A stretch of DNA of 63,963 nt, the filler included, from Thelocarpon superellum (Eukaryota): the NCBI GenBank assembly GCA_026025795.1. It is 9 parts of 9 records of this genome, joined end to end, with 100 filler letters (N's around TTAATTAATTAA, not from the genome) between each part and the next. Parts side by side here need not be neighbours in the genome. Positions count along the whole stretch, not along the records: positions 36,568 to 43,630 come from JAPEUG010000645.1; 8 more parts are not named here. The stretch is one strand, 5' to 3'. Shown piece by piece: positions 1-63,963 of the stretch. Made by a program: the position numbers and the translations under genes. Position 1 is the stretch's first letter. Every line of letters begins with the position of its first letter. Under the pieces are notes generated by a model. That model was not told the origin of the DNA. It ran no database searches and was given only the letters and a program-made list of their open reading frames with translations.

Positions 1-656
1 ATGTTCCGTAGCATCGCCAGCATCTCTGCCGTATGTCCGCCAGAACCTAACACGACGAGCAGACGAGTGGCAGTTCCCCGCTTTCGGGGCGATGGACGGG
101 TGGGATTGAAGGGAGGTAAGATGTACAAGAGGCGGAGCTACAGTAACCGGTTATTAGGACAGTAAATGACTGGCGGTGAGGTGTCCTTTTATCCTTACAA
201 ACGCAGTGGTGAGAATGATGAGGGCCGCAGCCAGGAGGAGCGGGAGCATGCTCATCATGGTCGAGGCTACGAACGTGCAGGTGGCGTGTATGAAGGTGTG
301 ATTGTAGACTTCACAAATGGAAGCACCTTCTTTGACGACCTGCCTCGGCAGACCATTGTCCATCCATATGGAGGCAGTAGTGAGCAGTGGGTGGTGTCGC
401 TCGACCAAGATGAAGCACTGTTGTCGCGAGTGGAATGGAAATGTCGCCGGTAAGAGCCGAGGGCGACGTTAAAGGTCGCTTTCGCCCTCCGGATCACAAC
501 TCTTTAGCCAAGGAGCTCGGAACGGAGACCATTTCTAAACTGAAGACCTACGCTGGACTTTCGTCTCCTGTCAGAACAATGAAAAGGGAGTCACGGCTAA
601 ATTGCGGAGGATATGAGTGACACGACACGGATCAGTGCTCCGTTAAGAGAGCTAGA

Positions 657-1784
657 TTACAGCGTCACCACCAACTTCGTCGCAGAGACGCCCTTCTTCT
701 GGCGATCAAAGGCAGCCTGAATCGACTCAAGACCTTCGCCCACAACCTGTGGCTCCGGAGCAGGTACGTACGCGGCCTCTGCGAGGGCCTTGGGGAGGAA
801 GTCCTTGAACATGGCCGGGCCGACTTCGTTGAAGATGACGGTGCCCCCCCAGATAAACTGAGACCGAATCCCCCGCAGCTTGGTGGTGATTGTATGTCTC
901 ACCATCCACGAGACAAAGTAGAGGACGGTCCGGGGTAAGACAAGCGACTGTGGCGGCGGCTGGAGCGATGGATAGGTCGCCATGGAGATGACTTTGTCGC
1001 CCTTGCATCTGTGCACAATGTCCCGGCAGGCCTCGGCCGCCCCAGGGCCCATGGTGAGTGCTCCCGCAATGGTCTGGCCCTGAAGCGCCGCAATCATGTC
1101 GCTGACCACCGTCTTGCTCCTGTAGTCAAACGCTTGACTGGCGCCGAGTTTCTTGACTAGGTCGAAGTTCTTCGGTGAAGCCGTCGTCACCACCTGATAG
1201 CCCGCGGCGACGGCGAGTTGAATGGCGTTGCAGCCGACGCTGGTGGCACCACCCCACACGATCAGGGTTTTGCCGATGGAGGAAGGAGCACGGGCCGGCA
1301 CGGTGGGCAGCTCAAGAGCTAGCTGGTCTTTCTGAAACAGGCCGCTGGCTGCAGTAGACAGTCCGAGTGGGATGACCACAGCATTTTCGTAGGATATCGC
1401 GTCGGGGATGGGAGCGACCATGTGGTCGAGGAGGACGGTGTAGTTCTGGAATCCGCTCTGGACGGAAGTGTTGATCTTCTCCTCCATGCCAACCGACAGG
1501 CCAACGACTCGATCACCTGCCTTGAAGCGGGTGACGGCGCTGCCTGCTTCCACGACCTCACCGGCGACGTCATAGCCCAGGACGAACGGGTACTTGATCC
1601 ATCCGTACAGGAATTCGCCAATGTCCTGCTTTATCCAATCGACGGGATTGACGGCGACGACGGCATTCTTGACGACAATCTGGTGCGCGCTTGGCGACGT
1701 ATAGGGCGCAGATCTGACCTCGAGAGGGTGGACTTTGGAGCCCGTCAGGAAGGCTGCGAAGTTTGAGGGCTTTACGGAAGGCAT
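657..1784 (-). CDS. Zinc-binding alcohol dehydrogenase / enoyl-reductase-like oxidoreductase (CipB-like MDR family)
   Basis: Intronless ORF from the ATG at 1784 (MPSVKPSN). Motifs AVNPVDW, YPFVLGYDVAGEV, WGGATSVGCNAIQLA and FDY; C-terminal GVSATKLVV. Confidence 0.9.
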   Translation of the reverse strand: MPSVKPSNFAAFLTGSKVHPLEVRSAPYTSPSAHQIVVKNAVVAVNPVDWIKQDIGEFLYGWIKYPFVLGYDVAGEVVEAGSAVTRFKAGDRVVGLSVGMEEKINTSVQSGFQNYTVLLDHMVAPIPDAISYENAVVIPLGLSTAASGLFQKDQLALELPTVPARAPSSIGKTLIVWGGATSVGCNAIQLAVAAGYQVVTTASPKNFDLVKKLGASQAFDYRSKTVVSDMIAALQGQTIAGALTMGPGAAEACRDIVHRCKGDKVISMATYPSLQPPPQSLVLPRTVLYFVSWMVRHTITTKLRGIRSQFIWGGTVIFNEVGPAMFKDFLPKALAEAAYVPAPEPQVVGEGLESIQAAFDRQKKGVSATKLVVTL

Positions 1785-2619
1785 CAGGAGAGGTAGGATG
1801 ATCAGGGTGGAGCAGCAAGCCACGGGAACGAGCTCGGGGAGCAAGCAGCAGCCGGACAGACGAGTTAGGGGCTCAATGGAAAGAAGCAGAGGATACTGTT
1901 TAGATCGAATGTGGACAGCGGCCCTGGGAGATGAAATGCATGGGTATATATTCTTCGCATTTGCTGCCCGTCGGCCGTCTCCATCCTCCGATTCTGACGG
2001 CGGCTATGGTAGGCGGGGCAAAGACAGGCCGATGGAGCCGGAGAAACTGACCTCCGTACGCCGACCATATCGATCAGATTGCTCGTTCTGCATAGAACAC
2101 ATATTGAGAGATCACTCACACCTGCGTAGGGAGTGGCCCCAACAGTAGCCGCTCCGTCTGGTGTCATAGTATGAGAGTGATGCAGGAGTATTCTGTTTAC
2201 GGGACTACGGGGACTTTGCTGCTCCGTAGCGCCATCAGATACGGAGGGGTGATTGCTCCGCGGCCGCATTAGCTCGCTAGCTCAAATCGACGGAGCGCGG
2301 AGGAGTCATTATTCCGTAGCCCTGTTACCGGACACCTCACGTGATTTTGGTGTCGTTCTCTTGCCGCCCGTCCAGCTCGCACTCAAGCCGTCTAGGCTGA
2401 GAATGAAGTAGAGGCAGTCGTGCTGAGCTTTCCAAGCAGACAGTACAACGGTATTGTTAAACAAGAACAGGATGTTCCATTCGTTCATGTGCTCGTTAGT
2501 GGTGAGGCGCGGTCGCTTGGCGGTCAGGTCTGAAGCTCGGCAGAGAGCACAGCGAGTAGGAACGGGCACCTCAAGTTTTTTGAATCCAGACTCTATGACA
2601 TAGTCGCCGCATCGGCACC

Positions 2620-5147
2620 ATGCCGTCCATCCTGCGGACGAGGCTGGTATGCTTCTACTGTGGTAGTAAATCAGCGCGACCGAGGGATCCCCAGGTACGA
2701 CAGTGGGCGTGCGAAAAGTGCGAGGCTGTGAATTACCTGGACGAGGTTCGGCATTGTTGTTGACACCGGTCTCATGGGCGAATGCTGATCGGTCTGGACT
2801 TAGCACGGGGAAATCACCGACCCTCCAACTGTGGAAGCGTCGGCAGCCGTCCAGTACGCTGTACCGGTACCTCGATCCAGGTCTCCCGTCTCCTTTCACA
2901 ACGATGAAACCCTCTTTTGTCCTACCTGCCTCAAGAATCAACATCTCCTCACTCAATCCCTCGCAGCATATCTCCCGCCGCCGAATCATCCAGACTATGC
3001 CCTCTATGAGGCCTCATATCCATCGTATCGCGCGAGTCTCGAAGAACGATATCCACAGGTATGCATCGACTGCGAACCAAGAGTCCGGGCGAGGATTCGG
3101 GCGGCGGGTTACGTTGCCAAGACGGACCATCTCCGTCGGATGATGGAACGGACTCGACGCACGGATGGACGGCGGGGCTGGATGATCAGGTCCTGGCAAG
3201 AAGTGGTTGTCCTGTTAGGAGGTCTGTCCTGGTGGTGTAGCGTCCTCAGTCAGCTCCTGGCCAGCTCCATCGCCATCGCCACACCATATACTCCGGACGA
3301 CGCCTTGGTCGCAGAGGACGTGTCACTGGTGCGATGCGTTAGCCAGTGCGTCTTCGACCATGAAGCGGACGCCGATTGTTTCTCGCTTGCAAATTCCATC
3401 GTTGCGCGGTCCCTCGTTGCTGGACTCATGGGATTCTGGTGGAACCCATGTCTGATGCAGAAGGTGCGGGGCTCGGGAGGTCGGATGGTGGGACTACGAG
3501 ATTTCTACGCTCTACAGCTCGTGGTCCTTGCATTCAGGGGCTTGGCCGCGTGGACCTCTTGGACTCACGGTCTGCTTGGGTTGGAGCCAGCAGCGGTCCG
3601 AGGCGTACATGCGTTCATGCTGGTATTTGTCGGTTTGGTATGTCGTTACATGCTCTCCGACTTTTTTCCACGCGGGAAGCTACTGATGAATCTAGACCAC
3701 CTTGACATCTCTTCGGACTGTCTCGATCAATCACAATCCTCGAATATCCTTCAACCAGGATATTCAGCCTCTCAAAGCAGGACCCTCGACGCATCGACCC
3801 GGCGCCACAGAGACATTTCTCAGTCCACCATCCTCCCAGCGAGACTCTCGCTCCGCCCTGTCTCGTAACAGCTCTGAGTTCTCCGGCCAAAGACAGCAGA
3901 GAACCCTCAACCCACCGACACCTCCATCGGACGATGCAGACTCGGACGCAATGGACTGGACACCCACACAAGCAGCCTTCAATCCGACACCTCAGATCCC
4001 CGCAACCAGTCTCCAACCCGCCCTCCCAACGTCCTCCTTCGCCTCCTTTCAACGCCTCCCCCCAGCCCCCAAAAGCCAAGCAGCGAAACTCCGCAACCCG
4101 CCCTCGACCGTCCCTTTCTTCAAGTCCAGCTCGCCAGACGACAGGAACTTGTCGTTTTTCCACAATATGGCGGACGGTGCCTCACCGAGCAAATCGGCAT
4201 TATCAGACATGTTAGGGTCACAGACGACGGCTGAGATGGCCCCGCCGAGATTCTTTCCTCCGTCTGATCTTCGCTCTGATACGGGACTCGAGGGATTATT
4301 CGATGCCGCATTTTCGTTGAAGGATGAACCGACAGAGGTGCAAGTCGTGCGAGAACATGGGCAGGCCTCATCTGCCTCTTCTCTCTCCGCACGGCCCCCG
4401 TCGTATCCCCGTGCCACGGGTACTACGACGACGAACAAATTGCCCCACCTGGTAACAGCCCTCCTCCAAATGGCAGCTCTCATAGCTTGGACGAGTGCGA
4501 ACCTCAATACCCACAGCGACACTACCACGGATTCTTCTCTCCCTCACCCCGCGCATCTCCGTCTCGCCGCGCTGACAATCAGCGGACTGACATGCGGCAC
4601 CTCCCTACTCAGCCACGTCTTCACGTCAACGCGAACCACGACCGTATCAGCGCGACTCACTGTCCTATTACACGCAACTGAGCTCCTCGTCGCTCTTTCC
4701 CTCGCCTCGGTCCTGTATCTGTCGATATCCCTCTCTTTCCTACCCCCTTCTTCATCATCAGCGTCAGCATCTGAATACACGTCCATAGCGACGACAGACA
4801 AACAAGTCCTGGCGGATGCCGAGGCCCATGCCCATGCCCATACCCTGGCCCGAACACAATGGCAAACGCAGCTCAAGAGCTGGACAGAGGGCGATGAGCG
4901 TGCACCAATCGACATACTAGGTCTAGCCCTGCTGGGCGCGCTGTTGGTCCAGGCTGTGTGGGGCATTGTTTCGTCTTCGTCTTCTTCCTCTCCACCTTCA
5001 CGCTTAGTGGCCTCTCGACCTGCGCCTTCTGCGTCTGCAACCCCTCCTCGCTTTATGTCGTCGTCGTCGGCGGCGGCCCCGACCCCGCATGAACCCGAAG
5101 GAGAGACGAGAAGGAGAAGAGACGGGAGGAGGAAAGGGGAGAGGTAG
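2620..5147 (+). CDS. IMA1: Integral inner nuclear membrane protein Ima1 (Samp1/NET5 family)
   Basis: ATG 2620 gives MPSILRTRLVCFYCG..CEKCEAVNYLDE. Intron 2746-2803 (GTTCGG..TAG) is followed by FCPTCLKNQHL..LEERYPQVCIDCEPRV, the Ima1 N-terminal Cys pattern, then TM helices. Intron 3638-3695 joins to the 3702-5147 frame. Confidence 0.85.
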
Positions 5148-5949
5148 AGGTGGGAGGACGGCATATGTACATCCTTCTCTGCAGAGGAGACGGCAAGATA
5201 TTTTGGCTTGCGGGGACATTCATGGTCATAGGTGTAATTAGATATATTAACAATACAACTGTTGAAGCTGTTCAAGCGATTGAGTTGGTTGGAGGAATGA
5301 CGTGTGTGAGGCCGGGAGCTCCACGCCTCGCCGCGAGGATAGGAGAGGTCACGTGATATGGCACGTGATCTAGCACGCTGGATATAAACCGAGTCCCGCT
5401 GCGAGCTAGCAGAGCCCCAGCGTTCAACTCGAGTAACACGAGGAGGCTAGTCATAGGTCTATGAGCCCTAGGAGCCACAGAGTCAACTCCTATTGACGAC
5501 GTCTACTGTTTCCGCCTAGCTGTATGCCTCGTCGTCACAACGTGCTTCAAGCGAGCTCGAGCTGGAACCTGAAGCGCTCGGCAATGGCTTGGGGGCCGGT
5601 GAACAAGCGCCAGCGTTCTTGATCTTCTCCAGGTCACCGCGCTGGCGTGCACCTCAACCGGCCTAGGTGATCAAGGCAGCCTTGCGGGTTCAGACGTGGT
5701 GTGAGAGGTTTGGGACTACCAATCTAGTCAACCATGTACCCTGCACTCGTACGCCTTGTGGCTGGCAAGGCTGATTGGACGTCGAGCCTTGTCTGGAAGC
5801 ATCGACAGCCCGCTCGTGCCGCCCGCTCAACCTCTTTCTGCAGGTCGTTGAAACGTCACGGAGCGCCGATGCTCTCACTGGTCAAGAGCGTCAGCCTGGC
5901 CCGGCCTCTTATCATCCGACCGCGGCCAGCAGTAACGCTACATCTTCCC

Positions 5950-6780
5950 TTTGATCTTGCTCCTTGACGCCTCCAGGTGGCTCCAACTTTTGACATCCCC
6001 AAACATGACAGACCCCGTCCGAGCTCTTGTTGATGTGCTGTCCGGGGGCTCGGCCGTGTGTACGAATCTGGTCGTGGCCCAATGCTGTCTTGCTTATCTT
6101 GTCTTCCTCACCAACGCCACTCCCTGGGGGCAACGCATAAGCGACAAGCGCAAGTACCCGCTTGCGAAGTATGCCGCGGAACATTGGACCAGCCATACTC
6201 GGCACAGCGCGGTCCATCCTGAGATTGATCTCCATTAGTCTCGCGCGATGGTACTACTGGGCAAAGATCGCTTTCTCAAGACCTGGATCAGTCTCTTCGA
6301 TCCGGAGAGGAACTGGGAGGCTTTGCAGCGCCGGGAGGAGAGCTCGGGCTTCTTTACGCGGCAGCGACCGGTTTGAGTAATATTGTGAGAAAACTTCCAA
6401 AGACGGCTCATGACATCAACTTCCGGAGCAAAGGCGGGGTCACAACTCTAGAAGCAAGTGCCCGAGGTGGTCATAGCGACGTGGTGGAGCAGCTGCTGAG
6501 CGCAGGGGCCGCTCAATTCTCCGCGGGGGGGGATGTTTTCGGGAACTGCACTACAAGAAGCTGCCCAGCGTGGTTATGGCGACGTAGTGGAGCAGCTGCT
6601 GAGCGCGGGAGCCGAGCCCATACCCACAGATATCGGGACATGAGGCGAGCAGCAGCACTCGATGAGAGACAAAGGGAGGTTTTCCTCCCCCTCCTCCTGG
6701 AGCAGGCCGAGCCCGAGCTCGAAACACTCACGCCTACGAGTATGAGAACAAGGTCAACAAAGCGAACAAGAATGTAAACG
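5950..6780 (+). pseudogene. Decayed NACHT/ankyrin (NLR-like) gene fragment
   Basis: AQCCLAYL..YPLAKYAAEHWTSH resembles the post-NACHT helical region. INFRSKGGVTTLEASARGGHSDVVEQLLSAGA is an ankyrin repeat, in a different frame. The pieces are separated by stops and frameshifts, and no NTPase domain is seen. Confidence 0.65.
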
Positions 6781-6939
6781 AGAGCCCGGACCAGGACGCG
6801 GACCAGAACGAAACCAGCGCGGAGGGAGGGTCCCAGCATACCCAGACGGTTAGAGCGGCAACGTCCAGGCGAGGCGAGGGCGAAGGGTCTCGTAGAAATT
6901 TACACGTTCTTACTGCCCATCTAATCTATATTGTCCTCA

Positions 6940-7276
6940 TCATTCCGCGGCTCTGTCAATCATCGCTTCCCGTCCAGGCCCCGTGCCGATAAAACGCACC
7001 GGTACGCCGACGAAATCTTCGATGAATTTGACGTATTCTTGCGCGCGCACGGGAAGATCCGCAAACCGTTTCGCGCCGGTAGTAGATGTGTTCCAGCCTG
7101 GAAGGGTGGCGTAGTTGACCGTAGCTTGTGAGAGGAGCGGAAGAGACGCAGGGAAGGATTCTAGTGGCTGGGATGCGCCGGAAGATGACGGTGGGGCCGA
7201 CGCGGGACCGGTATAGCTTGTGGCGATGCGCAGCTCAGAAAAGGTATCGAGGATGTCGAGCTTGGTGAGATTGAGT
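6940..7276 (-). CDS. ADE12: Adenylosuccinate synthetase, last exon (5' part cut off by contig end)
   Basis: LNLTKLDILD..LPGW..LPVRAQEYVKFIE..VPVRFIGTGPGRE matches the AdSS C-terminus. It is preceded by a GCTGAT branch site and a CAG acceptor at 7277-7279. Confidence 0.92.
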
Positions 7277-7325
7277 CTGGGCCGCACCAACGTCCTGATC
7301 AGCTTGTTCTACAGCAGACAAAGAA

Positions 7326-7425
7326 NNNNNNNNNNNNNNNNNNNNNNNNNNNNNNNNNNNNNNNNNNNNTTAATTAATTAANNNNNNNNNNNNNNNNNNN
7401 NNNNNNNNNNNNNNNNNNNNNNNNN
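7326..7425. other. Assembly spacer (100 nt of N with a TTAATTAATTAA linker). Identical spacers at 14729-14828, 22011-22110, 29280-29379, 36468-36567, 43631-43730, 50793-50892 and 57954-58053
   Basis: Seen directly; the linker has stop codons in all six frames. Confidence 0.98.
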
Positions 7426-7556
7426 CTGGAGCTGTGCTCGGTGCATGGGGGAGCCCCGAATAGCTCGGCTCAGTTACTAGGAGAGTCCTCGTCATGTGTT
7501 CTTGTGCTGATAATGACGGCCGTTAGTAGTCACGGCCTCGGGGGCGGCGTAGGCTA

Positions 7557-7883
7557 TAGTGCTGGTAAGGAATAAAAAACCAAGTTTTACGTAAGCGTTT
7601 TAAACGGGTTTAAAACCACCGCGAAAAGTAAAAAACCTCATACAAATATTTGCCATATAAAATATATGGGGAATATTTAATTCCACCTTAGCGGGCAAGA
7701 GACTGGCAGCTGTTCTTACAGGTAGGCTTCGTACCAGCTAACCCTGATAGAAAACTTACTAACCTAATACAGCTATATAGCACGTGACTACGGGTAAGTA
7801 TATTACCGCTAAAATGAGTAAATTACCACGCTAGTGGTTTAAAACAACCAGCCCGAGTAAATTACGGTTTTTTACCAGCCCTA
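7557..7883. mobile_element. Non-autonomous hAT-type MITE (327 bp)
   Basis: Left end TAGTGCTGGTAA pairs with right end TTACCAGCCCTA (reverse complement TAGGGCTGGTAA, 11/12 match). Flanking 8-bp direct repeats GTAGGCTA (7549-7556) and GTAGACTA (7884-7891). The interior is AT-rich with no ORF. Confidence 0.8.
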
Positions 7884-8624
7884 GTAGACTAGTGTCCACC
7901 AGTGTTCGGCGCGTAGGTTAGGTCATCATCACGCCAACTGCCAGATGTTACCGGACTAGGCTGCCTGACGCCCGGAGATTCGGCAGGCGTGCAGGACCAC
8001 GCCGACAGACGCCGGAAATAGTACGAATGCTGGATCATCTCCTGGACTAGATAATCAGCCTCAGGTTAGATGAAGAGCGTGTGACGGGTGACCTAGATAT
8101 GATACTTTGTAGAGGTACTCATGAGGCGCCTCATGGAGCTGTGATGTAAGTTGCGTAGCCGAGTCTTCTGTCGACGATCCACGATGCCGAGACGTTCGGA
8201 GAGTAAGACTGCACGGCCGGGTGTGGATGCATTCATCAACCATCATCATATGTGTATTCCTCGCTACCCTGCCTCTTGATCCGACCCAAGCTTTACTGTC
8301 CTGCTCCATCTCCGTAGGCGTCCATTGCCCAGCGCAATCGTCCATCTCGAACTTCGTGATGCCAGCCAGCACCACCTCATGAGGGGCAGCGATCCTTCTC
8401 ACCTCTCGTGACCGGCAGCCTCTTCGAGTAAAAGAAGACGTTTATACCTCTCAACGTGACGTAAGGTGCGCTCGATATGACGACGTTGGCCCCACAATCT
8501 TCGATGGCTGACATGTCCAGCAGGCGCGCGGACGAGAGCCACCAGAATCGATCGACTGATCCACATCCATCGACATCGCGTTAGCCCTCAGAACTTCCCG
8601 GATATTGAGCGGCTCCTTCCTGAG

Positions 8625-11166
8625 ATGCCGCCGCCCGCCAATCCCCGGAAGCGTGCTGCGCCCGGCACGTCTCCTGCCCAACCGGCACCGCCACAACCGC
8701 CACAACCGGCATCATCCATGGCCTTCTCTACCGCGTCCCCACAATTGACCAACGATCAATTTCTACGATGGGGCCAAGTCGGAGATGCGTCGATGCCCGC
8801 CGACGCGACCCTCGACGCAAGCGGGAACGTGTACGATATGGGATCGGCGGGCGTGGATGGTTCCTTCCAGACGCCCCTGGACCCGCAGGCATCGCAACCG
8901 GCCACGTCTACTCAGCTTGCCCGCCGTGGCGTCGGTCAGCAGCTGGTGGCCCGCGGCGCACGGGGCTTGCCGGGAGGGCCCGACGACCCCTGGGCGGACC
9001 TGAGCGACAACATGCAGCTGGACCTGCGCGGCAATGAGTACGAGAACGACGAGGAGGAATTGGAGCAGCGAGCCCAGATAGCGAAACGGGAGGCCTTGGC
9101 CAAGCGAAAGCAAATTCCACCCTTTGTTCAGAAATTGAGCAGGTTCGTCTCCGGCGGTACTCCGTGAGACGAAGAGATCTTATATCGTGACTGACGAGAG
9201 CGCGGATAGCTTCCTCGACGAATCCCGGAACACCGACCTGATCCGGTGGTCCGACGAAGGAGACTCGTTCATCGTCCTGGACGAGGATGAGTTTGCCAAA
9301 ACCTTGATCCCGGAGCTGTTCAAGCACAACAACTACGCGTCCTTTGTGCGGCAACTTAACATGTACGGCTTCCACAAGAAGGTGGGTCTCTCCGACAACT
9401 CGATGCGAGCGAGCGAACGCAAGAACAAGAGTCCCAGCGAGTACTTCAACCGCTACTTCCGCCGCGGACAGCCGGACTTATTGTGGCTCATCAACAAGCC
9501 CAAGAGCCTGAAGCCGTCGGGCGCGAATCCTGCCGAGGAGGTGCAGAGTCCGCAGCTCGAGAGCGGTCCAGCCGGACGTGGAGGGGTTAAGGCGGGGGTA
9601 AAGCGAGCAGGCCCTGGTGCCACGGAGGGTATCGGTAGTGGCGGGGAGGGGGCACATGGGAACGCGGTGCATTCGGACCAAGCGCTGGCCGATGTGAGAG
9701 AGCAGCTGCAAGCCATCCAGCAACAGCAACGGGTCATCTCCGGAGCCATCAACCGGCTACGCAAGGACCAGAGCCAGATCTACGAGCAGGCAGTGGCCTT
9801 TCAAACGCTGCACGATCGACATGAGAGCTCGATCAACGCCATCCTGACCTTCCTCGCCACGGTCTACAATCGCAGCCTGGAAGGGCACGGGGCACAAGAC
9901 TTTGCCAAGTCTTTCAGCAACGCGATTCCGCAAGACGCACAAGGCCCGAGGAACGTGGTCGATGTCGGCGATCTGGGAGGAGCGGACGTGAATGCGATGG
10001 CGCGGTACCGGCGCCCGCCCTTGCTGCTCGGAGCGCCACCGGCGGGGTCGGATGCCACGTCGCGTGTGCGCGTGGCGACGGAGTCTCCCTTGGGACCCAG
10101 TCCTATGCCCACTCCCCGTGCGTACGGAGATTCCACGTTCCGACCAGCGCAAGGCCAGGTCAGCACGGTGGAAGACGTCTCCGCTCCGTCTCCTCAAGTG
10201 ACGATGGACGGTGATGCACAAGATACGCCGCAACAGGATATCCTGTCGATGATCAACTCTGCCAATGCCAGCAGCAAGCAGAACGGACAACAAACTGGAC
10301 AGCTCGATTTTCCCGCGGCGCTGACGCATTACCAGAATGCCAACGGTAATTCGCCGCTCACGCCGAAGCAGCGCAACGATATGCTCAACATGATGGCACG
10401 AGACACCACGTCTAGCGATCCAAGCGGCAGCGAAGGCCAGAGCGCGAGCAACGCGCTCACCTCTCCCAACCCCACCCCGTCCTTCTTGGACCTGGCCCAG
10501 CTCAACGACCGAAACAAGGAGCTGGAACGACTGGTACGGATGCAAGCGGAGCAGAACGCCAACATGCAGAACCTGGCCAATCTGATCCAGCCGCTCAGTC
10601 CGTCGGGGCCGATCCCGGGACTTCCCGAGGGCGGCCTGTTCGACCCCAATCAAGGCCTGCTGGAGACGTCCAGCACGAGCGCGCTGGACCTCGACCAGAT
10701 CTTCAACAGCGGCGACTACTTCAACGCTGGCAGCGGCTCGGGCACCAACGCGGACGGCATGAACTTTGACGCCAACAATCTCGACGGAGAGCAGTTCGAC
10801 TTTGGCGACGACATGAACGACCCGACGTCGAGCATGTTTGGTCTGGACGGCAGCAACGACAAGGACGGCCTCTCGAGCAACAACCTGACTCTCGATCCAG
10901 CCTCGTCTTCCGGTGGAGGCGGCCGTATCATTGGCCAGGTGACCAGCAGCGAGGACGCGAGCCCAGCCAACACCAACACTGCGGACGACGAGGGATGGAG
11001 TGGGATGGGCATCAAACGGGAGGATGACGGAGAGGGGGAGGATGGTCGTGGTGAGGGGACCGACCAGGGGACCGGAGAGCAGGGAGAGGAGCAGGAATCA
11101 GAGGCAGTGAGGGGAGGCATCGCGTCCCCAACGAAACGGCGACGAAAAGGGGCCCGTGGTGATTAG
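8625..11166 (+). CDS. HSF1: Heat shock transcription factor (HSF DNA-binding domain)
   Basis: KQIPPFVQKLS / intron 9143-9209 / FLDESRNTDLIRWS..FKHNNYASFVRQLNMYGFHK, followed by a coiled-coil HR-A/B region. No receiver domain, so not Skn7. Confidence 0.9.
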
Positions 11167-11430
11167 ATGACCAGGGGGGGGGAACGACGTGAAGAAATCA
11201 TGAGCTTCGCAGATGGGAAGGACGTGAAGGCAGACCCGAGGAGTATTTGGAGAAGAAAGCGACTTGTCACTTTCAGCTGTTTCTCTCGTTCTTCTTTCTC
11301 TCTTTGACATTCGACGCAGAAGCGTCATGACATGACATGGTCATAATGGGCATTATACGGCAGGCGGGGACGACACGGGACAAGGAACGAAGGAAATGAG
11401 ATTGATCAATCGAATCATACGATAACCCTA

Positions 11431-13215
11431 TCAAAGAGCCCTTCGTAAGTGATCGCCCCCGCCGTCACGATCTCGATCTACATCCCATGCTTTGGCCGCC
11501 CTACCCCCGCCAACACTAGGAGCGTGAATCGCACTCTTATTTCCAGCCTTGTCCCTGTCCATCCCCCCCTCCATCTTCTTCTTCTTCTTCTTCGCCTTCG
11601 CGTCTCGAATCTCCTTCTCCTGCTCGCGCGGATCGATCACGACTAGCTCCTCCTCCGTCTTCTTCCGCCATGTTAGATCCTTGCCGAGGCGGTCTTTGGC
11701 AAAGCTGAGTTTGTGGTAGAGGTAGGATTTGTCGTTGTCGGCACTATCGTCGCCGTTCTTGTACTCGTGTTTGGGATCTGTATCTGCTTGAGGACCATCG
11801 TTGTTGGACGATTGCTTCGTCCGCGGAACAACGTCCCATGCTAGACACGACTGGCAGTTGCTTATGAAGTGAAGGTCGCATACTTGTTCTTCTTCCTCTT
11901 CGTCGTTTTCGATCTTCTCTGCGTCGTCGTTGTCGGCTTTCTTTTTCTTTGGGGTGGGTTTGATGGTGTCTGTACGTGAAGGTGATCCGCCATTCGTGTG
12001 CGTTTGGTCTGCCGTGGCTTTGACTTCGAAGGGAGGTGGAGAGGGAGACTTCGGCGTCTCGGCCGGGGCTTGCTCCAGTTTGGCACGGAAGGCGTCCAAG
12101 ATGGCTAGGGCCTCGGTGTCATTGGAGCTCTGCGCCCCCGCCCCGTGTTTCCGCTTCCGTCCGCGCACTGACGTCTCCGGAATCATCTGCTCGAGGGCGG
12201 ATTTCTTCTTCTGTGTCTCCGCCGGGGCACGCGTTACGTTGCGCTTCATGGACGCTTTGAGTTCAGCGATTTGGTTGTTCGTGCGCTCGAGGAGAGATGT
12301 GACTTTCTCCATGGGTGCCGGCTCGGGAGACGATGAGGGCGATCGAGTGATGTTTTTCGGAACTGGCTGGGCGGGAGGGGGAGGTCGTTGTGGTGTTGAT
12401 GCTTCTCTGGAGGGCGATGGCCGTTTCTTGATTTTCTTCTCCGTCTTCTCGACTGGCATCGGCACACTGTCGATGGTCACGGTATCAATCGCGTCCGTCG
12501 CCGCCTCTCCCCCAATGAGCTTCGTGTTGAACTTGGCCTTCTTGACGGCGGGCACGACGTCAGGCTCGTCTCCGTCATCGCCTCCGAAACTCAACAACAC
12601 CTTCCCGCCCTTCTTCTTCTTCGGCTTCGTCTTGGTCGCCACCTCGCGCACTACCGTCTCGACCTTTCTCTCGCGACGGACCAGGTCTTCAAACGGATTC
12701 ACCAGCACTTCCGTCCCCGTGATCTTCGTCGGGTACATTGGCCGTTCACTCCCCTCCGCCACCAGCTCGGCTTCACTCATCTTCATCAGATTGTAGATGG
12801 TGTCGCCCACGACCCGGCCAAACATGGTGTTGTGACCCTGCAGCTCCTCGGTCTTCGCCAGGGTCAGAAAGAACTGGCTGCCATTGTCATTCTTCCTCCC
12901 ACTGTTCGCCATGCCCAACAGCCCACGCCGATTGAACTTCAGCCGGCTGTGGAACTCATCGGCGAAGAGGCCCCCATCGTAGATGGCCTCGCCGCCCTCG
13001 CCCGTGCCCGTGGGATCCCCGCCTTGGATGACAAAGTCCGGCACCAGCCGGTGGAAGATGGTGCCGTCGTAGTAGCCATCGAGACAGAGCTGGAGGAAGT
13101 TGCGCGACGTCAATGGCGTTTGTTTCGCAAACAGCTCCAGTAAGATGTCGCCCGAGGTGGTTTGGAGGAGGACTTTGGCCGTGGGCTGCGGCTCGAGGGC
13201 GTAGAGTGAGCTCAT
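11431..13215 (-). CDS. CWC27: Cyclophilin-type spliceosomal PPIase Cwc27
   Basis: MSSLYALEPQPTAKV..FLQLCLDGYYDGTIFHRLVPDFVIQGGDPTGTG..DEFHSRLKFNRRG; fungal CDLHFISNCQSC motif; VVIDPRE. Confidence 0.93.
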   Translation of the reverse strand: MSSLYALEPQPTAKVLLQTTSGDILLELFAKQTPLTSRNFLQLCLDGYYDGTIFHRLVPDFVIQGGDPTGTGEGGEAIYDGGLFADEFHSRLKFNRRGLLGMANSGRKNDNGSQFFLTLAKTEELQGHNTMFGRVVGDTIYNLMKMSEAELVAEGSERPMYPTKITGTEVLVNPFEDLVRRERKVETVVREVATKTKPKKKKGGKVLLSFGGDDGDEPDVVPAVKKAKFNTKLIGGEAATDAIDTVTIDSVPMPVEKTEKKIKKRPSPSREASTPQRPPPPAQPVPKNITRSPSSSPEPAPMEKVTSLLERTNNQIAELKASMKRNVTRAPAETQKKKSALEQMIPETSVRGRKRKHGAGAQSSNDTEALAILDAFRAKLEQAPAETPKSPSPPPFEVKATADQTHTNGGSPSRTDTIKPTPKKKKADNDDAEKIENDEEEEEQVCDLHFISNCQSCLAWDVVPRTKQSSNNDGPQADTDPKHEYKNGDDSADNDKSYLYHKLSFAKDRLGKDLTWRKKTEEELVVIDPREQEKEIRDAKAKKKKKKMEGGMDRDKAGNKSAIHAPSVGGGRAAKAWDVDRDRDGGGDHLRRAL

Positions 13216-13708
13216 CTGGAAGATGTACGGCTCGAGTCTGGGCTCGAGCTCCCTCCCTTTCGTCGGTGTTGATGGGCCATGCAACGGAGGTGGGTTCACG
13301 GCAAAGTCCAAGCAAACTGAATCCCACAACTTTTGAAGCTACGGATGCTTAGATAATCAAGGAATGCCTCTGCGTTGTGGAGGATATGGATGATCACGTG
13401 CTCTCTTACCTAATTATCTACTAGTCAGTAGTGCTTACTGAGATGGAACCCTATACTATACAAAGGGTCATCTCGCAGATAGCTTAATTCACCATCTTCA
13501 CCCTCCATTGTGATTGGTCCAATTAGCTGAATTCAAGAGGGAACCCTACCTAAACCTTCAGCGTGATCCCTCAGAATCACCAACGATGCCAAAGTAGTCG
13601 AGTGGTTTTCTACAGATACGGCAGATGACATTTTCCATCTTCTGAAGCAAATGCCATCCATCACTTGAGCGCCAGGAAATGCAACGCTAAATACCGACCG
13701 GCAGGTCT

Positions 13709-14728
13709 CTACTTGTGGGCTCCTCCGTGCTCCATGATCTCACATCCGTGCCGGACCACGCCAACAACCCCACCCGTCTGGACCGTCTCACTCCCACCTC
13801 CACTGAGTCGATACTCAATCTCTGCCAAACCCTCCAACCAGGACGCCCGTGTCTGAGGAGGCACATCCAGACGCGCCAACTCCTCGCCCAGGGCCGTGAG
13901 GATGTCGGCCAAGGCGAGCCCTTTGTTGGCCTTGAGCAGGCTGATCGTGTTCAAACAGCTAGAAACGTCCGGCGTCGACAGGAGCGTCTCCACGATGGTC
14001 GTAATGTCCGCGGGATGGGGCGCCGCGATGCAGTCGTAGACGGTTGTTTCCGTAATGACTTCCCGGACGATGTCGGCGTTGGCTGGCTTGGCTTCATCTT
14101 TCTTGCGGAGTGGAGTACCTGCCGCACAGGTCAGAAGCGAGGAGACAACATTGAGTGGAGGAGTACCTACTGCTGGCATGGCACGCTTGAAGGACGTTTA
14201 ATGCCCGTCGCATGTCTCCCTTACTCAGCGTGACCAAGGAATTCACAGCGGCCGGGGTGATCTGCACCAGCTCCTTCTCGATGACTTGATCCACGAGGCT
14301 GCGGATGTCGGCCTCTTTGAGCGGACTAAACCGGAATCGGGTACACCGCGACAGGAGCGCGGGGGACAGCTTGTGGGTGTAGTTGGCGATGATGCAGAAG
14401 CGAGTGTTGGCCGTGTACTTCTCCATGATCCGTCGGAGCGCCATCTGTGCCGTCGACGTCATGGCGTCGGCCTCGTCTAGGATGATCAGCTTGTACGTTG
14501 CCAGCGAGACGTGATCGCCCGGCTTGGCCGCAGCCGAGAAGATTCGCTTGGTACCTGCATCGTCGTCAGTCTGATCCCCATCATCGAAGGCATCGACGGC
14601 CTGACGCACTGGCAAAGGTCTTGATCTGCTCGCGCACGACTTCGATGCCGCGGTCGTCACTGGCATTGAGCTCGAGCACCATCTGCCGCATGTTCTTGAT
14701 TCCGTAAATGCGTCGCGCCAAGGCGAGG
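13709..14728 (-). CDS. RFC3: Replication factor C small subunit (yeast Rfc3 / human RFC5 type), 5'-truncated, 2 introns
   Basis: [71 protein letters not shown]. Confidence 0.9.
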
Positions 14729-14828
14729 NNNNNNNNNNNNNNNNNNNNNNNNNNNNNNNNNNNNNNNNNNNNTTAATTAATTAANNNNNNNNNNNNNNNN
14801 NNNNNNNNNNNNNNNNNNNNNNNNNNNN

Positions 14829-15040
14829 ACAAGCTGGGCAACTACGCCGAGGCCCGTCGCTACAACGAGTTGCTGCTGGATCACGAGCCTGCCAACCAGC
14901 AAGCTGCGAGTTTGAGGTCCTTGATCGATGACAAAGTGGCGAGGGAGGGAATGGTAGGCGTCGCCATCGTTAGCGGGATCGCAATCGCTGCGGGCATCGT
15001 GGGAGGGATGATCTTCCGCGGCGTCGGAAGAAGGCGATAG
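14829..15040 (+). CDS. FIS1: Mitochondrial fission protein Fis1, 3' end
   Basis: Hand translation: [69 protein letters not shown], i.e. TPR end plus tail anchor and basic tip. Confidence 0.92.
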
Positions 15041-16190
15041 GGTGTAATTTCACAAGATCGTCGCTGTTCTCTACTCATATTCAAGGAGAAAAGAAATAAG
15101 CAGGTTTGGGAGCATCATACTGGGTCAGTCGGTGGGTAGAGCGTTTCCTGTTACTTGGGCACAGGTATCTGGGAGCACGGGGTGCCTCGAAGGCACCAAG
15201 ACTGTCTACGATTTGATGGTACTACCACAGTGTTGTGCGTGTTTCGACCAGTCTCCGGCGCTTGTTAGGGTAGAATGGCCACCATGACGTGCACCGCCAC
15301 ATTCCTCGTCATCCGGCCAGGTATGGAGCAGCGTCACAAGCGACCAGGCGAACTTTACAAGACGAAGTGCCAGGGCGTAGGGCGTCATCCTACCTCCTAC
15401 TTCGTACCTTCCCTTCACTCTTCGCTCTAGGCTGGCTAATTCCCACGGATTCCAGTGATGCTGGATATGTCATCAGAACGCTAGACGCTCCCATATGGGG
15501 CGGCTTGCCACCGAAACCATCCGAAGTGAATGGAAAGTCATCATGTGCTGCAAGACGGGAGTCATCGGGCAATGCCATGCGTCCATGAGAAATGAGTTCT
15601 ACCTAGATCCCACTATCTTCTTGTACCCACTATCTTCTTGTAATGATGGCCGGGCAGTCTCCCAAGAATAGGCCGCACGACCAAGGATAGTCCCTCCTGG
15701 TGTGGTTTGGTGTAAGAAGGGCCAACGCCTCAGGGTCGCCTATGAGATCAGCCCCGCGGCTGGGCGGTTTCAAGCGAGTGTGCTTGTGCGGTCGCGCGTG
15801 GTCGTGCCATACGTGGATTGTACCTCGAACGCCGTGTCGCTGGGCGCCTTGTTCCTCGTTGAATGAGTCAAGTAGGCTCGATCTTATCTATCCAACTATC
15901 CGCTGTGAGCAACACTCTCATCTACCGTCTGTCTTCCCTTCCTTGTGGATCGAGTGGCCTTCGCCAGCGGCGGATGTTTCAACGGAACCCGACTCAGATA
16001 CCGATCGACGTGCTGCGTCATCCACGCCGAGCTGCCCAGGCGCAACCTCGCCACTTGGCACGAGGCCCCACACCTCTCGGCGTCGGGCGCCTAGGTCTTC
16101 GGGCCCGGTGCTTTCATATGAACTTGAGGCGGTCCTCGTTCTGCCGATAGGCTTGGCCCTCTGGTCGCTACTACCACATCAGCGCCGGCG

Positions 16191-17779
16191 ATGGCGGATC
16201 GTTATGGTCCTCGTCCGTCGGAGCTGGTATTTTGCCACGAATGTCAGAACGAATGGCGCAAGAATGAACACGGCCTGACATGTCCGGAGTGCCACTCCGA
16301 CTTCACCGAGATTGTACGTGTTCTTCGGAAGCCGTCCCCTGGATCCCGGCTAACCCACGCTGCTAGATTGAGCAAGACAATGACCCACGCATGGCGCACG
16401 TTGAAGACGTGCTCTACCCCGAATCTCCCTCCACCTATAACCCCCACCGACCTACGAACCCCGCCCCGGCTCCCGCCCCCACTGAAAGCGATGTCAGCCG
16501 GATGGGTCGCGGCGTCTTCGCATCCCAGTTCCCCGACCCGGTGGAGGGCGATATTGACGAGGTGATCCAAGGCTCTGGCCCGGATGGGTCGCTTCGTTTC
16601 ACTCGCATTACGTACCGGTCGAATTCGCCGCGGGCCCACGGCCCATCGCCCCTTGATCCAGCGTCCATGCCGGTCTTCGAAGACTTTCAGCGTATGGTCC
16701 ACGGCTTGCTCGGCCCGCAGGCAGAGATTCAAACGCACACCCAGCAGCGGCCCCGTGTCCTACCGCCAATGGGCCCTTTTGGCATACCTGGGCGAGCCGT
16801 GGGAGTATTTGGGTCTGGCGGACAACCTGGGGTGGGTATCGGACCAGCCAGAATCGGTGGCACCTTCACCTATAGCACGGGGAGCCGACTGACTCCGCGA
16901 GACGCCACCACCGCACAGCCGGTGGCCGATCCAGTGGATGGGTTGCCAGCGTACGTGCACTCTTTCTCCTCTTACCCAGATTACCATGCCCGTCGTGTTT
17001 GGTACTCACCACTTGCCAGAAGCATTCTACAGCTGCTCTTCAGCGGCGTTGCAGACGGCTCGCCACGAGGCCCGGGAATGACGGATCCGCACACGCCCGC
17101 TAACCCGCTCGCCACCCTCTTCTCGACCCTGCTCAACCCGGCCGCTGCGAGCGACGGCGATGCCGTGTACACGCAGGAGGCGTTGGACCGGGTGATTTCG
17201 CAATTGATGGAGCAAAATGCTGGTAGTAATGCTCCCGGACCTGCCTCGGCGGCGGCCATCGCGTCATTGCCCAAGAAGAAGATTGAGATGAAGATGCTGG
17301 ATGAGCAGGGCAAGGTCGATTGCAGTATCTGCATGGACGAGGTGCCGGTGGGGGACGAGGTCACGGAGCTGCCATGCCACCACTGGTTTCACACGCAATG
17401 CGCGACGGCCTGGTTGACGGAGCATGACACATGTCCCATCTGCCGAAAGGGCATCACGCCCAAGGAAGGAGACCTCGACCGGCCGCGGACACCCAATCAA
17501 GATGCGCGACATCCGGAGCCGTGGCGGCAAGCACCAACGCCGGGGCTCTTTGGAACCAACTGGCCAGCGACAGGTGGGGAAGCGGCGTCAGCACGGCCAA
17601 CACGCGAGGGTCCTGGCGCTGGGACGGGCCGCTCCTCGGGCCCCTCGCCGAGATCAGGACCAGGCCCGTCCCGCTCCTCGGCATCACATCGACCCCAAGG
17701 AGCAGGCGACGACGGCGAGGGCAGTAATGATAGCGGTGGGATTTCCGGTCGCTTACGGGGCTGGTTCGGCGGCAACTAG
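16191..17779 (+). CDS. RING-H2 E3 ubiquitin ligase with N-terminal zinc ribbon (RNF115/RNF126-like)
   Basis: Exon 1 has FCHECQNEW..LTCPECHSDFTEI. Introns at 16314-16366 and 16951-17019. GDAVYTQEALDRVISQLM and CSICMD..LPCHHWFHTQC..WL..HDTCPICR. Confidence 0.9.
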
Positions 17780-18779
17780 GAAGCCCTGGGAGGACGTGAG
17801 CTTGCCCGACCTGACGCGGAGTGATGTGACGGCCTGGCTGGGCGCGTGGGCGCGTCGGCACGTTTCCGCATCTCACCCTGGACACTATGCGTCATCGGCC
17901 ACTGCCATCAATCGTGCATAAAAGTAGCAGGTCGCAGATCGCGGGTCGCGGACCGCAAGTCACGGGTTTCAGATCATGGATCGGAGTTGCAGGCGCTCAT
18001 TGGAAGGAAAGCAGGAACAGGATGGGAGAGCGATGATGGTGGGAGATTCTAAGTGACTTCTTGTTCCATCACAGTCACTTGGAGCTAGGTAGGTAGAACG
18101 ATACATAGACTATGAGATGAAAGCTCCTTGTTGACTTATGTGCAAAACCAGCCCTTACTTCTCCCTCTCGGCAGGGCGCAGGTGGCCCATGTGGGCATGG
18201 TGGACCGACGCTACGTTCCTCAAGATTGGCTGCAAAAGCATCTGAGTGGTGTGCACTTGGGCTCTGGGGTTTCAGATGGGTAAAGAAAATCGGCCCTCAG
18301 CTATCAGAGTCACCGGCTTTCCACGGCGACAGGACTCGTCATGAGGAGTTGATCCGTGAGTTATGGGGTTTGGACAGGCTAGTAGGAGCCAGCGAGGCGC
18401 TGTCAACTCAACAGCGAGGTCTATGGGGACAAACATATCAACTGGATTAATATATATGGACTCTAGTGATAGATTCAATACTACTGATTCGATGAAATTG
18501 GTAGGCCTCTATGTGACGGAACCATGATACCGTGGGTGAAGCTCTACATATTACCTAATCAATTTACACTTTATAGGCCCCAACGAGGGGCGCAGACGTG
18601 AGTTAGTCACGTGCGCCGTCAGATACGATCTCAGCTACGCGTGGAATTTGCAATAGTTAGAGCACTGATTCTTACATCAAGAGCTTAGGCCGAGCAGGCC
18701 CATGCAGTCGGGCCAAATCGTGGGATTCTTGCTGTCTCGACTGCCGTCCTAGACGCGACGACACATCGCGCGAGGTCGT

Positions 18780-19345
18780 CGAGCTCTCCAGCATCGGAAC
18801 GCTGTGATCGCGCATGGGCCCTGACTTCCTACACCTTCGTCGTGTCGTCCAGGGAAGGCTCCATCCTTCCGAAAGCGACATGGAATCGAAAATATCTCGA
18901 TGACTCGGTCTTCATACTGTCTCGAAACTCTGACCACCGCTTTCTACCACTCAAGGCGGGCATGAAGGCACGATAGACGCGAAAGAGGGATCCATCTTTC
19001 ACGATCCCACGAGGGTCTGACGTTGGAGTTCAGTGGGTTGCCCTCTTGTGTAACCAGTACCGAGAGACACGACGAAGTCCGGCTCCTCGATCATCGGCCA
19101 GATCACCCGGGTTTCGCACAAGGCCATTTCGATCGGAATGTTCCTCCAGAGCCCTCCGTCTTGGAACCATCCCACCTGGGGACACTGGCCGCGGTCGAAA
19201 ATACCTAAATGCGAGTCGGTCCTCACTCCTTCACACGCGCGGGAGATAGATCACCCTGGCGCCGACGATGCGAATCTTGCACTGTATCTCCTGTGAGCAA
19301 CATGGATGACCTAGTCGCCGTCACGTCCATCTCCCAGATCAGGGC
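18780..19345 (-). pseudogene. Decayed patatin-like phospholipase fragment
   Basis: Pieces IWE, ARFASSAPG, YFRP, FQDGGLWRNIP..VVSLGTG and RYFRFHV..EPSLDD. There is a frameshift between YFRP and FQDGG, a premature TAG, and no N-terminal GxSxG half. Confidence 0.7.
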
Positions 19346-20153
19346 TCGGCTAGACTCCTCCTTCGATTGGACGATGTGCTAGCCTGATCTTCCGTCCGCG
19401 CAGCTTTGCTCTGGACCAACGACACACCACCGTCTTTGCCGCGAGCTCCAACGGTGAGGAGGACGCTCCCCCGCCTGACCGGAGTGTCTGTTCCCCAGCC
19501 TCAGAGTCGTCACACGGTCCAAATAATCATGAGTTTACAACATAGCGACCGCGCGACTGCGCAACCCATCTCATTTCCCACAGCGTGTCACCAAAGAGTC
19601 ATACAGCCCTCGCTCTTGAATGGTACTTCGCAGTCGCTGGGGCCGGGAGGCTACTTGTTCTAGTGGTCGCTGTCGTCGTCGTGCTCGTCGTGGAACCGGT
19701 CGGGTCGGCAAGCCTGGGGGGTTGAGTATGCGTGGTCGCGACTCCGCAGTCTAATGATTGTTAACCTCGTGGCGTTTTTGGCTTACTCTTAGCCCTACAG
19801 GAGCTTGCCGTAACAAAGGAATTGTCCGTGTGGTCAATGGGTGGCGTCGTGCTTCGCCACCGGCTTGGGCACTGTCATGGCGCTGTCGAGCAGTCACGTG
19901 AGCGGCAGCGACGCGAACTAAAGTTGCTAAGCTAAGGAGGGGCTACTCCTTGTTCCGGCCCGAGGCCAGCTAGCTGGAGACCTACCCGCACCCTGAGAAT
20001 AGGGAAACAGCCTACGGCTGGTAGGCCTGCTAGAATTTTCCGCCCGAGGGTCAGAGCGGCCAGGGCGGGCCAGCTTGCAAAGGTCCAGAAGCTACACTAT
20101 CGGCAGGACGAATATACTTTGTACGAGGATGTGTCAAGTCGCGGCATGTCTAC

Positions 20154-20228
20154 GCACGGGCCATAGTGCCATAGCACGAGCCGCAATGCCGTGGCACGGG
20201 CCATGATGCCGTGGCACGGGCACGGGCC
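20154..20228. repeat. 20-bp minisatellite, about 3.5 copies (GCACGGGCCATGATGCCGTG-like)
   Basis: gcacgggccatagtgccata / gcacgagccgcaatgccgtg / gcacgggccatgatgccgtg / gcacgggcacgggcc. Confidence 0.75.
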
Positions 20229-20639
20229 ACACGGCTGTGGGCTTGCCCTCCCGCCCACCATTATTCATTAGATCCCTCTTCATTGGTGCATTGAGGAAGC
20301 ATGGCCCAGCGTTTCCTCGCCCATGAGCACTAATTCTTAAAGTAGCGTGGAGCTATCCCTTAGATGCCCCTCCTTCCCTGGAAGTTACGGTACAAGTACG
20401 TCCTCGGCAGAACTTCGATGTGGACTATCCCCGCCGGCAGTCTGCAGCTGCCCCTGATTGAGCATAAATATTCGTAGCATCCCAGGCGGGAGATATGCAG
20501 GTCCGCCCTCTTCGCCTCCGAGCCATTTGCGAGTGTCCCAACAGCGTATCCTCGCAGGTGTCGCCAGAGCCACGCAGTGGCCGCCCCTCGCTGCTGAATT
20601 TGATCTCTTCCCAACACACCGCAGACCTTGTCCGCAGCC

Positions 20640-21960
20640 ATGTCGTCGCCGCATACCGTCCTCACGCCGATGCCACCGCCCCCAGGCGTTCAGCCCAACT
20701 TTGACCATCCCGATTCCTCGGTACACCAGATTGTAGCGACCTCGATCATCTGTCTGATCATCAGCGGTCTCTGTGTGAGCTTGCGGCTGTACAGCAAGGC
20801 CATCCTCACCCGCTCCCTTGGCTGGGATGACTACACCAGTGTCATCGCCATGGGCTTCTCCATCGCCAACTCCGTCACAGAATGGCAGCTGATCAACTTC
20901 GGAATGGGAGTGCATCTGTGGGACGTGCCGCTCACCACCTTCAGTCCCTACTTCCTTGCCATGAGAGCAGCCAATACCGCCATCTACGCCAGCACGATGT
21001 TCTTCGTCAAATTCTCCATCCTACTCATGTACCTCCGCATCTTCACGACGAATCGCTTCATCAAGTACAGCTCCTACTTCCTCATCATCTACACTGCCGG
21101 TTACGGCTTCCCGGGCGCACTTACCTCGATCTTCGGCTGCCGCCCGCTGGCGAAGGGATGGGATGTGCATATCAAGACCGGCTACTGCGTCAATTTCGCA
21201 CACCTGGCTGTTGCGGCCAATGTCCTGAATATTGTCGGCGACTTTTTCATCTTCTTGTTGCCTCTTCCGGCCATTTGGCACTTGCATTTGCCAATACGCC
21301 AGCGATTCGCCGTCATGGCGGTCTTCGTGGTGGGCTTGTTGTACGTCACGTCTCCCCTACCGGATCGGGATACGACCGCGTGTTGACATGCTCTAGCGTA
21401 TGCATCATCAGCGCTTTGCGCTTGTCCGAACTGATCCGCAATCTGGACAATCCGGATGTGACGTGGGTTACGCTGACGCTCAATATATGGAAGTAAGTCT
21501 CCAGTGCTCCCGTGTGAAAGAGCCGTGGTACTAACTTCGTCCCCCACCCAGCACGGTCGAGATCAACCTTGGCATTGCCTGTGGCTGTGCCCCTGCGATG
21601 AAGCCTCTCTTCAAGTATCTTGACCCCCGGTCGAGCTTGCTTGACCCCCGGTCGTGGGGAAGCAAGCAGAGCGGCAAAGGATCCAGCACCGACCAATCCG
21701 GCAGCAGCGGCTCCAAACCTGTGAAGAGTGGCGGTTATTCCGACCGCTGGGCAAGTCGCGCGAAGCCTCAGCGCACGCAGTCGACCTTGCCCTCGACTGA
21801 CACTGCCGATACGGACAGGCACTCGCAGGGTCCTTACATGGAACTCGGCAGTCTGCACCAGAAGTCCAATGGAGGCTCTCATGTGTCGGAAGTTGCCGTG
21901 GCTTCTACCGATGACATCCACCCACTGACGTTGGTGCGGAACGGGCAGGACGGCATGTGA
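20640..21960 (+). CDS. PTH11-like integral membrane protein (fungal rhodopsin-like domain, no CFEM)
   Basis: PPPPGVQPNF..LRLYSK..LGWDDY..GMGVHLWDV..VKFSILLMYLRIF..DFFIFLLPLPAIWHL; introns 21341-21396 and 21493-21551; then VEINLGIACGCAPAMKPLF. Confidence 0.9.
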
Positions 21961-22505
21961 CGTAGTCACGTGCCCATAGGAGCAGCTATAAGTGACTTGT
22001 ATCTCTAGCTNNNNNNNNNNNNNNNNNNNNNNNNNNNNNNNNNNNNNNNNNNNNTTAATTAATTAANNNNNNNNNNNNNNNNNNNNNNNNNNNNNNNNNN
22101 NNNNNNNNNNACAACAAGGGCGGCGCTGCCTACTACGATGATTAAATCGGATGGTACTCACTAGCATCTGACTTCAAATATCAGGGGACTGTAGATGGAT
22201 ATGGTGGATGGGTGTGGACTAATATGTACGTGAACATCGAAAGGGGCAAGTGAATGTAGTTTTGTGCGGATAATTCATTCTCCATGATTCGTCATTTCCC
22301 ATGTTGAACGTGATTTCTCTGCTATTGTACTTTACCGTCCTTCAGCGCTACAAAAGAAGAGAATAGAAAGAGAAGTTAGAACCGTGCCTCATCTTATTCA
22401 TTGAATCGTTTCTCCTCAAAACACAACGCTTCCCCCTATTCCCTGCATTCACCTAATCCCAGATAGACGAAGAAAGGAAGCTTTGGTTGATTATGTTGTT
22501 GATTG

Positions 22506-23412
22506 CTATTTCCCAGCGAGTCGAGTCTCCAATCGTTCTCGTTCCCGTTCTTTGAGTTCTTTGATTTCTTCCTTGGACACGTCGAATCTGTTCATACCAA
22601 TCTCGTCAGCCCCTTTCAGTCTCATCCAAGAACAGTGAAACTTGGAGAGATGAAAACAAAGACCTCGGCACTTACCTCGCAGCATTCGACTGATTGAACG
22701 GATTCTCCGGACTCTTCTCGAATTCCTTCTTGATGAGATCTAGGCGCTGTTGTCTCCGCAGACCCTTCATCTCCACCTCGAGCTCCGGCATGCGTCGCGT
22801 CTCATACGCCGTGTACGCCGCCTTGTACCGTCGTTCCGGATGGCGATCGATCTGTGCCGCGGTGCCTCCAGCGCCACTGATGGCTAGCGCGTCCAGCGCA
22901 TCATCGATGCCGGTGGCGTTCAGGGCCACTGGTTTCTTGTCGGCTGCTGCTCCCTTGCCGCCCGACCCGTCATCCAGGGCGCCCAGATCCAAGGTTCCGA
23001 ACCCCTTGGTCTTCTTCGTGGCTTGCTTTGTGACTCCTGCCTTGGCCGACTTGAGGCTCTTCTCTTCCTCTGCCGCTAATGCGTCCTTTTCTGCTTTCTT
23101 CCGTGCCGCTTCTGCTTTCTTGGCGTCTGCTGCTTCCCTATCGGCGGTCAGTCTCGAGAAGTGCACACATCGCAGCGCATATATGTGGATGACTAGTATC
23201 AAGTGGATGCTGCCTATGCTCTCTGGTGAATCCTGGGAAAGAGAGAAGAACATCACTCACTTCTTCGCATTAGACTTGGCACCCTTTCCCCACTCTTCTT
23301 CCTCCGCCTTCGCCTTTGATTGTGACGCGGCCGCAGCCTTCGAAGCGGCAGCGTCGGCCTTGCGTGCGTTCCCGGCGACCTTCTTACTGTTTTCGCCCTT
23401 GCCGCCCGCCAT
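22506..23412 (-). CDS. CCDC124/Lso2-family ribosome-binding coiled-coil protein (DUF1014)
   Basis: MAGGKGENSKKVAGNARKA..; introns 23138-23260 and 22588-22675; IDRHPERRYKAAYTAYE..KSPENPFNQ. Confidence 0.88.
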
Positions 23413-24018
23413 GTTCACCTTTGGGGATTTATGTCCCTTCGTGTGCGCACACTTTATGGGGCCTTTGGGTGTTGGGGGAGAAAAGAGGAGGCGTGGGAGA
23501 GGTTGTAAGTATGGAGGATCGATGGCGGATCGATGGAGATTGAATGGATAGAGGGACGTGGAAGGGCGTGTGGATGGCGTGTGCTTGCCCGGATGGTGGG
23601 GAGCGAGGGCGGTATGGTGGACGCGAGCCGGTCGGTGCTTCGGCTTTGCAATGGGCCTGGGTCGTGTTATCTACTCGATGAATGGACCACGAGATTTGGC
23701 TGAATGGTCACAGAGCGTACTCATGGTCGTCGCTCCATTTGGTCGTGACATCGCCTCCTGTTGTTGCTCATAGTGGTGGGGACTCTCGCCGTAGTGCCCC
23801 CACCACTAGGACAGGTATCGCGAGGTGGGGTCCCCCCCAGCACAACTATCCATTTGGGATCCAACCGAGACGCCCCTCGTATGATGCCGGGTGGCAAGCC
23901 AGTACTCTTGCCTCCCCAGTATCATTATCGCCTCCTCGCCATGTAGGGTATCCCCCCGTCATCATTTCCATAAGATGTACAGCGACTTGTAAACCAACAT
24001 GTCCAACACCTGCATGCG

Positions 24019-25623
24019 TTATCCGTCCGCTAAAAGCCCAACCGTCCAATCCACAATCTTCTCCACTCCTTGTCCATGAATCGCACTGACGGGAAATGCA
24101 CCGATTCGACCCTTCCAGCTTTCTTTCCGCCGTGGTGGATGAGTCAAATAGCTGACGAGCTTCTCGAAGTTCCCCTGCGTGTCCGCGCGGTCCGCTTTGG
24201 TGGCTACGACAAACCAGGGCTTGGACGAGATGGGAAGGGGCGTCGATGGAATGGCGGGCCGGAGCTTCGGCACGCCACCGTCGTGACGGATGGCCTCCAA
24301 CGGCTTCCACTGTACCACGCGAGCCCGCTCTTCTCGTTCCACATCGGCGCGTCGCAGGGCCTCATATGCCGACACTTCTTGCCAGAGTCCCTGTAAGGCC
24401 GTCACGGCATCCCCCGCGCTGAGATCCACGACAAAGGCCAGCACGCGCGCGCGTTCGATGTGTCGTAGAAATCCCAGTCCCAGGCCACGGTCGAGATGCG
24501 CATCTTCGATCAAGCCGGGAATGTCGGCAATGGAAAAGTGCGTGCGGGCTTCCTGGCCCTCGCCACCCCTCGTGGGACGACCGCGGTGATTGTCCAGCAC
24601 CACCGTGCCAACGTTCGGCGAAAGGGTCGTAAAGGCCCAGTCGCCGACCCGCGCACGGCTGCGACTTAGCGACCGTAGTAGCGTGCTCTTGCCCGCGTTT
24701 GGGAGGCCCACCAGCCCGACGTCGGCCAAGAGCTTGAGTTCGAGCTCCAGCGTCAGTCGGATTCCTCCCTCGCCCTTGGTCGCATATTTCGGGCGTGGAA
24801 TGGACTTGGTGACAAAATGTGGATTGCCGAGACCACCCATGGCGCCCGCGGCGAGCAGCATCGGCCGTTCCATCGGCGTCGAGAGATCCAGCTGGATCGG
24901 CGCCGCCGGCTGCGACAAGGTGAGGTTGGACCGCCGCGGGCGTGGCAGCGCAGGAAACTCGGCCGTGGCATATTCGGACGGCAGCGTCGAGGGATACAAG
25001 ATCCAACGGTCTCGGCGCCACCGCCCTCTCCGATCTCCTTCGATGTCCCCCCCCGCCTGTCCGGCCTCGAGCTGCAATCGCTCTTCCTCCACCGCCACGG
25101 GATCGAACCGTGCAATCTCCCGAATCACCGTGCCCACCGGCACCGTTACCAGCACATCCTCTCCTCGCTCACCGCCCTTGCTCTTCCCCCGCCCGTTGCG
25201 CCCACGACCAGCCTTCATGATTCCTCGTCGCGAGAGCTTATGCAGACTGGTCTCGCCCCGGACCGCTTGGATGTAGATGCTCCCCCCACTCCCGCCATCG
25301 CCACCATTAGCCGGACCGGCCGCGATATACTTCTCGCGCAGAAACGAGATGCATCCATGTCCACCCGAGCCGGCGTGGACGGTCAAGGTGCACCGATCCG
25401 TGAACATCGAGCGAGAGTAGTCCGCCGGGGTCGGGTTGAGGTGATTAGAGGAGTCGACCTCTAATGGCGGTGAAGGCGGCTCCGCGCGCGATTCTTCCGA
25501 GAGTAAGGTGCCGTAGGACTGGTATCGGGGTGGTCGAGGCGTAGAAGCCACAGCCAATCGTACTACCGCCGGTGGGAGGGGCCGAAGAAGCGGGTAGAGG
25601 AAGGGCGTCATGGTCACGGCCAT
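24019..25623 (-). CDS. MTG2: Obg-family mitochondrial GTPase (an alternative in-frame ATG lies at 25782)
   Basis: GSGGHGCISFLREK..GGDGGSGG; LELKLLADVGLVGLPNAGKST; WAFTTL; DIPGL..GLGLGFLRHIERA; TKAD; SA. Confidence 0.92.
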   Translation of the reverse strand: MAVTMTPFLYPLLRPLPPAVVRLAVASTPRPPRYQSYGTLLSEESRAEPPSPPLEVDSSNHLNPTPADYSRSMFTDRCTLTVHAGSGGHGCISFLREKYIAAGPANGGDGGSGGSIYIQAVRGETSLHKLSRRGIMKAGRGRNGRGKSKGGERGEDVLVTVPVGTVIREIARFDPVAVEEERLQLEAGQAGGDIEGDRRGRWRRDRWILYPSTLPSEYATAEFPALPRPRRSNLTLSQPAAPIQLDLSTPMERPMLLAAGAMGGLGNPHFVTKSIPRPKYATKGEGGIRLTLELELKLLADVGLVGLPNAGKSTLLRSLSRSRARVGDWAFTTLSPNVGTVVLDNHRGRPTRGGEGQEARTHFSIADIPGLIEDAHLDRGLGLGFLRHIERARVLAFVVDLSAGDAVTALQGLWQEVSAYEALRRADVEREERARVVQWKPLEAIRHDGGVPKLRPAIPSTPLPISSKPWFVVATKADRADTQGNFEKLVSYLTHPPRRKESWKGRIGAFPVSAIHGQGVEKIVDWTVGLLADG

Positions 25624-26735
25624 TCTGTACGGATGCCTGACGCATTGGCGGTGTGAGGGGCGTACTCGCTGATCGCACAATTGCTGGTAGACTCCGGAGA
25701 TGATCGGGCGTGGGAGAGGATGGAGCCCTGCATCAGTCAATAATCGCTCGATGCGAAGTGTCGCCCTTGCACAAGCTAGCATGCAGTACCAGGGCCAGGA
25801 GGAGATCAGCGCTCCACGGAAAACGTTTCACGCACGCCCACTACGCTACTCGGCAGCTACCGAGTAAGTACGAAGCACTAACCGTACCTGCTTTCGGGTA
25901 GCATTGACACTTCGTACTGACGCACCCCGAAAACTAGACTGCAGGTGGGTGGTCTATTCTACAGAAGCTATCCGTCGATCTAATATACAGCCATGGTGAG
26001 CCAACATGCGGCAGCTTAGTTAAAAGCCTCGAGCTCCTGTATGGTGCCTCCACGGTACTGTGAAGACTTGCCGTCAAGATCGAGAGCGTGGAGGGGTACT
26101 GACGCACCCCCGAAATGCAGGCTGGAAAGGGTCGTTCTGATATACAGCTAACGTGGGTCACGTGCAGCGGCTTAGTCAAGTGCCTAGAGCTCCCGTATGG
26201 GGCCTCCAGAGTACCAAGGATTGCCCTCTGCTGTCCTCGAGCACCATATCAGCTGCCGACGACAACGTGCGGCACGCGTACACGACGTAACGAAGACATG
26301 TCTTGCACCCTGGTCCATCCGTCCATCAGCACCGATGGCAGCGAAGGAACCGAGGCCGGCCTACCGTCATCATGTGAGAGTGAGGAGGGTGATCATCGCT
26401 GATTTCACTAAATGTACATCAAGGGAGGCCGCTTGCGCAGACACTGCTCCTCAGAATCCAGAAGACGATCTATACTGTAGTCCCCAGACCGACCGTAGGC
26501 CGCTTGAAAACTGCGTCCGCACGGATGACCGCCATGCCGTCCGACGCGGACGCCCGTAATGCCCCCCGCTTTTGGTTACCCTGTTCCCGGTGGAATGTCC
26601 CGCCCCGTCCGTTCTCCCGTTGCGAAACGCCGTCGGATGCCGATGCTGTGCGCTGCCATGCGCCACCTACGAGGCCGCACAGCGATGCCATCGTGACGCG
26701 TTGCCAATCAACATCAACATACCCGCGCGCCATCT

Positions 26736-28809
26736 TCACGTCTCGGGCGAGCCCAGGCAAATCTCCGTACGCGATGGCGCCGAAGTGTCCTTGGACGGTG
26801 GAATCGCCACCCACGCCGTCTCCCCTTCCGCCTCTAGATCATCCGTCACATCAGCCTCGGCGTCACCGTCGACGTCCGGTGCGGGCTCGTCCTCAGCAGG
26901 GTCCAGCCTGCCGCTCACATCCTCCATCCATGCACTCTCGATCGCCCCGAGCAGGCTGACCAGCGCGCTGGCCCACCACGCCAGGCCTGAATATCCCAGT
27001 CGAAGTCCAGCTGAGTGGATGAGTCCTGAGATCGTCGGTCCAAACGCCCGACTCAGGCTCGCTGTCGATGCCGCGATACCATTGATCGCCCCCAACACCA
27101 GCATGGACGGGGCCGAGTTGGTGAGCAGAATCGCATTGGACGGATACGCCAGCACCGCCGCCGTGACCTTCAGCACCAAGCACGCGTAGATACCCACCAT
27201 CTGCAGGTCCTTGGGCAGCAGGACCACGTACGGCACCGCCAGGTACAGTACCGGATACAGCATCACCACGAAACGGAACACCCGAAGGCTACCGAAGCGA
27301 CGAGCCACCAGCGGAAAAAGAAAGAGCTGCGCCGCCATCGAGTAAGCTCCTTGAAAGGAGATGATGAAGCCGATGCTCTTGGTAGACAGACCAAACCCGC
27401 CCGTAAACTTGAACGGGAGCATTGTCGGCTCGTGCGACTCAGGGGTGCTGAGGAGGACCGGCAGTAATTGCTCGAACGTGATCGTATGACTGAGCGCCGT
27501 GTGAGCTCGATGCCCGTGCTTAGTAGGGGGCGACTCACTAGGCGAGAATCCCATAGCCAATGATGTTGAGCACCACTTGCTTGGTAAAGGCTCGACTCAC
27601 CGGCGGTGCGCGCCGACACCTGCCTTCCGTATCGGCCGTCGATGCATTGCTCGAGGAGCTGGCGCGCGTGCGCGTCCGGGGGGGGTGGGGAGATCCTTCC
27701 GTCGTCCGGTACCCAGGCGGTTGTTCTTCTTCATCCAGCAACAACCGCGATTCCTCCAGATTGGCATCCCCCTGTTTTGCGTGCGATACCACCGGTTCCG
27801 CTCGCGTCCAGAACTGGCTCACCAGCCATCGGCCCGCCTCACGACCAAGATCTCGCCGGTGCTTCATTTCCTCGTGCGTCTCATCGAGGAAGAGGATCCC
27901 GATGAACACGCCGCAGATTACGATGCTGGCGCACACGAGATTGGGTAGGAGATAGGGAAAGCGGTCAAAGATCGTACCACGTGCAAAGATTCCCGGATAG
28001 CTCTGACAGGGCTCAGCGAGAGCCCCTCCTAGCGCAGGACCGAGGATCGAGCTGAAGATGAGTTAGTCATCTGCCGGATCGAGCGGTCATCGAGCGGGTA
28101 AGACATGAGCAGCGTACCCAAGACACCAGACAAATGGCATGATGGCGTAGGCCCGCGCTGACCCACCACGTCAGCAAGTCTCCGGCGATGGTAGATGCCA
28201 CGCCCGGGGCCAGTACTCACGTTGATGTTCCTTGACCGTGATCATCTCTGCCACGGTCGTCTGCAACACGCCAATGTTCCTACACCGGTCCGGTTAGCCG
28301 CGAGACTTACCTCTCCAACAGCCCTCATGTCTAGGCAACGTACCCGTTCAGGACGCCACCTAGTGCGCGGCCCAGCATCGCTACGGGCAGACTCGAGGCA
28401 AATCCGAAGATCAACATGCTGAGTCCCGTACCCGCGAGTCCGGTGAGCAGCACAGGTTTCCGGCCAATGCGGTCGCTGAGCCGACCCCAAACCACGCCGG
28501 TGGAAAATTCGGCAAAGGCGAAGGCGGACGTGACCATGCCCGCATAGATGGCGATCTGCCGGTCGTCCGTGGTGATTTGGAAAGACGAGATCATGTAGTA
28601 GATGTAGGGAAAGATGGACATGAACGCGATGGGTTCACAGATTCGACAGAGCGCTATCCTCAGGCACCCGTCAGCGTCCAGCACATGTCCAAGGAGCAAG
28701 GAGCGGAGAGCAACTCCGCGCCGTACGTACCGAGGATGAACATCTGCTGCGCGGGAAAGGGTGTGGCGCTGTGACCTCCCGCGCGCGTACGCGCGCCGGT
28801 TCGCAGCAT
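26736..28809 (-). CDS. Major facilitator superfamily transporter (6 exons)
   Basis: ATG 28809 MLRTG..FPAQQMFIL / ALCRICEPIAFMSIFPY..WGRLSDRIGRKPVLL (MFS motif A)..LGAINGIAASTASLSRAFGP. Five GT-AG introns were found by eye. Confidence 0.88.
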
Positions 28810-29499
28810 GGCGTCCACACTCGCCGCGGCGAGAAAATGCGCCCCGTGGGGTCAGATCAATGGCGGACGCAGCTGCCGCGGGGTTACCCCAGATCGAGGG
28901 CGTCGGGAGCAAGACACGCGACGGGGAAATGGACAGGCGGACCTGCACTGGAGGCCGAGCAGCACAATGTCCGTCGTCAGCAGCGAGAGTGTCAAAGGAA
29001 CGGTGCCGCGATGGGAGCCAAAAATTTCGGATGCGTCGCCATACGGACCGGTGGGCGGTTCGGACTTCTTAAGCACGTCAAGCTCTGAGGACGGTGGAGT
29101 TGGGTACGACGAGACTAGGCTGTGGTTTGATTACCATTGCGTATGCCCAGGCCAGGGCTCGCTGGGCCGGGCAGCGGTCGTGTCACTTTGGGTCGCTCTA
29201 GGACGGCGACGCCAGCGTGCCTCCCCGGTAAGGCCATGGCGAGCCGAGATTCCAATGCGACGGCGACGGGGCAAACAGANNNNNNNNNNNNNNNNNNNNN
29301 NNNNNNNNNNNNNNNNNNNNNNNTTAATTAATTAANNNNNNNNNNNNNNNNNNNNNNNNNNNNNNNNNNNNNNNNNNNNCCATAAAGACGGGATATGTAC
29401 GAACAAGTACCTCGTTGAGTACGGTATATTAACGTTAAAGCAGGTCGTATGTACGCGAACAGTTGGCTCGGTTAATGTATTTCATATCTTCAGTCGCAG

Positions 29500-30270
29500 C
29501 GTCGTCATCATCATCATCATCATCGTCAGTCAGGAGTATCATCGGTAGGCGTCGTCGTCGGTAGAGTCATCGCCTGTTTCACTTCCTTGGGCATCGACAG
29601 GGGCAGTAGGGCAGCAGGAGGGCAGTGACAGTGGCAGTGGCAGTGGGAGTGGCAGGAGGGGAAGAACAAAACGAAGCCGTGACTCGCATTCGTAAAAACA
29701 CAATACCTCCCATATAATCATTGGGTCCGATCCTCCCATTCCTTTAGTTACCCGTCTCCCTTCTCCCTTCTCTCTCTCTTGCCCCCGCGCAAACCTCCCC
29801 AGATCCCAGTCCCATCCTGTCTTATTATAACCAGCCCAGCCCAGCCCAGCCCAGCCCAGCCAGTCCAGCTAGTCCAGCCCATCTCTTCCCTTTCCCTTCC
29901 TATTTCCTCCAGACGGACGGACAGACGTATCCGTTCGGTCATGGGTCGGGGCGGGAGGGTTTCGCGTCGCTGCCAACCAGACACAGACAAGTCATCCCAA
30001 AATATACCACCACAGCGCAGTCGCATCGCAAAACGCCTCCGCCCATTCCCTCTTCCAAGAGAGGTGTGGAAGTCAAAGGAGAAAATCCGAAAGTGATGTG
30101 ACATGGAACGAGAATGATAAAAAGTAAGGAGCCTCCGTGTGTTATCGCGGCCCGATTGAGGGTGAAGACTCAAACGAAAGCGAAACGAATCAAATCGAAT
30201 CGAATCGAATCTCTTCCCTCGAATGCTCCACTCCAATTTCAGGTACTGCCATGTCAAGTCAAGTCAAGTC
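29500..30270. repeat. Cluster of microsatellites in the kinase 3' flank: (TCA)n, (CAGTGG)n, (CCAGC)n, (ATCGA)n, (GTCAA)n
   Basis: Seen directly at about 29507, 29630, 29831, 30194 and 30253. Confidence 0.8.
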
Positions 30271-30383
30271 ATACTCGCTAAACGACATTCCGGGTTTGCC
30301 ATGCCATGTACGTTACGCAGGTTTCGTCCTGTGCGCAAGTCAAAGGACGTGAGGGATCATGTCCTTGGCCCCTCTCTCTCCTC

Positions 30384-32478
30384 TCAAAAGGTGGGGTGGA
30401 GGGCCTCGAGGCGCCGAGCCGGCGGGAGATGGTTGTGAAGTTTCTTGATGCCGGCCGCTTTCAATCGACACTTCTTCTCGGCCACGTCGACCAGCCCCAC
30501 GGTGGCGCTGTCGCCGTCTTCAGAACAACACTCGATCGTCTTGACCCAGCGGTCATTGAGCCCCTCGCGGATGCCGATCCGTTTCGTTGGATTGGGATTC
30601 AACATCCTGAGCAGCAGCCGCCGCATGGCTTGCGATTCGAGGAATCCAAAGATCTCGCCACATTTCGGTGTCCCCGTCTCGTCGGTGATGACCTGGTCGG
30701 GATGCTTGGCGTTGAAAGCCTCCCATCCCCGCGCGAACTTGTCGTACTGGGCGTAGCGTCGTTCCGCAGCTGGCCACGGCGATCCCCCAAACTTCATCGT
30801 CAGGTAGACAATGGCGCACGACCAGACATCCAACGGTCGTGGGTCGTACTCGCCTGTACCATCGTCAGCACGGCAACACGACGTCGACGCAAACGCCACG
30901 TCACTCACCCTTCTTCTCCAGCACTTCCGGGGCAATGTACGGGAGACTGCCACAGATCCCTGGCGCACATCGCCGTGACTCCTTCATGTTCCTGCCACAC
31001 TCGCCACCGGCACCTCGCAGTCCCGGGTGTTCTCCGCAGAAGACCTCGGACACGCCGAAATCGGTGATCTTGAGCGTACCCGTGTTCGTCACCAGGAGAT
31101 TCTCCAATTTGAGGTCACGATGCGCGATGCCGTGGGAATGAAGATGGACCACTCCGCGCAGCAATTGCTTGAAGAAGCACAAGCGATCGCTTTCATCCAT
31201 GTACCGTCGCTGCACCAGGGAAAAGAGCTCTCCTTGCGAGCAGTATTCCATCACGTGGTTCCACCGACCATTATGCGTGCAGAGGCGCACCGTTTCAACC
31301 ACGTTGGGATGGTGCAAGCTCCTGGCGATGCAGAATTCCGACTTGAGTTTCTTCTCGTACTCTTCCTCGCTCTCGTGTCGGCCCTTCTTCCGAAATTCCT
31401 TGACCGCGTAAAGCACGTCGGTCGGCCCTCCGCGGCGCGCCATCAACTTGACGTTGGCCGTCGCGCCGGACCCGATCAATCTGCCTCGCCGACCCGGCAC
31501 GATGCTGGAACTGACAAACTCCGTGTGCAGCTCGACCGCTTCCACGAAGAAATCGTCGGGGAGCGACGTGCTCATCCGGCGGGCCTTCAGACCCGCCCCG
31601 GTCGCCGCATGCAGACTGATGGAGTTGTCCGGGATGGTCAACGGGAGCGAGGTCATGCTGGTCGAGCGCTGTCGTTCCCGGTCGGGCCCGGGTGGCGTCA
31701 TATGCGTCTGGAACTTAATCCTCCCCGCGCCCTCGCTCGAGAGACCGGTGGCGGACGACGAGGGTTTGAGGGCATTGCCGTCGGCTGCGGTGCTCGACTG
31801 GGTCACGGTCATGTTGGGCGAGCCTGGGGAGGGAGGGGTGTTGGATTTGGAGGTGCGGGCGGAACTCCAGGCTGACAACGAGAACGAGCTTGTCCGACGA
31901 GGCTGAGGAGGTAGGTTGGAGCTGCCGACATCGGGCACGGTGACATCCAAGGGAAAGGTGGCCGCCGGCGTAGGCGTAGCTTTACTCTCGGCGTGGAAGC
32001 CGGAAAATGTGTGAGCTGTGGAACGTCGGAAGAGCGACTTGATCCGCGCGCTGGTCTTTCGCGAGGCCGAGTTCGGAACAGACAGGCCAGAGGTCGCGAT
32101 CGGTGCAACATGAGTGGGGGCAGATCGTGCGGGCGTCGACGGAGTCTTGGCCGGGCTGGTCACGGTGGCATTAGTGGGCACCGGGCTGAGCTTGGCCGGG
32201 TGGACGTCGGCGGGGACGGGGTCACCGTGGGGCTCCAATGCTCCCGGTTTGTGGTGGTGAAAGTCGTGAGAATGGGTTTCGCTGGTAGGCGTCAACGGCT
32301 CAACGGCCTCACTGCTAGTCTCATCTTCGTACTCTTCGGGGATGGAGATGTGGCAATCGAGAGGTCCCGTCTCGGGCGAGCCGGTCCAATGTGGGGTACT
32401 TGAGCCGTCGGTCGTGCCGGCTATGGAATTGGACCCCGCATTGGCCCCGGGAATCGAGAGCGGCACCATGTTGGACAT
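30384..32478 (-). CDS. Ser/Thr protein kinase, HAL/NPR1 family (Ptk1/Ptk2-like)
   Basis: IGSGATANV, YAVKEF, KSEFCIA..LHHPNVVET, HRDLKLEN, DFG, CGSLPYIAPE, YDPRPLDVWSC; intron 30854-30908; Ser/Pro-rich N-terminus from the ATG at 32478. Confidence 0.9.
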
Positions 32479-35400
32479 GGTGATGAGAAGAGCGCTGCGC
32501 TCCACGACGTCGAAGGGGATGTTTTGGAGGGAGAGGCGAGGTAGGACGAGGTAGGGGAGGGAGCCAAGCCAAGACCCTCCGCTGGGGGAGGTGCAACACG
32601 CTCGGGCTGGGTGGAGGAGAGACCGACGACGAGGCTCGAGAAACCTTCGGCCTATGGGACGACGGCGGTGGTCGAGGGCAGGGTGCCCGCGGGGGAGCGT
32701 GGGCGCGTTGGGTCGTGGCGCAGATGCCCGCAACTGCAAAGCCGAGGAGTATGGGGGAATGCTTGCTTTTTTGTACGGGAGGTTGAGCGTCCAGCCAGTA
32801 GCGGATTCTCGGAATAGATGCCGAGTTGTGTGGAGGCGGATTGGTAGGTGAGCGCGAGGGGCGACCGATTCGGTTCGGCGTGTACGGACGGCGTGTGACC
32901 GACCCCGAGCGGTGATTAGCTGATGCCGACGCCACCCTGTCAGCGAGCAGGTTCCTGTCGCTTTCCCCAGGTTCCACGGTCGCACCGTCGCTCGGTCGCT
33001 TGGGCCGGCGGACAAGGTGAGGGCCTTGGATGACGAGTGCCGAGTCTGGAGGAGGGGCAAAGACGGCCTCGACAGCACCCGAATGGAGGGGAGAGGAGGG
33101 AAAGGAAGAGCCCGGACGATCGTGGCGGAAGACACAGCGGGCGTGGTGCCCTTGGTCAAACCCAAGTCATCCCACGGCGACACCGCAAGTGCCGGACGGG
33201 GGGAGGGGCGTCGCAAAGAAATTATGGCGAGCGCCGTGGCCCATCGTCAAGGTTGAGACTGAGGCTAATGGCTACGGCTCCGGCTACGGCTACTCGTACA
33301 GAATTCTGCAGCTTCACTGCACCAGCGCTGCGCATCGCGGGCGCGGGCGCGGGCGCGGGCGCCAACGCTCTCTCGCTTGAAGAAATGGATGGGGGGCAGG
33401 CGCTGGCACTCGGATAGGGTCAGGCCGAGTGAGGGCCCGCGAGCAGCCCGCGACGATGGCCGCGACCGCAGAACTGCCCGTTAGACGAGGCTAGAAAATT
33501 AGGAGAAGCACCCCAACGCAACGGCGGCCGCCGCACGCTGGCGGACTACAGGCCCCCAAGCTATCGCCGTGGCCGGCGCGCCGCTCTCCTTTTGACCCTT
33601 CAAGGAGCAGATCGGCGTGCGCTCGTAAGGCGAAATCTCAGGGATTGGCGTAGCGGACGAGTCACTGGTACCGGTCCTGCACCTGCTGATCCGGTACACC
33701 TTCTCCGACGAACGGGGGGGACCCGATCCGTTGGCGCCTGTCTTTATGGTACTGGTGCGGTGGGTATGGAGGGCACCATCGTATGGTGGGATGGGTGGGA
33801 GTGGCCGGTCGGCTCTTTTCCGACAGGATCGCATCGCGACCGGCCGTGCAGCTGCTTGGAACCTGTTTGCGAACTGTCGAGATCCGCTGGGTCAGCGACT
33901 TGACCCTCAGCGAGGCCGTCTTCGGTAGACCAGACTGAACCAAATAGGCTCAGCGCCACTTACCAGCCTGCAAGGTCGCCTTTGTGAAATGTTCCAGTCG
34001 CGACCATCGGAGATATTACAACGCCAGCGCCAACGCCAGCACCATCGCCAATGACGTTTCGTTTGCCAGCTGCATTCGCGCGCGCGCGCTCTCGGAAACA
34101 GCGGTCCAACGCATGGCAGGGCATGCTGTTTGCCTGAGGCAGCACGAGGCGAGGGAATACTCACCCTCGCATCGCGAACCACAAGTGCCCCGCGTCAACG
34201 AGTGAGCGCGCGTCCCGCACTGAGCGCGATCGCGGGGTGATGCGAGGACCTAAGCGGGAGACCACGAGCATCGGCTAATTGGCGTGTGAGCGCGCGATGT
34301 GGTCGGTGAGGGAATAACATGGGTGGATTGGAGGGTCTGGCTGGTGGGGTCGTGGTGGCGGCAGTGTGGTAAGATGTTCAAGGCAAAGGACGGCGGACGG
34401 GGACGCATTCGCCAATGAGCCAATGGGCCCGCGGGAGGCAATCGAGATACGCACCGCACGAGGCTCCTTATCCTCCGGTGTACGGTCGACGAGACCAAAG
34501 CCAGCCCAGTCCGCAAAGCTACTGTCGCGTTCGGCAGGAGATCCCGACGCCGAGACCGCGATTCCAGGACCGTCCAGGGCTTGTCCCAGATCCTGAGTGA
34601 GATGCAAGATTCGATGACGTTGATATGCCAGATGGTGAACCGGTCGCAGCGTCCAGGTGGAGTGACATGACTACGACGGCCGTTGACAATAGCCGCTTGC
34701 AACGACCGCGTCGATCGACGTTTCATGCCGGTGAAACGACGCGGCGATGGATCAACCCCCAGGGTCCTCCATCAGCCCCGTCTCGACAATAACGGCGTCA
34801 TGATTGCCAGCGACGGTCGCTTGCGCCTGCGCAAGGAAGCTAGAGGCCAGGAAGGCTTGAGAGTTCGTACTTGCAATCTCGCCTCCGTCGTACAGACGTC
34901 TCTTTACGTTGGAGTTTGGACGGCCACTGCCGAGGAAAGGGTGGTACGCAGTTTACGAGTAGCATGACCGAGTTGTGGAGTTCCAGAGTCCATAGCCCGC
35001 GTTCGACCGAGAGGGACCCTTGCGCCTAGGGTAGCTAATATCTGACCGGATAACCGGCCAGCTTTGGTATGACCATACCATGGTTGGCATGACACGACAC
35101 GATTCAGGGTGAGCAATTCGTCAGCCGGATAGGTCGGGCCAGGAGGTGATGCCCATACCAGAGGCAGGGTCGAGGGATAGCGTCTTCGGCGGACCCGGCC
35201 CACTCACCAGCTCACCCACGACGAGTCCATCGTCCGATGGACTCGTGTCACAACTAGCGGGTGGTGTGGAAGTGGCTGTCTGCACTCGCACACCATTGCG
35301 GTGGGGGTTAGCCACGGAGCGACCGGAGCGAGAGAAAGGTAACTGATCCACATCACTGCATCATGTGGGTGAGATGACGAGGGGCCCACGGACCATCCCA

Positions 35401-37144
35401 TGCTCGCACCACTTCACAGACACACCGACAGTGGAGGACAAAGGCCTCGCGCGCCGACGACGGCCGAAGCTAAGCTATAGGGCCTTCAGTGGGGCATTTG
35501 GTGGGCCTGGTGAACTCCGCGTACGCACCCGTAGGCGCATTTGCGGGCCTCTCGCGCGCTCACGTCCACTAAGTTTGAGCTGGCGGCGCGCTTCGGATAG
35601 GGCACGGCTACAAGTAACTAATCATGCGTCGGACCTCGACCTTGCTATGCGCCGGTACGCGCCTGTGGAGAGAGGAGCAAATGCGACGTCCTCCTACAGG
35701 CTCGTGGTCATCGGCAGGCATGCGCGAAAGTAGAGTGCACGATTATCTCGTGCCGTGATCCCGTGCGCACGCAAGTGTGGGGGAGGGGTCCCTTAGCCTT
35801 TCCCTTCCGGGGCCAGGCCAGGCGGCCTGGGGCTGGTGTTTGCATCTCGATCGAGCCATGCAGGTCAATCACCCCACGCACTCCCGTGCAGTCAATTTCA
35901 CTCGCTTTCCTTACCTCACAACTCTCTCTCTCTGTCTCCCACGGCGACTCGCTTTCCCTCACCCCTCGTTCGCCCTCATAAGGTTACCTTTCCGAGTTTG
36001 CGAACCCTAACCTTGCCATGCAGCAATCTTCTTTGCCCGTCACACCGTTCGGCGCACAATCACGCTCCTTCGTTGAGTCGTTGGAGGGGCAGGATTCGGA
36101 GCCCGGTCGAATCAGACGTCCGACCGATCCATGGCTTCGAGGGTGCGCCTGACCTACTGGTGTAGGGTTGGCGGGCCTAGGGCTGATAGACGGCCGGAGT
36201 GGTCCTCGCTTTCTCTCGATCGTCCAGCACGATCTAGCTCGATGCAGGTGTGTTGCTCCACGTCGATACATCTACTTCGTACATGACATGGCGGACGCCA
36301 ACGTATGCAGGTCTCATTTTTGGATGATCGACTCTTTCCCGCTCGGCTGCGCCGCTACGCTGCTGCGCTGAGGAAAGGCGGGCCGGCTATCTGCAAGGCA
36401 TGGCCTGCTGAGCTCGGCAAGCCGAGCGTCGCGGCAAGCGTCGGTGCGTTCGGATTGAGTCCGAGTANNNNNNNNNNNNNNNNNNNNNNNNNNNNNNNNN
36501 NNNNNNNNNNNTTAATTAATTAANNNNNNNNNNNNNNNNNNNNNNNNNNNNNNNNNNNNNNNNNNNNCCGATGTGGTGGTGCAAGTGGAGCGGGAGGGCG
36601 ATGGTCGATGTTGGTGTGGCGGTGGTATCTTAGGCAAGACCACGGGATAGCGGGAGCTGAAGGAGGTCACTGCATGCCATCATTTGGATGCGTTTGGTCA
36701 GGATCCAAGCGGTGCGATGTATACTTGAGCTCAGGAGTATTCAGCCAGGAAATCAGTCCATCATTTGGCAGACACTTGGTCATTGCTGATTCAGGCACGA
36801 GTGTACGATTGCTAGCGGACGGACGTGGATTTGGCCTATGTCAAGGTACCGAGCGAATGGGTGAGGGAGCGAAAGTAATCGAAAAGTCGACGCTCAAACA
36901 ACCGAGGCGTTGATGTCCCCCGGCCCCTCGTTCATCGCGCCTCGCCCCCTGGTAAGTGTCCCCCCTCTTGCGAGTAAGAGGACGAGTAAGCTCCGACTTT
37001 ACCCGCTGCATACCGTCACGCCAATATCCATGATTCTCTGCGCGACCCGCTTCAACCCCACCAGATCTCAGGCCACATCTTTTGAAGAATAGAGGGAGGG
37101 GAGGTGCTAGGTTCTTTTAATTTGGTTCGTCGCCTGTCCCAGAA

Positions 37145-38592
37145 ATGCCCCCAATGTCCCTCAAATGCTCCTCCACGTTGTTGCGGAGAACGGTGGCTCC
37201 CTCGGCACGTCATTGCCCGGCCAGACCCGTCCGACCCCCACAATCTGCGGCCTCATGGCGACTCTTCAGCTCGACCAGCACGCGTGGCGCGGAAAGCAAC
37301 GGTGAGATCCACGACGTATACATCCTCAGCGCAGCTCGGACACCCACTGCAAAAGTAAGTCCACCCTCCTTCCCTCTCCACCTTCCCCCCCTCCGCCTTC
37401 AAACTAACCCTCCCAGTTCAATGGCTCCTTTGCCTCCGTTCCGGCGCCCGTACTGGGCGCAACGGCGATCAAAGCCGCGATCGAGAAATCGACGGTACCG
37501 ATCTCGATAATCAGCGATGTATACATGGGCAACGTGCTACAAGGATCCGTCGGCCAGTCGCCAGCACGACAAGCCAGCATCTTCGCGGGGCTGCCGGACA
37601 GCGTGGAAGCCATCACGATCAACAAGGTGTGCGCGTCGGGGCTGAAGGCCGTCGTGTTTGCGGCGCAGAACATCCAGCTCGGGCTGGCCGAAGCCCAGGT
37701 CGCAGGCGGAATGGAGAGCATGTCGCGCGTGCCGTACTTCCTTCCGCGCGCCAGCCACCTCCCGCCCTTTGGCGACCTGAAGCTCGAAGACGGCCTGATC
37801 AAAGACGGGCTGTGGGACGTGTACAACGGCGTACACATGGGCGTGTGTGCCGAGACGACAGCCAAGAAGCACCAGATCAGCCGCAAGGAGCAAGACGACT
37901 ACGCCATCTCGTCCTACCGACGCGCCCAAGCGGCATGGGAAGCGGGACTCTTCGACGAGGAGATCGCGCCGGTCGACGTGCCCTCCAAGAAGGGCAAAGG
38001 GCCCGCCACGACCATCCGCAGAGACGAGGGCTACGACAGCCTCAAGCTGGACAAAGTGGCCACGCTCAAACCCGCCTTCATCAGGGACGGCACCGGCACC
38101 GTGACGGCAGCGAACAGCAGCACGTTCAACGACGGCGCGTCGGCCGTCGTGCTGGGCAGTCGCGCCGTGGCCGCCGCCCATGGGACGCACTCGCGCGTCC
38201 TCGCGCGACTAGTATCCAGCGCCGACGCGGCCGTCGCGCCGATCGACTTCCCCGTGGCCCCGGCCGCCGCCATCCCACGCGCGCTGCACCGGGCCGGGCT
38301 GGAGGCGGAGGACATCGCGGTGTGGGAGATCAACGAGGCCTTCGCGGCGGTGGTCCAAGCGAACGTGAAGATTCTGGGCCTTGCGTCGTCGAATGATGAT
38401 GTTGTCGCGCCGAGCAATGTGAATCCGCGCGGCGGTGCCATTGCCCTCGGCCATGCCCTCGGCAGTTCCGGCTCGAGAATCCTCACCACCCTGCTGCATC
38501 AGTTGAGCCCCGGCCAGTTTGGCGTCGCGGCCGTGTGTAATGGTGGGGGCGCGGCTACTGCTGTTGTCGTCCAGAGGGTGCAGTCTGTTTGA
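37145..38592 (+). CDS. Acetyl-CoA acetyltransferase (thiolase) with likely mitochondrial presequence
   Basis: Arg/Ser-rich N-terminus, [10 protein letters not shown] / intron 37355-37416 / [40 protein letters not shown]. Confidence 0.93.
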
Positions 38593-39048
38593 TGCGGCGT
38601 TGCATGCTTCCCTCCTTGCATCTTCCGTCTTGTCGTACTAGATGGTCTACTTGGGCCATGCCGCGCCGTGCTATGCCACATGCGGTCGTCTCAGGTCAAA
38701 TGATTCCATTCAATTCAAGTACATTACGGTCCAGCCCAGTCAGTTCACTCGATCCAGTTCAGTCAGTCCCGTATGGCGAAGAGCGTAGCATGATAGACGA
38801 CATCATACCTTCCCTACCATCTCATACCATACTAGACCGTGGCGCAGGATTAGGACAGTGCAGTTGCAACTCGGTGTAGTGTAGGATCCGTGTAGCACCT
38901 GTCTCATCCCTCCCCGTGGCATACTCTCTCTCTCTCTCTCTCTCGTTTTCTTCTCCCCTCCGTAACGTACATAACTTCTTCCCTCGACTTCCGGATACCT
39001 CGTCACTCATTCCGTCTTGCCATCCGTGCTCCCGTACGCTGCCTTCTC

Positions 39049-40590
39049 TTAAGCTGCGCATGGTCAGTGCGATTTTACCAAAGGTACATGTGTACCACAC
39101 TCACCTGTCGTAGGCGTCTTGTACGTGCCAGAGGTCGACTTAGGACCCGCCTGGGGCGCCGTGGGAAAGTCAGAGGCCTTGTAGGAGCCAGAAGTGGTGG
39201 AGCGAGTGGCCGTGGATGGAGCGACGTTGGCGCTGGGAGACACGTTACGCTGTCGAACTGATCCGAGGTAGTCCTGAGCCTTGGAGCTGTAATCGCCCGC
39301 GTACGACTTGATCGTCTCCGACGCCTGTGCCGTGTGCTGGTTGGCCAGATCCTTGACCTGGCTCGCCTGCTGATTGATCACGTCCGTGGCACTCTGGATC
39401 TGTGCGTCAATCGCCTCCTTGTTGTTGATGTAGACAAAGGGCGTGATGTAGAGCAACGACGCTGCGATCAAGGCTAGTCCCCAGAAAGGAACGATCTTGA
39501 TGAGGAAGTACGAGGTCAAAGCGGCGAAGAAAGCCTGTCGCGGTTAGCATGTCACCGTCGTACGCATCACCAGAAGACCCTACCGTCACCGTAGCGTAGA
39601 TGTTCTCGACGAAGAGAATCCGTTGAAACTCAATCACAAAGAAGTTCAAGAGCTCGTGGATGTCCTCCAACACCTGGTCGACGGTCTCCTTGGGAAGGGT
39701 GTAGTACTTGCGAGGTCGCATCTGGCTGGCGAACCCGCTCGAGAAGAGCACCTTGCCGATGATTTCGGCCGTGGCCGTGGCTACGCCTGGTCAGGACTCA
39801 CTTCCGATCCAGGATGAGAGATCACTCACCTCCGAGGGTAAGGTAGAGGAGCTTGCAGGCATAGTGGACCACGGGAACGTAACGAGTCGCAAAGATCAAG
39901 GCCACGGTGGAGACAAAGGCGATGGCCGTCACTCTCGGGTTCTCCCACTAGAGCCGGTCAACCTCCGGGTTCCATCGGCAGCGAGCACGAGATGCTTACA
40001 CTCAGGATGTTGTAGAACATGGAGTGGTAGTCTATCGACCCAGGTCAGCACTCGCCACCGCTCGGATCCACGTCGACGTACGAGTGAGTGGCTGTCCGTT
40101 GGCGGCGGTGTGCGCGGGCTGGACACGAGAGTTGGCTACGTTCTGGAACTCATTCGCCGTGTTGGAATATTCCTGCTTGACAGTCTGGCCCACGGGACCT
40201 TGGAGGTGTGAGCCAAGCATGTTCAGGTGGGGATTAGGATCATGACTGTCGAGGGGTCAGCGAGAGTCGAGTCGAGTCGAGTCGAAGGCGGTAAGACGGA
40301 TGACACCTACCCTACCGTTGCTGACGGTTTCCTTGACATTTTGGGTGAGCGGGTGGTTCTGCACACCGTTCAAGGCCGACTGGGCACCTGCACACGATAT
40401 GAGCCAGCTCGATCATTGGCTGAGGTCTTCAGAACCACTGCCGCACAAGTCCATCAGCTAACAGACCCTTCGGAAGACCCTGGTCCGGATGACCTACCTC
40501 ACTGTTCGCCAGGCTGCCCTTGGGATTGGACTGCGTCGCAGGATAGTCCACTCCGTCCATCGGAGGGTTGTTAGGGTACGCCGACGTCAT
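39049..40590 (-). CDS. Reticulon-like protein (Rtn1/Cwl1 type), 8 exons; first two intervening sequences are stwintrons
   Basis: Exons 40590-40503, 40387-40316, 40198-40082, 40031-40000, 39947-, and onward. Translation includes HYHSMFYNILSWENPRVT and LNFFVIEFQRILFVEN..YFLIKIVPFWGL..YINNKEAID. The last exon has only 5 coding nt (39053-39049). Confidence 0.88.
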
Positions 40591-41586
40591 CGCGAAGGTG
40601 GAGATCGGCGGTGTTGTCGGTAGGCTCGGTCGCGAGGTATGGGTGGAGCTGGGGAAGGATGTGGAGGGTCAACGATACGGGGTGAGAGGATGGTCACGGC
40701 ACGATGGGAGATGGCAGAGCGGATGGGTGGGGCATTCAAGGGGTGTTGTGAAGGAAGGGATCACGGTCGAAAGAGAACTTGTTTTGCTGTCTCAACGAGG
40801 ACACGAAGCGAGGCCGAGCAAGTTCTCGGTACTCGTGTTGCAGGGTGCTGCACACTGCTGCAGACTGTCGGGCCACGGGCAAAAGGTACGAAGTACACCT
40901 ACAGGCACAGGCCAACACAGGCGAGGCGAGACCGGTCAAGAGTGTTGTGTCGTGTGCTCCTTGTCCCTAGTGAAAGTTCGCTATCACCCACCAAACACCC
41001 GAAAGCCCCGACAACCCCGACCATCGCTCAACCTAAGACCGGACTTCAACACGCGAGATTGTCACTGGTACTTCCCCAAGATGACGCCACCGGTCGTGTC
41101 GCCGTCTCTACACAGGCCGCTCTGTCAAGATTGGTGGCATGCAAGTGACGGTCTACTGATCCTGCCTACATCCCGCACCATGCGTACCTCCTGTACCTCT
41201 GACTCCGACACCCAACTCATCGGTGTGGTGTCGTCGCATGTGATTTGTGGCGCATGATCGGTGCCTGCACGCCGTCGTCGCGGCCACTGTGGCACTCTAC
41301 CCGTAGGATTATACCCGACTTCACGTAACACAAGGTGTAGTGCCCTGGTACCCGGACACATGCCCTTCCGCTCAAAACATGGGATATCTTGATTTCATAC
41401 CAACGTAAGAATGGCCTGCCTTGCTCTTTGTCGTTTGTGCCCCGTCTTGGTGTCCCTCCGCTACCAAAGGGAAACTTGGGCTCATGCAGCTTACATCTCG
41501 TCGCACGCAATGGCACAAACGCCCTGCTATGGAAAAGTGTCCGACCATCGACATGGACACGGCATCCTGGATCGGAGCCGCAGGAC

Positions 41587-42378
41587 CTAGACCAATCCGT
41601 CGTAGAGCGACAGGGCCGACACGATGGTCTCGTCCCGCTTGCTCCCCTCCTTGAACTCTTCCATGTCCAAGCTCCCATTCTTGTCCTTGTCCATCATCGC
41701 AAAGATCTTCGTCACCCGCTTCTCCGGCGTGTCCTCATCCTCGGGGAGCTTGACCATGGAGCCGACCTAGACGCGCTCGCGTTAGCCATGCTTGTCGTCA
41801 TCGCCACGCACGGTGCCGTCAGCGCGCATACCATCTTGTAGATGGCCTCGACAATGGCCAGCATCTCGTCATATGTGATTTTGCCGTCGCCGTCAATGTC
41901 GTACAGCTGAAAGGCCCAGTCGAGCTTGTCTTCCATCTTGCCGCGCGATGTCACCGACAGGGCGCAGATGAACTCCTTGAAATTGATCGCGCCCGACTTA
42001 TCTTCGTCAAAGACTCGGAAGACATAGTCGGCGAATTTGGACGGGTCGCCAAAGGGAAAGAACTGCTTGTAGATCTTCTGAAACTCTTCTCTGGTCAGGT
42101 TGCCCGACGGGCAGTCCTTGAGAAAGCCTAGTGGGTCGCGATCACGCATGAGCAGGGCCCTCTCCAGTCACCTGACGGGGACGAGGACGAGGGCGAGGGC
42201 GAGGACACACCCTTGTACCACTGCTGCAGCTCCTTCTTGTCAAAGTGAGTGGATTGTTGGAGTTCCGTCAACTCCTGCTGCGACAACTTCGACTGCCTAG
42301 AAACGTGGCGCAGCGGCGTCAGCGCGGGCCGCTACATCGCCATCACGCCTGGAGTGGGGCGACGTACTTTCCTCCCAT
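41587..42378 (-). CDS. FRQ1: Neuronal calcium sensor / frequenin
   Basis: MGGKQSKLS (myristoylation Gly2; 11-nt first exon), [22 protein letters not shown] hands [12 protein letters not shown] and [13 protein letters not shown]-terminal ALSLYDGLV*. Confidence 0.95.
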
Positions 42379-43732
42379 GATCACGGCGGCGCGGATGAGG
42401 TCGATGAAGGGTGGCGCGCGGACAGGAGGCGACACGGCGACGGGTCCCCGATGATGGTCGAAGGGTGCAGGGTCGTGGAGGCGCGAGGGTAGGATGTCGA
42501 ATGCGCTGACGGCTGTTTATGTACGAGCCTCTCCTGCGCCGTAACCAACGAGTACTCGTAGATGAAGCCAAGAATAGTTGCCTTGTTAGCGCGGGGTATC
42601 CGGGCGTTGGCGGGCTCCGGGCTCCTGGGCTCCCGGGCTCCCTCTACCGGCCGATAACTTGCGCCGAGCCTATCACCTCCAGTACGAGTATGTTACCGAT
42701 CGACGGTGGCTCGGGGCATACTCTACGGGCGGGCGACGAGCGGGACAATTTGGGCTGGGCCAGGTGCACGGCATACCGCGAGAAGAGTGGAGAACGGGCC
42801 ATGCCAGCGACGTGCCGCCGGTACGAGTATTCGTACAAGCACTCGTATGGTTCGCGTCGCACCATGCCCCCTGGGCGTCAAGAGACGACACAGCCGACGA
42901 GGCTCCCTCTGGCTCCGTTCCTGCCTTACTTGTACTCGGTCCCGCGGTTACGGGCACTACTTCTCTACTCCTCGGCCCTCTGCCTAGTCAGACCCGATGG
43001 ATGGCCACGCGAATAACCGTGCATGAGAGCCTGGCCGGCGACGCGGCTCGACGGCGTACCTACTTCCTGCACGAAGTGGATTCATGTATTCAGTATGCAT
43101 GACTCCAGAAATCATCCGGCTGGTGGGTCGGCGGGTCGGCGGGTCGTGGGGCCGCCCGATTGCTTGCTCGATAGCGGGCTAGAGATAGCTATGCGAAGGC
43201 CGGCAGCATGGAAACCGTCAGTCACCAGGCCGTTATTCGGCAGTGGACGCTGTTGGGGAGCATTGGAGTCACGGGTCGATGATGGTCGGGCACTTCGGGG
43301 TTTTCCACGGCGACGCTGTAAGTTACTAACTTAGTGTAGGAATCAGAGCTGAATTGCTAATCTACGCGTAGTCGGGATAGTTATAGGATTGGGCACGTGA
43401 CCAAGTCACATGCGCCCTCCTACATTAGTAGGTTTGTCAACTTTCTCCCACATGCTCGCACCACGGCACCGTGGAGGAGCTCTAGGCGCTTAGCCGCAGC
43501 CACAGCAGTACAGTGACCCAAAACGTCCAAAGCTGCAGCAATAGCGACTCCAGAAACAAAGACGATGGCTGATGATGAAGCTATCTTCAGCCTGCTCGAC
43601 CTCTTCCGCCACAGCCAAGATGGATCGCATNNNNNNNNNNNNNNNNNNNNNNNNNNNNNNNNNNNNNNNNNNNNTTAATTAATTAANNNNNNNNNNNNNN
43701 NNNNNNNNNNNNNNNNNNNNNNNNNNNNNNAA

Positions 43733-43909
43733 GCGGCCGTGAAAGCCGACGCAGAGTTGGCAGGGATGGGCCTGCACTACCCGGCGCCACTGTTCGACTA
43801 TTGGGTCAATCTGTGTCCGGGCCAGGGCAGCCGGACCATCCGAAGCGAGGAGGCCCTTTGGATTGGTCTGGCGGGCTTGAGGGCGCTGTCAACACCGGGT
43901 GGGACATGA
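43733..43909 (+). CDS. SPOUT1/C9orf114-like (DUF171) RNA methyltransferase, 3' end
   Basis: Hand translation: ..FDYWVNLCPGQGSRTIRSEEALWIGLAGLR..*; the GQGSRTIR(T/S)EEA motif is the family signature. Confidence 0.8.
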   Translation, partial: AAVKADAELAGMGLHYPAPLFDYWVNLCPGQGSRTIRSEEALWIGLAGLRALSTPGGT

Positions 43910-44497
43910 CTCGCTTGCGGGATGAATGTGACATCGTACATACCTCCTGCGCTACCCAATCGTGCCAATGTGATGTGGAATGCATGATGGACCGTTCTGC
44001 GATACGCGAGTCGTGCTCCCGTGCCCCCTCTCCTCCCCTCGCCCTCGCCCTCGCCCTCGCTCTCGTACTCCTTTTTGGAGACCAATGAAGCTCCGTCGAC
44101 CAGGCCTACCAGGTCTGGCCTGCGCTGAAAGACCGAGCGAGCGAGCCTGCGAGTCCCTGACAGGACGCCTGGGTCACGGCCGTCTGTACAGCGCCGCGAA
44201 CCCCGCTGTCTGAGCAGCTGATTGCCAGATGTGACGAGGGGGCCGGGGAGTCGCTCGATGGTCCGTGAGCGTAGGCGAGGCGATGATGGTAGAGAGTCTG
44301 ATCGGCCGAGACGGAACGGATATAAACCTGCTCTCCTCTAGGTCAAGCCGGGTCGTAGCCCGTACGGCTCTCTGGCCTCTCGCTCTGCACCGCCTACAGG
44401 TGATCCATCGTCCACGCTGTGGCCTACATCCTACGAAGCCAACCGTCGAGCCCTCGGTCGTACCGTCGTCGACGTGTGCCCCCAACCGCTATCCAAC

Positions 44498-44801
44498 ATG
44501 AGCTGGTCCCATTATCCCAGACCTTCTGCCGGGTGGGCCATGTTCTGGTTCTGCGTGAGTTATCCTCGCTCCCTCCCTACCGCACCTCCTGTCTCCTTGG
44601 GAGATGTGTGGGTTGGAGCTTGCTCTGACACCTTTCCAGAAGCACTGCCTGCGCCAGACGACCCTGCTGGACCAGACACCCAAGGCCGAGGCGGACCAGT
44701 ACATGTGCCAGTTCTGTGGCAAGCAGGCGGAGAAGGAGCTCGGAGAGGGTCCGTTGGCGCCCATGGGCCCCATCACGCTGGGCCAGTTCAACGGCATCTG
44801 A
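44498..44801 (+). CDS. Hypothetical 72-aa zinc-ribbon-like microprotein (2 exons)
   Basis: Exon 44498-44554, intron 44555-44639 (GTGAGT..CTGAC..CAG), exon 44640-44801. Splicing creates CKHC and keeps CQFC. Confidence 0.6.
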
Positions 44802-44947
44802 AGCCCTCCGGGGCCAGGCCATCCATCTTCCCACTTCTGCCTGCCGTGCCAGAGCACGGAGCAGCTCCAGCCGAGAACACTATAGCTAGGGGGTACGAAT
44901 GGAAAGGAACAAGCCGTTTCTACGGGAAGGCCGTAATGGGTGAGGCT

Positions 44948-46754
44948 TTACTGAAAGAGAGCAGCGTCCTCCGCGTCCCGTACGATTCTGGGTGCTTCCA
45001 GATCGACGTGATTCGTAGCGTCCGGAGGAGACAGCTCCGTAGCAGGAACGACGGGTGAGCCGGGAGGCATCATCCACCCATCCATAGCAAGTCCTTCAAG
45101 TCCTTTGAAGCCGTCTTCGACCACCCACATCTGTCTGCCGTGCCAGAGCACGGAGCAGCTCCAGCCGAGAATAAGAAGACCGGGCGGCCGGCTACCCTCT
45201 TCTTCGACCGCGGCCTCCACGAACTCGAGCGTGGTTCGGATGACTCGCTGATCAGGGCAACTGGCACGCTCGACGACGGCACAGGGCGTCTCTTTGGGCC
45301 ATCGACTGCCCGCGTCATTCGTCGTGTTTGTCCTCACCAGCGACGACACCAGAGCCGAGAGTCGGTGCAACGCCATCAGGAAGATGACGGTCTGGTGAGG
45401 GTTATGCACAGGCGGATCTGGGGCCGCTCCTTTCTGTCCAGTTCCCGTGCAGATCAGGACTTGGTCTGCCACCGCGCGATGCGTGGGAGGGATCTGGGCA
45501 AATAGGGGCGCACTGAGAGCACTTGTAATACCTGGTAGCACGGTAACGTCAAAGCCGTGTTGTCGGAAAAAGTCATACTCCTCCGCTCCTCGGCCATAAA
45601 GATACGGATCCCCTTGCTTGAGCCGGACCACGATCCGGCCTGCCTGGACTCCTGCGAGTCCCATCTGCAGAAGCTCCTCTTGTGCATTCTCCGCATTTCC
45701 GGGAAACTTGCGGGCAATGTGCACGTCCGTTCGACGCGGGACGAGGGCCAGCACCGCCGCCGGCACCAGTTTGTCCGCGAGAATCAGATCGGCTATTTTG
45801 ATGGCCTTGAGCGTGGCCGTGGTCAGTAGCTCTGGGTCTCCCGGACCGGTACCGGCGAGGATGACGCGACCTTTCCGTCGTGGTGGTCGCGCTCTCGTCG
45901 GCACAAGCTCGGCTCCCACCCGATGGACTGACGGCAAGTTCTCTTCGATGTAGTTGCGAAGGACATGATCCACGTCCTCATCGGTAATGGTCGCCAGACG
46001 ATTCAATGGCCAATACTCGCAGATCTGACTGAGCCATCGCAGCCGCCTGCCGCGAGCGGCATCCTGATCTTCCTGGCTGATTAGTCGGTTGAAGCGTGGT
46101 CCCTGGCCCGTCTCGTCCGCATCATCCTCCAGCCCCATCGCACCCTCGGCCACCTGATCCTGCTGCCAAATTCGTCGACGCATGGTACCGAGACGATCGC
46201 ACGCATCGCCCAGGTTGGAGGGAAGGGCGGAGGCGATTTCTCGGCGGATCCGGGATGCTAATTTACAGCCTCTGCCCGACGTTGTGACACCGACCTGAAG
46301 GGGGCCATCGGAATAGGTGGAGAGCAGCGTAAAGGAGCAGAGACGCGGAGTATCAGCCACATTGACGGGAATTCGAAGTCGTCGGCAGAGGTGGGCGATG
46401 TGAGGACCTGACTCGTCAGCCTCTCTTCTACCGGCGTGGAGATCTCGCAGTCATACTCAAAGGATGAGCTCCTCCCAAGGTCACGAAGACGGCATCGACA
46501 ACATGATCAACCTCTTCACGACCAAGCGTGGTTAAAAGGTCATCGCTGAATGATGTCTTCAACCACTGCATCTGACCTTGGTCGATCTTCTCTTGCACGC
46601 CAAAGGGGATGGTCGCCTCTGCTGTGGCGACCAAGACGGGTTTGGCGCCGACCTCGAGAGAACGTCGGCAGCGAGCTGCTGCCAGCGAATTGCACCCTAC
46701 GATAAGGTGGATGTGGGCCGCAGCATCGACAGCGGTCAGCAGAGCCACCGGCAT
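44948..46754 (-). CDS. MET1: Uroporphyrinogen-III C-methyltransferase (siroheme synthase-like Met1)
   Basis: N-terminal CysG-like domain, intron 46408-46456, LAGTGPGDPELLT, ADKLV, VRLKQGDPYLYGRGAEE, LPGITSA, ERASCPDQRVIR. Confidence 0.93.
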
Positions 46755-47333
46755 TCCGTCCGATGAGCCTGGCCGGAAGCCGACCGAAGGAGGAAATCAC
46801 TGGGAGGATCCTAGCTTGGCTTCCGCCCAGTGTTTTGGCAGCCATGAGAGAGGATTGTCAACAGAAAATGGATCCCTTTGTGCTGCTGATCGCGCAACAT
46901 GCTAAATGTCTCTCGGAGTGTTTGATTCGATAAGCCGGCTACGGAAAGGGCTAGAGGCGAGGGGCACTCGTACGAACTACTCCCGTACCCTTCTCTTTGC
47001 ACCTCTCTTGCAATGCGTTAATAAGCCCTCTTACGTCACTCCCGCCTGACGCCACCAAGCAAACATGCGCACGAGCGGGTGCATACGGGATAGATGACGC
47101 CCACTCTTTCAACATCGACCATCTGAACATTGACGATGGCCAAATCTTTCTTTCCCCAGACACGTCCCTGAGGATACACGGCTTTCAGAAGTGTACATGA
47201 ACGGAGACGCTGTCCAATCTTCGGGTGACCGTAGCGATCGTGAGTATTTTGCTCCAAATCATAGGTAATAAGTAACAAATTATAGGAAGGCGTGCTCCAA
47301 TATTCTTTCGCACTCAACGGAGGTGGTGAAGCT

Positions 47334-48276
47334 TCATCGTGATCTCTCGAACGATGTCGCGTCCTCGTCCTTCACCGCTCGTTCGTGGTCGACGAAGCTG
47401 CCGCGGTGCCGGTGCGATCTCCGGCGGCGGAAAACGTGACGGGAGCTTCGCGTCGACTCCCGGCTGCCTGTAGCGAGGATGCCAAAGTAGAGTACCGTGG
47501 AGATGAAGAGACAGGCCACCGCTGCCCACATAAAGCCAAAGGCTTTTTGACCTATGGAAGCCGATTGATTATTGGAATTGAACCGGTCGCGACCGATTAC
47601 GAAGCAGGCACTAGGACAGTCACCCCATCAGCTGTGTCGCCCTCGCTCTGAATCGTTGGAAATGGTACGCACGTCATGAGCGCGCTTCCCGCCGTCTGCC
47701 AGAAGAGGGCAAAGCCGGTGGCCAGGCCGGAGAAGACCCCACCAATTCGGAAGCATGCGGCGCTGAGCCCCAGGAAGAGCGAGAGGACGGCGAAGAAGAG
47801 GCCAATGAGGGTAAAGGCGAAGAAGAAGCGCGACAGGTAGTAGAACTCGTGCGTCCTATTAGGGTGTCAGCCAGATGAACCACGTGGGCACCAGGAACCA
47901 TTACTGACCCAATAAAGGCATCAGGAATGCCATCGGTCCCCCCGAAGTTACGCGGTGGATCGAAGGGATAAGCCGCGGCGACGGAAGTGCAATCGGCATT
48001 ATAGCCGCTGCTCCCATCACAGTAGTTCCAGAACGTCCAGTCTGTTGTCTTTGGTGCTCCCTTGATACCGGACGTATCCACTCGAAGGAAGTAGATTTGG
48101 TCCTCCGGAGACCCGGTCACGGCACCACCGAGCAACACGAGAAAGATGAGGAGGATCGCCCCAGCGGTGAAGACGAGCGACGTCACCGCGATCAGCGGCC
48201 CTATGTTACTGTCAGAACTGATCTCGGCAGGGGTGGCGGACGTCATTGCGACCGGTGGGCACATACTGGCCACCAT
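47334..48276 (-). CDS. SUR7/PalI-family tetraspan membrane protein
   Basis: 10-nt first exon ATGGTGGCCA; IYFLRVDTSGI..WTFWNYC..C..YPFDPPRNF; three introns; MWAAVACL TM4 and a basic tail. Confidence 0.88.
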
Positions 48277-49273
48277 TGTGCGTCACGACCTTGTCTCGCT
48301 AGCAAATCGGAATGGTTGTGTTTGGCTTGATTCCCTCTTGCACCGATCGCGGGGTCTGGTGCTCGCGTCAGCGAGACCGATTGAAGGAAGAGGTCTCGGC
48401 GGAACTTCGAATGTCACTTACTTGGTCGCCGTAAGATTTAGACTCTACAAGAGAGAGGTGGAGGCGGAGGTGGAGGGGGTTGGAGGTGGTGCGGTGCGCA
48501 GGAGTGTGGGCATCGAGCACGACCGCGGGCTTTTACGAGAAGTGGGCGGTCAGTCGTGCCGGTGACGACAAGCGGAGATCGAGTACCGGGGGAGCTTCTG
48601 GACCATGGATGTAGCGCGCCCGGTCATACCAGCCCGCACGGCCGGCTGCGGTGCGCGCCAACCAGCAAGTCCTCGTTTCCCGCTGCAGCCAACTCCACTG
48701 CGACCGCTGCTCCGCTGTTCCGCTCGTGTGGCGTCTCGGCACGGTCTTGACCGCATCAAGGCTGGGAGGACGGAGCGAGAGCAACGCATCTGTTGTGGTG
48801 GACCAAGCTCGGCCTTCCCTAAGTCGCGCGAGCCCAGCGTCGGCTCTTTAGCCTCCCATACGTCATTATTCCTTGTGACGGCCGGTCGCCCACATAACAA
48901 CGGCGTTGCGGAACCGGTCTCTCGAGCGACCCGATCATCTGCCGCGCCACACGATCTGGATGTAGCCTAGATCTTCTTCATCGTGACGTGAGACGCCAAT
49001 GCGACATCATCGTGATCGACCTGCACCCATCGCCTTGGCTCGGACCGCTGCTTCTCCAAGTGGGGGAGCAGTGGCCGGCCAAGCTTCATGCGGGCCACAC
49101 GTCGCTCACTCGCCCTACCACTCCCCGTAGCTTCCGAATGCTTTCGTAAACGATCATACCTGTAATCGGCTAGCGAAGTGGATGCGCGGGTGAAGCCGTC
49201 GTCTTTCGCCGCCGCCAATCAGCTTGCGGCCACTTGGAGGTCGATGCTGGTGGGCGGCCATCAGCTGCACAAC

Positions 49274-50356
49274 ATGTCCATGTCCATTTGGCCTCCCCTG
49301 CCTCTCGACGAATTGGTGCAGGCGGAGAAGGCTTCGGTAGTGAGTTGATCCGCCGGTCTGTGTTCCCTACATCAAGCGAGTCTCTGACGTAGAGCGGAGA
49401 GCAGGCGCGAGAGCTCGAATGGCTTCTCGAATCCCTTCAAGATACGCTGGCCTCGATCAAGTCGGGCCTTGAAGAATGTGTTGCGTTACTGGCTCCGGTC
49501 GAGCCTGGCTCTACCCTGGTGCTGTCATCTCCTCGTTCCGATAGCCTCAAGGGCTTCGTGACTCGTGTCGGCACCAAAGTAATCCGAGGAGTAAATGATA
49601 CGTCCAGTCCAGTTCTGACAGCCCCTGACCGCGTGCAGGATATGCAGGTAAAGATGTACGGTCTTCCGCCTCTGAAAGGATCCGCGTCGTACCGTCTCAC
49701 CTTGTCGACCGCCGATCCCTCCAATACCCTTAACTTGAGCGGCCTCATCGAAGTTCGGAATTTGATCAATCAGTCCTTGGATGTGATCGATGTATCCGCC
49801 TGGACCGGTGACTCCAAAGACGCGAACTTCATCTCGGGCCAGCTGAGGTTGCTGTTCGACAACATCCAAGAAGCTCGGCAGACATTGAAGGGGCCGGACC
49901 CCCTGGATCCAAGCAAAGACTGGGCCGAGAATCCCGTAGATCCAAACGTGAGTCAGCCTTGGTTCCCACTCCCGCCACCAGTGCTCATCGCGCCCGCGAC
50001 AGCTTTTCGATCCCCCGCTCCCCTCTTGTTTATCCTTCCACCTGTCCATTGTCGAGGCGGCGCTGCAGCTACAATTGCGAACGATGGAGCCGGTCGACGC
50101 ACCACCCGCGTCCCTGACGGGATTCGATTTTCGCTCTCGCCTCGCCGTTGCCATCGGCGCGTCCAAGATCCCGACGCATGACGAGCGTGACGAAACCTTT
50201 CGATACAAGGGCGAAGAAGTGCGCGTCAAGGAGAAGGTGCGCGTTGAGAGCCAAGATCCAAATCTGATGGCGATGATGGCGAAGCTGGCAGCGCTCGAGC
50301 ATAATGTAGCCTTGTCGCGGAAAGCGCTGGACATTGTCATGGGCAAAGAGGATTAA
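49274..50356 (+). CDS. RAV2: RAVE complex subunit 2 / Rogdi leucine-zipper protein
   Basis: ARELEWLLESLQ..STLVLSS..KGFVTRVGT; three introns; C-terminal VKEKVRVESQDPNLMAMMAKLAALEH. Confidence 0.88.
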
Positions 50357-50414
50357 GAACCTATGTAGAGCCAAGCCTTACACCGTATCGCCCAGCGCCG
50401 ACGTTGCAAAGCCG

Positions 50415-50792
50415 TCACTGCGCCGCCATGCTCATCCTCAACTGCCTCTCTCGTTGCTGAGCTTGAAGATTCAAGCGTTCGACAGCGTAGCCCAGCCTTT
50501 CCTTCTTGCTCCGGAGCATGCGATATCGGTCCTCGACCTTATTCGCGCCCATCGACGGCCGACTCCTTGCCCCACTCGGCACGATACTCTTCCTCCCCTT
50601 GCCGGAGTCGAGTCGTCCGGCCTGCAGCTCCGCCTTGGCCACCAGGGCCTGTTCGCGCCGCTCCAATTTGTCGAGATGGGACTCCACGCGTCCCAAGAGA
50701 CGCTGCACTTCCGGCGCGATCTCTGCCACGACTTCGGCTTGTGCGTTGGCCAGACTACTTTCGTTGGTGAGTTCGAAGTGCTGGACGGAATT
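50415..50792 (-). CDS. SPC19: DASH/Dam1 complex subunit Spc19, 3' part
   Basis: HFELTNE..AEIAPEVQRLLGRVESHLDKLERREQALVAKAELQAGRL..KKERLGYAVERLNLQAQQRERQLRMSMAAQ*. Confidence 0.85.
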   Translation of the reverse strand, partial: NSVQHFELTNESSLANAQAEVVAEIAPEVQRLLGRVESHLDKLERREQALVAKAELQAGRLDSGKGRKSIVPSGARSRPSMGANKVEDRYRMLRSKKERLGYAVERLNLQAQQRERQLRMSMAAQ

Positions 50793-53700
50793 NNNNNNNN
50801 NNNNNNNNNNNNNNNNNNNNNNNNNNNNNNNNNNNNTTAATTAATTAANNNNNNNNNNNNNNNNNNNNNNNNNNNNNNNNNNNNNNNNNNNNGACCGGGA
50901 GCTGTCCCGATCGGGGACGGGGGAAGGGGAGGGGGGGCCGCTGGTCGACCAGGGCGACAAGGTTTGGCCTACGAGTGGGGGAGTGAGAGGCTGGGCTGGC
51001 GGTGTGCATCCTGTGTAGAAGGCGCCCATCGCGGCCCGTGGAAGCTATGGGTAAGGTCATACTACGACGAGCACGACGGACCGAGGCGTCGTATGGCGGT
51101 GCTACGTAGGGAATCTTTTCGCGCTTCGGGACCTTCGAAACACCCTTATCCTGGTAGGGCGCCAAGGGTGGAGCGCCACACCAGCAGCGCACAGCGCAAG
51201 ATTGTCTCCTGCATGGGCCAGCTCTTCGCCCGCTTCCCTGTACGCAGGTTGGCTACCCGCCCGTGGCTGGCGGAGGATTACCTGCACTGCGATGTGTGGA
51301 TGATGTGGTAATGGATGAAATTTCCCCCGCAGCAGAGGAGGATAAGAGACACGCCCCCCATGTCCTGACCATCGGCCCAGCGAGATCGCAGGGTGACGGA
51401 AGTTGGTGAGACCATAACGTTTCGAAACTTGGCGCCACGCGCCCACAGCGCACAAAGAATCCGGACGGACATCGGACAGACAGGTCCCTACGACGGAATC
51501 AAGGCCCGATGACGGCTCCTCACGTGTGACCGATGGAAAGTTGTCAATCCGCCTAACTCATCTCAGAAGGGAGGTGGCACGACGTCAGCGGCCCCATCAG
51601 CGGCCGAGATTATCAGGGGCCTGGCACCTTTGAGTGAGGCTCTGGGTAACCACCGCTAAGATAGGCTGACTACTGCATGCACCAAGGGGCCTGTGGAGGC
51701 GCCACACCAGCGAGGGGTGGCGATGGTGGTGGTCCACCACCCCATTGTGACCGTCTTCACGACGAACGTGGGCGGTCAGGTCGTAGACGATTCGCCGTGG
51801 TCAAGCCCTGCCCAGCGCAAAGGCTGGTGCGGTGCCGTGGGTGCCCGTGCGGTACCTGCAGGATCCAGGAAAAAGAAGAACGCGGAACCCGCTTAGTGCC
51901 CGCTCCTCCTCTGCACCAACCGAAAGCTCCGACGCTGGAATGCCCACTCTACGTGGCTGGAAGCGACCCAGCACCCCTGAACCCCCAGCTCGCCTAGCGC
52001 TTCCCAGTCCGTATGGACCAACGAGGGACGGCCAACGCTCAAAGGTCTCGCTCGGGTCGCTTCCAGTCTCAGCGCCAGCATCCTGGCGAGTCGCCCAGGC
52101 TCCCGTCATTTCGTTTTCAGAACAAAGGAGTCGTGGTCGGACAAACAAAGATGATACGGCTTCACTGCATGCACCGTTGGGGCGACCGAGTGACCACGAG
52201 CGAGACACAGCAGCAACTACATGCTGGCGATGCATCCGATTTCTCCCCGCGGGTGGGATCACAGGGTAAGCCACGTCGCTCTGGCCCTGCCCGGAACCAA
52301 ATGTTGGCGAGAAGCGGAATCTTGTAAAATGAGCGATGGGGTGGTCTAGGTTAAGTCGAGAGCTGGTCCGGACCCGAGATGAGTCAATAGATCAAAACGT
52401 GGTCGCTTTGTTCCAACCGGTCGACAGTGTAAACGGTCCGCGGTGTGGGCCGTGGTCGAGGCTTCACTCGTGAAACCATCGTTGCCGACGGACCCCCAAC
52501 ATCCATCCCAAAGGAAGGGATGGCTGATACATCGTACGAGTACGCAGTGACGCCAGCCGACTTCCGTCGACGGTTGACACCGAGCTCCTTGTGCGACCAG
52601 GCGCACCTTCGCATCAATCTTGATTGCGCTGCAGCCGTCCACGACATCCGGTCGCCGGTGGCGTTCACAACAGCGTTGCGCACGAGATGCCTTCCCAAAC
52701 AGTAGGACAACGAAGAAATCCTTACGGCTTCCTGGGGCCGGTGTCGCTACCCCTGCAGTCCATTGATGGCAGTGGGTGAGCGTTCCGAATCCGTCCCTAG
52801 CGATAAAAGCTGCTTAGAGCGCGCGCCAGAAGGTGCGTGCAGCGGTGCAGAAGAGCAAAGTCGCCCGAGGCGGACGAGGCGGCCAATGGCGGCATCCAGC
52901 TGGCCGATCCAATCCAGGCCTGATTATTGGCGCTCCTAGATTTCATCCGTCCAGGCCGCGAGGACGATAGGCACATCCCTATGTGGAGGCTAAATGGCTT
53001 CGATAGCATCGCGGGTGATTGGCGACCCGCAGCCACGCGATGCAGGGGTCTGCCGCTCAGGGGGTGGTCGCGGCTCGGCGACGATCCTGACAATCTATCG
53101 ATAAAGGACTCTGAAGTGGGTGGTAGAAATTGCGGCCGAGGCTGGGGTGGGGCGAGCGAAGCAGCCGCGCCCGCGTTAGGTAGCCTCTCTACGTCCGGTC
53201 GGAACAACCCATCATGTTATCCACCAGCTCCTTACGATGGGAAACAAGCTTTGGCCAAATCTCTTCAGGCACCGGCTTTGGACAAGGGCGCCATCATGGC
53301 AATGATGCGAGCACACGTGGTGCCGGAGTCGATCAATTTCTGACACACGGTCCGGAGCTCTTCTTCATCGACATCTGCTTACTTGGATGCTTATTTGGCG
53401 AAGCCGGAACCCTGGCCCCGGACCCTGCAGACACCCACTGTGCCACAGTCATCTCGGCCGCCCCGCACACGAGTGGCTCACTTCTTTAGTGGCAGGCAAA
53501 CTAATTTGACCCGTCGACCAATCGCCCCGTTTGACCGGCCCCGGACTGGTAAACGCCATCCGTTTAAGCATGATATTTGTTGGGTTGGTGGGCGAACAAC
53601 ATCAGGTACGATTACGGCGGACATCCACTCGCGCTATCCGTGCGTCAGCCCACCGTTGAATACGAAACATCTAAATGCTCATCTAGTGAGGAACGGGTAC

Positions 53701-53900
53701 AGACCGTAAGTGGTTCCGTCGTGTAATCGTAGCCAAAATCTGAGATGATGTGGCGGAGATTGACCTCTTCGGTCCGGAGATGGGACGCGTATCGTAGGTC
53801 CGGTGGTACCGCAGGGGCTTTGTTGTCACCGGAAGCGAGGAGAGTGCAACTGAACTCACGGCCCACGCGAAAACGTGCGGTAGACACATCGCCGGGATGA

Positions 53901-54821
53901 ATGGTACTCGTCCTCTCAGCCGTCACGGTTATGACAGCAGATGTCGACGCCATGGCGGCCACAAACACGAGCGATGCCAACGACGCAAGCATCGGGCCCC
54001 TCCCGGCGCCGTTTAGCGGTTCCGCGCATCCACCCAGGCTGCTTGCTCAAGGTGCCGAGGCCCACGTCTACCGGACCACATACCTGATGCCGACGCTACC
54101 CTGCGCGCTCAAGTATCGCCCCTCCAAACCCTACCGACACCCCACGCTGGACCAACGATTGACCCGACACCGGCTCCTCAGCGAGGCACGAGGCCTGCAC
54201 AAGTGTCGGCGCGCCGGAGTTCGCGTGCCCGGCGTCTACGCCTTGGATGCCGATGCCGGGTGGCTCCTGCTGGAGTGGATCGAGGGTCGGAGTCTGCGGA
54301 ATGGACTAGAAGAATGGTTGAAGGGAGACGGAGTCGGAGACGCACACTACCAGTCCCATGTGCCAGCGATGCAGGGACTGATGCGTCAAGTCGGACATTC
54401 AGTCGGCGCCATGCACGCCGCGGGTGTGGTGCATGGTGACCTGACGACGAGTAATCTGATGCTCCGGCCGCCGCCGACGACGACCCCTCCGACACCCGCT
54501 CCGGCGTCGGGATCCACAAACGAAGGAGTCGCGGCACCGGAGCACCCGGGAGCATCCGTGGTGTCGCCCGTGGTGTCGCCGCTGGCTGGAGACGTGGTTG
54601 TCATCGACTTCGGCTTGTCCATGCAGTCGGTGCAGGACGAGGACCGGGCGGTGGACCTGTACGTGCTAGAACGTGCCTTTGGAAGCACCCATCCACGCGC
54701 CGAGAGCCTCTTCGACGACGTGTTGCAGGCGTACGGACAGAGTTTCAAGGGGGCCATGGTCGTCCTTCGACGGCTTGAAGACGTGCGCATGCGCGGCCGG
54801 AAGCGGAGCATGCTAGGCTGA
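53901..54821 (+). CDS. BUD32: EKC/KEOPS complex kinase Bud32/PRPK (start could be 53931 or 53952)
   Basis: QGAEA, KYRPSKPYRHPTLD, HGDLTTSN, IDFGL, EDRAVDLYVLERAF, VRMRGRKRSMLG*. Confidence 0.95.
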   Translation: MVLVLSAVTVMTADVDAMAATNTSDANDASIGPLPAPFSGSAHPPRLLAQGAEAHVYRTTYLMPTLPCALKYRPSKPYRHPTLDQRLTRHRLLSEARGLHKCRRAGVRVPGVYALDADAGWLLLEWIEGRSLRNGLEEWLKGDGVGDAHYQSHVPAMQGLMRQVGHSVGAMHAAGVVHGDLTTSNLMLRPPPTTTPPTPAPASGSTNEGVAAPEHPGASVVSPVVSPLAGDVVVIDFGLSMQSVQDEDRAVDLYVLERAFGSTHPRAESLFDDVLQAYGQSFKGAMVVLRRLEDVRMRGRKRSMLG

Positions 54822-55169
54822 AACATGGTCATGATAATTGAACACGCATACCTCGATGATCTTGAATACATCGAGGGTATAGATCAGCCTGCTCCTGTTG
54901 CTAATACTGATACCAGTACGTGACAAACAGGAAAGATCCAACGCCGAGGCTCTCCGCATAGACCTACAACCGGATGACTCCGCCGACCCAAAGCCATCCA
55001 AAAGCCATCCGAGACCCCCTTCCATCCAAGACCCCCTTCGTGGTACAGAAGCCGTCCCGGAGCCACTCTCACCGGTCCCAGAACGCCCATCTGTACGCCG
55101 CCCATCTGAGCCTGAGAGAAATGAAACCCCAACCGCCAATATTACAGCGACGCCCAAACATCATCCAAA

Positions 55170-56323
55170 TCAAACTTCCATGGTCTCTGCGATATCCTCG
55201 CTCATACCTCTCATCGCTCCCTTGGCCTGTTCGCGCGCATCGACTTCATCACGATCGCTACTGCCCCCTTCGTCTGGGTTGTGAGGAATCTCGTCGCCGT
55301 CGTCCAGAACCTCGCCATCGACGTCGACCTCGTCATCACCCCAGCCGTTGATGACCCCATCGTCGTCATCCTCATCCAGGCCCCCGTCCACGTCAGCGCC
55401 ATCAGCCCGATCGCCAAGCCAATAGCAGGCTCGTTTGCTGGCGCCACTGCTGCGACTGCGCGAGCGCGTCCTCACGCGGCTCTTCTGGGGCGTCTGGAGG
55501 CGCTGCTGCGTCGGGCTATGGCTCATGATAGAGAGGCCACGCAGATAGAGATAGCACACGCGCTTGCGATCTTTGTTGAAGAAGAAGTAGTTGAAGCTCC
55601 AGATGGCTCCTTCCTCGCCATCGTAGGGATCTTCTTCGGGGGCGTAGCAGTAGATGCTACACTCCCGGAGTGACATTTCTTTGTCAATCAGCGTCCACAT
55701 GCGCGGTCCCCACGACTGACTCCGGCCTGAGGCGGGGGCGATGGCGGTGGATGGGCCCGAGGACCATGTGGCCGGGACGGCCAGATGCGCACTGGACGGC
55801 TTCGGTCGCAGGTTGTAGAGAGTCGTGTCCAGCGAGCTCATGACGGCCTTCAGACTCCGCTCTCGACGGAAGTCCGCGGGTCGGAGCAGGTGTGAGAAGT
55901 CGTAGTCGGGATGACTTGCGTTGAGCGTAGCAATCAGATAGGCAAAAGTCCGCCGACTCGAGATTTGGCTCAGCGGACCGAAGGGACTGGAACGCGAGAG
56001 GTTAAGGGATGAGGCCGCCGAGCTGGCATGAGGAGGCGACAGCGACGCTGAGAGGCGCAGGAGCGATTCATATTGTGACTCGAGCGAGTGTTCGATCGAT
56101 TTGTACAGCTTCTTGTCCGATCCGGCCGCCTTGGTCGTGTACAGGTCGCATCCGCCAATGACGTGGCAGTCGGCCGTATCGAAGTTGAGCGCGCTGGTCA
56201 CGTCGTCAAAGTCGCGGAGCGGTAAGAACTGAGGAGGTCAGCGGTCGGACTGCCTCACGCGACCGTTTGGCGCGGGATGTGTATACAGATATGGCAAGCG
56301 CGAAGGGGTAAGTGTACCTTCAT
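55170..56323 (-). CDS. MAF1: RNA polymerase III repressor Maf1
   Basis: 6-nt first exon ATGAAG, intron 56229-56317; GCDLYTTKAAGSDKKLYK, SSRRTFAYLIATLNASHPDYDFS, WSFNYFFFNK. Confidence 0.95.
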
Positions 56324-57071
56324 CGTCGTCACAGATCGTGCAGGTGGGAGAGCTTCAAGTTCCAAGTCGGGTGATGTCTATGAATCCTGCCCTGGAGTGC
56401 GAGACCAAGTCCAATTCATGAGTACCCTTGAGACCGTTTGTACCAGATCGCCTCTTGGTTGAGGGGTCCGCCTCGCGTGGCGCGGGTGTAAAGTGATGAT
56501 GAATGGGGGGAGCAGTCGTACGACGCGGCAGGGGACGAGCGGCAAAGACGCATTAGCAACGCGGCGAACGAAAGAAATGTCTCAGCTGGCTGCAGAGACT
56601 AATCTTCGTCGGCGCGCGACGACTAGAGAAGGGTGGGAGCGGCGGCCATGGTGATGACGAGGATGAAGGGGTGCGGTTGGAGATGGAAGTGGAGATGGTA
56701 ATCGGCCAAGGCGGAGTCGCGACACACGGCGACCCCCAAGCCTGCCAATGCAAGCGATGATGTCTCTCCGGCGCCCTGCTACCATATGGGGCGGTCCCGT
56801 CACGTCAGGTGGAGAAGCGAAGTATCATGATTGGTCCGAGAGACTAGGGTGTCTCTGTTTGTGATTAGTAAGAAAGCTGCGTCGGCCTTCTCTGCCACTG
56901 AAGTGACCGCATTGAGGCACGCCGATCCTTGCTTTCCCAGCTACATTCAATGCCTTGGTAACCGCCGGTCCGCTCCCGGACTTCCCGTGCCACATGTGTA
57001 GCATTCTGGTGTGGGCTATGCCTCCCCTCATTGACCCGCGGCAGATGACGAGAAGGTGGTTCGGACTTCTT

Positions 57072-57950
57072 TTATGCTAGCCCCGCGCTATGCAGACGAC
57101 CAACAACCTCATTTTCGGCCTGTAGAGTAGAGCCAGATGGCGCGAGTCAGCACAACCTAGATACGGCATGGGCAATGTCTGGCAGTAACGTGTGGACCAA
57201 CAGCGATCAGGACGCCGGGTCGAAGAGAAGAAGTGCAAGCCCAGGGCCCCATCTCTAGCCCATGACTCTCGTGATGCTGTCTTCTACGGTCTGACAACCG
57301 TGTCGCATGCGTCAGTGCATCGAAGCCCGAGCACCTCATGAGATCCGGCTAGTGAAGGGAATGGGTATTCATCGTCATAGCAGCTGTGTCAACTCACCTC
57401 CATGTCCTCCAGACTGTCCTGCTGGCTAATGCACCTCAGCACGTTCTTCTTGCTGCTCTCCTGCATCTCGCCGGCGAGGAGCAGTTCGTCTAAGATGAAG
57501 TATGCCTTTTGGAAGTTGAAGATGATGTCGAGCTCGCACACGTTGCCGTAATACTTGTCCATCTGCTCGACGTAGCGATGAACTACCTCGAGCGTGATGA
57601 GTTCATTGTCGGTCGAGGAGCAGCCGGCGATGAAGAAGAGCGAGGCATATCGGCGGTAGACTACCTTGGAATCTGTAGTTGGACCGTCAGCCGTTTGCGT
57701 GAAGCAGAGCGACTTCCAGGATTGGCGACGCGCCTTTGTATTCGAGGAAGTTGCACATCCTGGTCCGGCGCGACAGGACCAGCTGCGAGACATCCTTGAT
57801 GATCTTGGCCTTTTCCTTGGGCGACAAGGTGGTGAACCATTTGGCCAGACGCTGTGCGAGAGATCAGCGAAGCACGGCGACCCTGATGCAGGTGGGGCGA
57901 GGGCTTGTTTTCATACCACTTTCCCCTGCCGCGAGAGCAGAATGAGATAG
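57072..57950 (-). CDS. APS1: AP-1 adaptor complex sigma subunit (5'-truncated; two candidate last exons)
   Basis: [11 protein letters not shown] / [14 protein letters not shown] / [40 protein letters not shown]. The last exon is either 57290-57255 or 57119-57072. Confidence 0.93.
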
Positions 57951-60900
57951 CTANNNNNNNNNNNNNNNNNNNNNNNNNNNNNNNNNNNNNNNNNNNNTTA
58001 ATTAATTAANNNNNNNNNNNNNNNNNNNNNNNNNNNNNNNNNNNNNNNNNNNNGAGTTGGATCATCCACGCTCATTCGACGCCGCCTCGCACCGGCGTTA
58101 TGCACTAATGCCCGGCCGCATGGGATTTTGGTCTTGTGACCGGCTAGGCGCTTCAGCCGCGCAATTGCGCGCTGTCGTCCCCCTCACCGACTCTGTCCCG
58201 CCGATGGCCCACCAGTCAGACGCCGGGAGAGCCGACGGGCCAATTTGCCAGTGGCCGTTTCCACCTGCCACCTATTTGTACCATCTGCTGTCTGCTATCC
58301 GCATGCTGCGCCGCACCATGAAACCCACCCTCATCTCCTGGAACGCTTGGGAAGAGACGCGCCCGGATCAATCGCGCTCTGTTTGCCCGTGCCAGGTGAC
58401 GCGACCTTGCTCGTAGTTGTGTCGGAACGTGCATGCTGGAAGCATGCCCAACCGGTCTATTGCGTGCCACGTAGGCAGAAGGCGGAGCTCGGTGGCCTGC
58501 TATGCTCGATTGTGACCCACGCCACCTACAGCTAAATGGTAGTGGTCGGCGACAGGACCCGGCGTCAAGTAGAAGCACACAGTTCAAGGTGTGCTGCCCG
58601 CAGCCTCGAAAGAGGACGGCAAGGTGCGACTCGACAAGACGAGTATATCCACAAACACCCGCTCATTCGGACGTTGACGTGTCCTTGCATGACTTGCCCA
58701 TGTGACGGAAATGGAACTCTTCGTGCGCCCAATCGCGCCCGTGAGCACGTTGGATCGCCAGAGTGCATCGGCGCGGGCCGCCTTCTGCGTCAGGCCTTTT
58801 CCGAGGGATCTCCGACGGGCTGGCGGAGGATGGTCAAGAGGCGGTTGGGAGGATCTCGAGCAGGGCAGCAGCTATGGGGGACAAGTACCTTACCAGTAAG
58901 AGTACTTGAGCACCATCGGCACAGGCGCAGCGCCGCGATTCCCGAACGTTGACCCGCACGCACGCACGGGCCATGACGTCACGCGGCCAAGACAAGTCTT
59001 CCTGGCCAAGGCGGTGATCACCGTCTAGCGCAGGCCACGTACGTGTCCGGGGTGCTAATAAGGCGGTGAGATGGAGACTCGAGTCTGTAAACGTTGTTTC
59101 GGTCAGGCGGAAAAAGAAGCCCTGATCCCCCGCCAAGATGCCGTCCCCACATGGTTGGAGGCGGAAAAAGCAGACAAATGATGAATGGATCTGCACGAGC
59201 CGACCGATGGTGCAGCTGCAGCTCGCCATTCCAGGTTGCCACTGCGGCGCACGGACCCTAGCGAGCGTGGGCCTGAGCCGGTCGCCCAACCACTGTCGCA
59301 CGTCAGCGGGCCCGAAGCGAACGCGCACCACCAACCAAGGGATCGACGGCGCCGGACGGTGGACAAAACGCATCGACCGGTCGGAGCGGTCGGAGCGGTC
59401 GGCGAGGCACGGCACGTTGCAGGCCCGGAGGCCCGGTCTGCATCCGAAGCTGCCTGATGCACCTCGCCACGACATCGCTCCGCGAGCGATTGCATCCGTG
59501 GACCAAGTCGATCTGATCGAGGGGCGGCGTCGTCGTCACAAGAGTACGAGGATGAGGGAACGAATGAACAGCGCCGAGTCGCTAGCGATCTAAAGAGTAG
59601 GTACTCTCTACGCGATGTTGAATCCGCGGCGAGTCTGGGTCCGTACGGCACATGCGCCGCGAGGTGGTCATGAGGCATCCGTTGGTCGGGCATCAACGAC
59701 TGAGCATCGGCATTCTTTGCCACCTGCCGTGCACCTCACAGGGGTCATTTCGGACAGTCACAACAATATCGCGGGCGCAGCAGTGAGCACAGCTGCGAGC
59801 GTCGGGCCACCGTCCTCAATCGACCCTGCGGAATCTCGAGGTACCGTTCGTGCGACGCTCTGGCTCACGAGGCGCATGGACCCATGCTCGCTCTCTAGTA
59901 GCAATGAATCGCCATCAACCAGGCAGGCAAATCTGCGCACGCCAGGCGCACTCGCCTCGCTGCCAATCATGGCGCCGCACTGGGCCTGCGCACTGCACAT
60001 TGTACGCTGCAGGCTTCATCCTACCCCATCCTGCAGCTCTCCCGCATCTTAAGCGGGACGCACACACCAACAGGTTGGATGGCAGGTCTGCGTGACGACA
60101 GGCTGCACAGGCCCGCTAAGGCACTAGAATACTCGGCGGACTGCGAGCTTGGTGGGGTGGGCAGGGGTCGGGGGCAAGGATGCCGCGACACCACCGGGCG
60201 GTAGTGAAGCCCAATACCTTGGTCGGCCTGTTCCAGGGGCCGGTGTCATGGTAGGGTGGAGGCGTGGAGGGCGGCTTCCGGCGCGCCGAAACGCACGTCG
60301 CCCGCTCAGTCATCAACGCCCACCCTCGTGTCATGCTCGGCTCCTGCAACGCCTCGAAGCCCTCCTTCGTATCCCGATTTATCTCGCCCGTAGCTCCAAA
60401 GTCTCCGCAACACTACCAGGTACTCCAGCCTAGCTACCGCCGCCGTACTTGTACGGCGCCTTTCTGGTGCCTCGTAAGAGCAGGTTCATGTTCCTTTGTC
60501 TGGGCCCCCACCCCACCTCCCTGGTCGACGCCGCCGGCGTCCGTGGTATCCGGGCCATTATCTTACTCGTCAATCCAAATTTTCCAGCCGCGGTCCCATG
60601 GTCAGATGATACCGTAGCGACAGCGTGCGGTCGCATCATGCCGCTTTGCGGCGCACCGTCACGCCGTCATTTGCCAATCCCTCATTTCAATTCTAGAATT
60701 CGACGCGGCACTACTTGCACTCCGCCACCTGTACCAGACCGCTGCGCAACATTTCGCTGTTGGCCGCATGAGAATGGCAACAGCTATTCGGAGACAAGGA
60801 GTGGGCCGTCGGCTCATCCACGTCTGGCTGCGCCGGCAGGCTCCCACACCCGCCCCCGCCGCCCATAAGCCAAGAGGCTGCGCGTCCGGGTAGTGTCAGT

Positions 60901-63900
60901 TTGGCCGACAGCTTCACCCGCTGCGTGGTTGAAGTCCTCGCCTCTTCGCTTTCACGATCGAACTCTAAGATTCGCTAGTTTTAGCCCTCTAGCGTGGGCG
61001 CCATCGCCGCGGCCACATCCGTGAGCACAATGATCGACGACCAACTGCTGCCCACGTCCCTTGTCACTTGTGCCCCGCTCCATTCGAGAATCCTTGTCGC
61101 TCGCCATCGCTGCATCGGCCGGCGAACCTTGCCAGCTGCCTCGGTCCCTCGACACCCACTGCAGGCAGCGTGGCACGCATGGCGATAGGCAAGGCCGGCC
61201 ACGCCGGCCACGCCGCCGCTCCGGCGTCGGGAGAGTCCGGTGCGCACCACGGGCGGTGGTCTACACTGCCCCGGCTGTCAGGGCGGTTTGTGGGTTGCGC
61301 CGCGCACGGTCGACGCGCGCGTCGGGCCTTTCCCTCGCCGCACGGTTATGGGCCCGGGCCGGAGCAGGTCGGGACCGCGACAGGTACGCTGCGTCGTGCC
61401 TTCCGCCGCCGCCATCGCCAGCAAACCAGGGACGGTGCGGCTGCGACCGAGGCGGATGTTCGCGCGCCGATCGGCCATGCAGTGCGCTTTGATCGGAATC
61501 CATGCCCGCACCGCACTCCGTCCACCGCCCACCGCCGCACCTCGGGAGGTCGTGGTAGGTGTGCGGCGTTTGCCGGTCGCAAGATATGAGGCGCGAATTG
61601 GAGCGCTTCGGCCCTCGCTCGCAGGGTCCGCGTTGCTGCATCGGCTCCGGGGCCACGTTCCTGCCACGGCTGCCGCGATTGCTCGCGCCCTCACCGACCA
61701 GCAGCGATTGCGCTCGGCATGCCTAGCACGCCAGGTAGATCTGCACACCCCGTCTTTACGTATCGCATCTACCCGAGCATACCAGACCCTCCGCAGGGCT
61801 AAGATGGTCTGCAGGAGCGAGTGCAGGCAGGTTGGCAGAACATGCACCTCATGATGCCGTGATGCGTCTGCACGGGTGCACGCGCACTGACGCTACCATC
61901 GCCTGACGACTCCCGCGACCTCCTGACCGCATCGCATGAGGGTCGAGGGTTGCGTAGGCCCTCTGCGCTCTGGATTGTGGCTCTCCTTCGCGGCGGTCGA
62001 CCGACAATTCCCCCCTCCAAACATGCGGACACGATCAAGTATCATGGACGTGCACTGGATCCTTGTCCTTTCCCTACCCCTCCCCCAATAATGCACAAAC
62101 CCCCTCCCCCCTTCGGAGACCCGGGCGGGACCCGGAGCTAAGATTTTACCGACGTCATGCTCGCTTCAGCTGAGAGAAGTCGGTCTGCCAACCCGTCCAA
62201 TTCGCTGTGCCAGGGCTACAGGAGGGGCAAGGGAGGGGTCGCTGGTGCTATTTGCTCGTCGCGCCCGCGATTGGCCCACGACGACAAATCTCCGTGCCCT
62301 GGCCCGCTTTGCTTTCCCTGGACACGCAAGAAATTTTCTTTCGTTGAGCCGAAGTCTATCTAGCTAAGGCAACGCGCGGGAACGGGCGGCCGGGAGCAAC
62401 CACGTTGCTCCAGACGGCCGCGACCGACCTTTCGATCGTCGACCTAGTCGGTCACGGTACCTCGCCAGCGTCTCCTTGGCGTGTTGCGTCGTGATCACCG
62501 AACGCTTAATCCAGTCGCAATGTGATGCGACACTGGCGCGAGAGGCAAAGTGACCACTTGAACTGCGGAGCCGTCGCGGATTGCCCGGCCCGTCGATGAC
62601 GTGGAAACGACGATTGGCCTCGTCAGGGCATCGGCATAGTGCATCGGGTCGAAATACGCATGGATCACAGCACCTCTCGCCCGCAGACCATTTGCGCGGT
62701 GGCGACCAGATCGTTTCGAAAAGGGCCGGATCGTAGGAGGTTGGTGGGGTGAGTAAGCGGGCCAGGTTCCGTGCTCCGTGATGAAACCTTGAAGCAAATT
62801 TCCTTCCCAGGTGCATCTTCCGAGCCCAGCCTTAACCCAAGCGAACCCTCACGGGGGTACTTCCTCGCTCCATACCCGTGGCGCTGGCGCCCGCGCCCGC
62901 GCCCGCGCCCGCGCTCGCGCCCTCCCCAGGCTGCTTTTCGGGCGCACGCGAGCAACGATTCCGGGTAAAACCCCAACCACGACATCTGACTCACCTTAGA
63001 CAAGACGATCGTCATTAGGTAGCAGTCTCCGCTAGACAACCACTCTGAACCATCATCGATCCCTGGCCGCAGGGGATGGGGACTGCTGTGAGATGGCCTA
63101 TACGCCCTCACGCCCGTGACAGCAGACTGGTCGCGCTCGGAGCTCGGGCTCAACGAGGACTTATAAGTAACTGTCTCTGGATATTCATGTGGACGGTACC
63201 TGTCGGGCCAGGTTCGATCGCCCCGGTCGTAGCAGCGCGGGTCCGCCGGAAAGGGTCGATGTCGCGTGGCCCACGACCGGGGCCAGGGTAGGAGGGAGGG
63301 GTGGGAGGGGACGCGCGCAGACAGGAATGCTGGCCAAGGGATCAGCCGTGCGGGCGAGCGCATGGTCGTCAGGCCTTATGCGAACATTTTACCGAGCGAA
63401 AGGCTAGGTTAGGTCGGCGGCGTGCGCCGCACGCCCGAACCCAGTGACGTTAGTTGGCACGCTTGACATGGGGCTCGTGGGCGAGTGGGCTGAACGTATC
63501 CCGGGCCTTCTCTTCTCGCCCCTCCCTCCCCCAGCACGCCAACGCCGATGGTACGTCGACCTAGGCTAAGGGATGCGCTGCGGTCTGGGGATGCTGCTGA
63601 ATCCGAGGTACGTTGCGCACTCCCCGTACTCACTACCCGTCCAGGACGTCGCCGCCACCACATGGCCTACGCCATTCTACTCACAATCTCGCTTTCCACA
63701 AGCGTCGGCCCTGGATATCTGTACTCGTGACGCTTAGGCAATCGCTCAGGCAGTCTGTCTGTCTGTCCGTTCAGTGGGTCGCTCCGGTGAAAGGGCCGTC
63801 TTGGTAGGTTCAGTCAGGCAGAGGGGCTTAATTAAGTCTCTTCATGCGTGGGTCACCGCTGATGAGCAACGGCCGAGGTGCACCCGTCGCCCGCCGCTGG

Positions 63901-63963
63901 CCGTCCGCCCAACCCGCGCCACGCATCAGCTCGTCACCGCCCACGCCCGGGCGCAGCAGGCCC

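Follow-up and report, generated by a model that had tools for sequence, protein, structure and literature searches.

The minus strand of the window, by which we mean the whole 63,963-nucleotide stretch of Thelocarpon superellum DNA that was analysed, carries a reticulon-like gene whose coding sequence starts at the ATG at 40590 (Table 1). When two long intervening sequences, IVS1 and IVS2, are excised whole together with five further introns, the result is an open reading frame of 352 amino acids that is identical over its full length to the database protein P0001, which its source names a hypothetical protein from a Thelocarpon superellum MAG. The 3' end of the coding sequence, 3 nt plus the stop after intron 7, is predicted and was taken from the model behind P0001. 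The product contains a match to PF02453 (Reticulon) at residues 99-256 (E 2.6e-33, 115.6 bits versus a gathering cut-off of 31.8); the earlier note on this DNA had called the gene a reticulon gene. The next named relatives are proteins of Toensbergia leucococca and Imshaugia aleurites (Lecanoromycetes), with 55-56% identity in the C-terminal 143 amino acids, and Thelocarpon superellum itself is classified at NCBI in Thelocarpales, leotiomyceta incertae sedis. Based on these nearest named proteins and on the structures held in common at positions 1 and 2, we infer that the gene is probably the rtnA orthologue. The N-terminal region of the reticulon-like protein has low conservation overall in an alignment of relatives, and low conservation of this region of RtnA is also reported by Kavalecz et al. 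2019 (Sci Rep 9:9940, PMC6616335).

Table 1. Features of the reticulon-like gene, with positions counted along the window; a hyphen within a motif marks the point where one donor abuts the next
Feature	Positions	Strand	Remarks
Reticulon-like gene, candidate rtnA orthologue	39051..40590	-	gene model, 8 coding segments, 352-aa product
Exon I, coding part, 88 nt, ends phase 1	40503..40590	-	
IVS1, 115 nt, candidate [D5,6] stwintron, rtnA position 1, phase 1	40388..40502	-	starts GTGAG-GTAGGT
IVS1 internal intron, 60 nt	40438..40497	-	donor GTAGGT, branch GCTGAT, 12 nt, CAG, then T
IVS1 external intron, 3' part	40388..40437	-	with 40502-40498 makes a 55-nt unit, GTGAG+T .. GCTCAT .. CAG
Exon II, 72 nt, flanked by phase-1 intervening sequences	40316..40387	-	encodes conserved NHP.TQNVK segment
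IVS2, 117 nt, candidate second [D5,6] stwintron, rtnA position 2, phase 1	40199..40315	-	starts GTAGG-GTAGGT
IVS2 internal intron, 65 nt	40246..40310	-	donor GTAGGT, branch GCTGAC, acceptor CAG, then T
IVS2 external intron, 3' part	40199..40245	-	with 40315-40311 makes a 52-nt unit, GTAGG+T .. GCTCAC .. AAG
Intron 6, 49 nt, ordinary intron, internal control	39535..39583	-	donor GTAGGG; RNA contigs

All of the coordinates and motifs that the earlier note had given for IVS1, exon II and IVS2 were reproduced on the minus strand. IVS1 and IVS2 are each built like a [D5,6] stwintron, as had been claimed, and they lie at the two positions known for stwintrons in rtnA orthologues. In each, an internal U2-type intron interrupts the donor of an external intron between its nucleotides 5 and 6. 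Every unit is at least 42 nt long and has a branch element that is closer to the acceptor than to the donor and at least 4 nt away, as expected of a viable intron. The units measure 60, 55, 65 and 52 nt, and their branch-to-acceptor spacers, counted manually, measure 12, 8, 7 and 6 nt. The remaining five introns measure 50, 52, 49, 49 and 51 nt, so IVS1 and IVS2 each have about the length of two normal introns; exons IV-VI are 32, 118 and 197 nt. The reading frame is restored only by complete removal of each intervening sequence. By manual reading, taking out the internal unit alone leads to an early in-frame stop, and pairing the 5'-most donor with the internal acceptor also gives a frame with an early stop. 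Two repeats were noted within IVS2: it opens with the 5-nt GTAGG repeated perfectly in tandem, and a 5-nt tandem repeat of 4.4 copies lies inside its internal intron at 40264-40285.

A strict search motif for these structures has been published, GTRWGGTRWGH(25,120)DYTRAY(4,24)HAGH(25,120)DYTRAY(4,24)HAG, which derives from the A. nidulans consensus and serves to find candidates, not to define the class (PMC6616335). It has no match in the window on either strand. It fails because W (donor +4) is G in both internal donors and in the external donor of IVS2, and because R is C in both external branch elements, which read GCTCAY where the gene's other introns have CTRAY. A relaxed [D5,6] motif, in which W is replaced by N and the external branch element is loosened to YTNAY, fits both intervening sequences and has four matches in the window over both strands, namely IVS1, IVS2, 8461-8584 (+) and 33781-33974 (+). 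In 200 first-order Markov simulations of the window the relaxed motif was matched 0.5 +/- 0.7 times, and two matches within 300 nt on one strand were seen in none of the 200. A chance origin of the pattern formed by IVS1 and IVS2 is excluded.

RNA evidence for the gene comes from two metatranscriptome runs, each with 0.07 of the sampled words. Per run, two 151-nt RNA contigs cover exons 6-7 and span 39454-39777 only, with 40199-40502 outside that span. In both runs one contig skips 49 nt with CT..AC ends on the plus strand, which is the excision of intron 6 as a single unit. These contigs show transcription of the gene as well as one-step use of a donor that has G at both +4 and +6. Therefore, one-step removal from the unsplit donors GTGAGG and GTAGGG is mechanistically possible, and the argument in the earlier note that these two are off-consensus at +6 conflicts with intron 6 of this gene, where GTAGGG is the donor and RNA shows splicing in one step.

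To survey relatives, metagenome contigs were scanned with an alignment of eight RtnA proteins, which gave 80 loci, some cDNA-like (intron-free) and some genomic. Peptide anchors for exons II and III were found in 42 of the 80, and our counts use 43 rows, made up of these 42 and the window, with the 38 anchor-less loci left out. At the phase-1 site of IVS1, 33/43 rows have abutting donors of the form GTNNG-GT, within intervening sequences of 104-140 nt that comprise 29 distinct sequences. Exons I and II are already joined in another 7 rows, which are cDNA-like. In the other rows, locus L030 has a standard-looking intron at this site (~67 nt by manual count), the second donor-like hexamer of L056 lies one base further along, and the IVS1 of L040 is cut by the end of its contig. 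GTTAG and GTCAG external donors also occur among the relatives. An earlier scan found one abutting-donor motif upstream of a THYHS-type anchor in 11 of the 38 anchor-less loci (L016, L025, L026, L055, L059, L060, L062, L063, L069, L074 and L075), and a full two-unit parse was obtained for three of these 11 (L025, L069 and L074).

The second position is more variable in occupancy, with IVS2 absent from 15/43 rows (6 cDNA-like rows and 9 genomic rows in which exons II and III are fused) and present in 28/43, which represent 26 distinct sequences. These fall into two length classes. Each of the 12 distinct long sequences (101-123 nt, the 117 nt of the window included) starts GTNNG-GT, versus none of the 14 short ones (48-63 nt), or none of 13 if locus L013 is left out; for 12 of 12 versus none of 14, Fisher p = 1e-7. 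A branch-like element followed by AG lies near the middle of all 12 long sequences, and a central branch/acceptor pair is found in the IVS1 of relatives as well. Conservation in orthologues had been put forward in the earlier note as a check, and it holds for the abutting donors and for the central branch/acceptor pair, but not for the T after the internal acceptor, since at IVS2 a manual reading of 10 lineages gave T in 4, G in 3, C in 2 and A in 1. Exon II is 72 nt long in 9 and 60 nt long in 2 of the 11 listed relatives that have IVS2. The CTCAC element near the 3' end of IVS2 is also present in L042, L047, L050 and L079.

One of the short sequences deserves separate description. We made a quick protein tree from the metagenome contigs and the window (36 distinct rows, 245 columns), and one clade with an SH-aLRT of 97 holds 7 genomic rows, all with a long IVS2, and 5 cDNA-like rows, one of which is L013. 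This cDNA-like contig is without IVS1 and all downstream introns and retains at IVS2 a 48-nt unit beginning GTGAG+A. When it is aligned with its neighbour L064, the gap is exactly the internal intron of L064. L013 is thus likely to be a transcript caught after the first of two reactions, judging from this alignment, and could alternatively be a transcript with a retained ordinary intron, as it is known from its contig alone.

The anatomy, the gene model and the conservation of both positions in relatives are all directly observed, and from them we infer a two-step route in Thelocarpon superellum. We consider it probable that IVS1 and IVS2 are the two [D5,6] stwintrons known for rtnA, each cleared by two U2 reactions with the internal one first. 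The spliceosome would pair the nearest usable splice sites, as in intron definition, and the internal unit would go first because the internal 3' site is the nearest usable one to the paired donors. Going by U1 pairing in general, the outer donors should be no stronger in binding U1 than the internal ones, which follow AG or GG and have T at +6. Removal of the internal 60- or 65-nt intron through its GTAGGT donor, CTGAY branch site and CAG acceptor would then join GTGAG or GTAGG to a T and so rebuild a 55- or 52-nt external intron, which another standard U2 reaction would remove. With two reactions for each stwintron the total would be four, the number stated in the earlier note, which had called all four ordered; the order would be obligatory only within each stwintron, internal before external, and none would be imposed between IVS1 and IVS2.

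We think it unlikely, however, rather than implausible, that each intervening sequence is mainly removed in one step, as a long ordinary intron of 115 or 117 nt that runs from the 5'-most donor to the 3'-most branch site and acceptor, which would leave the internal sites as relics or as minor alternatives. Intron 6 makes clear that G at +6 works in this gene, the external branch site and acceptor are identical in the two models, and the gene model of P0001 has both intervening sequences as single introns. The failure of the strict motif and the external GCTCAY elements, which are not CTRAY, count against two steps as well, and an abutting-donor sequence in Lipomyces starkeyi is excised either way (PMC7138796). 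Against this stand the lengths of all the other introns of the gene (49-52 nt) and the internal CTGAY..CAG pairs, which are closer to the branch-site consensus than the external GCTCAY elements. Relatives keep the central branch/acceptor pair both in IVS1 and in every one of the long IVS2 sequences, and L013 resembles a splicing intermediate of the kind documented in several species (PMC6616335). The same source gives intron definition as predicting use of the nearest 3' site.

Removal of IVS1 and IVS2 in two steps each, which is the reading that we prefer, is compatible with a further outcome, in which the rebuilt donor of IVS1 pairs with the 3' sites of IVS2 so that exon II is skipped, giving an isoform that is 24 amino acids shorter. 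We allow this a limited chance in Thelocarpon superellum. Exon II runs from phase 1 to phase 1 and is a multiple of three, its stwintron-dependent skipping is reported for Aspergillus niger and Neurospora crassa, and some lineages are missing exon II together with IVS2 (PMC6616335). However, the segment is conserved in length and sequence across relatives, which argues that the form including it is functional, and among cDNA-like contigs with both sites fully spliced, 6/6 (L001-L004, L009 and L014) include exon II. It is scarcely credible that the whole structure is a chance resemblance or an artefact of the gene model, with exon II unreal or the region non-coding. The poorly conserved N-terminal region of the protein and the unmatched strict motif could be read that way, but the peptide encoded by exon II is conserved, exons I, II and III are joined at the same junctions in cDNA-like contigs of relatives, relatives have the same structure at the same two positions, and an adjacent motif pair did not arise in the simulations. 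We regard this reading as effectively refuted by the cDNA-like junctions, L013 and the simulations.

The tree also bears on how the second stwintron came about. In a second clade (SH-aLRT 97), which is sister-like to the window, IVS2 is long in L044 and L050, is a 52-nt standard intron in L042, and is missing in L023, L033 and L039. The intron of L042 and the external unit of IVS2 in the window are both 52 nt long, with a CTCAC element and an AAG acceptor. In comparisons with 2000 shuffles each, this external unit was not significantly similar to the L042 intron (p = 0.33), nor was the internal unit of IVS2 (p = 0.30). Among the units of the window, the two internal introns gave p = 0.17, internal 1 and external 2 gave p = 0.57, and the two external introns gave p = 0.034, which is lost after five tests. 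There is no sequence-level sign of homology, duplication or paralogy among the intron units in these comparisons. A perfect 5-nt duplicate of the donor was read manually at IVS1 in 6 distinct relative rows (L018, L035, L037, L050/L051, L079 and L080), and such duplicates are expected often by chance because few donor variants exist.

We find it quite doubtful that the second stwintron re-arose in the Thelocarpon lineage from an ordinary intron of ~52 nt like that of L042, through a GTAGG-GTAGG duplication and new internal 3' sites, and was not inherited from the one in Dothideomycetes and Lecanoromycetes. If true, an independent origin of IVS2 would be a natural replicate of the proposed 'stwintronisation', for which the published model is donor duplication (Ag et al. 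2020, Sci Rep 10:6022, PMC7138796). Ancient origin with repeated loss and repeated origin would both fit the data. The window is unplaced in the protein tree (support 4), which is compatible with either gain or loss of the second internal intron.

The earlier note knew of no description of two such structures in tandem, and it placed donor-disrupted stwintrons at the first intron of reticulon-like genes in Aspergillus, Onygenales and Lipomyces. The tandem arrangement was in fact published by Kavalecz et al. 2019, and the distribution given in the note is too narrow. In that paper 754 orthologues were mined, and the [D5,6] stwintron at position 1 of rtnA is described in almost all sequenced Pezizomycotina, with experimental confirmation in A. 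nidulans, A. niger, Botrytis cinerea, Trichoderma reesei and Neurospora crassa, RT-PCR intermediates in several classes and EST evidence in Tuber melanosporum. A second [D5,6] stwintron at position 2 is predicted there in many Dothideomycetes, Xylonomycetes and Lecanoromycetes, and both stwintrons are demonstrated in the rtnA transcript of Helminthosporium solani (PMC6616335). The present case is one more example of an arrangement that has been in print since 2019. We found no account of this Thelocarpon superellum gene in the literature on stwintrons in Lecanoromycetes or on Thelocarpon introns, a search that was separate from the species table of PMC6616335.

The case itself matters little beyond bookkeeping. 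With it, the range over which the double rtnA stwintron is known gains a lichen-associated lineage filed outside the three published classes. The case also suggests that looser motifs, namely GTAGGT donors and CTCAY external branch elements, are compatible with the double-stwintron architecture, and therefore that screens based on the Aspergillus consensus would miss such cases. The bimodality of IVS2, which is ~50-60 nt long without abutting donors and ~100-125 nt long always with them, independently backs the published model, and so does L013 as one likely natural intermediate.

The gene is most like the rtnA of H. solani, with which it shares the PF02453 family, positions 1 and 2 both in phase 1, nesting between nucleotides 5 and 6 and a short in-frame exon in between. 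In contrast to the H. solani pair, the Thelocarpon superellum pair is predicted from sequence, and the species is filed in Thelocarpales, which is none of the three classes named for the second stwintron. Its GTAGGT donors and GCTCAY external branch elements are looser than the search motif given in PMC6616335. IVS1 occupies the same phase-1 site as the position-1 stwintron of A. nidulans AN5404 and has the same architecture, although its units are 60 and 55 nt long versus 75 and 76 nt in A. nidulans (PMC6616335), and its external donor is GTGAG+T and not GUAAG+U. With Lipomyces starkeyi the gene shares its family and its side-by-side donors, and the GTAGG tandem of IVS2 fits the donor-duplication model, but Lipomyces belongs to another subphylum and has the structure at the first position only (PMC7138796); both one-step and two-step excision are demonstrated there, whereas here the route is read from the DNA. 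The 'dual intervening sequence' in rtnA of Onygenales likewise places four reactions at the 5' end of the gene. There, however, the four U2 reactions clear one nested structure, in which a stwintron and intron 2 are joined by a 'second-order' intron with exon II inside it (PMC6616335), whereas in Thelocarpon superellum there would be two independent stwintrons, with exon II retained as coding sequence between them.

In a cDNA-like metagenome contig from a related locus, L013, all introns are gone except for a 48-nt unit kept at the IVS2 position (L013:277-324). Because this unit is the counterpart of the external half of the stwintron in the nearest genomic relative of L013, this contig is likely a natural splicing intermediate.

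The external intron of IVS1 also has a conserved segment in one clade of related loci, where roughly 12 nt (GCTCGCGTGA and its flanks) form a block that is identical in 6/6 loci in A4, the alignment of the IVS1 region. Outside the block, the same alignment shows that the external intron varies freely within this clade, and a similar string was noted in the external part of IVS2 in two loci, L040 and L056. The block, which is absent from the window, may serve as an element for splicing or for transcription. In the gene studied, the internal intron of IVS2 is longer than that of IVS1, and much of the extra length is due to a perfect 5-nt tandem repeat (see the table).

Locations of the predicted intron, repeat, conserved block and additional motif matches
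Feature	Location	Strand	Details
Seventh intron (predicted)	window 39054-39104	-	51 nt; from the model behind database protein P0001; separated from the stop codon by three coding bases
Tandem repeat	window 40264-40285		5-nt unit, perfect, 4.4 copies; inside the internal intron of IVS2
GCTCGCGTGA block	L042:3985-3996 and aligned places in L039, L033, L023, L044 and L050		alignment A4
Relaxed [D5,6] motif, third match	window 8461-8584	+	124 nt; start GTAAG/GTGCGC
Relaxed [D5,6] motif, fourth match	window 33781-33974	+	194 nt; start GTATG/GTGGGA

At the 3' end of the gene, if the P0001 model did not include the predicted seventh intron, the open reading frame would be 14 residues longer, as counted on its tail. 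The two metatranscriptome runs with contigs on this gene, X1 and X2, come from different studies and years, and they contain identical pairs of 151-nt contigs at 39454-39777 of the window, with a single G>C difference at 39683 common to the contigs of both runs. These runs may represent a single data set that was deposited twice, or may come from the same strain, so they should not be counted as two independent supports. The window contains 704 N in blocks of 44 (for example 7326-7369, 7382-7425 and 14729-14772), and across the whole window none of these blocks is in or near the gene.

The fourth motif match in the window lies in G-rich surroundings with several GTGGG-type repeats, and looks like a chance resemblance. 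At the third match, the upstream frame has a stop and no ATG, so this match, if real, would be a 5'-UTR stwintron. It lies a short way upstream of the first ATG of a long open reading frame (8481-9167, + strand), the end of which, judged by eye, resembles the beginning of a DNA-binding domain of the heat-shock-factor type.

Two related loci have other arrangements at the IVS1 position, which we read in the 200 nt ending at the IVS1 acceptor of each locus. In L056, the first donor is complete and the second donor-like hexamer follows it, starting at +7 rather than at +6. The other locus, L030, has a single intron of standard appearance, about 67 nt long, which is what a loss of the internal intron might leave.
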